Positions 1 through 64,000 are shown, counted from the stretch's first letter. The stretch is 64,000 nucleotides of DNA from Candidatus Latescibacterota bacterium (GCA_965261395.1 OZ253462.1:512001-576000), one strand, 5' to 3'. Notes: generated by a model from the letters alone, not told the origin. A program made the numbers and translations.

Positions 1-2
1 CA

Positions 3-755
3 TCTCCATCACAAAAGCATGAGCTTTCCATAAGCTCAGTTTTGGATGAGAATCCTGAGGATGCTCGGCCGCTCCCTAAACGCTTCGTATTGTACTTGAA
101 GGCATGGCAGCAATTCCTAGACCGCTTTCCCAAAAAAGAGGAGTTGCCATCCTTTCCCATTTGGGCGATGGAGTTTGGAGCTACCTATCCGTACATTAAC
201 AAGTCACCCGCTGGAGTAGGGTTCTCAAAAATAGGCTCATTCAAGGGCAGCTTTGGGGTCTCGCTTCGCGATATAAACGCAGAGAATATTCGTGCGGCGT
301 TGCCCGGATATGCCCGTGATTCGGCGCTTTGCTTTCCAAAGTGGAAGGTCGACTTCATACGGCAGAACCGAGCCTTTTACAAACGCCATAAGTCATGGAT
401 TAACAAATGGCTCCCCTCAATCCGTAGTTTTGACCCGAGCTTTCAAAAGTTTGAATGGAATTGCAAGGGAGAGGAACGGGACATCTGGAAGTACGTCATT
501 CAGTTTCGTGCTTCAGGCATTCGTGTTAAGCGTCCGACGACGGCTCCCTCCCTCGTCGCCATGACAACAAGCCAGGTGCCCGTTATTGGATGGGAATGTC
601 GGTATATGACAGTTCAGGAAAGTAGCCGCCTTCAAAGCATGGGGCACTTGCCGCATCTTCCGTCAACCCAGACGGCTGCATTCAAAGCTCTTGGGAATGC
701 GGTCAACGTTTATGTAGTGCGAAAGGTCGCTGAACAACTACTGATGAATGAATAG
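3..755 (+). CDS. DNA (cytosine-5)-methyltransferase, C-terminal part (5' truncated by window)
   Basis: Frame open from window start; C5-MTase motif IX ([12 protein letters not shown]) and motif X (ALGNAVNV) at the C-terminus. Confidence 0.85.
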
Positions 756-757
756 CT

Positions 758-1015
758 ATGGATATTTGTTTGGTGGCGATGCCGTACGCAAGTGTCGAAC
801 GACCTTCGATTGCGCTTGGCTTGCTGAAGGGGAAGCTAGGAGAGACGCAACTGGAAACCACGTGTCTCTACGCGAATCTGACCTTCGCCGAGAGAATCGG
901 CGCAGAAAACTATAACCTGCTCCAGTTTATAAAACCCAAAGATCTAGCCGGAGAGTGGACTTTTTGCGATGCTCTATTCGGGTCTAATCGGCCCGAAGAC
1001 GACTACCTCGATTGA
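758..1015 (+). pseudogene. N-terminal fragment of a RiPP-maturation B12-dependent radical SAM protein
   Basis: MDICLVAMPYASVERPSIALGLLK...YANLTFAERIG...LAGEWTF matches the N-terminus of this family; stops after 85 aa with no CxxxCxxC. Confidence 0.7.
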
Positions 1016-1220
1016 GTGCCACTTCCACCACTGCCGCACCTTCCACGGCTCGTACGGCAACAAGACCGACAACCCACGGCGCAGCTATATCATGCACCTC
1101 ATGCCCGGCTACACCCGTCGCCTAGGCGACAATTGGAACGAGCGCATGGGCAATGTCGAAACCGTGGGCGTGGGCGAAATTGTCGAGGGGCCGGACTACC
1201 CAGAGCTGATAGCCGTGTAA
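1014..1220 (+). pseudogene. C-terminal fragment of a PhyH-family dioxygenase
   Basis: ECHFHHCRTFHGSYGNKTDNPRRSY carries the distal His and 2OG-binding Arg region; the N-terminal HxD part is missing. Confidence 0.7.
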
Positions 1221-1228
1221 AAAGTTCC

Positions 1229-1951
1229 CTAGACAAAGGGAAAGGTGCCGTTGTACCCCCTAGGCCGCGACACGTGCCAGATACCCTCGTACATCGGCGT
1301 CATCTGGTAGTGGCATACCACATTGCTGCGCTCCATATCGTCGCGCTCTTTGGCCCCTTGGTGCGGTATGTGGCTCAGAAAGACGACGCAATCGCCCGCC
1401 TTGGGGTAGAGGACGACGTGCTTCTGGGCGTCACACCAAGCCTCGAATTTGGGGCGGTCCATGGGGTAGAGATGGGGAGGCTCCTGCAAATGGCCGTTTT
1501 CGACGTATTTGAGGTGGCCATCTCCCGGCCCGTTGTCCTGCAGGTAATAGGTCACATTGACCCCTACGGGCTGGGCCGCCAAGCGGTATTGCTCGACTTG
1601 GCGCTTTTCCTCCCAATAGCCGTAAAAATCCATGTGCCACTCTTGCAGGTAGGGTCCTGGATTGATGTGCGCTCGCAGGCTGCGTAGCTGGCATTGCTTC
1701 CCCATCATGCCCTCCAAATAAGGGCGCACGCTCGGATGGCTCACTAAGGGGACGAAGGTTTCAGGCTCGCGGTCCAAGAGCGAATCAAACCACATATTGC
1801 CCACGGCGTTCAAGCCTTCCTCCCAGCCCATCTTGCGCGCGTGGTCCACCCGCTGACGCACCAATTCCGTCTCTTGAGGACTCAAGGCCCCTTCGATCAA
1901 GACATAGCCGTCGCGCTCCAATTGATCCAGCTTATCCGCCATATCCTGCAT
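1229..1951 (-). CDS. Phytanoyl-CoA dioxygenase (PhyH) family protein
   Basis: RDGYVLIEGAL start, WHMD, KAGDCVVF..H.PH..., R motif. Confidence 0.85.
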   Translation of the reverse strand: MQDMADKLDQLERDGYVLIEGALSPQETELVRQRVDHARKMGWEEGLNAVGNMWFDSLLDREPETFVPLVSHPSVRPYLEGMMGKQCQLRSLRAHINPGPYLQEWHMDFYGYWEEKRQVEQYRLAAQPVGVNVTYYLQDNGPGDGHLKYVENGHLQEPPHLYPMDRPKFEAWCDAQKHVVLYPKAGDCVVFLSHIPHQGAKERDDMERSNVVCHYQMTPMYEGIWHVSRPRGYNGTFPFV

Positions 1952-2010
1952 TGTTTTTAGTCTCCTTTTCCAGATACTAAAGAACCGGCCTGCTCGTGCC
2001 CATCACTTTC

Positions 2011-2913
2011 TTAGCAGACGGTGGCGGTTTGCATGGCCGCAAGCAAGTCGGCCGGGCTCATCAGCACACCCAAAATGGAGTGCGCGCTACCCAGTGGTAT
2101 TTCCAGCCCCGTGGCGGTAGCCGTTATGCCGTCAAAGTCGCGCGTGGGGTGTACGGGGATCTTGCGATTGGGTCGATCGATGCTGAGCTGGGCATACAGG
2201 GTGATCCCCAAGGGGTTTTCCAAAATCACTTTATTAGGGTTCAGGTCGAGCCTAATCTTGCCCGTGGCTCCTGCGTCACTCGTCCTGAACCCGTCGAGGA
2301 AGAGACCGATCGGATAGCCCAGTGGACCGTCGAAGAGGTAGCCTCGCGTGGCGCTGTCCGGGAGCAGAAAATGGGTCACCAACTCCGCTTTGCAAAGGAG
2401 GCGTTGGTCTGGCACCGTCATGTCAAAATTGTCAAACGCCGGAGTCTTGAGATCGAGCTGTCGGCCAAGTGCGGTGCCGTAACCGTAAACACATCCAGTG
2501 AATGACTCGCCCCACAACTCCAGCTCGGTGGTCTCGCAATCGAGGTGATGACCCTTGTCGGCTAGCTGCGACGAGAACGAGTCGGTCAGGTCCTGCCTGT
2601 ACTGCTCGGGGTCGATCCCGTCATACCACTCGGCGCGGGGCTCGAGAACGCGGTCGTCACCGAGTTGTTGCCTAGCGTAGGCGAGGATTTCCCGCCCCCC
2701 GTCGAGCTGGGCGTAAATCGCATCCGGCTCCAGTTGACGGATCGCCGCGCGCCAACGTCGTTCGCACAGCAACTCGCGCTCGAGATAGATCCCGGCGTTC
2801 GTGTTGCGCAGGGTTTTCGGATCGGTGACGGCCAGGTCGCTGTAGAGCATTGAGTGAATCAGATAGACGATCTTTCTCACCTTCATTGGCGCACCCTCAC
2901 TGTCTTGACTCAA
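2011..2913 (-). CDS. Hypothetical protein
   Basis: 300-aa ORF co-oriented with its neighbours; no recognisable motif. Confidence 0.6.
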   Translation of the reverse strand: MSQDSEGAPMKVRKIVYLIHSMLYSDLAVTDPKTLRNTNAGIYLERELLCERRWRAAIRQLEPDAIYAQLDGGREILAYARQQLGDDRVLEPRAEWYDGIDPEQYRQDLTDSFSSQLADKGHHLDCETTELELWGESFTGCVYGYGTALGRQLDLKTPAFDNFDMTVPDQRLLCKAELVTHFLLPDSATRGYLFDGPLGYPIGLFLDGFRTSDAGATGKIRLDLNPNKVILENPLGITLYAQLSIDRPNRKIPVHPTRDFDGITATATGLEIPLGSAHSILGVLMSPADLLAAMQTATVC

Positions 2914-3016
2914 TTATCGCTAACACCGTCGCTTACCCTCTCTCACGCCCGCCAGAGTTTATTCGCCATGTTCCGCATTATTTCCAGTCTCCTTTTCCAG
3001 TGGGTCGGCACTATCC

Positions 3017-3472
3017 TCACTCGCTTCGACGGTGGATTGGTTGAGGGGGGGTTGAGGCGTCTTCCCAAGGGTTGGTGACGTCCACGTCTAGGTCTGCGAA
3101 GTCCCCGACGTTCCGCGTCGCAACAGAGAGGCCATGAACTTTGGCTGTCCCGGCGACCAGCGCATCCCCCAAGTCCAGCACGCGACCGGAGCGATGCGCC
3201 TGCGCCCGGAATTGGGCAGCCCGCTCTGCCCCCGTCCTCTCCAAGGGCAGGATGCGGTCCTCATACGCCGAAATGAACTCTGACAGCACCGACCGCAACC
3301 CGTCGCGACGTGGTCCCGGCGGCAGCAGTTGCAAGCCAAACTCCAGCTCATGCAACACTATCGCGGATAACCACAAGTCGTCTTGTTCGGTCAGGAATGC
3401 GAGAACCCGCGGATTTGGCGCGTCTTTTGTCAACTCCGAGACCACATTGGTGTCTAGAAGAAACCCGCTCAC
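3017..3472 (-). CDS. vapC: VapC PIN-domain toxin
   Basis: FLLDTNVVSE...ELEFG...DALVAGTA...ATRN..DF PIN motifs. Confidence 0.92.
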   Translation of the reverse strand: MSGFLLDTNVVSELTKDAPNPRVLAFLTEQDDLWLSAIVLHELEFGLQLLPPGPRRDGLRSVLSEFISAYEDRILPLERTGAERAAQFRAQAHRSGRVLDLGDALVAGTAKVHGLSVATRNVGDFADLDVDVTNPWEDASTPPQPIHRRSE

Positions 3473-3753
3473 CCTGTGTCTTCAGACGCGAATGGGATTT
3501 CCCGCCGGGATTCTCTATTTCTGGTGATCTCGAGGTTCGCGCCACGGGGCATGTTGGCTACCAACCACTGGCCCATGGGTTGGCGCTGCGACTCTTTCTC
3601 GGCCCATACGTGGGCGGGGACTACAACGAAGGACTTTCGCATGCCGATATGTTGAGGCCCTTCCTCTTCGGCGCGACGCAGGACTTCGGACAAACGCGCC
3701 TTGGCCTCGGCGACGGTCCAAACGCGGTGGGATTCTGAGTGTCGGGCGGTCAT
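3469..3753 (-). CDS. Phd/YefM-type antitoxin
   Basis: WTVAEAKARLSEVLRRAEEEGPQHI; 4-nt overlap with vapC; GGAGGA RBS before ATG 3753. Confidence 0.88.
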   Translation of the reverse strand: MTARHSESHRVWTVAEAKARLSEVLRRAEEEGPQHIGMRKSFVVVPAHVWAEKESQRQPMGQWLVANMPRGANLEITRNRESRREIPFASEDTG

Positions 3754-3840
3754 AGCTCCTCCAGCTAGGTTGTCGTTATAGTCCAATATAGACTAGCTTG
3801 GCCGCCGCATCAATGGATGAAGTTGAGCTTTTCCCCTAGG

Positions 3841-5241
3841 TCAGAGAAGCGGGCGCTCGTGGCTCCAAGGGGCGAGTTGCTCGAAGGCGCGGGCGGCGCG
3901 CAACACGGTGCGATCCTGCCGCCAGCCGCCGATGATCTGCAGGCCCACGGGCAGGCCATCGACGCGGCCGCAGGGCACGCTGGCAGCGGGCAGGCCGGTG
4001 AGATTCACCGGGTAGGTGAAGGCCGTCCAGCTCAGGTAGGTGGTGGCGCGGCCGGCGATCGAACCGGGGTGGTCGTCGCCAGCGGCAAAGGCGGTGACCG
4101 GCAGCGTCGGCGTCAGCAGCAGGTCGTAGCGCTCGTAGAACTCCCGCCATTGGTGGTAGTACGCGTTGCGCTCTATATAAGCATTGGCCACGTCCGTCCC
4201 ACGAAACTCGAACCCCTCTTCGACGACGGCGCGCAGGCCCGGATCGAGGCGATCGGCGATCTGGTCGAACTGGTCGCGGAAGGAAGCGGCGAAAGCCGTT
4301 GACCACAGGACGTGGATGAGACGCCACGGATCTTCGCCGGCCGGGTGCGCCTCCTCGATGGTGCAACCGAGATCCGCGAAGCGACGGGCCGCCGCTTGTG
4401 CAGTCTCAACGACCTGAGCATCGACGGCCGCGTACCCTAGGTCGGGCGACCAAGCCACGCGTAGCCCATCCACGCCAGCCTCGATCTCATCAAGCGCCAA
4501 CGGTTCGGCTGGCATCGAGGTGCGATCCCGCGCATCGGGACCGGCCATGACCTCAAGCATCCGCACGGCGTCGCCGACGGTGCGGGTGATCGGCCCAGCG
4601 TGGGACAGGGTCTCCACCACGCTGGCCGGGTACTGAGGCACTCGTCCCCAGGAGGGTTTGAAGCCAAAGGCACCCGAGAAGCCAGCCGGGATGCGGATCG
4701 AGCCAGCACCGTCCGTGCCCTGGGCCAGCACGCCCATGCCAGCGACCACGGCCGCCGCGGCTCCGCCGCTAGAGCCGCCCGGCGTGCGTCCGTGCCGCCA
4801 AGGGTTGTGGGTTGGTCCAACGACGCGATTGCCCGAATCTCCCTTCCAGCCGATCTCCGGCGTATTCGTCTTGCCGAGCAACACCATGCCGGCATCGCGT
4901 AGACGTTCGACAAGGGGCGCGTCAAAGTCCGGGACCCAGTCGGCGGTCAGCAGCGACCCCCGGGTGGTGCGGATCCCACGCGTCGCCGTCAGATCTTTCA
5001 GCGAACCGGGTATGCCGGCTAGGGGAGGCGGATCTTCGGCACCGGCAAAGGCGGCTTCGGCGGCGCGTGCCTCGGCCAAGGCCCGCTCCGGCGTGACCGT
5101 GACGAAGGCGTTGAGCCTTGGGTCGAGCGCTTCGATTCGGCGCAGCACCGCCTCGGTGACCTCCACCGGGGACAGCTCGCGGCGCTCGTACAGGCGGCGC
5201 AGTTCAACGCCAGAGAGATAGCACAGCTCGGTATCGTTCAT
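3841..5241 (-). CDS. Amidase signature family enzyme
   Basis: SLKD, GKTNTPE, PGGSSGG, GTDGAGSIRIPA catalytic motifs. Confidence 0.95.
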   Translation of the reverse strand: MNDTELCYLSGVELRRLYERRELSPVEVTEAVLRRIEALDPRLNAFVTVTPERALAEARAAEAAFAGAEDPPPLAGIPGSLKDLTATRGIRTTRGSLLTADWVPDFDAPLVERLRDAGMVLLGKTNTPEIGWKGDSGNRVVGPTHNPWRHGRTPGGSSGGAAAAVVAGMGVLAQGTDGAGSIRIPAGFSGAFGFKPSWGRVPQYPASVVETLSHAGPITRTVGDAVRMLEVMAGPDARDRTSMPAEPLALDEIEAGVDGLRVAWSPDLGYAAVDAQVVETAQAAARRFADLGCTIEEAHPAGEDPWRLIHVLWSTAFAASFRDQFDQIADRLDPGLRAVVEEGFEFRGTDVANAYIERNAYYHQWREFYERYDLLLTPTLPVTAFAAGDDHPGSIAGRATTYLSWTAFTYPVNLTGLPAASVPCGRVDGLPVGLQIIGGWRQDRTVLRAARAFEQLAPWSHERPLL

Positions 5242-6227
5242 GCTTCAAGCACCACTTCTCTGCCGAGGCGGGACGACTCCATGCACGCCGTCAGGACCGC
5301 CACCAGATGGCGGGCGTATTCAGTCGTCACCGGTGGCTCCGTTCCCGCGTCAATCGCCTCGACGAACGCGCCCAACTGCCGCGTCGTGGTGTCGTGATTC
5401 TCGGCTACCTCGACCTGTTCCCAGTCCCCGTCCCGGCCGATAAAAAGATCGTCCCTTCTCGATTCGATCCCCTTGCGCAGTTGGATCATGCCGTCCGTGC
5501 AGACGAATTCCGTGCTGTAACGCCGCCCGCCCGTCCTCCACCACACGTGAATCAGGGTCGAGTACACGCCGTTGTCGAATTGCAAAAGCGCCATGGCCAC
5601 GTCGTCCGCTGAGAATTCGAAGAAACGGCTGTCGATCAAAGCCTTGACGGCGACGACGAGACTGCCCGTCCACCAGCAGGATCGATCAATCAGGTGGATG
5701 CCATTCTGATACCACACGCCCCCGTGCGTCGCCTTGTCGAGGTACCAAGCCGGCCTGTTGGGGCCGAAGGGGCGGTAGGCTTCGTCACAGAGACAAACCA
5801 AGTCTCCCACGGCCTGCTCGCGCAGCAGCTTCTTCACGGCCCGGTTCGTTGGCGAGAAGCGGTGCATGTGGCCGACGGAGAGCTGTTTGCCTGCTCGCCG
5901 CGCGGCCGCGATCATGGCGTCACATTGCTCCACGTTGACGGCCATCGGTTTTTCCACCAGCACGTGTTTGTCGGCCTCCAAGGCGGCTACGGTCCCTTCG
6001 CAGTGCAGGCCGTGGGGCAAGCAGACGATGACGAGGTCAACCCGCTCGTCCGCGAGCAGATCCTCATAGGAGGAGTAGCCTTGGCAACCGTGCTCCGCGC
6101 AGACGCGGGCCAAGCGTTCCGCGTCGGTGTCGGCGACCGCCCGCAAGTGCGTAGATTCAAGGGCCGCCACCGCTCGCAGATGTCCCCTAGAGACGCTGCC
6201 AGCACCGATGATTCCAACTCCGTGCAT
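5238..6227 (-). CDS. Gfo/Idh/MocA oxidoreductase
   Basis: GIIGAG Rossmann motif, KHVLVEKP, GIHLID. Confidence 0.93.
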   Translation of the reverse strand: MHGVGIIGAGSVSRGHLRAVAALESTHLRAVADTDAERLARVCAEHGCQGYSSYEDLLADERVDLVIVCLPHGLHCEGTVAALEADKHVLVEKPMAVNVEQCDAMIAAARRAGKQLSVGHMHRFSPTNRAVKKLLREQAVGDLVCLCDEAYRPFGPNRPAWYLDKATHGGVWYQNGIHLIDRSCWWTGSLVVAVKALIDSRFFEFSADDVAMALLQFDNGVYSTLIHVWWRTGGRRYSTEFVCTDGMIQLRKGIESRRDDLFIGRDGDWEQVEVAENHDTTTRQLGAFVEAIDAGTEPPVTTEYARHLVAVLTACMESSRLGREVVLEA

Positions 6228-6325
6228 CTCATCCTCGATTCAGAAGGATAGGAAGTTAAACGGGCCTTTGAACCTTGGTCAACTCCGCTGGGCGGGCTTC
6301 TTGCCCAGACCAAGAGATGGGGGCT

Positions 6326-7267
6326 CTACGGTTTCTGAGCCCCGTTCGTCTCGACGTACACCGAAAACAGCGACTGCGAACAGGTTATGAACAGCCTGTT
6401 TTTCTTAGCACCGCCAAAGCAGAGGTTAGCGCAGGGTGCTGGCAGGTGGATCTTGCCGATCAAGGTGCCGTCGGGGGCAAAACAATGCACGCCGTCGTAG
6501 CCCTCGCCCGCCCAGCAGGCCCCCGACCACAGGTTGCCATCCACGTCGGTGCGGATACCATCCGACGAGCCAGGCCCCATGTCAGCGAAGACGCGCCCGT
6601 TTGTAATGCGGTCGCCATGGACGTCGAAAACGCGGATGTGAGTGGGGTATTCGGGGCCGTCGGAGCGCCCGGTATCGACGATGTAGAGCAATGACTCATC
6701 CGGGCTGAAGCAGAGGCCGTTGGGCCGCTGGAAGTCGCCTGCCACCACCGTTGCTTGCCCAGTGTCCGGATCGAGACGGTACACGTTGGCGACATTCTCA
6801 AACTTATCCCGATGCCCCTCGTAGTCCATCAGAATGCCGTACCCGGGGTCCGTAAACCAGATCGATCCATCCGACTTCACCACGATGTCGTTGGGGGCAT
6901 TCAACGGCTTGCCCTCGAACTGGTCCATCAACACGGTGATTGAACCGTCGTATTCCGTCCGGGTGACGCGGCGCGCGTCGTGTTCGCATGACAGCAATCG
7001 TCCCTCGCGGTCGCGCGTGTTGCCGTTGGTGTTGTTGGATGGCTTGCGGAAGACCGAGACGGCCCCGGTCTCTTCTTCCCACTTGAGAATGCGGTTGTTG
7101 GGGATGTCGCTAAACAGTAGATAGCGGCCGTCGCCAAACCACACGGGGCCTTCAAGCCAGCGCCCACCGGTCCAGATCATTTCGAGGGCGGCATTGGCCA
7201 GCTTGTACTTGGCGAAGCGCTCGTCTAGCACCTCAAGGCGGCGGTCTGGATACCTCACAAGTTCCAT
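6326..7267 (-). CDS. SMP-30/gluconolactonase family protein
   Basis: EGPVWF, LNAPND, FTDP, PNGLCFSPDE, DGIRTDVDGNLW. Confidence 0.95.
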   Translation of the reverse strand: MELVRYPDRRLEVLDERFAKYKLANAALEMIWTGGRWLEGPVWFGDGRYLLFSDIPNNRILKWEEETGAVSVFRKPSNNTNGNTRDREGRLLSCEHDARRVTRTEYDGSITVLMDQFEGKPLNAPNDIVVKSDGSIWFTDPGYGILMDYEGHRDKFENVANVYRLDPDTGQATVVAGDFQRPNGLCFSPDESLLYIVDTGRSDGPEYPTHIRVFDVHGDRITNGRVFADMGPGSSDGIRTDVDGNLWSGACWAGEGYDGVHCFAPDGTLIGKIHLPAPCANLCFGGAKKNRLFITCSQSLFSVYVETNGAQKP

Positions 7268-7296
7268 ATCATCTTCCTGATTAAAATTAGTAGTCC

Positions 7297-8145
7297 CTAA
7301 ACGCGGCGGAATTTCTGCACCCTATCGTGCAGGGTAGCTACTTCACCGATGTACAGCGAGCCTTCCTCGTCCACCCAAATGCTGTGCGGGGAGTCGGCGA
7401 ATTGACCCGGGGCCGAGCCGTCCTCGCCCCAGCGAGCCAGCAGGTGCCCTTCTAGGTCGAAGATGCTGACGCGCGACGGGGCTTCGACTATGTACACTGT
7501 ATCGTCCGGGGTGATGAAGAGATCCATGGGCATTACCAAGTCGGTCCATTCGTCCAAGTAGCGGCCCCCGGAGTCAAAGCGCTGGATGCGGTTGTTTTCG
7601 CGGTCAACGGCCCAGACCCGCTCGTCGCGGTCAACCCACAGGCTGTGGGGCAGGGCGAATTGACCCGGACCAGTGCCCCCGGATCCCCACGAATGGAGCA
7701 GTTCTCCCGCAGCCGAAAAGCGGTGGATGCGAAACTGGCCGTACCCATCGGCCACGTACAAATCCCCAGAAGGGCCGCGCATGGCTTTAGTGGGCTGGTT
7801 AAAGGGCTGATCGGGTGCGCCCGGCACGCCCGGCGTACCCCAAGTATGGACCACTTCCCCCTGCGGATTGAAGCAGCGGATGGTGTGGGTGTCGGTGTCG
7901 GCCGCGTACACTTGGTCCTCGCCGTCAACCCACAGGAGGTGGGGGTTCCCTAGCAGATCGGCTCCCCAAGTGTCGAGATAAGTCCCGTCGCGGTCATAGA
8001 CCAGCAGGGCAGGGGGATGACGGCGAGCCACAAAGACCCGGCCCTGGCTATCGGCAGCCACTCCGGGCACCACGCCGCCCATGGGGCGGCCTTGGGGCCC
8101 TAGGCCCCAGTGTTCGACGACTTCGTAATTATAGGTAGCGCTCAT
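7297..8145 (-). CDS. NHL-repeat beta-propeller (peptidyl-alpha-hydroxyglycine lyase-like)
   Basis: Repeated G..PGQF..PH, YVADGYG, DRENNRIQ. Confidence 0.88.
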   Translation of the reverse strand: MSATYNYEVVEHWGLGPQGRPMGGVVPGVAADSQGRVFVARRHPPALLVYDRDGTYLDTWGADLLGNPHLLWVDGEDQVYAADTDTHTIRCFNPQGEVVHTWGTPGVPGAPDQPFNQPTKAMRGPSGDLYVADGYGQFRIHRFSAAGELLHSWGSGGTGPGQFALPHSLWVDRDERVWAVDRENNRIQRFDSGGRYLDEWTDLVMPMDLFITPDDTVYIVEAPSRVSIFDLEGHLLARWGEDGSAPGQFADSPHSIWVDEEGSLYIGEVATLHDRVQKFRRV

Positions 8146-8269
8146 GGCATTCCTCGCGGTTAGGGGAAAATATCAATGTATATTGGTAATACGGACAGCG
8201 GCCTGCAATAGGCACGGAGCAGCTTTGACTGTATAATCCAAGCGGAAATAAAAACGCGGAGGAGGGAGC

Positions 8270-9076
8270 ATGAAACTAACAGACGATCATTTGCAGACTT
8301 TTGTAGAACAGGGCTTCGTGGCCGTAGAGAATTTCTATCCAGAACAACGCCGGGCCCAGATCGCCGCGGCCATCCGCCGGACCCTCCTCCCTTGGGAAGC
8401 ACTCGCCGACGACCCGCCCGCAGATCGGCTCCTGAGGGACGACTTTCCCTACGCCGATACGTTCTTCAATGAATTCATCATCGACTGGGACCTCATCGAG
8501 TTCGTCCAGCGGGTACTCGACACCGAGGACATCCACTTTCGCTATGCCCACAACTGGGCGCGCTACCCCGACCCCGGGGCCGAGCAGCCGGGCCTGCACA
8601 TCGACAATGGCAACAACTCGCTCCTGCCCCCCACATCCGATCGGCGCTACGGGCAGATCAGCACCTGGTACTTTCCCGAAGCTGTGGACGAAAACCAAGC
8701 GCCGATGCAGATCGTGCCCAAGCCCTATGGCCAGGATCTGAGCAAGCGGGTTTTGCTGACGGTGCCGGCAGGCACGATCATGATCTTCAACACCCATCTC
8801 TGGCACTCGGCGACCGTGTTCAAGGGCTGCGCGGGGCAGCGCTATTCCGCCACCCGGATCTACGGTCGCGCCGATCACTACTGGGAGGGCGTGAGCAGCT
8901 TTACCAACCTAGGGATGAACGAGCACTTCAGGGCTTTTATCGGCCGGCTTTCGGCGCGCGAACGAGCACTTTTCCGCTTTCCGCCCGCCGGCCACGAATA
9001 CTACACCCAAGAGACGCTAGCCCGCCTCGAAGAGCAGTATCCGGGCTGGAATGCGCGCGGAGAGTACAACTTATGA
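8270..9076 (+). CDS. PhyH-family dioxygenase
   Basis: F.EQGFV, LHID, PAGTIMIFN..LWHSA, R. Confidence 0.85.
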   Translation: MKLTDDHLQTFVEQGFVAVENFYPEQRRAQIAAAIRRTLLPWEALADDPPADRLLRDDFPYADTFFNEFIIDWDLIEFVQRVLDTEDIHFRYAHNWARYPDPGAEQPGLHIDNGNNSLLPPTSDRRYGQISTWYFPEAVDENQAPMQIVPKPYGQDLSKRVLLTVPAGTIMIFNTHLWHSATVFKGCAGQRYSATRIYGRADHYWEGVSSFTNLGMNEHFRAFIGRLSARERALFRFPPAGHEYYTQETLARLEEQYPGWNARGEYNL

Positions 9077-10143
9077 ACGACGAAAGATCCGATTTTCCCA
9101 CCGCGGATATCACCGCACTGCGCACCGTAGTCCGCGACGGCTGGTACAACGCCTTTACGGATCTGGCCCTGTGGAAGGATATGTACTGGCTGTGCTACCG
9201 GCGGGGCACCGACCACGTTGCCGGCAACAGTGTTGAGGTCGTCCTCCGCTCTAACGATCTGCGGCGGTGGCGTCCGGTGATCGACTTTGAATCGCCCGCT
9301 GGCGTCGCCGATGGCTGCGCGGCCGCAGACGGGCACTTTTGCACCACGCCAGACCGGTTGTATCTCTTCATTGGCACGCGCAACCCGATCCATTCCTATG
9401 TCTCTTGGACCGACGACGGCGTCCACTGGTCTCGGCCCGCACTGCTCGCCCTCGGCGACGATCATCCCTACACTTGGCGGGTCCGCTGGCGCGAGGGGCT
9501 ATTCTACTCGGCCATTTGCCACCTCCACCACGAGGAGCGGCCCTTTGAGTTGATCGTCAGCGAGGACGGGGTCCACTGGACCCGACGGGCCGAAATTGTC
9601 ACCCGCGCCGAACTGCCGGAGTTCACTGAAGAGTCGGAACTCTACTGGCGGCCCGATGGCGAATTGTGGTGCATAGTCCGCGCCAACAACGCCTCAATGT
9701 ACTGGTCTCAACCCCCCTATACGTCCTGGGAAGGGAACGACTTGCAGGTCAAATGCGACGCCCCGGTAATTTGCCGAACCGCCGGCAGGGAGTACCTGGC
9801 CGGCCGCGTCCGCCTTCCCAGCGCAGGGTCCAGCGACTATCCAACCCAGTTCCAAGGCGGCGAGTGGGGAGGAGTCGGCAACGGCACCACGGGCCTCTAC
9901 TACCTCACCAAAGGCAAGGCCGAACTGATCCGCTACTTCCCGCAGGGTGGCGACGCCTCTTATCCCGGTCTGGTCTCCCCCGAGCCCGGCAAGTTGGTGA
10001 TCTCGTTTTATTCCGATGTCGCCTATTGGACGGGTATGGTCAAGCCCCGGCATTTTGCCGAGTTCCGCTACAAATCCTCGGAAAGCGATATCTACTTGGC
10101 CGAAATCGAGGTACCTACTACCCGCCCCCAAACCCGTAAGTAA
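9073..10143 (+). CDS. Sialidase-like/BNR beta-propeller protein
   Basis: NAFTDL, Asp-box-like TDDGVHW and SEDGVHW, GDASYPG. Confidence 0.7.
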   Translation: MNDERSDFPTADITALRTVVRDGWYNAFTDLALWKDMYWLCYRRGTDHVAGNSVEVVLRSNDLRRWRPVIDFESPAGVADGCAAADGHFCTTPDRLYLFIGTRNPIHSYVSWTDDGVHWSRPALLALGDDHPYTWRVRWREGLFYSAICHLHHEERPFELIVSEDGVHWTRRAEIVTRAELPEFTEESELYWRPDGELWCIVRANNASMYWSQPPYTSWEGNDLQVKCDAPVICRTAGREYLAGRVRLPSAGSSDYPTQFQGGEWGGVGNGTTGLYYLTKGKAELIRYFPQGGDASYPGLVSPEPGKLVISFYSDVAYWTGMVKPRHFAEFRYKSSESDIYLAEIEVPTTRPQTRK

Positions 10144-10204
10144 CCGCCAGCTTGAACCGCCGGCCTTTGGGATTGTGCGTCAAGCCGTCGACGCCAGTGC
10201 TTCG

Positions 10205-11761
10205 TCAGCGAATCCGTTCGCTGCGCAGCCCTATCCAGACGCAGACAGCCATTCCCAAGATGACAATGGCGAACGGGAGGCCGGTTGCGAGCGAGGCTGC
10301 CTGCAACGAATTCAGCCCTCCGCCAAGTAGGAGTGCTATAGCGACTAACCCTTCGATAGTACACCAGAAGACGCGTTGCGCTACTGGGGCGTCAACTTTG
10401 CCGCCGGCTGCGATGGTGTCAAGAATCAACGAACCGGAGTCCGACGAGGTGACGAAAAATACAATAGTCAGCAGGATCGCCACCGATGAAAGTAGCTTCG
10501 TCAGCGGGAGTTGGTCGAACATTTTGAACAAGGCGATTTCCAGCTTCCACGCCGCAACATTCTCCGTTACACCGGTATAGCCCTCAACGGTGTGCTGATA
10601 GAGAGCCGTGCCGCCAAAGGTCCCAAACCACAGCAAACACAACACCATCGGCGGGATGAGCACGAAAATTATGAATTCGCGCACTGTGCGGCCCTTGGAA
10701 ATGCGGGCGATGAACGTGCCGACAAAAGGGGCCCAGGCAAACCACCAGGCCAAGTAGAAGGTCGTCCAACCGTGCAGGAAATCCGTATCTTCGCGCCCTA
10801 CCCAGTTACTGAGCGGCACAATCTTGACGAGATAGCTACCGAGCGCAGCGAACATACTGCGGAAAATATAGAGCGTCGGCCCCAGAACAATAATCGCCAA
10901 CAGCAACAACAACGCGAGAATTATATTGAACTGGCTGAGGCGCTTGATCCCGACATTAATACCCGCCAGCACCGATGTCAGCGCGATGGACGTAATCACC
11001 ACAATCAGCACTACCATGGTGGTGTTATTCGCGGGAACACCAAACAGATAATTCAAACCGGAGGTTACCTGCTTGACCCCCAAGCCGAGCGAGGTTGCAA
11101 GCCCGAACAGACCGGCGAAGATGGCGAACGTATCGATGATATGGCCAGGCCAGCCCCAGATGCGGTCGCCAAACAAGGGATAGAACGCCGAGCGGATGGT
11201 GAGCGGCAGTCCCCGGTTGTAGGCGAAGTACGCGAGCGCGAGCCCCACGAGGCCGTAAATGCCCCAACCGTGTAGCCCCCAGTGAAAAACGGTTGCCGCA
11301 ATGCCGACGGCAGCGGCTTCTTCTGTTCCGGCGGGGATGCCAAGCGGCGGCTTTTGGAAGTAGTAGAGCGGCTCTGCCACCCCGTAAAACAGCAGACCGA
11401 TGCCCACGCCGGCCGCAAAGAGCATGGCAAACCAAGTTGCGTTGGAGTACTCGGGTTTTGCATCGGCCCCCCCGAGGCGCACCTTGCCGAGAGGCGAACA
11501 TGCCACATATAGGCAAAAGAGCAAGGTGAGGTTGGCAGCAATCAAGAAAAACCAATCGAGGTTTATCGTGATCCACTCGCGGGTATTTTTGAAAACTTCC
11601 GTCGCGGCTTCCTGGAAGACGAGTGACCCGACGACAAAAACGACGATGGTAATACTGGAGATCGAGAACACGGGAGTCAGATAGATATCTAAACCGAATA
11701 GCTTGCGGTACTCCTCGTCATGCGGCAGTTGTGGCTGTTTTTCTTGTTTACTCATGTTCAA
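10205..11761 (-). CDS. BCCT family transporter (betaine/carnitine/choline)
   Basis: WFAMLFAAGVGIG, FHWGLHGW, WAPFVGTFIARISKGRT, FFVTSSDSG. Confidence 0.96.
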   Translation of the reverse strand: MNMSKQEKQPQLPHDEEYRKLFGLDIYLTPVFSISSITIVVFVVGSLVFQEAATEVFKNTREWITINLDWFFLIAANLTLLFCLYVACSPLGKVRLGGADAKPEYSNATWFAMLFAAGVGIGLLFYGVAEPLYYFQKPPLGIPAGTEEAAAVGIAATVFHWGLHGWGIYGLVGLALAYFAYNRGLPLTIRSAFYPLFGDRIWGWPGHIIDTFAIFAGLFGLATSLGLGVKQVTSGLNYLFGVPANNTTMVVLIVVITSIALTSVLAGINVGIKRLSQFNIILALLLLLAIIVLGPTLYIFRSMFAALGSYLVKIVPLSNWVGREDTDFLHGWTTFYLAWWFAWAPFVGTFIARISKGRTVREFIIFVLIPPMVLCLLWFGTFGGTALYQHTVEGYTGVTENVAAWKLEIALFKMFDQLPLTKLLSSVAILLTIVFFVTSSDSGSLILDTIAAGGKVDAPVAQRVFWCTIEGLVAIALLLGGGLNSLQAASLATGLPFAIVILGMAVCVWIGLRSERIR

Positions 11762-11779
11762 AAGGTCCTCTGTGGTAGG

Positions 11780-14158
11780 CTACTCCCCGACTATGGAGTA
11801 GTTGGCTTCGCCTTCGACAATGCGCAAGAGGCGGTTGACAGGCACTTCTTCCCAAATTTGGCCTTTGCCGCTGGGCCAGATAACCTCCAACCGCTCCACT
11901 TGGTTAGCCTGCCCCAACCCCAAGTGCAGAGCCAGAGCATTGCTCGAACCAAAACCGTAGCCGCTGGCCACTTGGCCATGGACTTGTCGAGCACCGCAAT
12001 AAACTACGGCCCGCGCCCCAATGGCGTCGCGATTGCTAGCTGTACCCACCAGTTTCAGCCCCAGATAATTGCCGACGGGGCCGTCGTTGCGGTAGAGACT
12101 ATTGGGCCAGACATCGGCGTCGTAGTGGCCGCCCAAACCTGCGTATAGATCCAGATCGCCATCGGCATCAAAATCGGCAAAGGTGGCACCGTGTCCCTTA
12201 CCTAGATTGCCGACTCCGGCGGCGGATGTCACTTCGACAAAACGACCGTCCCCCTGATTGAGAAAGAGAGCATTAGGTTCGAGCCGGTACATCTCGGGCC
12301 CACCATTAGCCAAGTAGATGTCCGGAAAACCATTGTTGTCGACGTCGCCTAGGCCAATGCCCATCGAGCCGAACGAGCGCCCCAAACCCGCTGGGACTGC
12401 AATATCCGTGAACGTTCCGTCGCCGTTATTGAGGTATAGAAAGGGTCGGTTGGGTTCAATTGCGCGGCCTTCTACCCAGCTATTGAGCACATCCTCGAAA
12501 GCACTCATAGTCGAAGCGAAAAGGTCGAGTTGGCCGTCGTTATTAAAGTCGAAAAAAAAGGTTACGTAGCCACCGTCCAAGGGGAAGATTACCCCTGCTT
12601 GGTCCGCTCTGTCCACAAAAGCACCATCTGTCTCATTGTGGTAGAGCCGATTGGGCGTGCCAATGTTTACGACATAGAGATCCAAATACCCATCTCCATC
12701 GTAATCGCCAAAGGCCGTGCCGATGGTCTTGCTCGAATCCGCTGTTCCCGATGATTGGCCAATATCTGCAAACGTCCCATCTTGCTGGTTATGCCACAAA
12801 TTATTGCGTCCACCATCTCCAATGACCCCATTGGCTACATAGAGGTCCAAATACCCGTCTAGATCTACATCGCCCCAAGCGGCAGTAAAACTGGCCTGGG
12901 CCTCGTCTAGGCCCGCTCTTTGCGCCACATCGACAAAGTGGTCGTCCTCGTTGCGATAGAGGGAATTGGCGGCTGCGCCCTCCCAAGCGTCTCGGGTCAC
13001 AAAAAGATCGGCGTCCCCATCGTTATCGAAATCGGCGGCCGTTCCCCCCCAACCACCTCGCGAATCGTCCAAGCCCCAAAGAGGGGCTACATCCTCAAAC
13101 CGGCCCCGCCCTTCGTTGCGGTAGAGGGCGTGGGTACTCTGGATACCAACACTAAAAATATCCAGATCGCCATCGCCGTCGAAGTCGAGCCAAGCACTAC
13201 CCCGACCCCGATCGCGTTTATCAACACCGGCCTGGAGCCCGATATCGGCGAAAACCACTGCTCGGCTGGCCGACATCTGGACAAAGGGATTGAAGCGGTA
13301 GCGCTCGGGCAAGTCCACCGGATAACCGCCCTGCCGCTCCCAAGCCAATCTAAGCAGCCACAGACTTTTGAGACGCTCGGGATAGTGGTCCAGATTTAGG
13401 TCCACCGCCTGCCGTAGCAGCGGAATAACGTCCCTATGGTCGCCCCAAAATGCGGCTGTGCCTGCCAGCAACGCAACATAACCGTCATCGGAGTAGACTT
13501 CGAGCAGAGAGCTAGCTACTTCGACAGCCCCATTAAATTCGCCTAGTCGTAGTTGAGATTCGAGCAACATCAAGCCCGCGTCTCGGTGAGTAGGCACCTG
13601 GAGCAGGATCTGGCGGCTCAGATCGCGGGCTTTGCCCAAATCCATAGTAGAGGCCGCTTTCAAAGCTAATTCGGCTAAGAGCAGGCGGGCATCCAGGGAC
13701 TGAGGGTGCTCGCTCAAAACCTGAGCGGCGATGGCTCGGGCTTCCAAAGCCCGGCCCTCAAAGGCCATGAGCCGCGCTTGGAGAATTCGCGCCTCGGGCC
13801 GTCCACGCAAATCGGGCGGAAGCTGTAGAAGGGTCAGACGGATGGGATCGGCTTGGCTCAGATCGCGGCTTGCACTTGGGCTACACAGCTCCCACAGGAT
13901 GTTCTGAGCCCGATTCTTGCGCCCCTGCTTGAGGCTGATTTCGCTCAAACGAACTAGCGCCACGGTGCTGTCGGGTGCCAGTTCCAATACTTTCTGGAAG
14001 CGTTCGCCGGCTAGGTCAAGGCGGTTGGTATAGAAGTAGCGCAGCCCTTCTCCGTAGAGCTGGTCGCTCTCTGACTTGGGCATTTGGGACTCGGAACAGC
14101 TAAAAAATGAAAGAAAAAAAACGCAGATGCCGAGGCGATTAATAAATCGATTGGACAT
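11780..14158 (-). CDS. TPR + FG-GAP (CRTAC1/ASPIC-UnbV) lipoprotein
   Basis: FFSC lipobox-like; N-terminal TPRs; many DFDxDGDLD repeats; NRDAIGA...LHLGLG ASPIC tail. Confidence 0.9.
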   Translation of the reverse strand: MSNRFINRLGICVFFLSFFSCSESQMPKSESDQLYGEGLRYFYTNRLDLAGERFQKVLELAPDSTVALVRLSEISLKQGRKNRAQNILWELCSPSASRDLSQADPIRLTLLQLPPDLRGRPEARILQARLMAFEGRALEARAIAAQVLSEHPQSLDARLLLAELALKAASTMDLGKARDLSRQILLQVPTHRDAGLMLLESQLRLGEFNGAVEVASSLLEVYSDDGYVALLAGTAAFWGDHRDVIPLLRQAVDLNLDHYPERLKSLWLLRLAWERQGGYPVDLPERYRFNPFVQMSASRAVVFADIGLQAGVDKRDRGRGSAWLDFDGDGDLDIFSVGIQSTHALYRNEGRGRFEDVAPLWGLDDSRGGWGGTAADFDNDGDADLFVTRDAWEGAAANSLYRNEDDHFVDVAQRAGLDEAQASFTAAWGDVDLDGYLDLYVANGVIGDGGRNNLWHNQQDGTFADIGQSSGTADSSKTIGTAFGDYDGDGYLDLYVVNIGTPNRLYHNETDGAFVDRADQAGVIFPLDGGYVTFFFDFNNDGQLDLFASTMSAFEDVLNSWVEGRAIEPNRPFLYLNNGDGTFTDIAVPAGLGRSFGSMGIGLGDVDNNGFPDIYLANGGPEMYRLEPNALFLNQGDGRFVEVTSAAGVGNLGKGHGATFADFDADGDLDLYAGLGGHYDADVWPNSLYRNDGPVGNYLGLKLVGTASNRDAIGARAVVYCGARQVHGQVASGYGFGSSNALALHLGLGQANQVERLEVIWPSGKGQIWEEVPVNRLLRIVEGEANYSIVGE

Positions 14159-14178
14159 AGTGTAAGAGTTTGTCTTTG

Positions 14179-15564
14179 TCAGAAAGACGCTTCCAACCAA
14201 GCCAATTTGGTCTCGGCTTGGGGATAGTCTGGATCTAGTGCCAGTACCTTCTTGAATAAAGTTTTGGCCTCTTCGTAATTCTTGAGCTGTACTTGGGTTA
14301 GGGCCAGAGCGTAATGGGCCTCAACATAAATGGGAAGATGTGTCGGGGCCCATTCCAGGGTCCGGCGCAGCGCGGCATCGGCTTGCTGATAATTTTTGCT
14401 CAATAACGAGGATCGGCCTAGGCCAAAGACGGCACGCACTGAAGTAGAGTCGAGGGCAATAGCCGCGACAAAAGATTTTTGGGCCGCGGCAAAATCCCTC
14501 TCGAGGAGATGGGTTTCCCCCAATAGCGAATGGGCTTCCACATGTTCGGGCGCTAAGCCGAGGATCTGTTCCAAGAGGTGACGAGCACTTTGCGGGTCGT
14601 TTACTTGTAAATGCACAATACACAAGCTGAGGTACGCATCAACAAAAGAAGAATCGATCTCTATAGCTTGGGAGAAAGAGGTGATTGCCTGCGCCTGTTT
14701 ACCTTTAAGCAGGTAGATTTGTCCCTGATCATAGTGGCGCTTGGCCGTGCTCAGGCGCTGGTAAATTTGCAGTGCTTTGGCCGCTTCGGCGGCTCTCTCC
14801 ATCCGGTTGAGGACTTGGTGATGCAAGTAGTGGGCCTGGGCGTGACGCGGTTCCCGCGCGATGGCTTGTTCTAGGGTAGACACGGCTTCTCGATGTCTCC
14901 CCGCTTGGGTTTGCAAGGTGGCTAAGGCGACGAGAGCGGCTACATGATGAGGTGCCAGCACCAACAGTTTTTTGTATCCAGCCTCGGCTTCGGCGGGTCT
15001 ATCGCTGCGCCCGAGCAATTCGCTGCGGTGGTAGAGGGCATCTACAAAATCGGGCTCCAAATCCAGTGCTGCTTCAAAGGCGGCAATGGCCCCGTCAAAA
15101 TCTGCCGTGGCTCTCAGAGATTTACCGAGTTGATAGCGATAGAGCGCCTCTTCTGGTTCCAACTCAATGGCGCGCTGATAATGGAGTATCGACTCGGGGT
15201 AGCGGTGTTCGGCGCTAAGAGCATTCCCCAAGACAAAGCGAAAAGAACCATTGAGCGAATCGAGTCCCACAGCCCGTTGCAGGAAGGGGATAGCCAGCCC
15301 GTACTCACCTAGACGAACGTGGGCTAGCCCCCAGTTAAAGTGGACTGAGGGGAGCTTGGGCACCCGTTTTGCGGCTTGGCGCAGAACGGTCAGAGCTTGG
15401 CGCGGCTGGCCCTGTTTTAAAAATAAAGCCCCTCGGTTGACCAACCGTACACCTTCTGGATCCTGCGCTAGTGGGCGTGCCTTTTCGAGAGGGGTATGGT
15501 CAGTGCTGCAAGCATACAGGAGTAGGACAACCCAAAAGGCGCTGCAGCAGCGGTGAATAGACAT
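14179..15564 (-). CDS. Multi-TPR lipoprotein
   Basis: LYAC lipobox-like; many consecutive TPR motifs. Confidence 0.88.
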   Translation of the reverse strand: MSIHRCCSAFWVVLLLYACSTDHTPLEKARPLAQDPEGVRLVNRGALFLKQGQPRQALTVLRQAAKRVPKLPSVHFNWGLAHVRLGEYGLAIPFLQRAVGLDSLNGSFRFVLGNALSAEHRYPESILHYQRAIELEPEEALYRYQLGKSLRATADFDGAIAAFEAALDLEPDFVDALYHRSELLGRSDRPAEAEAGYKKLLVLAPHHVAALVALATLQTQAGRHREAVSTLEQAIAREPRHAQAHYLHHQVLNRMERAAEAAKALQIYQRLSTAKRHYDQGQIYLLKGKQAQAITSFSQAIEIDSSFVDAYLSLCIVHLQVNDPQSARHLLEQILGLAPEHVEAHSLLGETHLLERDFAAAQKSFVAAIALDSTSVRAVFGLGRSSLLSKNYQQADAALRRTLEWAPTHLPIYVEAHYALALTQVQLKNYEEAKTLFKKVLALDPDYPQAETKLAWLEASF

Positions 15565-15664
15565 CGCGGACTCAATCCAGTTGTCGCGGTCCCTTTTTTC
15601 TTTTTACCATACATAGGGTTACGGCAATATAATCCCCGATCTAGAAAGCAGCAATGCACCTACT

Positions 15665-18475
15665 ATGGCTACAGGCGCTCGTACTGTGCAGCTTCTGATT
15701 GCGCTCATCTGCTTTTTCCTCTCTGGATTTGCGGGCCTAGTGTACGAGGTGGTCTGGATCCGCCAAGCTTCGTTGCTATTCGGCTCCACTACCTTTGCCC
15801 TCAGTACGGTCCTAGCGGTTTTCTTCTTAGGCCTAGCCTGCGGTTCGTACTTCTTCGGCCGCCACGGTCAGCGGACCGGCCATCCTCTGCTCGTTTTTGC
15901 TCTGGTTGAAATCGGCCTAGGGCTTTTGGTGCTAGCCAATCCCTATGCCTTCGAATTGGTAGACTCCCTCTACGGCACCGTCTACCAATCCCTGGCTGGG
16001 CACGCCATTTTGCACTTCCTGACTCGGATTGTTCTAGTGGGATTCGTGATCTTGCCGCCGACGGTTCTCATGGGCGCCACCCTCCCTCTCTTCTGTCGTC
16101 AGTTTGTGCGCAGTGATGCCAAAATCGCTCGTTCCGTCGGCTTGCTCTACGGCATCAACACCTTGGGCGCAGCCCTGGGTTGTGTCTGCGCCGGATTTAT
16201 CCTTTTGCCTGAGCTAGGCTTTCTGGGCACAGTACGACTCGGGGCAGTTCTGAACATACTCGTAGGCGTCATCGCAGGGTCTCTGCCAATCGCCAGAAGC
16301 GGACTGGCTCGACTCCAGCTTCTAGGGACGGAAGAGAGAGGTCATTGGGGTGTATTTGCGCTGTTTTTTGCCGTTGGCTTTGTAGCGATAGGAGGTGAGG
16401 TGCTGTGGACGCGCTATTTGGGACTTTTGATCGCCAATACAGTGTACACCTATACGCTGACCTTGGCCGTAGTGCTAGTAGGTTTAGTGTTGGGGAGCAT
16501 GCTTGCCTCCCTGTTCTTTGATGGGACGATACATAGAGCACGGTATTTCGGCGTTATCCAGGTGCTCTTGGGGCTGGTAGTACTCCTCCTAATGATGCTC
16601 CCGTCTGACATCTGGCGGCGTCTGGGGGAGGAGTGGTGGATTTATGCAGTTTTACTGCTGCCTCCTGCTGTTTTAGGAGGTGCGTCTTTTCCGCTGGCGG
16701 TGAGAATGGTGGTCGAGGACGCATCCGCGGCGAGCAGTGGCACGGGGAAAATCGCCGCAGTCAACACATTGGGGGGGATCGCAGGATCATTGGCGATCGG
16801 CTTTGTGGGCCTGCCATTCTTCGGCCTGGAGAGCAGTCTCCTCTTCATCACGGGCACGAGCTTGGCTGTCGGGTTCGCTGCGTGGATCTGGCTCGACCGC
16901 ACATCTACCCTAGCCGTTAAAGCGGCATTCATAGTGCTCTCCTCGTGCGTATGGCTCGGAGTTCCCTATCTGATGGCCACCCGTATTCCCGCCGACTTTC
17001 TGGGCGAGCGAGAAGAGCTTGTCGACTTCCGCGAGGGTTATGGCTCCAACTTGGCGGTCATCCGCCAAGATCAAGGACTTCAACTCGAGATCAACCGCTG
17101 GTGGCAGGGCAGGGACCGCAAGACACACCAAGTAATGGCAGCCCACGTCCCTATGTTGTTGCATCCCGATCCCAAGCGGGTCCTCTTGGTGGGCGTCGGC
17201 ACCGGCCAGACCGCGGCTCGCTTTCTGCTCTACTCTATTGACCACCTAGAGTGCGTCGATATCGAACCTACCATCTTCGGTTTTATCCGCTCCCATTTCG
17301 ACTCCAGTTGGATGGCAGATCCCAGAGTCGAGCTAATCGGTGCCGATGGCCGCAACTATTTGCGCCATACCCCTTCGACTTACGATGTGATTTCCCTCGA
17401 ATTGGGCCAGCTTTCCCGTCCCGGCGTGGCGTCTTTCTACACGGCCGACTTCTATCACCAAGTGCAAAAACGGCTGCGTGCTGGCGGTTTTCTGGTCCAA
17501 TTTATCCCCTTGTCTCTTTTGACCGCCGACCATTTTCGCAGCACCGTGCGAAGCTTTCTAGAGGCTTTTCCCCATAGCCTGTTGTGGTACAATACTTCAG
17601 AACTGCTGCTCATCGGTGGCGGACGGGATTTCGCCGTTGATCGGGCCGTTGTCGAAGGACGTCTGTCCAGCGAAAAAATTCGCCGCGATCTGGAGTACAG
17701 CCACTGGGGAGGCCCCCTCTACTGGCTCAACCGACCACAGGTCTTTTTGGGCAGCTATCTGATGGGATCCGCTGGTTTGGCCAAACTGGCGAATGAGGCC
17801 CCGATCTACAGGGATGATCGGCCCGTTCTCGACTATGCGGTCGCCCGCGCCTTTGCAAATCGGACAAACGCGCTCGCGACGCTCGATCTTCTGCAAAAGC
17901 ATTTGGAACCCTTCGCCACCTTGATGCCTATTGGACCAGATGAAAATAGGACCCTTGAGGAAATACGGACCAAAAACTTGCGGGAAATTGCCGCTAGCGC
18001 CGCCCTCCGGCAAGCTAAAGCCCTAATCGCCGTCCGAAACTATCTGGACGCCTCGAGACTGTTGGCAGGCACCCTAGACCAACTACCCGAGCACCTAGTG
18101 GCTAGGCGCACTCTAGCGGATGTACTAATGCGCTTGGGCCGCTTTGAAGAAGCGAGGGCCCATTACACCCAAGTCGTAGAAATCGCCCGGGGGGATGTAC
18201 AGGCCTTGGACGGCTTGGCTCTGGCATTCCACCAATTGGGGCGTCTCGACGAAGCGATCCACCACTACAAGGCTGCGCTACGGCTACAGCCCGACCGGGC
18301 GGCAACCTGTAGCAATCTCGGCGGAGCACTAGCTCGGCGAGGAAAGCTAAAAGAAGCCCAATTCTATCTCGAAAAAGCACTCCAGCTCAAAACTGACTTC
18401 GCCGATGCCAAACGCAACCTCGCCCAAGTACAAGCGGCCTTACAGCGCAGGGAGCAATCGCGCCCTTCACCGTGA
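15665..18475 (+). CDS. Fused membrane domain / spermidine-synthase-like SAM methyltransferase with C-terminal TPRs
   Basis: LSGFAGLVYEVVW multi-TM N-half; VLLVGVGTG and DGRNYL SAM-fold motifs; TPR tail. Confidence 0.88.
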   Translation: MATGARTVQLLIALICFFLSGFAGLVYEVVWIRQASLLFGSTTFALSTVLAVFFLGLACGSYFFGRHGQRTGHPLLVFALVEIGLGLLVLANPYAFELVDSLYGTVYQSLAGHAILHFLTRIVLVGFVILPPTVLMGATLPLFCRQFVRSDAKIARSVGLLYGINTLGAALGCVCAGFILLPELGFLGTVRLGAVLNILVGVIAGSLPIARSGLARLQLLGTEERGHWGVFALFFAVGFVAIGGEVLWTRYLGLLIANTVYTYTLTLAVVLVGLVLGSMLASLFFDGTIHRARYFGVIQVLLGLVVLLLMMLPSDIWRRLGEEWWIYAVLLLPPAVLGGASFPLAVRMVVEDASAASSGTGKIAAVNTLGGIAGSLAIGFVGLPFFGLESSLLFITGTSLAVGFAAWIWLDRTSTLAVKAAFIVLSSCVWLGVPYLMATRIPADFLGEREELVDFREGYGSNLAVIRQDQGLQLEINRWWQGRDRKTHQVMAAHVPMLLHPDPKRVLLVGVGTGQTAARFLLYSIDHLECVDIEPTIFGFIRSHFDSSWMADPRVELIGADGRNYLRHTPSTYDVISLELGQLSRPGVASFYTADFYHQVQKRLRAGGFLVQFIPLSLLTADHFRSTVRSFLEAFPHSLLWYNTSELLLIGGGRDFAVDRAVVEGRLSSEKIRRDLEYSHWGGPLYWLNRPQVFLGSYLMGSAGLAKLANEAPIYRDDRPVLDYAVARAFANRTNALATLDLLQKHLEPFATLMPIGPDENRTLEEIRTKNLREIAASAALRQAKALIAVRNYLDASRLLAGTLDQLPEHLVARRTLADVLMRLGRFEEARAHYTQVVEIARGDVQALDGLALAFHQLGRLDEAIHHYKAALRLQPDRAATCSNLGGALARRGKLKEAQFYLEKALQLKTDFADAKRNLAQVQAALQRREQSRPSP

Positions 18476-18500
18476 AGCTGGAGTTTGTTGAGCCTGCTTT

Positions 18501-19397
18501 TTACCGCACGAGCGTCATCTTGCGGCTCTCTGCTCTCTTGCCGCTCTTCAAACGGTAAAAGTAGATGCCGGAGGGAACCGGCTGCCCTCCGGCGTCCCGA
18601 CCTTCCCAATTCACCCTATAACGACCGATCTGCAACCGCCCAACCACCAGATTGACCACAGGCCGTCCCAGTACATCAAAAACCTGTAAATGCACTTCTG
18701 TTTCACTGGACAAGCTAAAAGGGATGACTGTGCCGCTGTTAAAGGGATTGGGGTAATTACTCTCCAACTCAAAATTCCTTGGTTGCCCCTTCGACATCTC
18801 CAGCCCTGCGGTCGCCTCTAGCTGTTCCCGTTCCTTATCGCCAGCCAAAATCGCCGCGCCCAAATTATCTAGCGCCTCCTCAATGTGCTGGCGGATAACC
18901 TGTTCGTTGAACCGACGGGCAACAGCGCCCACCGAACGATAGCGCAAAATCCCCTCGTGGTCGATCACCGCATAGTTATGCTGGGTAAAACCATAGAGGG
19001 ATCCTACTGTACTGGCTTGGAGAAGAAGAGGGTAGGTCGTTCCTGTTCTCTGGCGAAAACTCAAGTCCACCTGTTGGCTGATGCCGTCCGCTACATCCAC
19101 GCCAATTAAGACGAATTCCTCCCCTTTAAAATCCTGCCAAATCTGCTCTATCTTCGCGGCCTCCGCGAGACAGTGACTTCAGATAAAACCGAAAAAGTTG
19201 ATAAGGACCACCTTGCCGCGAAAATCGCTCAGAGATACATAGTCGCCCTCTAGCTGCTGCAAAGTGAAACCCGGCGCTAGCTTGCCCGCCTCGGGCACTT
19301 GCCCCATCGTCCCTTGGACGCTTAACAGCAGAGCGATCAGTGGTCCCCAAACAACACCTCTGCTCGCCTTCACACGGTAGTTCATCACCTTGACCAT
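18501..19397 (-). CDS. Secreted TlpA/redoxin selenoprotein (UxxC) with FlgD/T9SS type-A-like C-terminal domain; UGA at 19179-19181 read as Sec
   Basis: ORFs 19179..19397 and 18501..19100 share one frame, joined by a single TGA: RGKVVLINFFGFI-U-SHC-LAEAAKIEQIW; C-terminus NYPNPFN...GIYFYRL...RKMTLVR. Confidence 0.85.
19148..19173 (-). promoter_or_regulatory. Candidate bacterial SECIS hairpin
   Basis: CUGUCU-CGCGG-AGG-CCGCG-A-AGAUAG starting 5 nt after the UGA; loop about 16 nt downstream and G-containing. Confidence 0.7.
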
Positions 19398-19497
19398 TTT
19401 GATATATTTTATCTATTCTTCTATGTTCACCTTGCACTATTTAGCCCATAATTGGATCAATTGGAATTTTTGGTTTCCGTAAATAGAAAAAGATTAG

Positions 19498-21147
19498 ATG
19501 AAACATCTCCTACTGGCCTGCTTAGTTCTTTCGCTTAGCTGCAAAAGCCCCCCTCAAGAACCTCTCGTGGCGGAAGTTGGCCCGCACCAGATCAATGCAC
19601 ACCTGTTGCGCCTCTACGTGGAGGAGCTACCCGACGGGCTACGGACCCAAAAGACAGGCGAGGAGGCCCTCCGGTACTACCTCCAAGCCCTGATAGATCG
19701 CCGACTTTTGCTGATAGAGGCCCGTTCCCGAGGATTCGATGCCACTAACACCTTTCAAAATTCAGTCCAAGACGCCGTCAATTCTCGGGTCAGGTCAGTA
19801 TATAAAGCACAGGAGATAGCTTCTAAAGTCAAAATATCAAATGAGACAGTCCATCGCTATTTTGAAAAGGAAGGCTACAGCCGAGAGCGCCTGCTCAATG
19901 CCATCAAAGCAGGGAGCCGGGTTGCCATAGACACCGTTCTTCAGGAACTGAGGGCGGGCCGCTCCTTCGCGGAGGTCGCCCGGGCTCGCTCTCTGGACAA
20001 GCGCTCGGCCGAACGGGGTGGCGAGTTGGGCTTTATCGGCCGGGACCAGCTCGAGTCGCTTCACATCCCACCGGAGGTCTACAAGACCCTGCCTCAAGAT
20101 CAGCTGTCAGAGCCCCTGCCCGCGGGTTCTGCTTGGCATATTCTGCGCTTTAGTGAAGACCGGCCGGCCTCTTATGAGAAATATCAAGCGAAGATTGCCA
20201 GTTTACTCTACCAAAAGCGCCTTGCCCAGGTAGAGGCCGAGCACTTGGAGCAACTGCGCGATTCCTTCAACGTGCGCCTGAACCCGTCCGGTCTGCGCAA
20301 GTTGGTCAACGCCTATAAGGCAAAGCAACCCACGCGCATAGAGGGAAATTCAACGGCTCTATATACCTACAAAGGCGGCGAAGTAACCCTAGGTCAGGTC
20401 CAGGAATTTTTGCGTCAGAGGAACATCAGTTTTGGCCTTGCCGACAGCGCCCAAGCTGTGGTCACCCTGAATCGGTATTTTTTGGAGGCCCATCTGATCC
20501 AGGAAGCAGCCCGGGAAAGCGGTTTTTACCAAATGCCCGAGATTCAGAAGTTTGTCGAGCGCACCACGAACGAAAAACTTCTTGAAACCGTGAGAAAGAG
20601 CGTCATAGCCGACCTAGTTGACCTCTCCGAAGAAGACGTGCGCCACTATTACGACACCAATTTGGAGACCTTCCGCCACAGCGAGGCCATATGGGTTGAG
20701 GAAGTGCTGCTCCCCACTCAGACCGACGCCCTGCAGGTCAAAGCCCAAATAAAAGCCGGGGCACCCTTTGATCAATTCGTCGATAAGAGCTTGAGGGCAG
20801 ACGCACAAAAATACAATGGGCGATATCATTTCCACATGCTGGGAAAAGTCCGCTATCCCGTGCTTGTACCCGCTGTTTTCCAAGCCCAACAGGGCCTACT
20901 TGAAGGTCCTTTGCAAGTAGAGGGAGGCTACTCTGTATTCCGCGTTATAGAACGGGAAGAGAGCAGCATCGAACCTTTTGAGACCGCTCAGCGACAGGCC
21001 TGGGCACTGGTCCGTCTAGAGCGGGAGACCCAAGCGCTAAATGCCTTTCTGGTGCAACTGAGGGAGAAATACGCCGACCAGATCAAAATCTACCCCGATC
21101 GCCTCAAGGAAGCAGTGCCCGACTCCCTATTACTGGCCCAAAACTAA
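19498..21147 (+). CDS. PpiC/parvulin-type peptidyl-prolyl isomerase lipoprotein (PrsA/SurA-like)
   Basis: LSC lipobox; FAEVARARSLD..SAERGGELGF; second degenerate parvulin domain. Confidence 0.88.
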   Translation: MKHLLLACLVLSLSCKSPPQEPLVAEVGPHQINAHLLRLYVEELPDGLRTQKTGEEALRYYLQALIDRRLLLIEARSRGFDATNTFQNSVQDAVNSRVRSVYKAQEIASKVKISNETVHRYFEKEGYSRERLLNAIKAGSRVAIDTVLQELRAGRSFAEVARARSLDKRSAERGGELGFIGRDQLESLHIPPEVYKTLPQDQLSEPLPAGSAWHILRFSEDRPASYEKYQAKIASLLYQKRLAQVEAEHLEQLRDSFNVRLNPSGLRKLVNAYKAKQPTRIEGNSTALYTYKGGEVTLGQVQEFLRQRNISFGLADSAQAVVTLNRYFLEAHLIQEAARESGFYQMPEIQKFVERTTNEKLLETVRKSVIADLVDLSEEDVRHYYDTNLETFRHSEAIWVEEVLLPTQTDALQVKAQIKAGAPFDQFVDKSLRADAQKYNGRYHFHMLGKVRYPVLVPAVFQAQQGLLEGPLQVEGGYSVFRVIEREESSIEPFETAQRQAWALVRLERETQALNAFLVQLREKYADQIKIYPDRLKEAVPDSLLLAQN

Positions 21148-21607
21148 AATTTGCGCCGGGAGTGCTGTCCGCCTTGCCGGCAAGACTTCGTAGTCTTTCG
21201 AACGGACCTAATAATTGACCAACCAAGCAAAGGTGCGTTCGACCACCTAGCGGCGCTTCGCCCCTTGACCTTTTTGCTGGCGTCGTATTCAATGGTTTTG
21301 CCCTGCCCGTTTTACCTTGCCTTGCGGTTTTGACGCTCTACTCGTTGACGACCCCATCCGCAGGGATGGGTCGACGGCCCTGCCGGGTTCGATCCTGTTG
21401 CGTTAGAGCGTCCAAAATCCTTTCCCTATGGCCTTGTCGGCCCCAAAATGTGTTTTAAAAACGGTAATAAAAAATAAATATTGTTTACAATACTATATGT
21501 TCCTTAACATAAGTAGTACATTTCTCGGCCCTGACATCGTAGTGCTGAAACACAATGCTGCAGATCTTGCGCGGTTGATGCGTTCGATATGTGCACAGGA
21601 GGCCCCT

Positions 21608-24600
21608 ATGAGACTCCCGAGTCACCCCTCGCCCTGCCCTGCCCTGATTCTCATCTTTTTGCTCGGTCTGAACCTCGTCTCACCCCAGCCTACTGAAGCT
21701 CAGAAGCAGGGATACCGGATCGTCGGCAACCAAATCATTGTCAACTCCCCAGCCCATTGGGAGCGTTGGAGCATGCCCGGGCATGCCGTGAACATACTCT
21801 CCTCCGGCGGCGTCCACCCCCACTTCTCCCGCTCCCGATTCAATGTCCTAGACGACCTGGAAACCTATACTCGCCGCTTGTTAGATTTTAGGCGCAAGAA
21901 GAATCAGACCGCCGTCTTAAATATCGACAGCACCGAAACGCTGGATGTCTTCGGCAATATCATACGCGACCGCAAGGACAACCCCCTCTACACCTACCTA
22001 TCCCGCATAGGGATCAGCCGCGTCGGATCCAATCCTAGGGCGGCGGCCAACATTCTGGACGGCGATCCCAGCACTTTCTGGGAACCCGACTTCAACGACC
22101 CCATAGAGGACTGGTGGGTCGAGGTGGACCTCGGCCGGAGCCTGCCCGTCGACGAGTTGGTCTTAAATTTTGTCGATGAGTCGTTGGGCGACCCCTTCCG
22201 CCAGTTCAGAATATTGAGCGCTCCTTTCCAAAAGGTTATCAACCAAGAGGTGAACGAAATCCCCTTTCGCCGCGAAGGTGGGACCAAAGGCTCCAATCAG
22301 GACCAGCGGGTGTTCTCTTTCCCGTTGGACCAATTCCAGGCCGATCCCAACTGGATTGGGGAAACCATCCAGATAATCCGCATTGTAGTAACCGATTCCA
22401 AATTCGGCCGGGGCAAATTGATTTCAGAAGAGGAATGGTCTGCTCTGAACTCGGCGGATCGAGGAGATGTGGTCTATTTTATTAAGAACCGGCAGGGATT
22501 CGAAGAACCAGTTGAAAAATCTGTCTACGACGGTCTGTCGCCCGAACGCCAAGGCAAGATAGAGCACTACATCCGCGAACGGCCCCGGCTGGCCGACATC
22601 CAAGTCTGGGGATTTGGGGACAATCTCAGCCCGGGGCTCGTAGCAGGGGGCGGCTCAGCCGCCTTCCTGGGGGCCAACGATTCCTTTTCTCCGGCAACGG
22701 CATTTGACGGGGATGGAGGCTCCAATTTTATCCACCTAGTCTGGTCTCCAACGGTGGACCGGGGGGTTCTGTTCGTGGATATGGGGGCTACTTTCTGGTT
22801 GGACACCTTCCGCATGTCCTCCTCCCTGCCTCGACTTTTGATCGATGGCTATATTCTTCGCGGCTCGGACGGATCGCGTGATTCTAGCGGCCGGATCAAA
22901 TGGCGACGCATAAGTGCCCCGGCCCGAGAACACAACATGACAGATCGGTTCGAGCACCTGATGGACGTGTACCAGCCCCCTCCCAAAGTGCGATTTCTAG
23001 AAGTAATCATCGTCTCCGATGATCCCCGCCGCCGGGGCGGTTATACCGCCGGTCCGAATGTTTCCGAATACCAACTCTTCTCAAGTGGCTATCCGGCTGC
23101 CGTAGAGTTGGTCTCAGATCTGATCGAACTGCCGGGGACGCGGAATTTTGGCGGTATCACTTGGGAAGCAGAGACTCCGCCAGAGGCCACGCTGGAGGTG
23201 CGCACCCGCACTGGCGATCTGCTGGCCAAGGAAATCCGCTATTTCGACAAAGGTGGTACGGAAATTACCGCCGCCGCTTGGGGTAATCTCATCGGCAGTT
23301 TCAAAGGTCCGGCGGATACCACCCTTATCCCGACGAGAGGTTGGAGCCCTTGGAGCCGGGCCTACCAGAACCCGGGAGACCCGGTGACCTCCCCTGGGCT
23401 GCGAAAGTTCATGCAGATCCAAGTCAAAATGATCACGACCGACCGCAATGTTGCCGCCGCCATACAATCCATTGGCATTGAGATGGCCACCCCTGTGGCC
23501 GAACTCATTCTGGCCGAAGTGTGGCCCGTCGATATTCCTACTCCGGGCATCGTCGATACCTTTGAAGTATTTATCCAACCCAATTTTATCGAAAGTCCCT
23601 CTAGATCGCGCAGTACTGGGTTCGATGAAATCCTGCTGACCATGCCCGCTTCCCAAAGCATGGAACTCCTCGAAGTGGGCCTAGACACCGATCCCCAGAC
23701 CGATGGGGAAGATCAAGTTTTCCTTCCCATTGAAGAGGGAAGTTTCGTCGACGAAAACGGTGGGTTGCTCCGGTTCTTGGGTCCTACCACTGGCTCCGAT
23801 TCCATCTGGGTGCAACTACCCACCCCACTCCATAGCCTCTCCGATTTGCCCAAAATCTATAACAAAATCACCACAGAAGGGGATCAAGTCCCGGTAACAG
23901 GGGACGGCTTGCTGCTTTCGGGGGATTCTTACGGGCTGCTCGAAGACGAGGAAAAGGGAGATATTCTCTATTTCGATGCAGAGGGCAACTCCATCGATCA
24001 GGCCTCCTACCTTGCCCTCGAAGAGGAGGAGCAAGGCTCCGTGCGCTTCTTTAGGCTGCTGAACGGGGCGGGGGCTCAGTTCCCCTTCGACGAGGTGGGC
24101 GATTCCCTCGATGTTGCCGCCTACAACCGCCTCTCCAGCAGGATAAAAGGCAACATAGTCGGCCGAGGTCCGCTGGTACGGCTGCGCTATAGGGCACCGG
24201 TCTTTCTCAATGGCACTACTCTGCGCCTAGCTGTACGCAATACCAGCAGTGGCGCTGATGCTCCATGGCAGAGCATCGCTGCCGGCGATGCGACCCCTTT
24301 GGTGGGGAGCAATTCCCTTTCTATCAATGTGCCGTTAGAGAGTAAGCCCATCGATAAATTTAGTCTAGACCCCAATCCCTTCACCCCTAATGGGGATGGC
24401 ATCAACGACGAGGTGGTGATTCGCTTCTCCATCTTCAAAGTAACTGCCAGCCGCCAAGTGAAGGTGAAGATTTTCACTTTGGCTGGCCGCTCGGTATGGG
24501 AGACGACGCAGATGCTCGACAGCGGCCACGTTTCAATTCGCTGGTCTGGCGAAGACCGCAACGGCCAAAAAGTGGCACCCGGGCTCTACCTCTGCCAGCT

Positions 24601-24667
24601 AGAACTGGATGTAGACAACCAAGCAGACGGGTCCACCCAAACCCGTCTGCTTTCCGTCGCCTACTAG
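21608..24667 (+). CDS. Large secreted protein with discoidin-like modules and FTPNGDG (FlgD/T9SS type-B-like) C-terminal domain
   Basis: AGGAGG RBS; signal peptide; ILDGDPSTFW..VDLG; PNPFTPNGDGINDE...W.G...PGLY...SVAY. Confidence 0.85.
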   Translation: MRLPSHPSPCPALILIFLLGLNLVSPQPTEAQKQGYRIVGNQIIVNSPAHWERWSMPGHAVNILSSGGVHPHFSRSRFNVLDDLETYTRRLLDFRRKKNQTAVLNIDSTETLDVFGNIIRDRKDNPLYTYLSRIGISRVGSNPRAAANILDGDPSTFWEPDFNDPIEDWWVEVDLGRSLPVDELVLNFVDESLGDPFRQFRILSAPFQKVINQEVNEIPFRREGGTKGSNQDQRVFSFPLDQFQADPNWIGETIQIIRIVVTDSKFGRGKLISEEEWSALNSADRGDVVYFIKNRQGFEEPVEKSVYDGLSPERQGKIEHYIRERPRLADIQVWGFGDNLSPGLVAGGGSAAFLGANDSFSPATAFDGDGGSNFIHLVWSPTVDRGVLFVDMGATFWLDTFRMSSSLPRLLIDGYILRGSDGSRDSSGRIKWRRISAPAREHNMTDRFEHLMDVYQPPPKVRFLEVIIVSDDPRRRGGYTAGPNVSEYQLFSSGYPAAVELVSDLIELPGTRNFGGITWEAETPPEATLEVRTRTGDLLAKEIRYFDKGGTEITAAAWGNLIGSFKGPADTTLIPTRGWSPWSRAYQNPGDPVTSPGLRKFMQIQVKMITTDRNVAAAIQSIGIEMATPVAELILAEVWPVDIPTPGIVDTFEVFIQPNFIESPSRSRSTGFDEILLTMPASQSMELLEVGLDTDPQTDGEDQVFLPIEEGSFVDENGGLLRFLGPTTGSDSIWVQLPTPLHSLSDLPKIYNKITTEGDQVPVTGDGLLLSGDSYGLLEDEEKGDILYFDAEGNSIDQASYLALEEEEQGSVRFFRLLNGAGAQFPFDEVGDSLDVAAYNRLSSRIKGNIVGRGPLVRLRYRAPVFLNGTTLRLAVRNTSSGADAPWQSIAAGDATPLVGSNSLSINVPLESKPIDKFSLDPNPFTPNGDGINDEVVIRFSIFKVTASRQVKVKIFTLAGRSVWETTQMLDSGHVSIRWSGEDRNGQKVAPGLYLCQLELDVDNQADGSTQTRLLSVAY

Positions 24668-24817
24668 TGGGGACGACTCAAGGCTCATAGTCCGCTACCG
24701 ATGTGTTGGAAAGAGCTTGACAATCTGTCCAACTTAGTATATCTCTACGCGCTAATAATTCGAGTATAGGATCAGAGTACGATCCCGCTGAAGTTAAAGA
24801 CAAGACAAAGGAGGCAT

Positions 24818-27505
24818 TTGGTGATTACAGGGAGATCAGCTTTTTGCCTCGTTTGGGGCGTAATCTGTCTGAGTTTGAGCCCATTTCCCGCCCTAGCTCA
24901 AGAGTACGGAGGCCGTCTCGGCACGGTCCAGAGAGGGGGAGAAGTATCCTTCCATCCCAAGGGCCCAGGGGTGCTCTTCGGTGCCTTGGATCCGGCCCAG
25001 AAGAAATGGTATGTTCCCCAGGAACTCTTCAATGAGTACCGGTGGCGCCAGTGGGAGTACTCCAACTATGCCCGGGAATATTTTCAGAGGTATGTCGATA
25101 TCGTCCAAGAAGGCGATTCTTTCTACGACCTCTACGGCAACTATATCACCCGGGGTTGGGTTATCTTCAATAATTCCCAAACCCAGCCGCAACAGTTTGG
25201 CTCTTCCATCCTCAAAGCCAACAGGTTTAGGAATTGGTTCAACGGCGTCCTCATCTCGGCCGATGCCAAGGGCCAAAACTACTATGCCCTGACCATGGGT
25301 GCCGCCCTCCGCACCACCCTCACCCCCATGACCTTTTCCAAACCTCGCTGGGACGGAATCCAATTCGACTACGCCGCCGACAAGTACCAGGGGACTATAA
25401 TCTACTCTCGCATCAGCCAGCCCGGCGGCACTTCTACCAACGATATTGAGACTCTGGCGACCAATACCACATCCCTCATTGGCGGGCGCTTTACCACCCA
25501 CGTCGGCGATTTTGCTACCGTTGGTCTCACCAGCGTCAATAGTCACCAGGCCAATACCATCATCGATGGATTCGCTGGCAATCCCATCACCGGCGAACTG
25601 ACTCTGGACCAGAACAACACCATTTCTGCCATTGAAATTGTCCTGCGCGATGACTCGCCTGAAGACGGTGTGGGAGGTGCCGCCTTCTTCCCGGCCGGTT
25701 CCGATATTATCATCACCTACCTAGACGGTACAGTGGACCGGGGCAAACAAATTCGCTTTGAGCCCGTTATCGAAGGAGGTTTTGTCCGCGAAGGCTTCCT
25801 CTCAGCCGATGGCACCGAGGAAATCCGCCTGCGTTACGACTTTGACAGCCCGGCCTTTATCAGCCGCGCCAGTGCCTCCAAGGAAGATATCAAAAAGGTG
25901 AAATTCCGTCTGGTTCTGGGCAACGATTACCAGGTGTGGGTGACCTCGGATCGGCAATTGAACCAATCGGACGTTTCGGTTTTGATTCTGCAGGCCCAGG
26001 CCGAGGGCAATGTCCAAGACAATACCAACCTGCAGGTAGTCAGCTTCGAGTATGGCCTGCCCACGGCTACCCAGATCTGGGGCGGCACCCTGGAGTTGAA
26101 TAAGGTTTTGGGCTTCGATTTCTACGGCGAATACGATCTGAGCTATTCCTATACTAAGTACCCCAATGTCAGCATCGACGCCACTGAGAAAGACCACTCC
26201 ACTTGGTCGGGCATCCAAGGAGATCGAGCGGCTCCGGCCTGGATAATCAACCTGTCGCGCGCCGCTTACCCTTGGTTCGTCTTTGCCGAAGCCTACAGCA
26301 TGGACCCGCGCTACAACACGCGGACCTTCACCACCCTCAGTTCCGGCTTTATCGATTATGAGGACAAACGCGCCCATGTACTAGAATTGGTGGAGGACAA
26401 CGACGATCAGGACCAATTCCCCGATACGGTCCGCAAGGACTGGAGATCGGGCGACCAGCAGGTCTATCCGGGTTGGGATGAGAACGGCGACTTTATATCT
26501 GACTTCAACCAAAACGACAACCGCTCGTTGACCAACTCCATTCCCGACTACGATGAGCCTTTTCTGCGCCACAATGTGGATCGTCCCGAGTTTCTCTTTG
26601 GGGTCGATATGAACAACAACGGCTGGATCGATCGCTTTGAAAACGACGAACTGCCCGATTATCCCTACAAGAAGGATCACCGAGGCTACAACATCTATCT
26701 TGGCCTCCATCTGAGCCCAGAGATTCGCGTCACCCTTGGAGCCCTGCGCGAGGCTCTGATTTCCTCAAACCAAAAGAACCAGTCCAGGTACGCTCTCTTC
26801 ACCTTGGACCGCGATACGGCCACATGGGGCCATTGGCGTCTTTTCAATATGCTCAAATCGGTGGAAGACGATATTCCCGACGATTTACTGCAGTGGCTGC
26901 CCAACGCCAATATTCGCACCGGCGAATCCACCAAAATTGAAGATCCTCTCATTGGGCGCGACACCTGGATCAATTCCCTTTGGCTAGGCAATGACTACAA
27001 ACTCAGCGGATTTAAGGTCAGCAACTACCTGAAGTACGATTTCTACCATCAGCGGCTTAGCCAAAATGAGCGTGCTCCTCTGGGTTTACGCGAACGAGAT
27101 TTCTTCTTTGGCTTTATCAACAAAGCCAGTTACCGCTTCGACTTGGGTAGGCTGTGGATCGAACCGCGCTGGAAAAGCGAATTCCGCTACCAGAGCATCG
27201 ATCTAACCTCTACCGATAAACGCCGAGAGCTCACTGAGTTGGGCGGCCTTATTTTGGGATTTCCCCTACTAGCCCATACTGGTGTCCAGGCCGGTCTGGA
27301 GTTTTCCCGCTTCGACGATTTCGAAAACGACATCAACGACTTCAATGGCGTGGTGAGTGCGGTGCAATTTAGCAATGATTCGGCCTACCTAGGCTACCAG
27401 TTGACTACCCAGATGGGCTTGCAGATAGATCGACGCAAAGCCAAAGGGAAGAGCGCGAGCATCATCACCCAAAGTTTCCTCACGGTCTATGCCGGTATAC
27501 AGTAA
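24818..27505 (+). CDS. Exported hypothetical protein, probable outer-membrane beta-barrel with Dx[DN]xDG-like Ca-binding loops
   Basis: Signal peptide (ALA-Q); aromatic-rich amphipathic strands; DENGDFISD, DMNNNGWID; C-terminal FLTVYAGIQ. Confidence 0.6.
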   Translation: MVITGRSAFCLVWGVICLSLSPFPALAQEYGGRLGTVQRGGEVSFHPKGPGVLFGALDPAQKKWYVPQELFNEYRWRQWEYSNYAREYFQRYVDIVQEGDSFYDLYGNYITRGWVIFNNSQTQPQQFGSSILKANRFRNWFNGVLISADAKGQNYYALTMGAALRTTLTPMTFSKPRWDGIQFDYAADKYQGTIIYSRISQPGGTSTNDIETLATNTTSLIGGRFTTHVGDFATVGLTSVNSHQANTIIDGFAGNPITGELTLDQNNTISAIEIVLRDDSPEDGVGGAAFFPAGSDIIITYLDGTVDRGKQIRFEPVIEGGFVREGFLSADGTEEIRLRYDFDSPAFISRASASKEDIKKVKFRLVLGNDYQVWVTSDRQLNQSDVSVLILQAQAEGNVQDNTNLQVVSFEYGLPTATQIWGGTLELNKVLGFDFYGEYDLSYSYTKYPNVSIDATEKDHSTWSGIQGDRAAPAWIINLSRAAYPWFVFAEAYSMDPRYNTRTFTTLSSGFIDYEDKRAHVLELVEDNDDQDQFPDTVRKDWRSGDQQVYPGWDENGDFISDFNQNDNRSLTNSIPDYDEPFLRHNVDRPEFLFGVDMNNNGWIDRFENDELPDYPYKKDHRGYNIYLGLHLSPEIRVTLGALREALISSNQKNQSRYALFTLDRDTATWGHWRLFNMLKSVEDDIPDDLLQWLPNANIRTGESTKIEDPLIGRDTWINSLWLGNDYKLSGFKVSNYLKYDFYHQRLSQNERAPLGLRERDFFFGFINKASYRFDLGRLWIEPRWKSEFRYQSIDLTSTDKRRELTELGGLILGFPLLAHTGVQAGLEFSRFDDFENDINDFNGVVSAVQFSNDSAYLGYQLTTQMGLQIDRRKAKGKSASIITQSFLTVYAGIQ

Positions 27506-27517
27506 TTGCACCCCGGC

Positions 27518-29797
27518 ATGACCGCACCTTTTGCCCCAGGCGGCTGGCATCGCCTGGGGCCTGCTCTTTTGTTGGGCCTGTTGGCGCTAATCCTCCGCCT
27601 TGTCTACTTAGAGCAAATTCGGGAGAGCTTATTCTTTAATATCCCGATCATAGATGCCAAGACCTACGTGGAGGATGGACTTTACCTAAGCAGTCAGTCC
27701 TGGACCGGCCGACCGACGCCCTTCTGGCAGCCGCCGCTGTACCCCTACGCCCTGAGCCTCTTCTTCTGGTTCTTCGGTCAAGACCTCTACTTGCCGCGCC
27801 TATTCCAAGCTCTACTCGGAGCGGGTATATGCGTCTTTATCTACATTCTCGGTCTCCGCGTTTTCTCCTTCCCCGTGGCTTTTGGGGCCGGATTGGCCGC
27901 TGCTTTTTACGGTCCGCTGATCTACTTTGGCGGCGAGTTGCTGCCCACTATTCTGGCCATTTTCCTCAATCTGCTGTTGCTGTTACATCTGAGCCGCCAG
28001 CCCAGCCCCGCTCGCTGGCCCTATCTGGTCTCCGGACTCTTGCTAGGTATATGTGCCTTGGCCGTAGCCAATATTCTTTTGTTCCTTCCCTTCCTGCTTT
28101 TCTGGCTGTGGTCCACTAGTAAAAGAGCACATATTGTCCCCCCTCGCATCCTGCAACAGGGCGTCCTCCTGCTTTTGGGATGTGGCCTTATTATCGCTCC
28201 CGTTGCGCTGCGTAACTATCTAGTTGGCGGCGACCTAGTGCTGATTTCCCATAATGCCGGCATCAATTTCTATATCGGCAATAACCCCGACTACGATCAC
28301 ACGGTCAATATCCGCCCAGGGCAAGACTGGATTGACCTAATTGAAAGCCCCGAAAGAGAAGCAGGTATTGAACGTCCTTCGTCAAAGTCCCGCTTTTTCT
28401 TTGCACGCTCATGGGAGTATATCACTAGTGCTCCCCTAGATTACCTGAAACTTATGGGGCGCAAACTCTATCTTTTTTGGCACGGTGACGAAATCCGGCG
28501 GAACCTCGATCCCTATTTCGCCCGCCGCGATTCGACCTTGCTCCAGGTCTTACTGTGGAAGTTCGGGCTGGCCTTTCCCTTTGGGCTAGTGGGACCTTTC
28601 GCCCTGCTCGGGCTGGCGTTCTTCTGGTGCAGCAAAGAAGGCCGTTCCCCCCAGGGGCGTCTGCTGTTGTTTTTTATTTTCGCCTACATGCTCTCGGTGA
28701 TTCTCTTCTTCGTGACTGCTCGCTATCGTCTACCTGCCGTGCCTATTCTGTTGCTCTTTGCCGCTTTTGGCCTGTACAGACTCTGGCACACATCTCATCT
28801 CCCTTGGGTCCTAGTGGGGGTAGTCGGGGTCATAGCGATGACCAACTTGGGGGCTGGTCGAATGGATATGGCAGGGGACACTCAGCAGCGCTTCTGGATG
28901 GGCTACGCCTACGAGAAAAAGGGCATGGTCGCCAACGCCATGCGGGAATACCACGCCGTGATTGAGGACCGTCCCGATCACCAGAATGCCCTGTTGAGCT
29001 TGGCCAATCTCTACAACGCAAAAGCACAACACGCCGACGCCATAGAACTCTACCATCAATATTTGCGCTTTTATCCTCAGACCGTTCCTACTCGTTTCCT
29101 GCTGGGCAATACCTATCTGGGCACCCAGTTGTATCAGGAGGCCATCGCCGTCTACTCCGATCTAGTTCCGCTGCAACCCCAATGGGCCGCCCTCCACGGC
29201 CGCTTGGGCTACGCCTATCTAATGGCTGGTCAGCCCCAGCGCGCCGTCCAAGCCTATCGCCGAACCCTTGACCTCCGGCCTGATTCGAGTCTAGTGCGCT
29301 ACCAGTTGGCCCGGCTCTACCAAGAGACCGGCGAGACAGATGCAGCCGAAAAAGAGTGTCGCATCCTGCTGGACCAAGAACCGGAAAATCCCCAGTACCA
29401 CACCCTTCTGGCCAATCTTTTGATCAAACGCGAAGGAGTTGAAAAAGGGACAAACCCGCTAAGTCGGTCTCCTCAATTGCTTGGAGCAGAAGACCTTCTG
29501 CTCCAAGCCGTCAGCTTGGATGCCAATTCCGTCCAGACCCGTTGGAGCTTGGGTCTACTCCTGGCTAGGCAGAAGCGCTATAGCGAAGCAATCGAGCACT
29601 TCGAGAAGATCCTGCTATTAAGTCCTACAGACTTTGAGGTACACAGGCACCTAGGCAATCTCTACAAGCGCGCCGGAGACCTCAAAAAGGCCGACGAACA
29701 CTACGGTCTTTATAGTCTTGCCGAACAACAACAAAAAATGCAGCAACAAGCCGAAACCTCGATAAAAGAACAATTGACAAGAATCATAGGGAAATGA
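27518..29797 (+). CDS. GT-C (ArnT/PMT-like) glycosyltransferase with C-terminal TPRs
   Basis: IDAKTY, QPPLYPY, NFYIGNNP, RYRLPAVP; multi-TM followed by TPRs. Confidence 0.82.
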   Translation: MTAPFAPGGWHRLGPALLLGLLALILRLVYLEQIRESLFFNIPIIDAKTYVEDGLYLSSQSWTGRPTPFWQPPLYPYALSLFFWFFGQDLYLPRLFQALLGAGICVFIYILGLRVFSFPVAFGAGLAAAFYGPLIYFGGELLPTILAIFLNLLLLLHLSRQPSPARWPYLVSGLLLGICALAVANILLFLPFLLFWLWSTSKRAHIVPPRILQQGVLLLLGCGLIIAPVALRNYLVGGDLVLISHNAGINFYIGNNPDYDHTVNIRPGQDWIDLIESPEREAGIERPSSKSRFFFARSWEYITSAPLDYLKLMGRKLYLFWHGDEIRRNLDPYFARRDSTLLQVLLWKFGLAFPFGLVGPFALLGLAFFWCSKEGRSPQGRLLLFFIFAYMLSVILFFVTARYRLPAVPILLLFAAFGLYRLWHTSHLPWVLVGVVGVIAMTNLGAGRMDMAGDTQQRFWMGYAYEKKGMVANAMREYHAVIEDRPDHQNALLSLANLYNAKAQHADAIELYHQYLRFYPQTVPTRFLLGNTYLGTQLYQEAIAVYSDLVPLQPQWAALHGRLGYAYLMAGQPQRAVQAYRRTLDLRPDSSLVRYQLARLYQETGETDAAEKECRILLDQEPENPQYHTLLANLLIKREGVEKGTNPLSRSPQLLGAEDLLLQAVSLDANSVQTRWSLGLLLARQKRYSEAIEHFEKILLLSPTDFEVHRHLGNLYKRAGDLKKADEHYGLYSLAEQQQKMQQQAETSIKEQLTRIIGK

Positions 29798-29801
29798 CCC
29801 A

Positions 29802-29830
29802 TTGACATTCAAAACTATTTCGCGCATAGT
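29802..29830 (+). promoter_or_regulatory. Putative sigma-70 promoter
   Basis: TTGACA-N17-CATAGT upstream of the 29875 start. Confidence 0.45.
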
Positions 29831-29874
29831 TCAGCACTAGGCCACTCAGTTCCAAATGTCGTTGAGGAGATGCC

Positions 29875-31992
29875 ATGCTCAAGAATACAGTATCCTCGAG
29901 ACAGGTCATTTTAGTTGGGGTTGGTATCCTGTCCCTCTGCCGTTGGGCGGTGGCGCTGGAGACAGTGAGTCTTGGAGGGAACGGCTCGCTCAACTGGCGC
30001 GGTGAAGGTTCGTCCTCGGTGGAGACTATCGAGCCTCAGTACCGATCTCTTTTTCAAGACAAAAATGTGCCGGGTGTGGAACTACTGGTGGGCAACTCGC
30101 CCGGCAACTTGATCGAGTTTGAGAGCGACGAATTTCCTGGTAGTATCCATCCTCTGCGCATTCCAGATGGCGAGAATATCGCCAATACCGCACTTCGACG
30201 CGGGGGTGGTATAACCGCACCCAATGTCTTTGACTTGGGCGGCTTCGCCGCCGGCATTTTTGACGCCAACGACCTACGGCTCACCTTGGAGGAACTCATC
30301 GAAACGAAGGATGGAGGCGAAATAAAAGCGTTCGGACGCAAGAATTACAATGCCTTGGGGACCCTAATATTCGTCGAGTTGGGAGGACTCTTTGGGGTAA
30401 ATCGCGTTCGCTTCTATCCCCGCAATACGGTTTTCCCATCGCCTACCACCCCATTCCACAACGATTTTTTGCGGGCCTTTGAACTGTTCACCAACGACGG
30501 CAGCCAGACCGAAGGAGGCAATCTCATCTGGGAGCCACTGCTCCTAGAACCCGATAACGAGAATCCAGTTGTTGATGTAGTCATGGATCCACCGCGCCCT
30601 GTCAAAGCCCTGCGCTTGCGGGCGACGACCACGGTCAACTACGAAATCGACGAGTTTGAGGTATTCGGTACGGGCTTTTTGTCCAACGCCGAGTATATTT
30701 CACCTATTTTCGATGCGGGCCAACCTGCGGTGTGGAACATACTCCGCTGGCAGGAAGAAGCAATTGGCGATCCTGCCTTTTCCAATATCCAGATTCGCAC
30801 CCGCACAGGTAGGGATACTAACCCACTTGTCTTTACTCGTCTGCTCTACGGCCAGCGCAATCCCACAGAAATTTCGCTCTCGGTAAATAACCCGGAACAG
30901 GAAATGGATTTGGAGGAGTACATGTCCCTGCCGCTCGACGACGAATTGGGGCGCCGATGGGAGCACGGACCGGTTCGGGAAGATCTAGTCAACTGGAGTC
31001 CGTTCAGCACGCCGCTTCCCGCCAGTGCAGCCAACGATTCAGCAGGCTCGCCCATTACCTCACCCGGGCCGCGGCGCTATTTTCAGTTTCGAGTAATTTT
31101 CAACAGCAGTGATCTGGATGCAGGGCGGGTGCTCAAGAACTTGAGTTTTGACGTGCTGGCACCCCCTCTAGCCGATGCTGTCATCGGCGAAATTTTTCCC
31201 CGGGATGTGCCGGTTTCCCAGAGTACGTCCTTCACCTATGCTTTGCGCACCGTGGCTCAGTCCGACGGCCTGCTCGGTTTTGACACAGTGAAGATTTCCA
31301 CAGTCGGCCAAGTAGAAAGCATCGACAGGATAGAAATGAGGGATTCCAGCGGCCAGATCATCGCTGAGCGGGCTTTTTCTGGTCTAGATGATTCGTCTAC
31401 TGAGGAGGGCTTCCAGATCGTCTCGGTATCCCCTGCCAGTTTTTCGGTGCGTCTGCCGCCGGTGCGAGAAGACAATATTGTGGTTCTTCTCCGCTTCCAG
31501 ACCGGAGTTTTGACCTATAGCACAAACTTCACTGGTTCGATCCAGCTCTCCACCGAACCAGGGGCCTCACAGGCCATTATTCCGGGCGATGCAGTTTTGT
31601 TGGGTGAAGGAGACGAGGCCGATTTATCCGGTACCACGGTGCTGAGTCCCTTGGTGCTCGAAAAGACCCAACTGCTCGACCAGGTACTTATCGAGCCCAA
31701 CATCTTTAGCCCCAACGGAGACGGAGCTAATGATGTGATGGGGATGAGCTACAATCTGCTATCCCTGAGTATCGTCCGACCCGTGGCAATTGGGGTGTAC
31801 GATTTAAGCGGACGCCAGATCCAGGTCATCCACGACGGCCCTGAGTCCAATGGACAGTACACGGACAAGACCTGGGACGGCCGCAATGAGCATGGGCAGC
31901 TAGTGCCGGCGGGACTCTATGTCGTGCACATCAAAGTCGAGGGAGACGCCAAGGTCGAGAGAAAGGCCCACCTTGTGGGAGTGGTCTACTAA
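29875..31992 (+). CDS. Secreted protein with FSPNGDG FlgD/T9SS-B-like C-terminal domain
   Basis: Signal peptide; VNRVRFYPR, IRTRTG, SPGPRRYFQ, GEIFP motifs shared with neighbours; ends VGVVY. Confidence 0.85.
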   Translation: MLKNTVSSRQVILVGVGILSLCRWAVALETVSLGGNGSLNWRGEGSSSVETIEPQYRSLFQDKNVPGVELLVGNSPGNLIEFESDEFPGSIHPLRIPDGENIANTALRRGGGITAPNVFDLGGFAAGIFDANDLRLTLEELIETKDGGEIKAFGRKNYNALGTLIFVELGGLFGVNRVRFYPRNTVFPSPTTPFHNDFLRAFELFTNDGSQTEGGNLIWEPLLLEPDNENPVVDVVMDPPRPVKALRLRATTTVNYEIDEFEVFGTGFLSNAEYISPIFDAGQPAVWNILRWQEEAIGDPAFSNIQIRTRTGRDTNPLVFTRLLYGQRNPTEISLSVNNPEQEMDLEEYMSLPLDDELGRRWEHGPVREDLVNWSPFSTPLPASAANDSAGSPITSPGPRRYFQFRVIFNSSDLDAGRVLKNLSFDVLAPPLADAVIGEIFPRDVPVSQSTSFTYALRTVAQSDGLLGFDTVKISTVGQVESIDRIEMRDSSGQIIAERAFSGLDDSSTEEGFQIVSVSPASFSVRLPPVREDNIVVLLRFQTGVLTYSTNFTGSIQLSTEPGASQAIIPGDAVLLGEGDEADLSGTTVLSPLVLEKTQLLDQVLIEPNIFSPNGDGANDVMGMSYNLLSLSIVRPVAIGVYDLSGRQIQVIHDGPESNGQYTDKTWDGRNEHGQLVPAGLYVVHIKVEGDAKVERKAHLVGVVY

Positions 31993-32085
31993 TCGATCCG
32001 CAACCAAGACAGCCCAATATCCTGTTGGTCATCGTCGGTCTCATTGCCTTTTAGTCATCTACTCCGAACCAGCAGGGAGGGAGTT

Positions 32086-34239
32086 ATGGCAGGCATAGTG
32101 TTGCTGTGTTTTTGCAACGTCTTGCTCGGTGCTGTGCCCGTGCTGGGAGGAACGGAATACCGCTTAGGCGGGATTGATGGTAATTCTTGGCAGGCCATCC
32201 TAGCCGGGGAAAGCGCCTACCAAGCCTTTGCTGCTGATGGCCAAGTTGAGCGCCAAGTATCGGTAGGGGTTTCGCCCTTTGGGGCGGGGGCCGATACCTT
32301 GATCGACTTTTCTGGTACCTCGATCCAACCTCGGCTCATTGACCCCGGCGTCAATATCGCCCGGGCCGATGTCGACGCCGGCCGGACCACCATCCCCTTG
32401 CCGTATATCCCCGGCTCCAGAGTCCTCAACAACAATGGTTGCTGGTCCTGGGGCAATTTTCAACCTTCGATCAAGCTAATGCTGGACGGTGATCCGACCA
32501 CGGCCGCCTTCCGCACCTTTGTCCAAAAGGTCGGGTCGCCACCGGGCGTGGGCTATACTTGGCGCTCGTCGGTGGTATTCGATTTTGGTGCTGGTGTGCC
32601 CATCAACCGCATTCGCTTCTATCCCCGCCTGAGCCGGAGGGAAGACCGCCCGTTAATCGAGAGCATGGAGGTGCCCACGCCGGAGGCGGAGACCTTTGGC
32701 GAAGACAGCTTCTTGGCCAACTTCCTCGCTTGGTATGAGATCCGCTCTGGTGATAACTCCATCGTCTTTGGCAATGACCCCTGTAGCGGCGACGGCTATA
32801 GCGGCGCCGGCAGCCGCAACGGCAGTGTAGCGACGAGCAAACGGCGCACGGTCTTGGGCGACTTGCGGTGGGTGCGGAGCGGCGATCCACTGCTGACGGT
32901 GCTGGAATCCACCCACGAAAACCTCGACCCCGTCGTCGACCTGCGCTTTCCCACCCAGTCGACCCGCTGGCTCACCCTGCGCGCCTTCCCCCTGCGCGAC
33001 TATGAAATCGCCGAATTCGAAATCTACGGCGACGGCTATGTCCACGAGACCACCTACCTCACCCCCATCCTCGACTTCGGCCAAGCCGTCACCTGGGGCA
33101 AAATACGCTGGGAAGGCGAAGTGCCCGACGGCACCCGCATCGAAATTCGCACCCGCACCGGCCACACCCCTGATCCGCAATTCTACTTCGCGCCCAATAT
33201 CAACGACGACCTCGTATCCATCACCCGCGTCCAATACGACAAGATCGACAAAGCCGCTCAACTGCTGCCCGTCTACGATGCCGACCACTGGAGCTTCTGG
33301 TCGTCGCCCTACGAGTTTGCCGCCGGTCAACGCAATCCCAATCAGCCGGCCAATGCTTGGCACGACGGGATCCTGCTGTTGTCGCCTGGTCCCAGCCGCT
33401 ACATCCAAATCGCCATCAAGCTCTTCGCCAACTTCAATGTGGCACCCCGCCTCGACCAACTCACCTTGCAGTTGAGCGAAACCCTGTCGGCGCAAGCGCT
33501 CGTCGGCGAGATCTGGCCTATCGAAGTCTCCTCTTTTGAACCGACCCCCTTTACCTATGTGGTCTTGCCCACCCTCAGAGACGACAACGCCGGCTTTGAC
33601 CGCTTGGAAATCCTCACCCACGTCCGGGCACACGCCGTGCGCTCGGTGCGCATCGATGGCCAGCCGGTGGACTTAGATCAGTTCGTCCCGCAATTACTCG
33701 ACGATCGCCTCATCGTGTCCTTCCCGCCGCTGACGGGCACCGCTGACAACTTCAAGCAAGTCGAGGTCGACTTCGACGTGCCGGTGCTGCGCTTTGGCAC
33801 CGAGTTCAGCGGCTGGGTCTTCAGCAGCACCGATCCCGATCAGATCCGGCAGCGCATCGATCCGGGCAACGCCACCTTCCGCTTTGCCGGCGACTTGCTG
33901 GCCGTCAACACGCCGGTGGGGGGCGACTTGCTGGTGGATGTGCAGGTGCCCGAGGTGTTCACTCCCAACGGCGACGGGATCAACGAGACCTTGCCTATCA
34001 CCTACAAGCTGCGCGAGGTCACCGCCGACCGACCGATACAGGTGCGCATCTACGACTTGGCCGGTCGGCTGGTGGCACACCTGCCCGTGTTCAAGGCTCG
34101 CAGCGGGGCCTTCATCCAGGAGTGGGATGGCCGCAACGGGCAAGACGCCTTGGTGCAGCCTGGCACCTATATCTACGAATTGACCCTCGACTCCGAAGAG
34201 CAATACACCCAACGCGGCGTCTTTGCCGTCGCCTATTGA
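32086..34239 (+). CDS. Secreted FTPNGDG-domain protein, tandem copy 1
   Basis: GGAGG RBS; signal peptide; LDGDPTT, INRIRFYPR, IRTRTG, SPGPSRY, FTPNGDG; ends FAVAY. Confidence 0.87.
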   Translation: MAGIVLLCFCNVLLGAVPVLGGTEYRLGGIDGNSWQAILAGESAYQAFAADGQVERQVSVGVSPFGAGADTLIDFSGTSIQPRLIDPGVNIARADVDAGRTTIPLPYIPGSRVLNNNGCWSWGNFQPSIKLMLDGDPTTAAFRTFVQKVGSPPGVGYTWRSSVVFDFGAGVPINRIRFYPRLSRREDRPLIESMEVPTPEAETFGEDSFLANFLAWYEIRSGDNSIVFGNDPCSGDGYSGAGSRNGSVATSKRRTVLGDLRWVRSGDPLLTVLESTHENLDPVVDLRFPTQSTRWLTLRAFPLRDYEIAEFEIYGDGYVHETTYLTPILDFGQAVTWGKIRWEGEVPDGTRIEIRTRTGHTPDPQFYFAPNINDDLVSITRVQYDKIDKAAQLLPVYDADHWSFWSSPYEFAAGQRNPNQPANAWHDGILLLSPGPSRYIQIAIKLFANFNVAPRLDQLTLQLSETLSAQALVGEIWPIEVSSFEPTPFTYVVLPTLRDDNAGFDRLEILTHVRAHAVRSVRIDGQPVDLDQFVPQLLDDRLIVSFPPLTGTADNFKQVEVDFDVPVLRFGTEFSGWVFSSTDPDQIRQRIDPGNATFRFAGDLLAVNTPVGGDLLVDVQVPEVFTPNGDGINETLPITYKLREVTADRPIQVRIYDLAGRLVAHLPVFKARSGAFIQEWDGRNGQDALVQPGTYIYELTLDSEEQYTQRGVFAVAY

Positions 34240-34351
34240 AATCAGCAGCATGGAAGAAATTTTGTTTCTTAACGATTAGCTTGGCTTTATACTTAATCTT
34301 CGCAACCTTTGGACTGCACGCTTGTATTGGTGACGCAGCAAGGAGGGAATT

Positions 34352-36517
34352 ATGGCAGGCATAGTGTTGCTGTGTTTTTGCAGCGTCTTGCTGGGTGCTG
34401 CGCCTGTGTCGGGAGGGACGGAATACCGCTTAGGGGGGGCCGATGGCAATCCCTGGCAGGCCATCCTGGCCGGGGAAAGTGCCTACCATATCTTTGCTGC
34501 CGACGGCCAAGTCGAGCGCCAAGTATCGGTGGGGCTCTCGCCCTTCGGCGCGGGGGCCGATACCCTGATCGACTTTTCCGGCACCTCGATTCAGCCTCGG
34601 CTCATTGACCCCGGCGTCAATATCGCCCGGGCCGATGTCGAAGCCGGGAAGACCACCATTCCCCTGCCCTATATCCCTGGCTCCAGGGTCCTCAGTACGG
34701 ATCACTGTATTTTCTGGGGCAATTTTCAACCTTCGATCAAGCTAATGCTGGATGGCGATCCGACCACGGCCACTTTCCGCACCTTTGTCCAGCGGGTCGG
34801 CTCGCCACCGGGGGTGGGCTATACCTGGACCAATTCCGTAGTATTCGATTTTGGTGCTGGTGTGCCGATCAACCGCATCCGCTTCTTCCCCCGCCTGAGC
34901 CGGAGGGAGGATCACCCGTTGATCGAGACTATGGACGTGCCTACGCCGGAGGTGGAAACCTTTGGCGAAGATAGCTTCCTCGACAACTTCCTCGCTTGGT
35001 ACGAGATCCGTACCGGCGGTAACTCGATCGTCTTTGCCCCGGACCCCTGCAGCGGCAGCGGCAGCCTCACCTGCAGCGAGTGTAGAGCGGGGGCTTCCGG
35101 CAGTGTGGCGACGAGCAAACGGCGCACGGTCTTAGGCGACTTGCGGTGGGTGCGCAATAGCGACCCACTGCTGACGGTGCTGGAATCCACCCGCGAAAAC
35201 CTCAACCCCATCGTCGATCTGCGCTTTCCCACTCGCTCGACCCGCTGGCTCACGCTGCGAACCTTCCCTTTGCGCGACTATGAAATCGCCGAATTCGAAA
35301 TCTATGGCGAGGGCTACGTCCACGAGACCACCTACCTCACCCCTATCCTCGACTTCGGCCAAGCCGTCACCTGGGGCAAAATCCGCTGGGAAGGCGAAGT
35401 GCCCGATGGCACCCGCATCGAAATTCGCACCCGCACCGGCCACACCCCTGATCCACTGCTCTATTTCGCGCCCAATATCAACGACGAACTCATACCCATC
35501 ACCCGCGCTCAATACGACAGGATCGACCGAGCCGCTCAACTGCTGCCTATCTACGATGCCGACCACTGGAGCTTCTGGTCGCCGCCCTACGAGTTTGCCG
35601 CCGGACAGCGCAACCCCAACCAATCCGCCAGCGACTGGCAGGACGGAATGCTGCTGCTGTCGCCGGGGCCCAGCCGCTACATCCAACTCGCCATTAAACT
35701 CTTTGCCGACTTCCATGTGGCACCCCACCTCGACCAACTCACCTTGCAGTTGAGCGAGACCCTGTCGGCGCAAGCGCTCGTCGGCGAGATCTGGCCTATC
35801 GAGGTCTCCTCCTTTGAGCCCACTCCCTTTACGTATGTGGTCTTGCCCACCCTCAGCGACGACAACGCCGGCTTTGACCGCTTGGAAATCCTCACCCACG
35901 TCCGGGCACATGCCGTGCGCTCGGTGCGCATCGATGGCCAGCCGGTGGACCTAGACCAGTTCGTCCCCCATCTGCTCGACGATCGCCTCATCGTGTCCTT
36001 CCCGCCGCTGACGGGCACCGCTGACAACTTCAAGCAAGTCGAGGTCGACTTCGACGTGCCGGTGCTGCGCTTTGGCACCGAGTTCAGCGGCTGGGTCTTC
36101 AGCAGCACCGATCCCGACCAGATCCGGCAGCGCATCGATCCGGGCAACGCCACCTTCCGCTTTGCCGGCGACTTGCTGGCCGTCAACACACCGGTGGGCG
36201 GTGATCTGCTGGTGGATGTGCAGGTGCCCGAGGTGTTCACCCCTAATGGCGACGGGATCAACGAGACCTTGCCTATCACCTACAAGCTGCGCGAGGTCAC
36301 CGCCGACCGACCGATACAGGTGCGCATCTACGACTTGGCCGGCCGGCTGGTGGCGCACCTGCCCGTGTTCAAGGCACGCAGCGGGGCCTTCATCCAGGAG
36401 TGGGATGGCCGCAACGGGCAAGACGCCTTGGTGCAGCCTGGCACCTATATCTACGAATTGACCCTCGACTCCGAAGAGCAATACACCCAACGCGGCGTCT
36501 TTGCCGTCGCCTATTGA
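34352..36517 (+). CDS. Secreted FTPNGDG-domain protein, tandem copy 2
   Basis: Near-identical paralog of 32086..34239. Confidence 0.87.
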   Translation: MAGIVLLCFCSVLLGAAPVSGGTEYRLGGADGNPWQAILAGESAYHIFAADGQVERQVSVGLSPFGAGADTLIDFSGTSIQPRLIDPGVNIARADVEAGKTTIPLPYIPGSRVLSTDHCIFWGNFQPSIKLMLDGDPTTATFRTFVQRVGSPPGVGYTWTNSVVFDFGAGVPINRIRFFPRLSRREDHPLIETMDVPTPEVETFGEDSFLDNFLAWYEIRTGGNSIVFAPDPCSGSGSLTCSECRAGASGSVATSKRRTVLGDLRWVRNSDPLLTVLESTRENLNPIVDLRFPTRSTRWLTLRTFPLRDYEIAEFEIYGEGYVHETTYLTPILDFGQAVTWGKIRWEGEVPDGTRIEIRTRTGHTPDPLLYFAPNINDELIPITRAQYDRIDRAAQLLPIYDADHWSFWSPPYEFAAGQRNPNQSASDWQDGMLLLSPGPSRYIQLAIKLFADFHVAPHLDQLTLQLSETLSAQALVGEIWPIEVSSFEPTPFTYVVLPTLSDDNAGFDRLEILTHVRAHAVRSVRIDGQPVDLDQFVPHLLDDRLIVSFPPLTGTADNFKQVEVDFDVPVLRFGTEFSGWVFSSTDPDQIRQRIDPGNATFRFAGDLLAVNTPVGGDLLVDVQVPEVFTPNGDGINETLPITYKLREVTADRPIQVRIYDLAGRLVAHLPVFKARSGAFIQEWDGRNGQDALVQPGTYIYELTLDSEEQYTQRGVFAVAY

Positions 36518-36527
36518 AATCAGCAGC

Positions 36528-36676
36528 ATGGTGCTAGTGGTTTATAAGCTGAAATTAGCGATGGACCTGCCCGAAGGAGAGCGGTCCATCCTAAGCTGAA
36601 GGGGTAGCCCGCGCCTTTAGGCGTGAAAACCTCAGCGTAGAAACTACCTAGACCACGGTCAATTAACTAGCACCAT
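36528..36676. mobile_element. MITE-like element, 149 bp, terminal inverted repeats ATGGTGCTAGT / ACTAGCACCAT
   Basis: Perfect 11-bp IR; internal hairpins; absent from the homologous spacer after copy 1. Confidence 0.5.
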
Positions 36677-36715
36677 TGGCTAGTTAATCTTCGTAACCCT
36701 TGGCTGCAAATTATC

Positions 36716-36744
36716 TTGACAACTTTATCCCTTTAGTATTTAAT
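36716..36744 (+). promoter_or_regulatory. Putative sigma-70 promoter
   Basis: TTGACA-N17-TTTAAT. Confidence 0.55.
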
Positions 36745-36891
36745 TGTGACAACTTTCCACAATTTTCCAGTGGTCCTTTGAAACAGAAAGGAGAAAATTA
36801 GGACAAGGATCGGGCTTGAATGGAGTTTGATAGGGATCCATTCTATCTCCCTGTCTCATCAAGAATCGTCCTACCTCTAACTGAAAGGCTC

Positions 36892-37806
36892 ATGCAAAAG
36901 ATGAAAAGAAAGATAGCCATATTGTGGTGCAGCATTTTTCTCGTCTTTGGGACCATTTCGATGGCAAGCGCACATTTGCCGCCAGGCGAGTTGTTTTTTG
37001 CTGCACAGTTTCCCGATAACCTAGTTCCTACGATAGATGGGGAACACAGTGATTGGGACATACTACCCGATTCGCCGTACTCGATCTTCAACGATCGACT
37101 TTTCGATCCCGCCCAGTTCCAGCAGGCGGCTCGTGGTGAAGTCGATATATCCGATGCCAATATCCGGCACCGGTTTGGCTGGAATGAGAATTCCAATATG
37201 ATTTTCCTTGCCAGCCAAATTTTCGACAATATCCACAATATCGACCGCTCCTTTGGGGATTGTCACTGCCTCGATGACAACTGGGAAATAGAAATCAACC
37301 CAGATCATTCTGCCAGTGAAGAGCAGAACCTCGAAGGGAATCCCGTCAACAACATCAGTTACAAGTGGGTCGTACCACCACTAGATGGGGTTTATCAGTC
37401 GATTGAGCCCATCGGCGATCTAGCTTGGTTGTCGGATGATACCGAATTCGTCGACATGAGCTGGTCTTTCACCGGTGAACAATTCGGCGAATCGACTTAT
37501 TTCTACGAGATCCGTCTCATTCCGATCGATGCCCTTCCTCGGGAAGGTGCTACCCCGGACAATTCGTCTATCCACGACCTGGAAGAGGAAGAAATCATCC
37601 ATATGTCTGTAACCATGGGTGATATCGACGTCGAACAGGCAAACCATGCCTACAATGGCTTCTGGTCTTTGTCGCCGGAGAGCTGCTGTAAGGGCGTTAA
37701 CGACTTCGTAATGGCACCTGTCGAGCCCGCACTAGAAGATCTGTCTGCTGCTACTGCTGTTGAACAGACTAGTTGGGGGCATATCAAGGCCGGTTTCGAC
37801 CGCTAA
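36892..37806 (+). CDS. Secreted acidic DOMON/CBM9-like protein with C-terminal TAVEQTSWGHIK motif
   Basis: Signal peptide (ASA-H); VPTIDG..SDW, FGWNE..IFLA..IFD, YEIRL. Confidence 0.65.
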   Translation: MQKMKRKIAILWCSIFLVFGTISMASAHLPPGELFFAAQFPDNLVPTIDGEHSDWDILPDSPYSIFNDRLFDPAQFQQAARGEVDISDANIRHRFGWNENSNMIFLASQIFDNIHNIDRSFGDCHCLDDNWEIEINPDHSASEEQNLEGNPVNNISYKWVVPPLDGVYQSIEPIGDLAWLSDDTEFVDMSWSFTGEQFGESTYFYEIRLIPIDALPREGATPDNSSIHDLEEEEIIHMSVTMGDIDVEQANHAYNGFWSLSPESCCKGVNDFVMAPVEPALEDLSAATAVEQTSWGHIKAGFDR

Positions 37807-37962
37807 GAGTCTCGGTTTAGCCGTTACAAAGTCTCCTGGGCAGGCTGCCCGGGTTTCACTAAGCTCCTGTTTCGCGCCATTTACGGGTGGGAAACAGGAG
37901 CTTTTTTATGCGTCAACCCACCCACGCTATCTATTGTCTATAATTGATTCACTCTTGGCGTA

Positions 37963-40020
37963 ATGCTCCAAACTATCATTCATTCCACCAGAGTTCAGGT
38001 TTTATCCATTTTCTTGTTGGCTTTGGTATTGCGTCTATTCTATCTAGCTGCCATACGCGACGCCCCCTATTTCCACACTCTTGTCATAGACGCCTTTGAA
38101 TACGATCACTTGGCCACCCAAATCCTGCAGGGCAACTGGCTCCTTGACCTAGCAGAGGGCATGTACGTGCATGGCCCCCTCTACCCGTACCTACTCGCCC
38201 TGCTCAAAGGAATCGGCTTCGACCATTTGGGCATTCTCCTGTTCCAAGCCGTGCTGGGCGCGCTTATCTGCGTCCTGCTCTATCGCGTGGCCAGCCACCT
38301 TTTTCCCCATCCCATCCCCTTGGTCGCCGGTCTGCTGGCGGCCGGGTACTGGCCCTTCGTCTTTTACAACGGCCAACTCCTAGCCACTACCCTAGTCATT
38401 CTCGTCGAATTGGGCTTGGCCGTCCTGCTCCTGCACTATGTGCCCAATTTGACCTACCGTAGCGCGGTCGGGGCCGGAATTCTGCTGGGCCTGTTGATCA
38501 TGGGACGCAGCAACACCCTGCTGCTGCTGCCCTTGCTCTTGGGGTGGATTTACCAGAGCGCCCGTGGCCTTCCCAAACACCGGGGCACCTTGGTCCTAAC
38601 CTTTTCCCTGACCTTCTGCCTTGTTCTTTTCCCCTTTTTCCTGCGCAACTATCTGGTCCAAGGAACGCCCATACCCTTCCAAGGCGGCTTCAGCTTCTAT
38701 TTGGGCACCAACCCCGAAGCCGACGGCACCCCTTACGTGCGCCAAGGAGCCCATTTTCAACGTCTCGAACTCATGCCTCTCCAACAAGGATTTGACACGC
38801 CAGCGGCAAAAGGGGCCTTTTACACCGCCGAAGGCCTGCGGTTTATTTACCGCGATCCTCTGGCCTATCTCCATCTGATCTATCGCAAATTTCGGCTCTT
38901 CTGGAACGCTTTTGAAATCCCAGTAAGTGCAGACCTGCGCTACTACGAGACCCACTTTCCACACTACCGACTTTTTTTGCTCAACTTTGGCCTAGTGGTG
39001 CCCTTTGCCCTAGTCGGCATACTGTGGCATTGGCGCTGGACCTCCGCCTATATCCTGCCGCTCCTCTTCGTTCTAGCCTACCTATCCACCGGGCTCTTAT
39101 TCTCGGTATGTGCTCGCTACCGTTTGCCCGCCCTGCCCTTTTTACTGGTCTTTGCCGCTGCCGGAGTTTGGCGCTTGAAAGAGCTGCTGACCACCCGGGC
39201 CGCTCCACGCCTTGGCGTTTTTCTGCTGCTTCTGGTAGCTGCCTTCGCCCTAGTGCATACGGGGGTGGATTCCCGGCAAGTGGACCATTTGCGCTCCCCT
39301 TGGCTGTTGGGCCATACTCAATTGCGCAACCAGCACTACCACCAAGCCGTACAGACCTATACGCACGGCCTAGAGCAATTTCCCGACGACTCCGACCTCT
39401 ACAACAGCTTGGGCGTGGCCTACCAGTACCTGGGCAAATCCGACGAAGCCGAAGCGGCCTTCTTGCGAGCAGTAGAGCTAGTCCCAGATCACGCCAAACC
39501 CTGGCTCAATTTGGGCAAACTCTACCTGAGTCAACGACGTTTGGAGCAAGCGCAGCACGCCTTGGAGCAAAGCCTAAAACACGACCCCCGGCCAGCCAAT
39601 GCCCACCCGGCGTACCACAACCTGGGCTATGTCTTCTTGTTCCAAAAAGACTTTCAACAATCTCGCCAGGCCTTTGAACGGGCGCTGCACAGCAGAGAGA
39701 GTGCCCAGACCTATTACGGTCTCTCCCATGCCTTTGCCAATCTGAATCTGGCAGACGAACAAGTCCACGCCCTAGAACAAGCCGTCCAGATCAAACCCGA
39801 CTTTGTCCCTGCTCATCGGAACTTGGGCGCACTTTATATGCAACAGAGGTCCTACGAGGCAGCGGAAAGGTCCCTGCTCCAAGTCATCAAATACGATGCC
39901 CAATCGATCACGGCCCATCGCAATTTAGGTGTCCTCTACGAGAAAATGGGGCGAACGGAACAGGCCCGCCTAGCTCGTGCCCGGGCAGATCAACTACAGC
40001 GCTCGGGTGCGGCCTATTAA
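37963..40020 (+). CDS. GT-C (ArnT/PMT-like) glycosyltransferase with C-terminal TPRs
   Basis: IDAFEY, HGPLYPY, SFYLGTNP, RYRLPALP; paralog of 27518..29797. Confidence 0.82.
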   Translation: MLQTIIHSTRVQVLSIFLLALVLRLFYLAAIRDAPYFHTLVIDAFEYDHLATQILQGNWLLDLAEGMYVHGPLYPYLLALLKGIGFDHLGILLFQAVLGALICVLLYRVASHLFPHPIPLVAGLLAAGYWPFVFYNGQLLATTLVILVELGLAVLLLHYVPNLTYRSAVGAGILLGLLIMGRSNTLLLLPLLLGWIYQSARGLPKHRGTLVLTFSLTFCLVLFPFFLRNYLVQGTPIPFQGGFSFYLGTNPEADGTPYVRQGAHFQRLELMPLQQGFDTPAAKGAFYTAEGLRFIYRDPLAYLHLIYRKFRLFWNAFEIPVSADLRYYETHFPHYRLFLLNFGLVVPFALVGILWHWRWTSAYILPLLFVLAYLSTGLLFSVCARYRLPALPFLLVFAAAGVWRLKELLTTRAAPRLGVFLLLLVAAFALVHTGVDSRQVDHLRSPWLLGHTQLRNQHYHQAVQTYTHGLEQFPDDSDLYNSLGVAYQYLGKSDEAEAAFLRAVELVPDHAKPWLNLGKLYLSQRRLEQAQHALEQSLKHDPRPANAHPAYHNLGYVFLFQKDFQQSRQAFERALHSRESAQTYYGLSHAFANLNLADEQVHALEQAVQIKPDFVPAHRNLGALYMQQRSYEAAERSLLQVIKYDAQSITAHRNLGVLYEKMGRTEQARLARARADQLQRSGAAY

Positions 40021-40041
40021 CTTGGCTTGGCAACGCCTATT

Positions 40042-41343
40042 TCAGAAGCGGAGGGTAAAACGGGTCGGCTCGTCTGGAGGGCTTTCGAGGGAAAAGGCAA
40101 AACCATGCCGGCTCAAAATCTCCTGCACCAACGTCAGGCCGAGGCCGCGCCGGTTTTCCTTGGTGCTGAAAAACGGCGTAAACAGGCTCTCGGCCACTTC
40201 CGGGTCGATCCCCGTTCCCGTATCCTCGACCACGGCAAAAGGCCGGTCTTGGAGCTTTCCTAGGCGAATGGTTATCCTGCCGTTTTCGCCAATGGCCTCT
40301 ACGGCATTTTTCAGGATATTGACAAACACCTGCTCCATCTGGTTTTCGTCCATGGGAATGCGTTTCAGGTCCGTCTGAATATCCCAGTCCCACTCGATGT
40401 TGCGGCGCTCGCACTCGGCGCGCATTAGCAAGGCGATGTCGCGCAAAAGGTCCTCCAAATCTACAGGCTGCAAGTGCGGTGCCGGCAGTTTGACCACCTC
40501 GGCAAAGCTGCGCATGAAGGCGCTGAGATGGTCGATGCGATCGATGGCCACTTGCAGGGCGTTCTCAAAATCGCCGCGGTCGGCCTCCCGCAATTGTCCC
40601 TTGTAGTTGAGGCAGGAGTGCAGCAGGGAATTGACCGCCCCCGTTGAATTGTTCACCTCGTGCGCAAGCAGGCGGATGACCTTCTCGTAGGCCGCCTTTT
40701 CCGACAGGCGCAACTCCTCGGTCAATTCCTCCATGAGGATAAAGCTGCGCGGGAATCCCCGGTCCAAAAACTGCGCCTTGTGGCAGCGCACCCGCTGCCC
40801 TTGCAGCGGCAGCACCTGCGACTCGCCGACGGCCAAATCGTGTAGGGCGTGGGCGAATGCCGTTCCCAGCTCGTCCAATGGCCGGCTGAGCAACGCGCTT
40901 TCGGCCAGCCCCAACAAGCGGCTAGCACTGGGATTGACTAGAGCGATTTTGTCGTCAAAGTCGAGGGTGATAATGCCCGACGGTGAGGCCGTCAGGATCT
41001 TGTCCATGAAGTAGTGCTGTTCCTGCAGCCGCGTGCGCTCTTCGCGCAATTGGTCGATCATGCGGTTGTACACGCGCACAAGCTGATCCATTTCCGGCTG
41101 GCCCACTTCGACGAACTTGCTGGTGAAATCGCGCTCGCCGATCAGTTCGGCACCCGTGCGGATCAGATCGAGCGGCACCCAAAAATGCTGGATCAAGCGC
41201 AGGCCGATCGCAAAAGACAGGATGAAGAATGCTTCAACCCCCAATAGCCAGGGCTTTTCTTCTCTCAATAGGTATCCAGCAAGCCCCGCGAAGACGAGGT
41301 GGATACCGATCAGGTAGAGGATGAGTTTGGAGCGCAGGCTCAA
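40042..41343 (-). CDS. HAMP/PAS sensor histidine kinase (NtrY-like)
   Basis: LAHEVNN H-box, NILKNA N-box, DTGTG, FTPFFSTK, GLGL. Confidence 0.95.
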   Translation of the reverse strand: MSLRSKLILYLIGIHLVFAGLAGYLLREEKPWLLGVEAFFILSFAIGLRLIQHFWVPLDLIRTGAELIGERDFTSKFVEVGQPEMDQLVRVYNRMIDQLREERTRLQEQHYFMDKILTASPSGIITLDFDDKIALVNPSASRLLGLAESALLSRPLDELGTAFAHALHDLAVGESQVLPLQGQRVRCHKAQFLDRGFPRSFILMEELTEELRLSEKAAYEKVIRLLAHEVNNSTGAVNSLLHSCLNYKGQLREADRGDFENALQVAIDRIDHLSAFMRSFAEVVKLPAPHLQPVDLEDLLRDIALLMRAECERRNIEWDWDIQTDLKRIPMDENQMEQVFVNILKNAVEAIGENGRITIRLGKLQDRPFAVVEDTGTGIDPEVAESLFTPFFSTKENRRGLGLTLVQEILSRHGFAFSLESPPDEPTRFTLRF

Positions 41344-42710
41344 GGGTCGATTCCGTATTTCTCAAAACGGCGGTACAGCGCCGCCCGACTCAAGCCCAAC
41401 GCCTGGGCCACTCGGCTGATGTTGCCTTTATAGCGCTCCATGCACTGGACGATCATCGACCGTTCCAACTCGTCGAGGGTCATGGTGCCCGGCGCTGGCA
41501 GGTCGCTCGATCCGCTCTGGCCTTCCTCGGGCTGCATCGATAGGGCCGCGGAGAAATCGTCGGTCCCCAAGACGCGGCTGGGACTCATCAACGCGGTCCG
41601 TTCGACCAGTTGCTTCAACTGGCGGATGTTGCCCGGCCACGGCAGGGTTTGCAGCCAGCTCTGGGCCGCGGCGTCGATCTCCAAGTCGCGGCGGTAGGCT
41701 TGGGCTGCGCCCAGTGCAAAATGGCGTGCTAGCTGCGGGATGTCCTCCGGCCGTTGGCGCAGGGGCGGCAGGTGCAGGACGATGAGGTTGAGGCGATAGA
41801 GCAAATCCTCGCGGAAAGCCCCCGACTCGACCAACTCCAGCAGGTTCTGGTTAGTCGCCGAAATCACCCGCACATCCACTGAACGGGTCTTGCTCGACCC
41901 CAGCACTTCATAGGTCCGGTCCTGCAAAACGCGCAGCAGCTTGACTTGGCAGCTCGGGGCCAAGTCGCCGATTTCGTCGAGGAAGATGGTGCCGCCATCG
42001 GACAACGCAAAGCGACCGGTGCGATCCTGTCGGGCGTCGGTGAAGGCCCCCTTCACGTGCCCGAACATCTCGCTGTCGAATAGGGTCGAGGAAATGCCGC
42101 CGAGATTGACTTTGACAAAGAGCTGATCGCGCCGATTGCTGTTGCGGAAGAGGGCCTGGGCGACTTCGTCTTTGCCGGTGCCGCTCTCGCCGGTGATCAG
42201 CACCGAGGCGTCGGTGGGCGCGACGCGGCTGACGACTTCGAGCACCTTGAGCAGTTGGGGGTCGGCACCGATGATGTTGGCGAAATCGCCTTGGCGGTCC
42301 AGTTCCTCGCGCGTGATGGTGCGCTCGGTGGCTGGCGTTGCCGCGGCCAAGCCCAGCGCCGTTTTCACGGCCTGGAGGATCTGTTTGTTGGTCCAGGGTT
42401 TGGTGACAAAATCCGCGGCACCGGCCTTGATGCCCTGCACGGCCAGTTCAATGGACCCCCAAGCCGTCATCAAAATGACCGGCACACTAGCCCACCGCTG
42501 CTTGATCTCCCGCAACAATTCCATGCCCTCCTCGCCGCTGGTCTGGCGCGAGAAGTTCATATCCTGCAAGACCAGTTCGCACCCGCCGCGCTCCAGCCAT
42601 TCGAGGGCTTCCGCCGGAGACGCAGCGGTCGCGGTCTGGTAGCCGGCCTGCTTGAGCAGCAGGGACAGCGACGTGGTCACGGAAATATCGTCATCTACGA
42701 CTAGGATCAT
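41340..42710 (-). CDS. Sigma-54-dependent response regulator (NtrC family)
   Basis: REC domain, GESGTGK, GAFTDA, FLDEIG, Fis-type HTH. Confidence 0.96.
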   Translation of the reverse strand: MILVVDDDISVTTSLSLLLKQAGYQTATAASPAEALEWLERGGCELVLQDMNFSRQTSGEEGMELLREIKQRWASVPVILMTAWGSIELAVQGIKAGAADFVTKPWTNKQILQAVKTALGLAAATPATERTITREELDRQGDFANIIGADPQLLKVLEVVSRVAPTDASVLITGESGTGKDEVAQALFRNSNRRDQLFVKVNLGGISSTLFDSEMFGHVKGAFTDARQDRTGRFALSDGGTIFLDEIGDLAPSCQVKLLRVLQDRTYEVLGSSKTRSVDVRVISATNQNLLELVESGAFREDLLYRLNLIVLHLPPLRQRPEDIPQLARHFALGAAQAYRRDLEIDAAAQSWLQTLPWPGNIRQLKQLVERTALMSPSRVLGTDDFSAALSMQPEEGQSGSSDLPAPGTMTLDELERSMIVQCMERYKGNISRVAQALGLSRAALYRRFEKYGIDP

Positions 42711-42731
42711 CGCCCAGTCCTCATTCGCGGC

Positions 42732-43883
42732 CTATCGGCGGAATTCGGGTTGAGTTCCCAACTGTACTGTCTTCTCCATTTGGACACCATTGCGCACTAG
42801 CCCGAACGCAACCTCAGTGCCGGGTTTCATACGGCGCAGTAGGAAGTTTAGTTGGGATGGGGAAATTATGGGTTTATCTGCCAGAGTGAGCAAAATGTCG
42901 CCCTGTTCAAAGCCGGCCTCTTGCGCGGGACTACCGTCCTCGACTCGGTGGACCGCCTCGTCCTCGGTCAACTGTACGCCGAGCCAACCCATCTCATCCG
43001 GGGATAGATAACGCATCCCATTCCCACTCAAATCCAGCAGGCGGAAAGTACCGGCTTGCTCGTCGTGAGCCACCCTGAAGGTCATTGTAACCTGATTATC
43101 CCGGTAGAAATCGCTGGTAGCCTGTTTTGCCCACTCCTGCCCGTCGAAATACTGGACGAACAACTCTGGCCATTCGCCCGCACTCATATTTCTGAAGGCC
43201 AAGCGGTGAGTGGCCCTTTCCTTCGAAGGAGCGGACTCCTGGGGCGTCAGGTAGTTAGAATAATAGTCCCGCGAGTACACTTTAACCTCGAAGTCGTCGA
43301 ACAACTCTGTGAACCACTGTAACTCTTTGTGGGTTGAATCCGGGCCAAGTTCAAGTTCGGGGGGATAGCGCCCGTCCACCATATTTCTGCCTATGAGTTC
43401 GAGCTGATCGAGCAGGGCCTGTTCGGTCGCCTTATTCCTGTCGTGCTCGGCCGAGCGCTCGGCCACGACGATGGTCCCCTCGATGACATTATTGGTCTCG
43501 TCCGTCTCGGGCAGATTGTCTTCCTTGTCCAAAACCCACCGGTACGTGTACGTCCCCGGTTCAGTCGGCTTGAAGTGATAGTAGCCTTCGGCTATTGAGT
43601 AGGTACTAGTCCTGCCCGGCGGCAAACCTGCCGTACCGTGATCGAAGCTGACGCGCTCGCCGTCAACGTACAAATCGACTCGATAGGTGCGGGGAGGAAT
43701 GGCGTCGGGGCCTTGATTGGCCACGTGTGTGACGAATACGACTCCATCTCCGACCACCACTTCCTCGGGTATATGGACGAGTTCGACGGCTACCAAATCG
43801 TAATTGCCCTCAGGTGCTTCTTGGAGTGACGCGGCATACGCAAACGGCGCAAACAGAAAAACTGCTAACACGAGATAACGCAT
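42732..43883 (-). CDS. Secreted CARDB + PDZ domain protein
   Basis: Signal peptide; VANQG...ETDETNN (CARDB); WLGVQL...SPAQEAGFEQGD (PDZ). Confidence 0.8.
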   Translation of the reverse strand: MRYLVLAVFLFAPFAYAASLQEAPEGNYDLVAVELVHIPEEVVVGDGVVFVTHVANQGPDAIPPRTYRVDLYVDGERVSFDHGTAGLPPGRTSTYSIAEGYYHFKPTEPGTYTYRWVLDKEDNLPETDETNNVIEGTIVVAERSAEHDRNKATEQALLDQLELIGRNMVDGRYPPELELGPDSTHKELQWFTELFDDFEVKVYSRDYYSNYLTPQESAPSKERATHRLAFRNMSAGEWPELFVQYFDGQEWAKQATSDFYRDNQVTMTFRVAHDEQAGTFRLLDLSGNGMRYLSPDEMGWLGVQLTEDEAVHRVEDGSPAQEAGFEQGDILLTLADKPIISPSQLNFLLRRMKPGTEVAFGLVRNGVQMEKTVQLGTQPEFRR

Positions 43884-43897
43884 GGTTGATTCCTTCC

Positions 43898-43993
43898 TCA
43901 TTCGTGGTAAAGGGCCTCGGCCAACCCAAGCGTCTGATGAAATTCGTCCGAAACATCGTCAGCAGCAACATGTTGTCCGGCAACGGCAACGGG
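43898..43993 (-). pseudogene. Internally deleted remnant of an ABC permease paralog
   Basis: Reads ...DDVSDEFHQTLGL-AEALYHE*, matching both VSDEFHEVFDL and VEALHHE* of the permease at 49094. Confidence 0.6.
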
Positions 43994-44004
43994 TTACATC
44001 CTCC

Positions 44005-46455
44005 TTACTCTACAGTAACTGCTCCCCCAAAATCAAAACGCACCAAACTCAACCCCGCGCTCCAGCCGGGCCGGTCCAAGCGCCGGGTGAAATCGAGGCG
44101 CAGCAGATGGTACAGCATGAGCGAGACCCCTACCTCATGGTGGAAACCCTCCTCGTAGCGCGGGTCGTATCCTAGGGCGGCCCGCCGCTCTGAATCAATC
44201 CACGTCCGCCCTGAAGCCCCATGCACCACCAGCCCCGCGCCCCGCATGGCCCAACCCCACAGCCCCAATAGCTCAAAGGGCGTGGTCTTGAAGTTGTGCT
44301 CCCAATACAGAGCCGCGTAATGTTGCCCTTCATGGGGATGACCGCGAACCGTGCGGAAGGTTCCAAACGGCGAGAAAAAGCCCATGCTGGCCTCCAAGGA
44401 TCCAAAGCGCTGCACTGGCACATCGCCGATCGAGTACCCCGCCACCAGCCGCACATCGAGCGCGTTGGGCGTGAAGCGGCGCTTGAGGAAGGTCTTGAAA
44501 TGGCCGTCCAAGGCTAGGCGCAAGCGGGTGAAGGAAAAGTCGCTGCCCAACCCAGCACCGCTGTGCTCCACCCCCACTTCGACCCGCCGATTGGCCGTCA
44601 TTCCAAAAGGCTGGTACGGCCCGCCCCATTCGAGACCCGCCTCTACTGAGCGCAGCCGACCTTCCTCAATAGCCGGATTGGGCCGCGGCCTCCAGTTCCG
44701 ATTCAACAGGCTGAAAGCGGTCGTTTCCCGTAGAGAAGAATGCGCCTCGTAGTTAAAGCCCACTTGCAAGCCGACCTGGCTCGGTAGGGAAAGATGGACC
44801 CGCGCTCGCAGCCTTTCGTTCCAGTAATAATCGAAATAGTCATCTAGGCCCAGCAGGAACTGGCCGCTGTTGAGCAAAAGGGGATAGCTGTCTGAAGGAA
44901 TGCGCGGCACCGGCCCTCTCCCGTACTCCAGAACCACCCTACCCGCTGTCCGCTGCCAGCCGACCCGGCCCCGGTAAGACCAGCGTTCCAGACCAATGTT
45001 GTACCCGGTACTACCGCCGGCCTCCAGTCCGCCGAACAAACTCCGGTTCCCCTCCAGCCCCAGATGCGCCCCACCCACCCGGTCGTATCTCAAAGCAGGC
45101 TTCAGTCCGATCTGTCCTAACCAGCGCGACGACTCCGCCTGCTCCTCCGTCTCTTCCTTTACCTGCTCCGTCTCTCCCTTGACCTGCACTGCTTCCTCCT
45201 CCACCAAAAAACGGGCGAGAAAGCCCGTCGGCTGAAAGGCCTGTTCGAACTGCATGGTGCTGTCGATGGTGGCATAAGCCGCTTGTTCCCGCGCTGACAG
45301 GGGCACCTTGTCGGCCAGCCGGACAAAGGAACTGTCCTGGGCCACGGCCAGCGAATCGACCCGCAGCACTTCCTCGCTGGCGTAGAGCGAGTCGGGCATA
45401 TCGACATTGACTTGGTAATCGCTCAGCCGCGTCACCACATTGTATTTGATCGCGGGAAAGTGCAGCCCCACCATGCTGATTTTTATTTCCATAGAGGCTC
45501 GGTAATCGACCGGCAGCCACACCCCTCCGGCAAAGCCGCGGAACTGTTGTTGGTAGGCGAAATCCATGTGCTCAATCAGGGGCAGGGGAATGGCCGAGGC
45601 GGTGGTCGCCCGGCTGGGTGCCAGCTCTACTTCGAGCAAGGCGAAATCCTCGTCCAATACTGCGACACGGCCGGCAAAAGCGGCTTGCAATTTATTTTTT
45701 GGCTCAACCGAAATGTCGAATACCACCTTATCATCTAAATAGCGTTGGCCGATCAAGCGGAAGTGGTAGTGCTTGAGGGCATCGGGATGGGTCGGCCCGA
45801 TCAGCGTATGGCTGATAAAGGGGATATCGTCGTCGTAGAAATTCGTAAACCCCTCCAAGGCCGAGGTGTATGCTTCGTGAGAATCCAAATTTTGGGTCAC
45901 ACGCCTCGACTTGACCACTTCGCGCAGCCCCTGCTCCCGTTCCCAGTAAATCTCCGAGGCCAATTCGCCGATCCTGACGATGCCTTCCTCGTTTTCCAAA
46001 ACCCGCCGGGTATAAGCCTGTGCCTGATAGCTGGCTAAGCTGGGCCGCCACGCTTGTTTGCGGCGGATGACTTGGCGCATGATACCCTCGGCTGAGGTTT
46101 CGGCAGTCACCACGATGGGATCGAACAGAAAGGGCACTGGCGTCAAGGCGAAATCGACCCGTTCCGCAGGGGTCGTCAACGCGCGGTCTTGGGAGACGTA
46201 GCCGATATAACTCACTTTCAATGTCGCCGGTAGCTGCTGCACCTTGAGCGAGTACTCGCCCTCGTCATTAGCTATAGTCCCGCGATAGGTGCCGGCTAGC
46301 TGTACCGTAGCCGCTGGCAGGGGCTGCCCGGTGACCGCGTCGATGACGGTGCCGCGCACCAACCACGGCTGGGCATGGACTGCGGGAACGGTCCATAAGG
46401 CAGCCAAGATGGCCATCGTCAAAAGCAAATTCGCGTTAATCTTTTTGCAGTCCAT
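44005..46455 (-). CDS. Outer-membrane protein with carboxypeptidase-regulatory-like N-domain (DUF5686-like)
   Basis: VRGTVIDAVTGQPLPAATV...SYIGY; beta-barrel-like C-half. Confidence 0.8.
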   Translation of the reverse strand: MDCKKINANLLLTMAILAALWTVPAVHAQPWLVRGTVIDAVTGQPLPAATVQLAGTYRGTIANDEGEYSLKVQQLPATLKVSYIGYVSQDRALTTPAERVDFALTPVPFLFDPIVVTAETSAEGIMRQVIRRKQAWRPSLASYQAQAYTRRVLENEEGIVRIGELASEIYWEREQGLREVVKSRRVTQNLDSHEAYTSALEGFTNFYDDDIPFISHTLIGPTHPDALKHYHFRLIGQRYLDDKVVFDISVEPKNKLQAAFAGRVAVLDEDFALLEVELAPSRATTASAIPLPLIEHMDFAYQQQFRGFAGGVWLPVDYRASMEIKISMVGLHFPAIKYNVVTRLSDYQVNVDMPDSLYASEEVLRVDSLAVAQDSSFVRLADKVPLSAREQAAYATIDSTMQFEQAFQPTGFLARFLVEEEAVQVKGETEQVKEETEEQAESSRWLGQIGLKPALRYDRVGGAHLGLEGNRSLFGGLEAGGSTGYNIGLERWSYRGRVGWQRTAGRVVLEYGRGPVPRIPSDSYPLLLNSGQFLLGLDDYFDYYWNERLRARVHLSLPSQVGLQVGFNYEAHSSLRETTAFSLLNRNWRPRPNPAIEEGRLRSVEAGLEWGGPYQPFGMTANRRVEVGVEHSGAGLGSDFSFTRLRLALDGHFKTFLKRRFTPNALDVRLVAGYSIGDVPVQRFGSLEASMGFFSPFGTFRTVRGHPHEGQHYAALYWEHNFKTTPFELLGLWGWAMRGAGLVVHGASGRTWIDSERRAALGYDPRYEEGFHHEVGVSLMLYHLLRLDFTRRLDRPGWSAGLSLVRFDFGGAVTVE

Positions 46456-46464
46456 AATATCCTA

Positions 46465-46487
46465 ACTCATTCGTGGTGCAGCGCCTC
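46465..46487. repeat. 23-bp exact copy of the permease 3' end (49092-49114)
   Basis: ACTCATTCGTGGTGCAGCGCCTC at both sites. Confidence 0.9.
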
Positions 46488-46539
46488 TAAGCAGAACCAT
46501 CTTCAAAACTAGTAGTTCCGGTGAATGCTTGTAGAAAGC

Positions 46540-47763
46540 TCAAAGTTCGCTCAACAGCGAGCCGATAACCGTATCGATTTGGTCAACGGTATCAGAACTG
46601 AGACCCGTGATATCCAAGACTACCTTGCCTTCACCGCTGACAATTACATGACGCGGATAAGCCGTGCCGAAAGTGTGCTCGACCTCGTCATTCGCCACGG
46701 CGATGTCATAGATGAACGGATGCTTCTCCAGAAACGGCGGCAACTCCGCCATTTCGTTGTCGGCGATGGCGAGGAATTCGATGTCGCGGTCTGCGTACTT
46801 CTCAACCAATTCGTTGAGCTCGGGCATCTCCGCGATGCAGGGCGAACAGGCGGTGTGCCACCAGTTGATGACCACGGGCTTGCCGCGCAGCGCCGTCAGG
46901 TCGATAGCACTGCTGTCGAGCCGAGTAACGGTGACGTTGGGCATCTCAAAGCCCATGGCGAGGGCTATTGTTTGATCGCTGCGCTCGATTACTAGCCGAT
47001 CCCCCGTCGCCGATACATCAGCCAATTTGTAAACTCGATCGTTGATTAAGAAAGGGTTGATTACCTCGAAAACCTCATCCTCCAGCACCTCGGTTTGGCC
47101 GTATAGACTGGTCAGGAATACGCCGTCTCCATCGCGGTCAATCAGGAGATCATGTGAAGTCCTCCCCAATGAGTCAGCGAGTGGGGAGTAGGTGGCGAAA
47201 TTCGGAGACCTCACTGAGGCTATGGCATAGCGCTGGCCGCCAATGTCGGCCTCGCCCAACCGTAGTTCGAGATTGCGGTGCAGCACGAAATTCCGTTCGC
47301 GACTGATAAAAAGTTCGATCTTGAATTCAGATGCTTGGCCGGGCGGGGGCACGATCAGTTCGGCTCGCAGGGCATCATCAGCCGGAACGCCGTCAAAAGA
47401 ACCTGTTGTCAACTGGAGTCGCTGCGGTTGTGCGGTGGGATCGGCAGCGGCGAAGGCGATATCCTGTCCGTCGCTATCCAGTCCCACTATGACAATCGGC
47501 TCAGTCGGCGAATCGAGGAACGACAAGCGGGCGTGCAGGGGTGCATCAATATCTAGCCCGGCAACCGATTGGATCTCGGGCAATCCTTCCGTCATCCGCG
47601 AGATAGCCAAGCCACCCGGTATATACGTCTGGAAGAGATGCTTTACAGAATCCTTGTGCACGGATTCCATGGTCACCGTGATACTCTCCGCACCGGCCAT
47701 TCCACAACTGAACGCCGTGGCGACGGAGGCGATTATAGTGATGGCAGATTTGATTGCTTTCAT
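46540..47763 (-). CDS. Exported TlpA-like redoxin with long N-terminal domain (paralog 2)
   Basis: Signal peptide; RGKPVVINWWHTACSPCIAEMP. Confidence 0.88.
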   Translation of the reverse strand: MKAIKSAITIIASVATAFSCGMAGAESITVTMESVHKDSVKHLFQTYIPGGLAISRMTEGLPEIQSVAGLDIDAPLHARLSFLDSPTEPIVIVGLDSDGQDIAFAAADPTAQPQRLQLTTGSFDGVPADDALRAELIVPPPGQASEFKIELFISRERNFVLHRNLELRLGEADIGGQRYAIASVRSPNFATYSPLADSLGRTSHDLLIDRDGDGVFLTSLYGQTEVLEDEVFEVINPFLINDRVYKLADVSATGDRLVIERSDQTIALAMGFEMPNVTVTRLDSSAIDLTALRGKPVVINWWHTACSPCIAEMPELNELVEKYADRDIEFLAIADNEMAELPPFLEKHPFIYDIAVANDEVEHTFGTAYPRHVIVSGEGKVVLDITGLSSDTVDQIDTVIGSLLSEL

Positions 47764-47807
47764 GGCATTTTCCTCTTGGATATGTGGAGTGCGTAGCAAT
47801 GGCAAGC

Positions 47808-49028
47808 TCAAAGCTCACTTAACAGCGAGCCGATAACCGCGTCGATCTGGTCAACGGTATTAGAACTGAGACCAAGGACGTCATAGGCGACTTTACCTTC
47901 GCCATCGAGGATTACATGACGAGGAAAGGCATAGCCGAAAATCTGCACTGCCTCGTCTTTCCCCAAGGCGATGTCATAAGAGAACGGATGCTTCTTCAGA
48001 AACGGCGTCAAATCCACCATTTCATTGTGGGCGATAGCGAGGAACTCAACGTCGCGGTCCGCGTATTTCTCGACCAGTTCGTTGAGTTCGGGAATCTCCC
48101 TGATGCAGGGGCCGCAGAAGGTTTGCCACCAGTTGATGACCACGGGCTTGCCGCGCAGCGCCGTCAGGTCGATAGTGCTGCTGTCGAGCCGAGTAACGGC
48201 GACATTCGGCATCTTGAAGCCCACGGCGAGGGCGACCGTTTGCTCACTGCGCTCAATCACCAGTTGATCCCCCGTCGCCGACACATAGGTCAGTTTGTAT
48301 GCCTGACCGTCGATCAAGAAGGGCTTGGTTCCCTCGAAAACTTCATTCACCTGCGTGTTGGACTGAGAGTCCGTTCGGGTCAGGAATACCCCGTCCCTGT
48401 CGAGGTCAATCATAAGTTGATAGAACGTGATCCCCACCGAGTCGGCGGGTATAGAGTAGGTGCCGAAACGCGGATCTCTAACTAGGGCTATGGCATAGCG
48501 TTGGCCGCCAATGTCGGCCTCGCCCAGCCGCAGCTCGAGGTTGCGGTGCAGCACGGAATTATGTTCGCGGCTGAGCACGAGTTCAAGCGTAAACTCAGGT
48601 GCTTGACCAGCCGGGGGCACGGTTAGCTCGGATTGTAGGGCCTCACTTTTAATGAATTTGGAAAAACCCTCCGTGAGCTGGAGTCGCTGCGGCTCCGCGG
48701 TCGAATCGGCCACGACGAAGGCAATGTCCTGTCCGTCGTTATCCAATCCCAGTACAACAGTCGGCTCAGCCGGCGAATCGAGGAACGACAAGCGGGCGTG
48801 CAGGGGCTCATTGATTTCCAGCCCGGCAACCGATTGAATCTCGGGCAGTCCTTCCGTCAACTGCGGGCCGACCGGAAACCGCACCAGCATAGGCTGGAAA
48901 AGATGCTCTACGGAATCCTCGCGCACGGATTCCATTTTCACCGTGATACTCTCCGCGTCAGCCACTCCATAAATGAACGCAGTGGCGACGAGGGCGATGA
49001 GGGCGATGGCAGATTTGATCGAATTCAT
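47808..49028 (-). CDS. Exported TlpA-like redoxin with long N-terminal domain (paralog 1)
   Basis: RGKPVVINWWQTFCGPCIREIP; tandem paralog of the preceding gene. Confidence 0.88.
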   Translation of the reverse strand: MNSIKSAIALIALVATAFIYGVADAESITVKMESVREDSVEHLFQPMLVRFPVGPQLTEGLPEIQSVAGLEINEPLHARLSFLDSPAEPTVVLGLDNDGQDIAFVVADSTAEPQRLQLTEGFSKFIKSEALQSELTVPPAGQAPEFTLELVLSREHNSVLHRNLELRLGEADIGGQRYAIALVRDPRFGTYSIPADSVGITFYQLMIDLDRDGVFLTRTDSQSNTQVNEVFEGTKPFLIDGQAYKLTYVSATGDQLVIERSEQTVALAVGFKMPNVAVTRLDSSTIDLTALRGKPVVINWWQTFCGPCIREIPELNELVEKYADRDVEFLAIAHNEMVDLTPFLKKHPFSYDIALGKDEAVQIFGYAFPRHVILDGEGKVAYDVLGLSSNTVDQIDAVIGSLLSEL

Positions 49029-49093
49029 GGTATCCTCCTATGGGGTGTGTGAAGTACGTTTGGGTTTATTTTTTCGGACAGCCACATTCCGAC

Positions 49094-50272
49094 TCATTCG
49101 TGGTGCAGCGCCTCGACCGGCCGTATCCGGCAGGCCAGCCGCCCTGGGTACAGGCTGCATACAATCACGAGGCCGTAAATTATCAGCGCCGCAAAGGCCA
49201 GACTGAGTGCGTAGGTCCCGCTGGTATAATCGAGTAGTTCTAGCAGTGGGAATTGTAAGACGAGCAGCAAGCCAGCGATTACGCCGATGCTGGCAACCAC
49301 CAGTATCTCGCCCGTCAACTGCGCGTAGATACTGGCTGCCGACCCGCCCAAGGCCCTTCTCAGACCGATCTCCTCGATTCTCAGCGTCGTCCGCTGCCAC
49401 AGCACGCCGCTCAACGACAGCGCCACCATACCCATCACCAACACCGAGACGACCCCGGCGGCAAATAGGGCGGTCAGGGCCAACTTGAACGACGAGGCGC
49501 GATCTTCCTCCAAGGTCGTAATATCTACTATGTACCACGGGACCATGGCCTTGAGCCGCTTGAAAATTTGCTCTTGGGCCGCCAACGGGGTGTCGGGACG
49601 CACTTTGACCAAAAAACGGATATGATGAGAGTCATCGTCTTCCAAGCGATCTAATATGAAGAAATCATCTTCGGAAAATTCCCCTCTGCGGCGATAGGCG
49701 GAGACCACTCCTACGACCCGCCCGTCACCGTCATCCCCCCCCCACTCTTCGACCTGCTGGCCGATGGGATCTTCACGGCCAAAAAGTGCCTCGCTGAGCG
49801 GCTGGGTTATCACGAGCGGCTCCCAGTCTAGGGCCGCGTCCTCCTCGCTGAACCACCGCCCGCTAACCAAGTTGAGATCGAACACCTCGTGGAACTCATC
49901 CGAAACATTACCAAGCCCAACCATCTTTTCTTCTTTGGAAAAGGCACCGTACCGAGTGTTGCTATAGGGAATTGCTCCGCTGTTCGCCACGGCTACCGAC
50001 TCGACCCAGTCGAATTCCTCTAGGGCCTGATAGATATGTCTGCGGCTGGGCGCTTTCGTCTCGCTAGGCGCTGGTCGCGTCCGATCCTCCCTGAATTCCA
50101 CAACCCATCTATTTTCGTAGGAAAATCCGAGAGGCTGCCGGTAACTGTTGGCCTTGTCCACGGCGAGGGAGGCCGTGATAAAGACGATTAAAAAAGAAAT
50201 GAAGATCTGGAAGGCGGTTAACGTGTTCGCCCTTTTGCGATTCCAGACTAGCTTGCAGAGATGGCGTATCAT
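49094..50272 (-). CDS. MacB/FtsX-type ABC permease
   Basis: RIEEIGLRRALGG, YPGRLA..IRPVEAL; ATGA overlap with the upstream permease. Confidence 0.92.
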   Translation of the reverse strand: MIRHLCKLVWNRKRANTLTAFQIFISFLIVFITASLAVDKANSYRQPLGFSYENRWVVEFREDRTRPAPSETKAPSRRHIYQALEEFDWVESVAVANSGAIPYSNTRYGAFSKEEKMVGLGNVSDEFHEVFDLNLVSGRWFSEEDAALDWEPLVITQPLSEALFGREDPIGQQVEEWGGDDGDGRVVGVVSAYRRRGEFSEDDFFILDRLEDDDSHHIRFLVKVRPDTPLAAQEQIFKRLKAMVPWYIVDITTLEEDRASSFKLALTALFAAGVVSVLVMGMVALSLSGVLWQRTTLRIEEIGLRRALGGSAASIYAQLTGEILVVASIGVIAGLLLVLQFPLLELLDYTSGTYALSLAFAALIIYGLVIVCSLYPGRLACRIRPVEALHHE

Positions 50273-51528
50273 TGCTTCCTCCTTCTGAGAGCTTCTACGA
50301 TATGCAGGCGCGACATTCTCCAAGCCGGATAGATGCCGGAAAGCAGACCGAAGACTAGGGTTATCACCAAGCCGTAGAAAAAGATGCGATGGTTCAGGTG
50401 GAATTCGGCATATTGCACAATGTCGCTGGCACTGAGTGCTTGTAGGACGAGAAAAGTAAGCACCAGCCCTAAAGCACCGCCCAAGAGCGTGAGAATCACG
50501 TTCTCCACCATGAATTGCCCCACTAAGGTGCGCGAAGAGCCGCCGAATGCCTTGCGTACCCCGATCTCAGAAGCGCGCTCCAAGATGCGAGTGCTGTTGA
50601 TATTGACCAAGCTGACCACCGGCAGGAGCATGAAGAGCAACCCCAGACCGCCAATCATCAAGAACATCGCATCGGTAGTCCCGGCGTCGAAGTCCCTGAA
50701 CACGAGCATCATACGCGCAGCCTCTTCTAACAGCGTCGCAGGGCCGCCGATGAGGCGATTGGTCTGATCGGGATTGGGATATTCGACCCGGGTGAGCACA
50801 TCGGCGAATTCCTCTTTGATAAGCGGTACTTCGGCCGCATTGCGCGCCAAGATCAGCGCCTGAGAGTTGCCGAATATCGAATCATAATGCAGGTACTCGT
50901 CCGTTTCGCGGGTGCTGACGGGCACCCAGAGATCGGCAAAGGACACGATGCGGAAGGCCGGCACGTTGGGCACGACCCCTACCACGCGAAAAGGGCGTCC
51001 TTTGACTTCGATGTACTGCCCCACGGCCTGCTCTCCCCCGAAAAACACCCGGCGCGTCTCCTCATTGATCACGGCCACCCGTTGGGCTTCCTCTACTTCC
51101 TTTGTGGTATAGGGACGCCCTTCAAGGAAATCGAATTCGAGTATCTCCCAGAACACTCCGTCCGTGTACTTGAGGTCGGATTCGATCTTCACGCCCTTGC
51201 GATACGTAACTTCCGGGGACCAGAAGTCTGTGGAAATGGACACCTTTTCCGCATGATCCAGCGAGGACACATACCGTTCCAAAAAGGCGTAGCTAGGTGC
51301 CCGGATATACATGCCTCTGTCATCCGTGTTTTTTCCTGTGAGCATCTTCAGAACGAGCGTGCGATCCGACCGCGTCTCCGGCGGGAAGGAGCCAAAGACG
51401 TGGTCGAACAAGGCCGTCGCCACCATCATTACCATGAGCGTGAAGCTGATGGTAACGAGGCTGATGCAGGTAAAGACCTTGCGCCTCAGCAGAACCTTGA
51501 GGGCCATTTTGATATAGTTCTTTAGCAT
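50269..51528 (-). CDS. MacB/FtsX-type ABC permease
   Basis: MLKNYIKMALKVL, ERASEIGVRKAFG, GIYPAW. Confidence 0.93.
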   Translation of the reverse strand: MLKNYIKMALKVLLRRKVFTCISLVTISFTLMVMMVATALFDHVFGSFPPETRSDRTLVLKMLTGKNTDDRGMYIRAPSYAFLERYVSSLDHAEKVSISTDFWSPEVTYRKGVKIESDLKYTDGVFWEILEFDFLEGRPYTTKEVEEAQRVAVINEETRRVFFGGEQAVGQYIEVKGRPFRVVGVVPNVPAFRIVSFADLWVPVSTRETDEYLHYDSIFGNSQALILARNAAEVPLIKEEFADVLTRVEYPNPDQTNRLIGGPATLLEEAARMMLVFRDFDAGTTDAMFLMIGGLGLLFMLLPVVSLVNINSTRILERASEIGVRKAFGGSSRTLVGQFMVENVILTLLGGALGLVLTFLVLQALSASDIVQYAEFHLNHRIFFYGLVITLVFGLLSGIYPAWRMSRLHIVEALRRRKQ

Positions 51529-51541
51529 TTTCCTCCTCCTT

Positions 51542-52207
<666 letters not shown>

Positions 52208-52218
52208 GGCAGTCTCCT

Positions 52219-53487
52219 TTATTTTATCTGGACTTCGTCCAAGTGCAGGTAGTCTTTCACATCCGAGATGATTACCTCGTCGCCTTCGATTAATCCCTCC
52301 TCCACCTCGTAGTACTCGAAATTGGCAATGCCGATGCGCACCTCGGTCTTCACTGCGGTTTGGCCGCGCACCACAAAAACCTCGTGCAGGCCCGCCCGCC
52401 CGCTGATGAACGGCCCCCGCTTGAGGCGCAGGGCGCGGTCCTTGCGCGCGGTGACGATATAGGCGTCCACCCGCTGGTTGGGCCGCAGCAGCGCGTGCGC
52501 TGAATCCTCTAGCTCGACCGCAAGCTGGATGATCCCACCTTCGACCGTAGGCAGGATGCGGGCGATGTGGCCCTTTACGTATTCTTCCTCATTAATGCGC
52601 AGGCGCACCCACAGCCCGGTCTGGAGCCGGCGGGCGTGAATGTCGGAAACAGTGACATCGACGCGGAATGAGCTGAGGTCGGCGATGCGGGCGATTTCCT
52701 GGCCTTGGCTGATGGAAGCGCCGACTTCCGGCGCAATCGCGGTGAGCACGCCATCTCTATCGGCGCGGATGTGGGCGCGCTCCAAGCGACGGCGGGCCTC
52801 CTCGACCTCGCGTTCGAGGATATTCATTTCCAATTGCAGGGCTTCCAACTGCGCCTGAGTGGATTCGACGAGGTTGCGGCGGTCTGCTTCGAGTTGCTGC
52901 AATTCAATCTCAGCGCGCTGTTCTTGCAGGTGCGCTTGGCTCAACTCTTCCTCGGAAACCGCGCCAAAACCCTGTAACTCGCGGAGCTGCGCGGTGCGGG
53001 TCTTAAAACGCTGAAATTCCAAGTCTTTCAACCGCCAGCGCGTGTCTAGGTCGCTCAGCTTTTTGCGTTCGTCCAATTCGAGTTGGGTGCGGCGATTCTG
53101 CTTGAGGGCCAGTTCTTCGGCCCGTTTCTCGACATCGAGCCGCGCTGCGTTCAAGTCCAGTTCGACGATGGGCTGTCCCTGCTGCAACATGGCTCCCGGC
53201 TTTTGCAGGATGCGCACTAGCCGCGTATTGACGGGGCTAAAGATGATCTGCTCGAACTGGGGTACCACCGTGCCCGAAGCGGTAATCGTCTCTTCCACCG
53301 CGCCCCATTGCACCTGCGCGGTGCGAATGCGGTCGGGGTCCAGCGCCGGCCTGATCCAACTGGGCAACCAAACAGAGAGCCAGAGGAGCGCAGCCACTCC
53401 CACCACCGAATAGGCAATGCGTTTGCCGCGCTGCCGTCTCAGGAAGGTCGGATCTACTGGGCGATCCATTGTATTCATGGGTTTCAT
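52219..53487 (-). CDS. Efflux periplasmic adaptor (membrane fusion protein)
   Basis: N-terminal TM, ITASGTVVP, coiled coil, GLIEGDEVI. Confidence 0.92.
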   Translation of the reverse strand: MKPMNTMDRPVDPTFLRRQRGKRIAYSVVGVAALLWLSVWLPSWIRPALDPDRIRTAQVQWGAVEETITASGTVVPQFEQIIFSPVNTRLVRILQKPGAMLQQGQPIVELDLNAARLDVEKRAEELALKQNRRTQLELDERKKLSDLDTRWRLKDLEFQRFKTRTAQLRELQGFGAVSEEELSQAHLQEQRAEIELQQLEADRRNLVESTQAQLEALQLEMNILEREVEEARRRLERAHIRADRDGVLTAIAPEVGASISQGQEIARIADLSSFRVDVTVSDIHARRLQTGLWVRLRINEEEYVKGHIARILPTVEGGIIQLAVELEDSAHALLRPNQRVDAYIVTARKDRALRLKRGPFISGRAGLHEVFVVRGQTAVKTEVRIGIANFEYYEVEEGLIEGDEVIISDVKDYLHLDEVQIK

Positions 53488-53510
53488 ACCTCCGCTTGTC
53501 CATTACCTAC

Positions 53511-53526
53511 GCAAGTTCCGTGCCAA
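53511..53526 (-). promoter_or_regulatory. Sigma-54 -24/-12 promoter
   Basis: TTGGCAC-GGAAC-TTGC on the minus strand, about 25 nt upstream of the adaptor start. Confidence 0.85.
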
Positions 53527-53579
53527 CGCGACAAATGGTTGTTTTTACTCAAGTTATATTTTTAGAGACAAAGCATTTT

Positions 53580-53633
53580 CGTCCGCTTTTGAACACTCAC
53601 TGTTCATTTTCGGACAGTCGTCCGGAATGGGGA
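53580..53633. promoter_or_regulatory. Candidate enhancer (UAS) boxes for the NtrC-type regulator
   Basis: CGTCC-N6-GAACA (53580), TGTTC-N6-GGACA (53601) and a partial CGTCC (53619), about 55-110 nt upstream of the sigma-54 site. Confidence 0.5.
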
Positions 53634-53645
53634 GGGCGTAAAAAA

Positions 53646-53670
53646 GGGCACCCACAAGGGGTGCCCCTAC
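53646..53670 (-). repeat. GTAG-type REP palindrome
   Basis: GTAGGGGCACCCCTTGTGGGTGCCC on the minus strand. Confidence 0.7.
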
Positions 53671-53702
53671 AGACACAATGAGAAACGAAATCGGTGCGGA
53701 AC

Positions 53703-54506
53703 CTATTCGGACCGGGCGACCCAATGGCGGAACAAGGGCTGGACCGGGGCGGGCAGCTCGGCGAAAACACCGGCGGGCAGCGACGGCACGGCGTTTTCCT
53801 TAATGCCGGTTTCTTCGGACAAGCGTCGGCGCTCGTCGGAACCGGGGCGCAAGACCTCGACATTGAGCCACCAGGGAGCGTAGCGCACAACTACAGAGGT
53901 GCGTGGTTGGTGCGAGCGGTTGGGCGCGGTCGCGTGCCACAGGCGGCTGTCGAGCACGAGCACGCTGCCGGCTGGACCGCAGGCGTTTACTTCCGTGGGA
54001 TAAGGGGCCAGCGGATCGACGCCATTGTCGCCGGTGGGGTTGTTCGGGGACCGGTGGCTGCCGGGGACTAGCAGGGTGCCGCCGTTTTCCTCGGTAAAAG
54101 GGGCCAGCATCCACAAGGTGGTCAAGTGGACCGTCGCATCGGGATACGGCGCGGGGATATGGCCGGCGTTGTTCTGGTTGAAGGGCCAGTCGGCGTGCCA
54201 GCCGCCGCGCTCGTTGCCCGGGTGGTTGATCGTGCCGGTGGTGAAGGATATGCGCGGATGCGGCCCCAGCATTGCGCCGACCAAGGCGAGGAGATTTTCA
54301 TCCGCGAGAAAAGGCGCAAAGGACTGGTCGAAGTTGATCATGCCCGGCAAATGGCCAATGCCGGGTGGAGCTACGGGATTGCGGTGCGCTGCAACCGTGG
54401 CCTCGACGCTGCGGCGCACGCGCTCAATCTGGTCGGCTGGGATGACGCCTTCGACCACGCACCAGCCGTCTAGTTTTAGGTGCAGAAGTAGTCGTTCTAA
54501 TTGCAT
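53703..54506 (-). CDS. PhyH-family dioxygenase
   Basis: WHADWP, NGGTLLVPGSH, DSRLWH, PR. Confidence 0.92.
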   Translation of the reverse strand: MQLERLLLHLKLDGWCVVEGVIPADQIERVRRSVEATVAAHRNPVAPPGIGHLPGMINFDQSFAPFLADENLLALVGAMLGPHPRISFTTGTINHPGNERGGWHADWPFNQNNAGHIPAPYPDATVHLTTLWMLAPFTEENGGTLLVPGSHRSPNNPTGDNGVDPLAPYPTEVNACGPAGSVLVLDSRLWHATAPNRSHQPRTSVVVRYAPWWLNVEVLRPGSDERRRLSEETGIKENAVPSLPAGVFAELPAPVQPLFRHWVARSE

Positions 54507-54650
54507 AGCTCACTCCCTGTCATCGGCTATATATAATAGAATAGACTTTTGTCGGGGGCGAGCGGCAAGAGAGTAGCTTGACAGTGAAGGGGTGGTCGTG
54601 GAGTTTGGAGCCGGTGTAGAGCGCATGTCAATTTTTTTGGGGACTGGCGG

Positions 54651-55514
54651 ATGAGTATGGAAGGGGCACCGCCCCTCTGGTTAGTGCTGCCGCTGCTGAT
54701 GGAATTCGGCTTTGGGCAGGTGTTCAAATGGGCCACGCAACAGCGTTGCTACGCCCCGACCGTGGTATCGACCAACTATTGGGTCCTATCTTCCATTCTG
54801 CTGCTCTATCTGGGATTCACCGGACAATTGCACATACCGGCCGCAGCAATAAAGGTCGGCGCAATCACCGGCGCGGTCTTCATCAGCTCCATGCTGTTGA
54901 TGACGCGCTTGTTGCGGACCTTTCGCGTGGCCTCGGTGTTGACCGCTTTCCGGTTGGCCATTGTCGTGCCGGTGGGGCTGGGCGTACTGCTGTGGGATGA
55001 GCCGTTGGGCGGCCTCCAGCTATTGGGATTGGGCTTGGCGTTAGTGGCCGTTTTGTTGATGTCGCGGCACGCTGGGCACCATACCAATGTTCCGCGCTGG
55101 ATCGCCACGGCGCTGCTGATCTTGGTTTTCGGTATCCAGGGGATGAGCACTTCCTGTCTGCGCTGGGTGCATTACGCCGGCTTGGACGATGCGTATTTAC
55201 AAGTGCTCATGGTCATCGGCTTTACCGCTGGGACCATTGGGGCCACTGTGTTGTTGTGGGAGGCGCGGCAGCGCATTCGGCGCTTCGATCTGGCGGTGGG
55301 GGCTGGCATCGGAGTGTACAATCTGCTCGCCTTAATGGCCGTGCTGATCTCGCTCAAGCACGTGCCGGGCACGGTATTTTTCCCATTGGTGGGCTGCGGC
55401 GTCGTCATTTTGGACAATGTGACGGCACCGCTGTTGTGGAAAGAGCCGCTCAGTCGGGCGGCCGTTTTGGGCGTGGGCGTGGGCGTGCTGGCGGTAATTT
55501 TGGTAGTTCAATAA
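54651..55514 (+). CDS. EamA/DMT-family transporter
   Basis: About 10 TM helices in two repeats; W.EPL motifs. Confidence 0.75.
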   Translation: MSMEGAPPLWLVLPLLMEFGFGQVFKWATQQRCYAPTVVSTNYWVLSSILLLYLGFTGQLHIPAAAIKVGAITGAVFISSMLLMTRLLRTFRVASVLTAFRLAIVVPVGLGVLLWDEPLGGLQLLGLGLALVAVLLMSRHAGHHTNVPRWIATALLILVFGIQGMSTSCLRWVHYAGLDDAYLQVLMVIGFTAGTIGATVLLWEARQRIRRFDLAVGAGIGVYNLLALMAVLISLKHVPGTVFFPLVGCGVVILDNVTAPLLWKEPLSRAAVLGVGVGVLAVILVVQ

Positions 55515-55539
55515 AACTAAGCGACGAGGAGTGTGAATT

Positions 55540-56679
55540 ATGAGTAAGCGCTACAAAGCCGGAGTCATCGGGCGCACGGGTGCCGGCGACTATGGCCACG
55601 GGCTGGAAACCGTTTACCGGGACTTGGAGCAAGTGGATTTAGTCGCTGTGGCCGACCCCGATCCCGAGGGCCGCGCCGCAGCCGGCGAGCGCACGGGTGC
55701 CCAGCGGCTCTACGCCGATTACCGCCAGATGCTCGCCGACGAGGACTTGGACATAGTCAGCGTCTGTCCGCGGATGCCCGACTGCCACGCCGACATGGTC
55801 ATCGCCTGTGCCGAGGCCGGGGTGCGCGGCGTGTTTATCGAGAAGCCGCTGACGCCCTCTCTGCGCGAAGCCGACGCTCTGTTGGCGGCCTGTCAGGAGC
55901 ACGGCGTCAAGACCGCGGTGGCGCACCGGCGCGCCAATCCCTACGAGCAGTACGGCAAAAAGCTGGTTGACGAGGGCGTTATCGGCCAGCTACAAGTGCT
56001 GCGCAGCCACGGCAAGTCCGACCACCGGGCTGGGTCTCAGGATCTGATGGTCTTGGGCACGCACATGATGGACAGCATGCGCTACTTTGCTGGGGCCGAG
56101 GTGGCTTGGGCCCACGGGCACGTCACGCAGGATGGGCGCGAGGTGACGTTGGCCGATGTGCGGGAAGGGGACGAGCGCATCGGCTTGATCGCCGGCAACG
56201 GGGTGGCGGCGTACTACGTTTTTGCGAACGGAGTGACCGCGCATTTTGAATCGCAACCGGGCTATCCAAAAGGGCACAACAGCCGTTGGTTCGGTTTTGA
56301 GGCACACGGCAGTGAGGGCATCATCGCCCTGCGCAATTCGCCCAACGGCGAGATGTACATCTATCGCCAAGGCTTGTGGATCCCCGGCGAGGAAAACGGC
56401 ACTTGGGAACGGGTGTTGTTGGACGAGTGGGAACAATACTCGGCGGGCGAGCGCACGCACCAGAGCAATTTGATCATTGTGCGCGAATTGATCCAAGCCA
56501 TTGAGGAGGATCGCCCGGTGCGGGCCTGTTCCAGCGGCGAGGACGGGCGAGCGGCGCTGGAAATGATCATGGCGGTACACGAGTCGCAGCGCTTGGGCAC
56601 GCGGGTGTCTCTGCCTTTGGCGAATCGGGAGAATCCTTATGAGATATGGCGGCGGCAGGATGGAGAGAAGGCGACATAG
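55540..56679 (+). CDS. Gfo/Idh/MocA oxidoreductase
   Basis: GVIG..G, FIEKP, GTHMMD. Confidence 0.92.
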   Translation: MSKRYKAGVIGRTGAGDYGHGLETVYRDLEQVDLVAVADPDPEGRAAAGERTGAQRLYADYRQMLADEDLDIVSVCPRMPDCHADMVIACAEAGVRGVFIEKPLTPSLREADALLAACQEHGVKTAVAHRRANPYEQYGKKLVDEGVIGQLQVLRSHGKSDHRAGSQDLMVLGTHMMDSMRYFAGAEVAWAHGHVTQDGREVTLADVREGDERIGLIAGNGVAAYYVFANGVTAHFESQPGYPKGHNSRWFGFEAHGSEGIIALRNSPNGEMYIYRQGLWIPGEENGTWERVLLDEWEQYSAGERTHQSNLIIVRELIQAIEEDRPVRACSSGEDGRAALEMIMAVHESQRLGTRVSLPLANRENPYEIWRRQDGEKAT

Positions 56680-56928
56680 GCGTTTGTCGCTTGCCAGAGA
56701 AATGTACATTAGGTGTGTTGACTCTCGGAAGGACCGTGCTATCTCAAGTTATTGCAAGGAGTTACGTAGAATATCCCAACCTCGCGGTATTGGTTGCGAC
56801 TGTTTACGCGGATACGTACCTTCGGGTCAGATGGGGATAATTACCCGAATCAATTGTTCGGGTACGAATAGTTAAGCGAACCTAGGTTATAATGACGGGT
56901 ATATAAGGCCTAATAAAGGAGCCAATAT

Positions 56929-58248
56929 ATGACTGCTGAAGTCCTGATTATGAATCGGAATGGAATCGCCCTAGCAGCAGATAGTGCAGCAACTATAACA
57001 GACGGAACAGAGTTTAAGAAAATCTATAACTCTGCTAATAAGCTATTTGCTTTATCAAAATGTCATCCCGTTGCTATCATGGTATATGGTAGTGCTTATA
57101 TTATGGGCATTCCTTGGGAGACTATTATAAAGGGATATCGACGTGAGTTGGGTGATACCAATTTTCCTACAGTAGCAGATTACGGTCAAAATTTCAGAAC
57201 ATATCTTCAAGAGAAAGCATGTGATCAAGAATCCTATTCTTCTTATGTACGCCAACAGTCAAAATTCTTAATATCTAACATCTTGTTAGAAGTAGATGAA
57301 AAGGTAAAAAATATAATCGAAGGAGAAGGTGACATTACAATAGATCAAATTCAAGAACTCCACAAAGAGGCTATTGATCGGAATTATAAAAATATTAAAT
57401 CCATACAACAGTCCGCAAAGATCGAGACATCTCAAGTCAAGTCATCTATTGATAAATATAGACAAGAAATTAAAGACCTCTATAATAGTTTAGCAGGTGC
57501 TCGTCCAATACTGCCACAACAAAAACGAAAGATTGTAGAGTCGGCTATCCTGTTTTCCATATTCCATCCAGGTCTTTCAAAAAGTGGAATTGTAATAGCT
57601 GGATTTGGAGAGGATGAGAAATTTCCTCATGCTATATCTTGGGAAATTACAAAAATAATTGATAGATTAGTAAGTTCCGAACAAACTTATGACCGAAAGA
57701 TAACTATTGACGTCAATGCTGTCTTACAAGCATTTGCAGAGAGAAACGAAGTCGATTCATTTATGAAAGGTTTAAGTACCAGATTTTCTAACTTCCTAAC
57801 AGATGATCTTGGTAATGTGTTTACGAGCGATTTTGGCAACAAGATCGCTACAGCTTTAGCAGAAGACGGTGAAGTGGATCCCCAAAAACTCGATAGCATA
57901 GGAAAAAAGATAACTACTGTTGGCCAAAATATATATGAGTCTATTTTAAATCAGATATTTGATATTTCTCTAAAGGAATTCTCTAACCCAGTTCTAGAAG
58001 CAGTCCGTTTCTTCACTCCAATTGAAATGGCTAACATGGCTGAGACACTTGTTGACTTAGAATCATTTCGAAATCAAGTGACTCTTCGTAGTGAAATAGT
58101 TGGGGGACCTATTGATGTTGCTGTTATTACTAAAGGCGACGGATTTATATGGATAAAACGAAAACACTATTTCCAACCTGAACTCAACCATCAGTTCTTC
58201 TACAACTACAATCAACGAAAGGCAAACGATGGAAACGAAGACGATTAA
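56929..58248 (+). CDS. Ntn-hydrolase / proteasome-beta-like protein (AT-rich gene)
   Basis: M-T start, GIALAADS, ANKLF, IVIAGF, VGGPIDVAVI; AAGGAG RBS. Confidence 0.75.
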   Translation: MTAEVLIMNRNGIALAADSAATITDGTEFKKIYNSANKLFALSKCHPVAIMVYGSAYIMGIPWETIIKGYRRELGDTNFPTVADYGQNFRTYLQEKACDQESYSSYVRQQSKFLISNILLEVDEKVKNIIEGEGDITIDQIQELHKEAIDRNYKNIKSIQQSAKIETSQVKSSIDKYRQEIKDLYNSLAGARPILPQQKRKIVESAILFSIFHPGLSKSGIVIAGFGEDEKFPHAISWEITKIIDRLVSSEQTYDRKITIDVNAVLQAFAERNEVDSFMKGLSTRFSNFLTDDLGNVFTSDFGNKIATALAEDGEVDPQKLDSIGKKITTVGQNIYESILNQIFDISLKEFSNPVLEAVRFFTPIEMANMAETLVDLESFRNQVTLRSEIVGGPIDVAVITKGDGFIWIKRKHYFQPELNHQFFYNYNQRKANDGNEDD

Positions 58249-58372
58249 AAATATGCAAGAATATTATGCGATGATACGCACAAAACCTCCTAAAAAAGGA
58301 GTTAATAAATACGCTGAAATAGGTAAGCAACTGGGATTAGTTGTTACAAAAGGGCCAAAGGAACTCAAGTAA
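58229..58372 (+). CDS. 47-aa basic small protein (not in the ORF track)
   Basis: METKTIKNMQEYYAMIRTKPPKKGVNKYAEIGKQLGLVVTKGPKELK; AAAGG RBS; overlaps the upstream stop. Confidence 0.5.
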   Translation: METKTIKNMQEYYAMIRTKPPKKGVNKYAEIGKQLGLVVTKGPKELK

Positions 58373-58414
58373 AACCTACGCCTTACTTGAGTTCCAGATT
58401 CGCTTAACATCCCA

Positions 58415-59380
58415 TTGACGCAGCGCTGCCATACGGCGGCTGGGGTCGAAGTGGACCTAAACATTGCAGTCCGGTCACTCATCACGATGGCGGCACCGGA
58501 GCGGAGCGACGAGATCGCAGAACTCTGGAGTCGGTACTCGCCATCATTTGATGAAGCTTCCGACAGCGGTAGATTCCACATGGAAGCAGGACCGTTTGGG
58601 CTCGTGCTCCTCACACCAAGATCAATGTGGATCTCTTGGCTGCTGACGCACGAGGCATGGGCTACATTGGACTGCTATAGTACGATGCTGGTGCTGCTGG
58701 ATCTCTCTAAGGAATCAGTCCGGGCGAGTTTTGGGGTTCGTCTTCGTGCACTTGTCGACCAAGTGGATGTGGAGAGGCAGGTTGATGACATTGCACAGAA
58801 GGTGGATGAACTCAGATCCGGAGTAGATCTGCGCGACTTTGAATGGTCAAGAACCGTACCAATCCCATCTATCGATCGGCCTAAGGAGACGTTGAGAGCA
58901 GCACAGCACGATCTCTCTTGCTTGTTGCTGGCCGTAATGTTTCTCCACGAGGTTCGCCATGTTATGGAGCGAGATGAGGCCGAAGAGCAGCTCTCCTCAA
59001 TTGAAAGGGAGCACCGCTGTGACGCATTTGCTCAGGATTTTCTCATGGAGCGCCTCAGTAGCTACGCTCAGCGTGAGGGCTATGACAAGAGTAAGGTCGC
59101 CTCAAAGAGAGCTATCGCACTAGGTATCTGGTGCTACGCTATTCACAGAATTGTGGGAGAACATGAGTCAGAGTCGCATCCGCCGCCAAGCGCCAGACTA
59201 CGGAGGATGTTGTCGGCGCTAGAACTTCCACCATATGATAAGTTCTGGATAGTCATGGCATCATTGCTCGTCAACCAACTACGAGCTTCGAATTATCTCC
59301 CTGCTAGTGTGAGTTCAACCTCACTGAGTGACCTTGTGTGTGAACTTCTTGAGATAGTTGAAGGCATTGAAGGTGGTTGA
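58415..59380 (+). CDS. Lit-like (peptidase U49) zinc metalloprotease; start may be GTG 58451
   Basis: FLHEVRH (HExxH), EHRCDAFA, SHPPPSAR. Confidence 0.72.
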   Translation: MTQRCHTAAGVEVDLNIAVRSLITMAAPERSDEIAELWSRYSPSFDEASDSGRFHMEAGPFGLVLLTPRSMWISWLLTHEAWATLDCYSTMLVLLDLSKESVRASFGVRLRALVDQVDVERQVDDIAQKVDELRSGVDLRDFEWSRTVPIPSIDRPKETLRAAQHDLSCLLLAVMFLHEVRHVMERDEAEEQLSSIEREHRCDAFAQDFLMERLSSYAQREGYDKSKVASKRAIALGIWCYAIHRIVGEHESESHPPPSARLRRMLSALELPPYDKFWIVMASLLVNQLRASNYLPASVSSTSLSDLVCELLEIVEGIEGG

Positions 59381-59647
59381 ATGAGATGGCGTTGCCTAGC
59401 ATGTGATTGAGCCGACAGTGTTGACAGTTGTTCCGAAGCTTTGTGCTCGTTACCTCAACCACTGAGTGACTCAGCGTTGGTTCACCGTGTTGGCTTGGCG
59501 CATCTGAGCCGATAGTGACTCCGCCCGCAGGTTTCCACCCCGCATACGCGGGGTCGTATATGGGTAGCCGTTATACGCAAACAGTTAGGTTCGTAGACTC
59601 ATAGACTATCTGTGCAGGTATTAGGCAGAGCTGTCAGGAGATGCCAA

Positions 59648-60073
59648 GTGAAAGATCAGCTAGATAGCGTAAGATGTTTTCATGAGGTGTTCCAGGGATA
59701 TATGGAGCGCACGCCCACTGCAATGGTGCCTGCGGAGATAAGCGAAGGGCGTACCCAGATGTTTTTGGAGGAGCTAGAAGAGTATCGAGCGGCCGTGAAT
59801 AACCACGACATCGTCGAGATCGCAGACGCCCTTACAGACATGCTTTACGTACTGCTGGGTACGTTCATCACGCATGGTTTGCAGGACATCGCCGAAGAGC
59901 TCTTTAATGAAGTCCACCGCAGCAACATGAGCAAGCTAGATGAGCAGGGTAAGCCAATATTCAGGAGGGACGGCAAAGTATTGAAGTCAGATCAGTTTTC
60001 AGAACCAGATTTGCGATCGATCATAGCGAAGATTGGTCCAGTTGAGTCAGAAGGCATGGAGGTCACGGGATGA
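59648..60073 (+). CDS. MazG-like/PRA-PH NTP pyrophosphohydrolase
   Basis: EELEEY, EIADALTDMLYV, EVHRSNMSKL, DGKVLK. Confidence 0.92.
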   Translation: MKDQLDSVRCFHEVFQGYMERTPTAMVPAEISEGRTQMFLEELEEYRAAVNNHDIVEIADALTDMLYVLLGTFITHGLQDIAEELFNEVHRSNMSKLDEQGKPIFRRDGKVLKSDQFSEPDLRSIIAKIGPVESEGMEVTG

Positions 60074-60294
60074 ATGAACGAATCATAATCGATCCCTCGA
60101 TCCGTCATGGCAAGCCGGTGATTCGGGGGACCCGAGTGCCAGTGCACCGAATTATTGGGAGCCTCGCAGGAGGGGCAACCCCAGAAGAAGTCTGTGAGGA
60201 ATATGGCATTACCGACGCGGATATAGGGGCCGCTCTTGAGTACGCGGAGGAACTCGTGGAAGCAGAAGAAGCTCATCCCCTACCTGCGTCCTAA
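60070..60294 (+). CDS. DUF433 antitoxin
   Basis: IIIDPSIRHGKPVIRGTRVPV...EY.I...DI.AAL.YA. Confidence 0.93.
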   Translation: MNERIIIDPSIRHGKPVIRGTRVPVHRIIGSLAGGATPEEVCEEYGITDADIGAALEYAEELVEAEEAHPLPAS

Positions 60295-60300
60295 GTCGGT

Positions 60301-60387
60301 TTGCAATTCATCATCGACGCTGATCTTCCTCGCACTGTAGCCGGTGTGATATGGCCTATAGTATTGAAATCGCGGTTTGAGGATTAG
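60301..60387 (+). pseudogene. Truncated DUF5615 (PIN-like) toxin
   Basis: (M)QFIIDADLPRTVA start typical of the DUF433 partner; stop after 28 codons. Confidence 0.65.
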
Positions 60388-60395
60388 GCCCAATC

Positions 60396-60493
60396 GCACA
60401 TCTCGCAACAACCTGTTGCCGCTGCGCCGCGTTCGCGCCTTGGCCTTCGGCAACCCGCTACGCGGCTTCGCAAACCGGAATACGCTATGTGCC
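60396..60493. repeat. attC-like structured repeat (related copies near 59537-59576 and 60929-61016)
   Basis: Shared CGCCGC...CCTTGGCCTT(T)CGG(G)CAAC-hairpin-TTCG; ends GCTATGTGCC, complementary to GGCACATAAC at 60929. Confidence 0.5.
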
Positions 60494-60606
60494 ATGACCA
60501 CCGCTTTCTGCGATGAGACAGGCCGCTGCCAGTTCGCTTCTTCCGTACGACGACAGGGCGTGAGCCGGTTGGCACGATCCAGACTAACGATGCTCCGGGA
60601 GGCACG

Positions 60607-60885
60607 ATGAAAAGACATGTCGGCAGCAGCTTTGATGAGTTCCTCACAGACGAGGGCCTTCTCAGTGAAGCAGAGGCAACGGCCGTCAAACGCGTTATTG
60701 CCTATCAGTTGAGTCAGTTCATGGCGGAAAACAAGCTGTCCAAATCGGCGATGGCCAAGCGCATGCAAACCAGTCGGTCAGCGCTGGATCGTCTGCTTGA
60801 CTCGTCCAATCCCTCCGTAACGCTACAGACCATGGACCGCGCTGCTCGGGCTCTGGGCAAAAAGCTCCGCATCGAGCTGAGCTGA
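60607..60885 (+). CDS. XRE-HTH antitoxin (HigA-like)
   Basis: HVGSSFDEFL, MAKRMQTSRSALDRLLD, TLQTM.RAA.ALG. Confidence 0.88.
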   Translation: MKRHVGSSFDEFLTDEGLLSEAEATAVKRVIAYQLSQFMAENKLSKSAMAKRMQTSRSALDRLLDSSNPSVTLQTMDRAARALGKKLRIELS

Positions 60886-61213
60886 TTTCGCCTAGGGATC
60901 CGTCTTGTAGGCCATCGCATTTTTTCACGGCACATAACACATCGGCGTTGCGCTTCGCCGCCTTTCAGGCACCTTGGCCTTTCGGGCAACGGCCACAAGG
61001 GCCGTTCGTGTATGGGCAAGGCGATATATGATATGGGAAAAGAAAATCAGAATCTATGCGGTATATCTCTAGAATACAGGGGATATGCCAATGGCCAACG
61101 GCGAAAGTTCAGGCTGTGCTTGACAGTGCGCATAACCTGCGCCGTTGGGAAGAAAAACAAAAGGTGGGCTTGCAGACCCGCAATCAGCCCATCACGGGAG
61201 AAATGATACCGAG

Positions 61214-62428
61214 ATGATTATCAAGCAGATCGAGACCATCCGAATCGAGTCGCAGCCGCAGATCATATGGGTACAGATTCACACTGACACGGGGATCATA
61301 GGACTGGGTGAGACCTTTTACGCGCCGCAGGTGGTGGATGCGGCCGTCCACGATTGGTTCGGTCCCCTGCTTATCGGACGCGAGCCAGGGGCCATCGAGC
61401 GTCACTGGGAGGCCATGTTCCGGTTATCGGATCATGCCGGGTACGGCGGCGCTGAGATGCGCGCAATCTCCGCCATAGACATGGCACTCTGGGATATCAA
61501 GGGTCAGGCCGTGGACCTCCCGATATACGAACTACTGGGCGGCGCCGTGCGGAAGAAGATCCCCGCTTACGTGAATGACTTGCCCTACGAGGGCGCGGGA
61601 GAGAAGGCCAAGTATTATCTCGATCAGGGGTTCACCGCGATGAAGGGTGGTCCCACGATTGTGCTTGCCCAGGCCACGGATGGTCAGTCGCTAACGCCGA
61701 AAGAACTCGATATGGCGCTGAAACCCATCCGAGATATTCGAGACGCAGTAGGCATGGATATGCAGATCGCCAACGACGGTCACGGCAAGTGGACGCTACC
61801 CGTTGCCATTCGCATCGCGCAGGCTATGGAGCCGTACGAGATCATGTGGCAGGAAGATCTGATGCCGCTGCTCAACCCGGATGCCCTAGCCCGGCTGCAG
61901 GCCGCCACGAAGACGCCAGTCTGCATATCCGAGCGGCTACTCACGCGCTGGCAACTCCGTCACTTCATCGAGAACGGTTCCGCTCGTATCGTTATGCCAG
62001 ACCTGATTTGGACCGGCGGCATCTCTGAGACCCACAAGCTCGCCATCCTAGCATCCGCGCATCAGGTTCCAATTGCACCCCACGACGCCACCGGCCCCGT
62101 AAACATATTTGCGTGTGCGCAGATCCTCATGAACGCCCCTAATGGCATGATCATGGAGCACGTGCCGTCGATGTATAAGGGTTGGTACAACGAGGTAGTG
62201 GACCCTAACGTGGATATTCACGACGGATTCCTCCACGCACCCGATAGACCGGGTATCGGCACTCGTCTCAAGGCCGGACTCCGCGACCGCTCGGACGTGA
62301 TTGTGCGCGTCAGCGACACTCCTGGCACAAGTGTAATCGATCACTACGGGCCAGCCGCCCAGCGGACGCCACAGAATCAGGCCCTTGTCGACGAGATGGA
62401 GATCGAGCGCGGGCCACAGCAAGCGTGA
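61214..62428 (+). CDS. Mandelate racemase/muconate lactonizing (enolase superfamily) enzyme
   Basis: GLGE, SAIDMALWDIKG, metal ligands D-E-E, APH, PGIG. Confidence 0.93.
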   Translation: MIIKQIETIRIESQPQIIWVQIHTDTGIIGLGETFYAPQVVDAAVHDWFGPLLIGREPGAIERHWEAMFRLSDHAGYGGAEMRAISAIDMALWDIKGQAVDLPIYELLGGAVRKKIPAYVNDLPYEGAGEKAKYYLDQGFTAMKGGPTIVLAQATDGQSLTPKELDMALKPIRDIRDAVGMDMQIANDGHGKWTLPVAIRIAQAMEPYEIMWQEDLMPLLNPDALARLQAATKTPVCISERLLTRWQLRHFIENGSARIVMPDLIWTGGISETHKLAILASAHQVPIAPHDATGPVNIFACAQILMNAPNGMIMEHVPSMYKGWYNEVVDPNVDIHDGFLHAPDRPGIGTRLKAGLRDRSDVIVRVSDTPGTSVIDHYGPAAQRTPQNQALVDEMEIERGPQQA

Positions 62429-62457
62429 AATCGGGACAGTGATCAGGAGGCACCAAG

Positions 62458-62943
62458 ATGGAGAATATCATCCTCTCGATGTGGATTTTCGCTGGGTCCC
62501 TGCAAATCGCTTTCCTAGTCGCTTTGATAGCGATCGCCCAGACTCTTCGACGATCATTTGCAATTCAGAGCCCGTATTGGATTGTTCTCTTTTTCTGTCT
62601 GAAATCCTTGGGGCAGTATGCTGATCCCTTCCTGATGGGACTGCTTACTGAGGAACTGATGGCGTTCACAGTGCCAAACGCGTCGTTCACCTTAGGTCAG
62701 CTATTTGCACTTCTCAGTTCTGCTCACCTGATATTCATACTGCTGGGTGCTTTCGGCCTCCTCGCCCTGGTCTTGGCGGACCTATCCCATTCTTTGCAGG
62801 GCGCAGACGACATACGCCCCTCACGTTGGTTTCAGTGTTTCGAGTTGGTTGGCCGTCACCGACTCGGATTCGGGTTGGCTACGGTGCTGCTGGCTGTCGC
62901 GCACCCTGCCCTTCTGGTGGGCCTTCTGTTGAGTAGCAATTGA
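62458..62943 (+). CDS. Hypothetical membrane protein
   Basis: AGGAGG RBS; about 4 hydrophobic segments. Confidence 0.6.
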   Translation: MENIILSMWIFAGSLQIAFLVALIAIAQTLRRSFAIQSPYWIVLFFCLKSLGQYADPFLMGLLTEELMAFTVPNASFTLGQLFALLSSAHLIFILLGAFGLLALVLADLSHSLQGADDIRPSRWFQCFELVGRHRLGFGLATVLLAVAHPALLVGLLLSSN

Positions 62944-63256
62944 GACTGGCAGACCGGACGAATCGAGGCCGACCACTGAGACCGACTGGCCGGTTTACCA
63001 TGGCACGGACGGAAATCAGACGGGTTATAGCCCGGATGCGGGGCCTGCCAAAGGCAAAATAGCATGGCGCGTAGCTAAGGGGAATTTCTGGTATGCCACT
63101 CCCGTGATCGAAAACGGTAAAGTGTATACTGCCGCGCCTGGGGGGGGGGTGAGGAGTGCCGGCCTTGTATGGCAACAGAGTCTTCTCCCATCATCGCAAC
63201 GGCTATTTCTTCGCTATAGAGTAAGTATCTTGTTGGGCATAGGAGGTTACCTCCGC

Positions 63257-64000
63257 TCAGCGGTAAAACTCCGCCAGTGGATAAATACGCAGCACCATCT
63301 CGCCCGGCTTCCTCGCCCTCCCTTTCCGTTCCCCCAGTGTCACCGCTTCCCGGGCGTCCTCGTCCGCTTCGACCCAGCTCCGGTGGTAGGTCAGGTACAC
63401 CTTATCGCCCGCAAACCACACATTGGGGTAGTCGAAGGTGGTGAAACCCTCCGGCAGCGTGCCCACTTCGGGCAGTCCGACCACCGGCGTAATCGGCTCC
63501 TGCGGCACCACCCGCTCCACGTCCTCCATACCGTCGCTCACCTCGATTGTCTTGAACCACTCCCAGCTCGCTCCACTATCCCTGGAAATCGCCGCCGACA
63601 GTCGCCCCCGCCGGTAGCCCCGTTTGATCTCATCCCGTGACACCTGGTTCCACACACACAGTAAGTCGCCCGTGCTCGGAATCCGCCGCAACCTCGGCGG
63701 CGAATACGAACTCGCCAGATCGTTCGGCAAAATCGGCGTCCAGGTCTGGCCGCCGTCTTCGCTGGCGCTCTGCACCAGCCGCCCCACCGTAGACCGTGCC
63801 AGCAGCATCACCCGCCCATCCGCGCATTCCGACACACTCGGTTCATCCACCGCCGTGATTCCTCCGCGCCCGTTGGGAATGCCCTCCGCGTCGAACCAGC
63901 CCATCAGTTGCCCCTGGCACTGCTGCCACGTCTGTCCCTCGTCGTCCGCATAACTCACCGCGGCGATATCCACCTCCGGATAGTGATAATGTCCGCTTAC
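63257..64000 (-). CDS. Sialidase/BNR-repeat protein (5' truncated by window)
   Basis: Asp boxes ADDEGQTW, SEDGGQTW, SRDSGASW; frame open to the window edge. Confidence 0.85.
   Translation of the reverse strand, partial: VSGHYHYPEVDIAAVSYADDEGQTWQQCQGQLMGWFDAEGIPNGRGGITAVDEPSVSECADGRVMLLARSTVGRLVQSASEDGGQTWTPILPNDLASSYSPPRLRRIPSTGDLLCVWNQVSRDEIKRGYRRGRLSAAISRDSGASWEWFKTIEVSDGMEDVERVVPQEPITPVVGLPEVGTLPEGFTTFDYPNVWFAGDKVYLTYHRSWVEADEDAREAVTLGERKGRARKPGEMVLRIYPLAEFYR

Follow-up and report, generated by a model that had tools for sequence, protein, structure and literature searches.

A probable secreted selenoprotein with a UxxC redoxin domain and a T9SS-type tail, split in two by annotation, from Candidatus Latescibacterota

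Described redoxins and the place of the new gene

Selenoproteins in which selenocysteine (Sec, U) takes the first position of a UxxC motif are tabulated in several sources, and families with PF00578 or cd02966 domains have, according to the consulted parts of these sources, been catalogued since 2004-2008 (PMC9312934; PMC13188914; PMC1088965; PMC2398784). For the Sec-containing peroxiredoxins, the consulted parts of two of them give the motif PxxxTxxU or TxxU (PMC13188914; PMC1088965). In this study, we describe a gene in a window of 64,000 nucleotides of DNA from Candidatus Latescibacterota bacterium (the whole stretch that was analysed; OZ253462.1:512001-576000). The gene belongs to the known UxxC selenoproteins of the 'Prx-like / thiol-disulfide isomerase-like' kind, and this likeness is one of domain and motif and not of direct alignment with named reference accessions. 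Similar to these proteins as the consulted parts of the sources describe them, the window protein has a thioredoxin-fold domain matching PF00578 and PF08534, Sec as the first residue of UxxC, and widespread Cys homologues. It differs in its type IX secretion system (T9SS) sorting tail, which goes unmentioned in the consulted parts of the reviews; in a 2026 review, the strings 'secret' and 'periplasm' are absent.

Outside the selenoproteins, the ResA protein of Bacillus subtilis and the TlpA family share with the window protein the fold, a CxxC motif at the N-terminal end of helix 1 and export, which for the window protein is predicted. The window protein has Sec in place of Cys, lacks the Trp before the site, and has a His (His140) at the cis-Pro position; moreover, ResA and TlpA have a membrane anchor, whereas the window protein has a T9SS tail. 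A likeness in overall architecture is found in other bacteria of the FCB group, in which a signal peptide, a redoxin domain and an NYPNPFN tail occur in one protein, for example P0114 ('redoxin domain-containing protein [Candidatus Marinimicrobia bacterium]'), P0076, P0077 and P0086 (34-37% identical over 88-96% of the query). These homologues have CxxC rather than UxxC and are therefore annotated whole by gene callers. The Etrx1 and Etrx2 proteins of Streptococcus pneumoniae (2YP6 and 4HQZ) have a TlpA-like fold outside the cytoplasmic membrane and offer a functional analogy for a surface redoxin, but they are Gram-positive surface lipoproteins with Cys. Etrx1 and Etrx2 work with Msr partners. 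A ResA-like selenoprotein is also represented by the family NF041054 (WAxxUGC); however, the window protein scores 19.7 bits against its cut-off of 300, and the motif of that family is UGC and not UxxC.

The class of UxxC redoxins itself has long been known. In the literature searched, which covered sources other than subscription journals, we found neither a T9SS tail on a selenoprotein nor Sec as the rule across a whole bacterial class, and nothing relevant on selenocysteine or selenoproteins in Latescibacteria, Latescibacterota or Gemmatimonadota.

The interrupted reading frame and its conserved TGA

Under translation table 11, the locus yields a 72-aa ORF (19179-19397) and a 199-aa ORF with a GTG start (18501-19100). 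The original prediction, which was made from the sequence alone, had held that the two are one frame broken by a single TGA, and the translation agrees: when the TGA is read as U, the minus strand at 18501-19397 gives 298 residues followed by TAA, and U73, in the context FGFI-U-SHC, is the sole internal stop of the 298 codons (Table 1). The TGA had further been placed at the first Cys of a thioredoxin CxxC (FI-U-SH-C), and in alignments it does fall on the first Cys of the ResA CxxC and on the Cys of homologues.

Table 1. Coordinates of the gene and its features, counted from the first letter of the window.
Feature	Position	Strand	Description
Whole selenoprotein gene	18501..19397	minus	298 codons and TAA stop (18503-18501); single frame, one TGA
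Predicted Sec-type signal peptide	19305..19397	minus	residues ~1-31; basic n-region, h-region VVWGPLIALLLSV; judged by eye
ResA/TlpA-like thioredoxin-fold (redoxin) domain	18912..19286	minus	residues 38-162; Pfam, Foldseek, profile search
In-frame TGA, predicted Sec (U73)	19179..19181	minus	first, nucleophilic position of UxxC; equivalent of ResA Cys74
Codon of the resolving Cys76 (TGT)	19170..19172	minus	invariant in alignment A1
SECIS-like hairpin	19148..19173	minus	conserved upper stem 19168-19163 / 19159-19154; loop AGG 19162-19160
Lower stem of the hairpin			weaker, one bulged A
T9SS type A sorting domain (beta-sandwich)	18504..18755	minus	residues 215-298; TIGR04183, Pfam

The pattern of substitution is that of one coding sequence. 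Relative to six orthologues, the window gene differs at 25, 33 and 65 first, second and third codon positions upstream of the TGA and at 88, 71 and 204 downstream of it; codons 33-72 alone have 9, 18 and 49 differences. The excess at third positions is present on both flanks in the same frame, which indicates that both parts are under purifying selection as one reading frame. In addition, the AhpC-TSA/Redoxin domain crosses the TGA, and therefore neither ORF fragment contains a complete domain. TGA is an ordinary stop in this genome and is not reassigned; it terminates 17 of the 34 long frames of the window, and selA and selB each have zero internal stops.

The codon also occurs in sequences of other studies. 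Three metatranscriptome libraries (from two studies) and one DNA run provided contigs that reach 31 letters or more beyond the TGA in both directions, and none of these contigs has a listed difference at 19179-19181. Reads with TGC or TGT, which the original prediction had named as evidence against Sec, are thus not what these contigs show, and a sequencing error in the window is excluded. One contig from an RNA library extends over 18602-19291 and crosses both 'ORFs'. Because RNA libraries can hold DNA, transcription across the TGA is weakly supported. Places that lack cover by RNA contigs, such as about 19290-19360 in X15 and X16, are not taken as evidence that a transcript ends there.

The TGA is conserved well beyond the window. 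Ten of 24 other genomes of the same genus that were drawn as relatives have an orthologue of full length that is 86-92% identical and contains a single TGA, and the search of the class found 12 full-length orthologues of this genus with one TGA. Across the class, 69 of 132 genomes matched at E<=1e-15, and the 94 matches comprise 90 with one TGA and four without; across the phylum, 71 of 168 genomes matched, and the 96 matches comprise 90 with TGA and six without. Among the six phylum matches that lack TGA, four were examined: three belong to the family and have CxxC, and the fourth is a TlpA-like gene of the canonical WCPPC type. The position of the TGA was checked at 50 fetched loci, some genes among them having been fetched twice, and in all 50 it is the U of G-x-x-U-x-x-C. 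Paralogues at approximately 40% identity also have one TGA, including a second copy in the same genome (C1:2949350-2950150). At the level of sequence, these counts suggest that Sec is the rule rather than the exception across a whole bacterial class. Public records label the relatives 'Candidatus Latescibacterota' or 'Gemmatimonadota'.

The homologue alignment that had been proposed as a check on the prediction shows the alternation of Cys and UGA. Alignment A1 has 22 rows, nine with Sec and 13 with Cys, the latter being the database homologues that were placed out of 20 fetched. Position 73 (Sec or Cys) and position 76 (Cys) are invariant across all 22 rows, and the database homologues that were called whole have Cys at position 73. 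A profile search of the genome contigs with the six rows of alignment A3 found eight close relatives and otherwise mostly canonical WCxxC TlpA-like genes, which served solely as an alignment control. In one genome (G026), a Cys paralogue stands in tandem with the Sec copy.

In the databases, the best 68 clusters (80-96% identical) are C-terminal fragments of 195-203 aa. Gene callers therefore do split the gene, as had been predicted, and the redox domain and the selenium dependence of the family are invisible in annotation. Four of these 68 clusters carry a name, which in each case is simply 'T9SS type A sorting domain-containing protein'.

The genes required for Sec insertion, whose presence was the first check proposed with the original prediction, were all found above curated cut-offs: selA (562.8 bits against 267.9), selB (345.8 against 242.25), selD (374.9 against 125) and tRNA-Sec (70 bits against a gathering score of 47; anticodon tca according to ARAGORN). 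The selD gene has an in-frame TGA of its own in the context CGG-U-ASK. The window gene and this machinery are located on one and the same 6.55-Mb contig, so that their co-occurrence is not explicable by a binning artefact.

The 11-bp hairpin with a G-containing loop that had been noticed after the TGA is also present. The stem is formed by CUGUCUCGCGG and CCGCGA-A(bulge)-GAUAG around an AGG loop and includes one G.U pair; this agrees with what is known of bacterial selenoprotein genes, in which a stem-loop with a small, G-containing apical loop lies directly 3' of the UGA. In the window sequence alone, the 71-nt fold has -20 kcal/mol (z = -1.66), a stability that 11 of 200 shuffles match; the hairpin of a single sequence is therefore within chance and becomes convincing solely across relatives. 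These relatives were compared in alignment A2, which has 27 unique sequences, 25 of them distinct over 45 nt. The upper stem of 6 bp starts 10 nt past the UGA, and the apical loop starts 16 nt past it. Of its six pairs, five form in every one of the 25 distinct sequences, and the sixth forms in 21 of them. At three pairs of this stem both partners have changed in a compensatory manner: at 14-28 and at 15-27 in one sequence each, and at 16-26 in four. In the single cases U-A has become A-U and C-G has become G-C, and in the other four G-C has become U-A. Conservation of the lower stem is poor, with pair 10-33 in 12 and pair 13-30 in nine of the 25 sequences. In register, 84.7% of cells are paired, compared with 30-47% when the 3' arm is slid by 1 to 3 columns. 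None of 500 shuffles reaches the observed covariation score, a control that overstates the signal because the sequences are kin.

Part of this conservation could stem from the encoded residues A-E-A-A. However, one group of paralogues codes LSRAES in place of LAEAAK, yet it has a stem in identical register, which suggests that the RNA itself is constrained, over and above the residues that it encodes. Two Cys paralogues, one in G026 and one in G042, have a hairpin at this place too, so that genes with TGA are not the only ones to have the stem; the hairpins of these two paralogues may be leftovers of a recent replacement of Sec by Cys. Relatives that never carry the TGA or the hairpin had been named as the finding that would speak against the prediction; instead, TGA is present in 90 of the 96 phylum matches, and the upper stem is retained in the relatives with compensatory changes. 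We consider this locus to be, very probably, a real selenoprotein gene that annotation has cut in two.

Domains of the product and its predicted destination

The best Pfam match is AhpC-TSA (E 8e-15), and Redoxin also matches (E 1.5e-10); Pfam locates this domain at residues 37-162. The closest solved structures are 2LS5 (a putative disulfide isomerase of Bacteroides thetaiotaomicron), 3KCM (a thioredoxin-family protein of Geobacter) and ResA; in the profile search, 2ls5 was matched at E 3.6e-26 and ResA at E 6e-20, and in Foldseek ResA was matched at a TMt of 0.85-0.88 with an rmsd of about 2 A and 2LS5 at 34% identity. The predicted model (pLDDT 82.3) has a thioredoxin fold at approximately residues 39-185, in which U73 lies directly before a helix (74-90), and a seven-strand beta domain at residues 199-296. 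Its low-confidence parts are the N-terminus (residues 1-31) and the linker (residues 186-194). According to the model and the alignment, the C/UxxC motif is located at the N-terminus of helix 1 of a thioredoxin fold, as in TlpA and ResA, and in the alignments U73 and C76 correspond to Cys74 and Cys77 of ResA and to the two Cys of WCxxC in canonical TlpA-like genes.

The domain departs from described enzymes in several respects. Its scores are below the NCBIfam equivalog cut-offs for ResA (51.6 against 170; the best domain relative), DsbE (30.6 against 123) and TlpA (30.1 against 230). The Trp before the active site is absent (FGFIU compared with WATWC). The cis-Pro loop opposite the active site is, to our knowledge, universal in thioredoxin-like TlpA/ResA enzymes. 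In the sequence alignment, the cis-Pro position of 3KCM falls on His140, and the corresponding column of A1 holds D, E, Q or H; this His in place of cis-Pro suggests that the domain is not a textbook TlpA/ResA. The peroxiredoxin context T/S-x-x-C/U was likewise not found, and a Gly stands three residues before U in all Sec rows. Because the Trp, the cis-Pro and the TxxU/C context are all lacking, we call the domain a relative of the ResA/TlpA-like thiol-disulfide oxidoreductases and not an equivalog.

At the N-terminus, a basic stretch is followed by the hydrophobic run VVWGPLIALLLSV, which aligns with the hydrophobic N-termini of homologues; judged by inspection and alignment, this segment looks like a Sec signal peptide. 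At the other end stands the tail NYPNPFN...RKMTLVR. The model TIGR04183 (T9SS type A sorting domain) matches residues 215-294 of 298 with 41.2 bits against a cut-off of 23, and over the same residues the Pfam families Por_Secre_tail (29.1 bits) and FlgD_ig (29.4 bits) are both just above their cut-offs. The original description of a 298-aa product with a signal peptide and an NYPNPFN...KMTLVR tail has thus held in its length and, through TIGR04183, in its tail, and its signal peptide is a call made by eye. The likeness to FlgD extends to the Ig-like module only: the models of FlgD equivalogs give 18-22 bits, compared with cut-offs of 230-383, and the neighbouring genes are not flagellar.

Components of a T9SS are present in the genome. 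PorU scores 618.4 bits against a cut-off of 420, SprA scores 594.9 bits (summed) against 200, and a gene adjoining porU is PorV-like, with 150 bits and therefore under the cut-off of 250. For GldK, only matches below the cut-off were obtained, to the C-terminal part; for GldM (TIGR03517 and PF12081) and GldL, no match was found in the genome. In two of these searches the control genomes were silent as well, and the missing matches are therefore not read as absence of the genes. As a query, the tail has 199 tblastn matches in the genome. Other members of the family have other C-terminal modules: one has a tail that by eye is dockerin-like but is not matched by Pfam, in one a beta-lactamase-family domain (PF00144, 216.6 bits) stands ahead of the T9SS tail, and another has a short tail ending W..IK..LVH. 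All of these have a hydrophobic N-terminal segment, and the variety of modules fits an extracytoplasmic enzyme with interchangeable modules for sorting or anchoring. The original prediction had been an exported, possibly surface-located selenoenzyme. The selenoprotein part agrees with the Sec machinery and the conservation; only part of a T9SS was found, and the surface location is therefore a step that we infer. Provided that the protein is made, we regard its delivery to the surface as fairly likely. With good confidence, although from predicted parts, we regard the locus as one gene for a secreted selenoprotein in which a Sec-type signal peptide is followed by a ResA/TlpA-like thioredoxin-fold domain, then by a flexible linker, and at the end by a T9SS type A sorting domain.

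The window gene stands alone. Its convergent neighbour encodes a 936-aa spermidine-synthase-like/TPR membrane protein, its divergent neighbour has two PpiC-type rotamase domains and an N-terminus that by eye resembles a lipoprotein signal, and further on lies a gene for a 1079-aa protein with a T9SS-type tail. Near the paralogue in the same genome are genes for an NHL-repeat protein and, about 2 kb away, for MsrA; both were dropped as partners of the paralogue, as they are without a signal peptide by eye. The neighbours at the two loci suggest no redox partner, and no exported Msr was found beside either family member. When the 199 tail matches were scanned, 26 were bounded upstream by a TGA that is itself preceded by 40 or more open codons, and among these 26 the two redoxin genes alone had the look of read-through genes. 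The others were rejected as neighbouring genes that end in TGA, or as noise.

Proposed mechanism, competing readings and meaning

In the scheme that we propose, Sec insertion, export, surface location, substrate and re-reduction of the enzyme are all inferred. SelB with Sec-tRNA(Sec) would decode the UGA as selenocysteine, directed by the stem-loop that starts 10 nt downstream. The unfolded preprotein would pass the inner membrane through SecYEG, and its C-terminal domain would then pass it on to SprA/PorV/PorU, which would export it to the surface of the cell or into the medium. Outside, the selenolate of U73 would attack a disulfide of the substrate, or sulfur or selenium in some other oxidised form; Cys76 would resolve the mixed selenenylsulfide, and the resulting Se-S bond would need to be re-reduced. 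A redoxin at the surface would be beyond the reach of the inner-membrane CcdA/DsbD supply, which, as regards its recycling, counts against the scheme. Sec is more nucleophilic than Cys and is more readily re-reduced after oxidation. It is reasonable to suppose that Sec is what makes such an enzyme workable beyond the outer membrane, where no donor is evident. We tentatively propose, as a possibility to which we would not yet commit ourselves, that the gene is the founding example of a family of selenoenzymes delivered by the T9SS to the cell surface or the extracellular space, that Sec is normal for this family in one class, and that the selenol permits turnover with environmental thiols or sulfide, or survival of oxidants.

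The destination is the point at which a different account of a real selenoprotein deserves most attention. The protein may be periplasmic or membrane-bound, with a beta-sandwich that is a structural module of the FlgD-Ig type, and it may act in the manner of ResA, TlpA or Etrx and be re-reduced by CcdA/DsbD. The near equality of the FlgD_ig and Por_Secre_tail scores (29.4 and 29.1 bits), with FlgD_ig the higher of the two in relatives, points in this direction, as do the unmatched GldL and GldM models and the GldK and PorV-like matches below cut-off; furthermore, the nearest solved relatives, ResA and the lipoprotein Etrx2, are extracytoplasmic reductases tethered to the membrane. Nevertheless, TIGR04183 exceeds its cut-off by a wide margin, the domain closes the protein at its C-terminus, the PorU sortase is above cut-off with a PorV-like gene beside it, and SprA is present. 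About 199 such tails are found in the genome, and in other members of the family the tail is swapped for a dockerin-like one or preceded by a beta-lactamase-family domain. We therefore regard a periplasmic or membrane-bound protein as rather unlikely.

A peroxiredoxin-type peroxidase with a peroxidatic Sec, in place of a thiol-disulfide oxidoreductase, is less probable still, and we would call it improbable. AhpC-TSA is the top Pfam match, some Cys homologues are labelled 'peroxiredoxin' in databases, the structures of AhpE and Bcp are among the fold matches, and the cis-Pro typical of TlpA/ResA is absent; yet the Sec is part of a U-x-x-C motif where helix 1 begins, in register with the CxxC of ResA and of TlpA-like proteins (WCPPC), the Gly three residues before U in all Sec rows departs from the published PxxxTxxU/TxxU motif, and ResA and TlpA-like chains outrank peroxiredoxins in the structure searches. 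That the UGA is not read as Sec at all, the locus being a pseudogene, two genes, or a case of ordinary stop suppression that inserts Cys or Trp, appears to us highly improbable. Gene callers do produce two ORFs here, and the hairpin by itself is not significant. Against this, a nonsense mutation would not persist at one codon in 90 of 96 homologues over many genera; selection is purifying on both sides of the TGA, which splits a thioredoxin fold into fragments of which neither is a complete domain; the genome has the full Sec machinery and commonly uses TGA as a true stop; and the residue aligned in homologues is Cys, the usual partner of Sec.

The secreted selenoprotein that we favour has been mis-annotated wherever it was examined, and in at least 69 genomes of the class a redox domain and a dependence on selenium are hidden from public annotation. 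The Sec and Cys paralogues, some of them in tandem, form a natural series that could serve to study the replacement of Sec by Cys and the decay of the SECIS. If the T9SS tail works, a selenoenzyme would be displayed outside the cell, which raises the matter of how an extracellular selenol/thiol centre is recycled and what its substrate is. For this uncultured lineage, a demand for selenium would be added to what is understood of its physiology.

C-terminal modules in the redoxin family

The tail of the window redoxin gave 199 tblastn matches across the source genome, and this organism therefore has a very large repertoire of proteins with such tails. The second redoxin-family gene of the genome encodes a T9SS-like tail and the active site GYS-U-GVC, and its product shares about 38% identity with the window protein. 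Genes for MsrA and an NHL-repeat protein lie near this paralogue. Because no signal peptide could be seen by eye on either protein, we claim no link between them and the paralogue.

In the 639-aa members, a UxxC redoxin domain is followed by a beta-lactamase-family domain and then by a T9SS-like tail; the domain scan, which covered L064 of these two loci, returned PF00144 at 216.6 bits. By eye, the repeat carried by L063 and L080 resembles a dockerin or a calcium-binding motif; the repeat tail of L063 had no Pfam match. The ending of the short members, which is conserved in Sec and Cys forms alike, was unrecognised by the libraries scanned (Pfam on L065 only) and may be another sorting signal. 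Long linkers join redoxin to tail in L040 and L043; they consist of acidic repeats of low complexity, (AAADAQ)n and (ETVE)n.

Redoxin-family genes, genes beside the selenoprotein, and selD. G000 is the source genome, C1 its single contig and G026 a relative's genome; L-numbers are fetched loci and P-numbers database homologues.
Feature	Coordinates or locus	Strand	Remarks
Second redoxin-family gene	G000:C1:2949350-2950150	minus	outside window; L084, L166
1079-aa protein	window 21428-24667	+	CHU_C-type T9SS C-terminal domain; weak F5/8 type C match
936-aa protein	window 15665-18475	+	spermine/spermidine-synthase domain; C-terminal TPR repeats
639-aa family members	L064:1438-3354; L067:70-1986		another genus; three-part layout
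Members with repeat instead of T9SS tail	L063:1327-2115; L080 (about 1600-2500)		D-x-D-G-x-G...DFFLF
Short members	L065, L070, L076; P0074, P0075, P0116, P0119		C-terminal W-x-x-I/F-K ... L-V-H or L-Y-R
Long-linker members	L040:1039-2049; L043:817-1935
Tandem redoxin copies	L080 (G026:C178:800-3300)		Cys, GYS-C-KYC; Sec, GYT-U-TYC
selD	G000:C1:167936-168859		outside window; L013; one in-frame TGA, CGG-U-ASK

Genomic neighbours

The gene for the 936-aa protein is convergent with the selenoprotein gene, and 25 nt separate their stop codons; many membrane segments are predicted by eye in its product. Elsewhere in the source genome, selA and the gene for SprA, of the T9SS translocon, are approximately 5 kb apart (G000:C1:2059017-2060366 and 2065172-2070727), which is probably a coincidence.

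Selenocysteine, cysteine and the use of UGA

The selD gene of the source genome also encodes a selenoprotein. A possible stem-loop lies approximately 12 nt 3′ of its TGA. In the tandem pair of L080, the Cys copy retains a hairpin at the SECIS position, just 3′ of the site of the Sec UGA, and this hairpin is possibly a fossil SECIS. A comparable Cys/Sec redoxin pair occurs in another relative (G042, locus L081). In several paralogues, a true TGA stop directly follows the tail, and one mRNA would therefore contain UGA codons of both kinds, one for Sec and one for termination.
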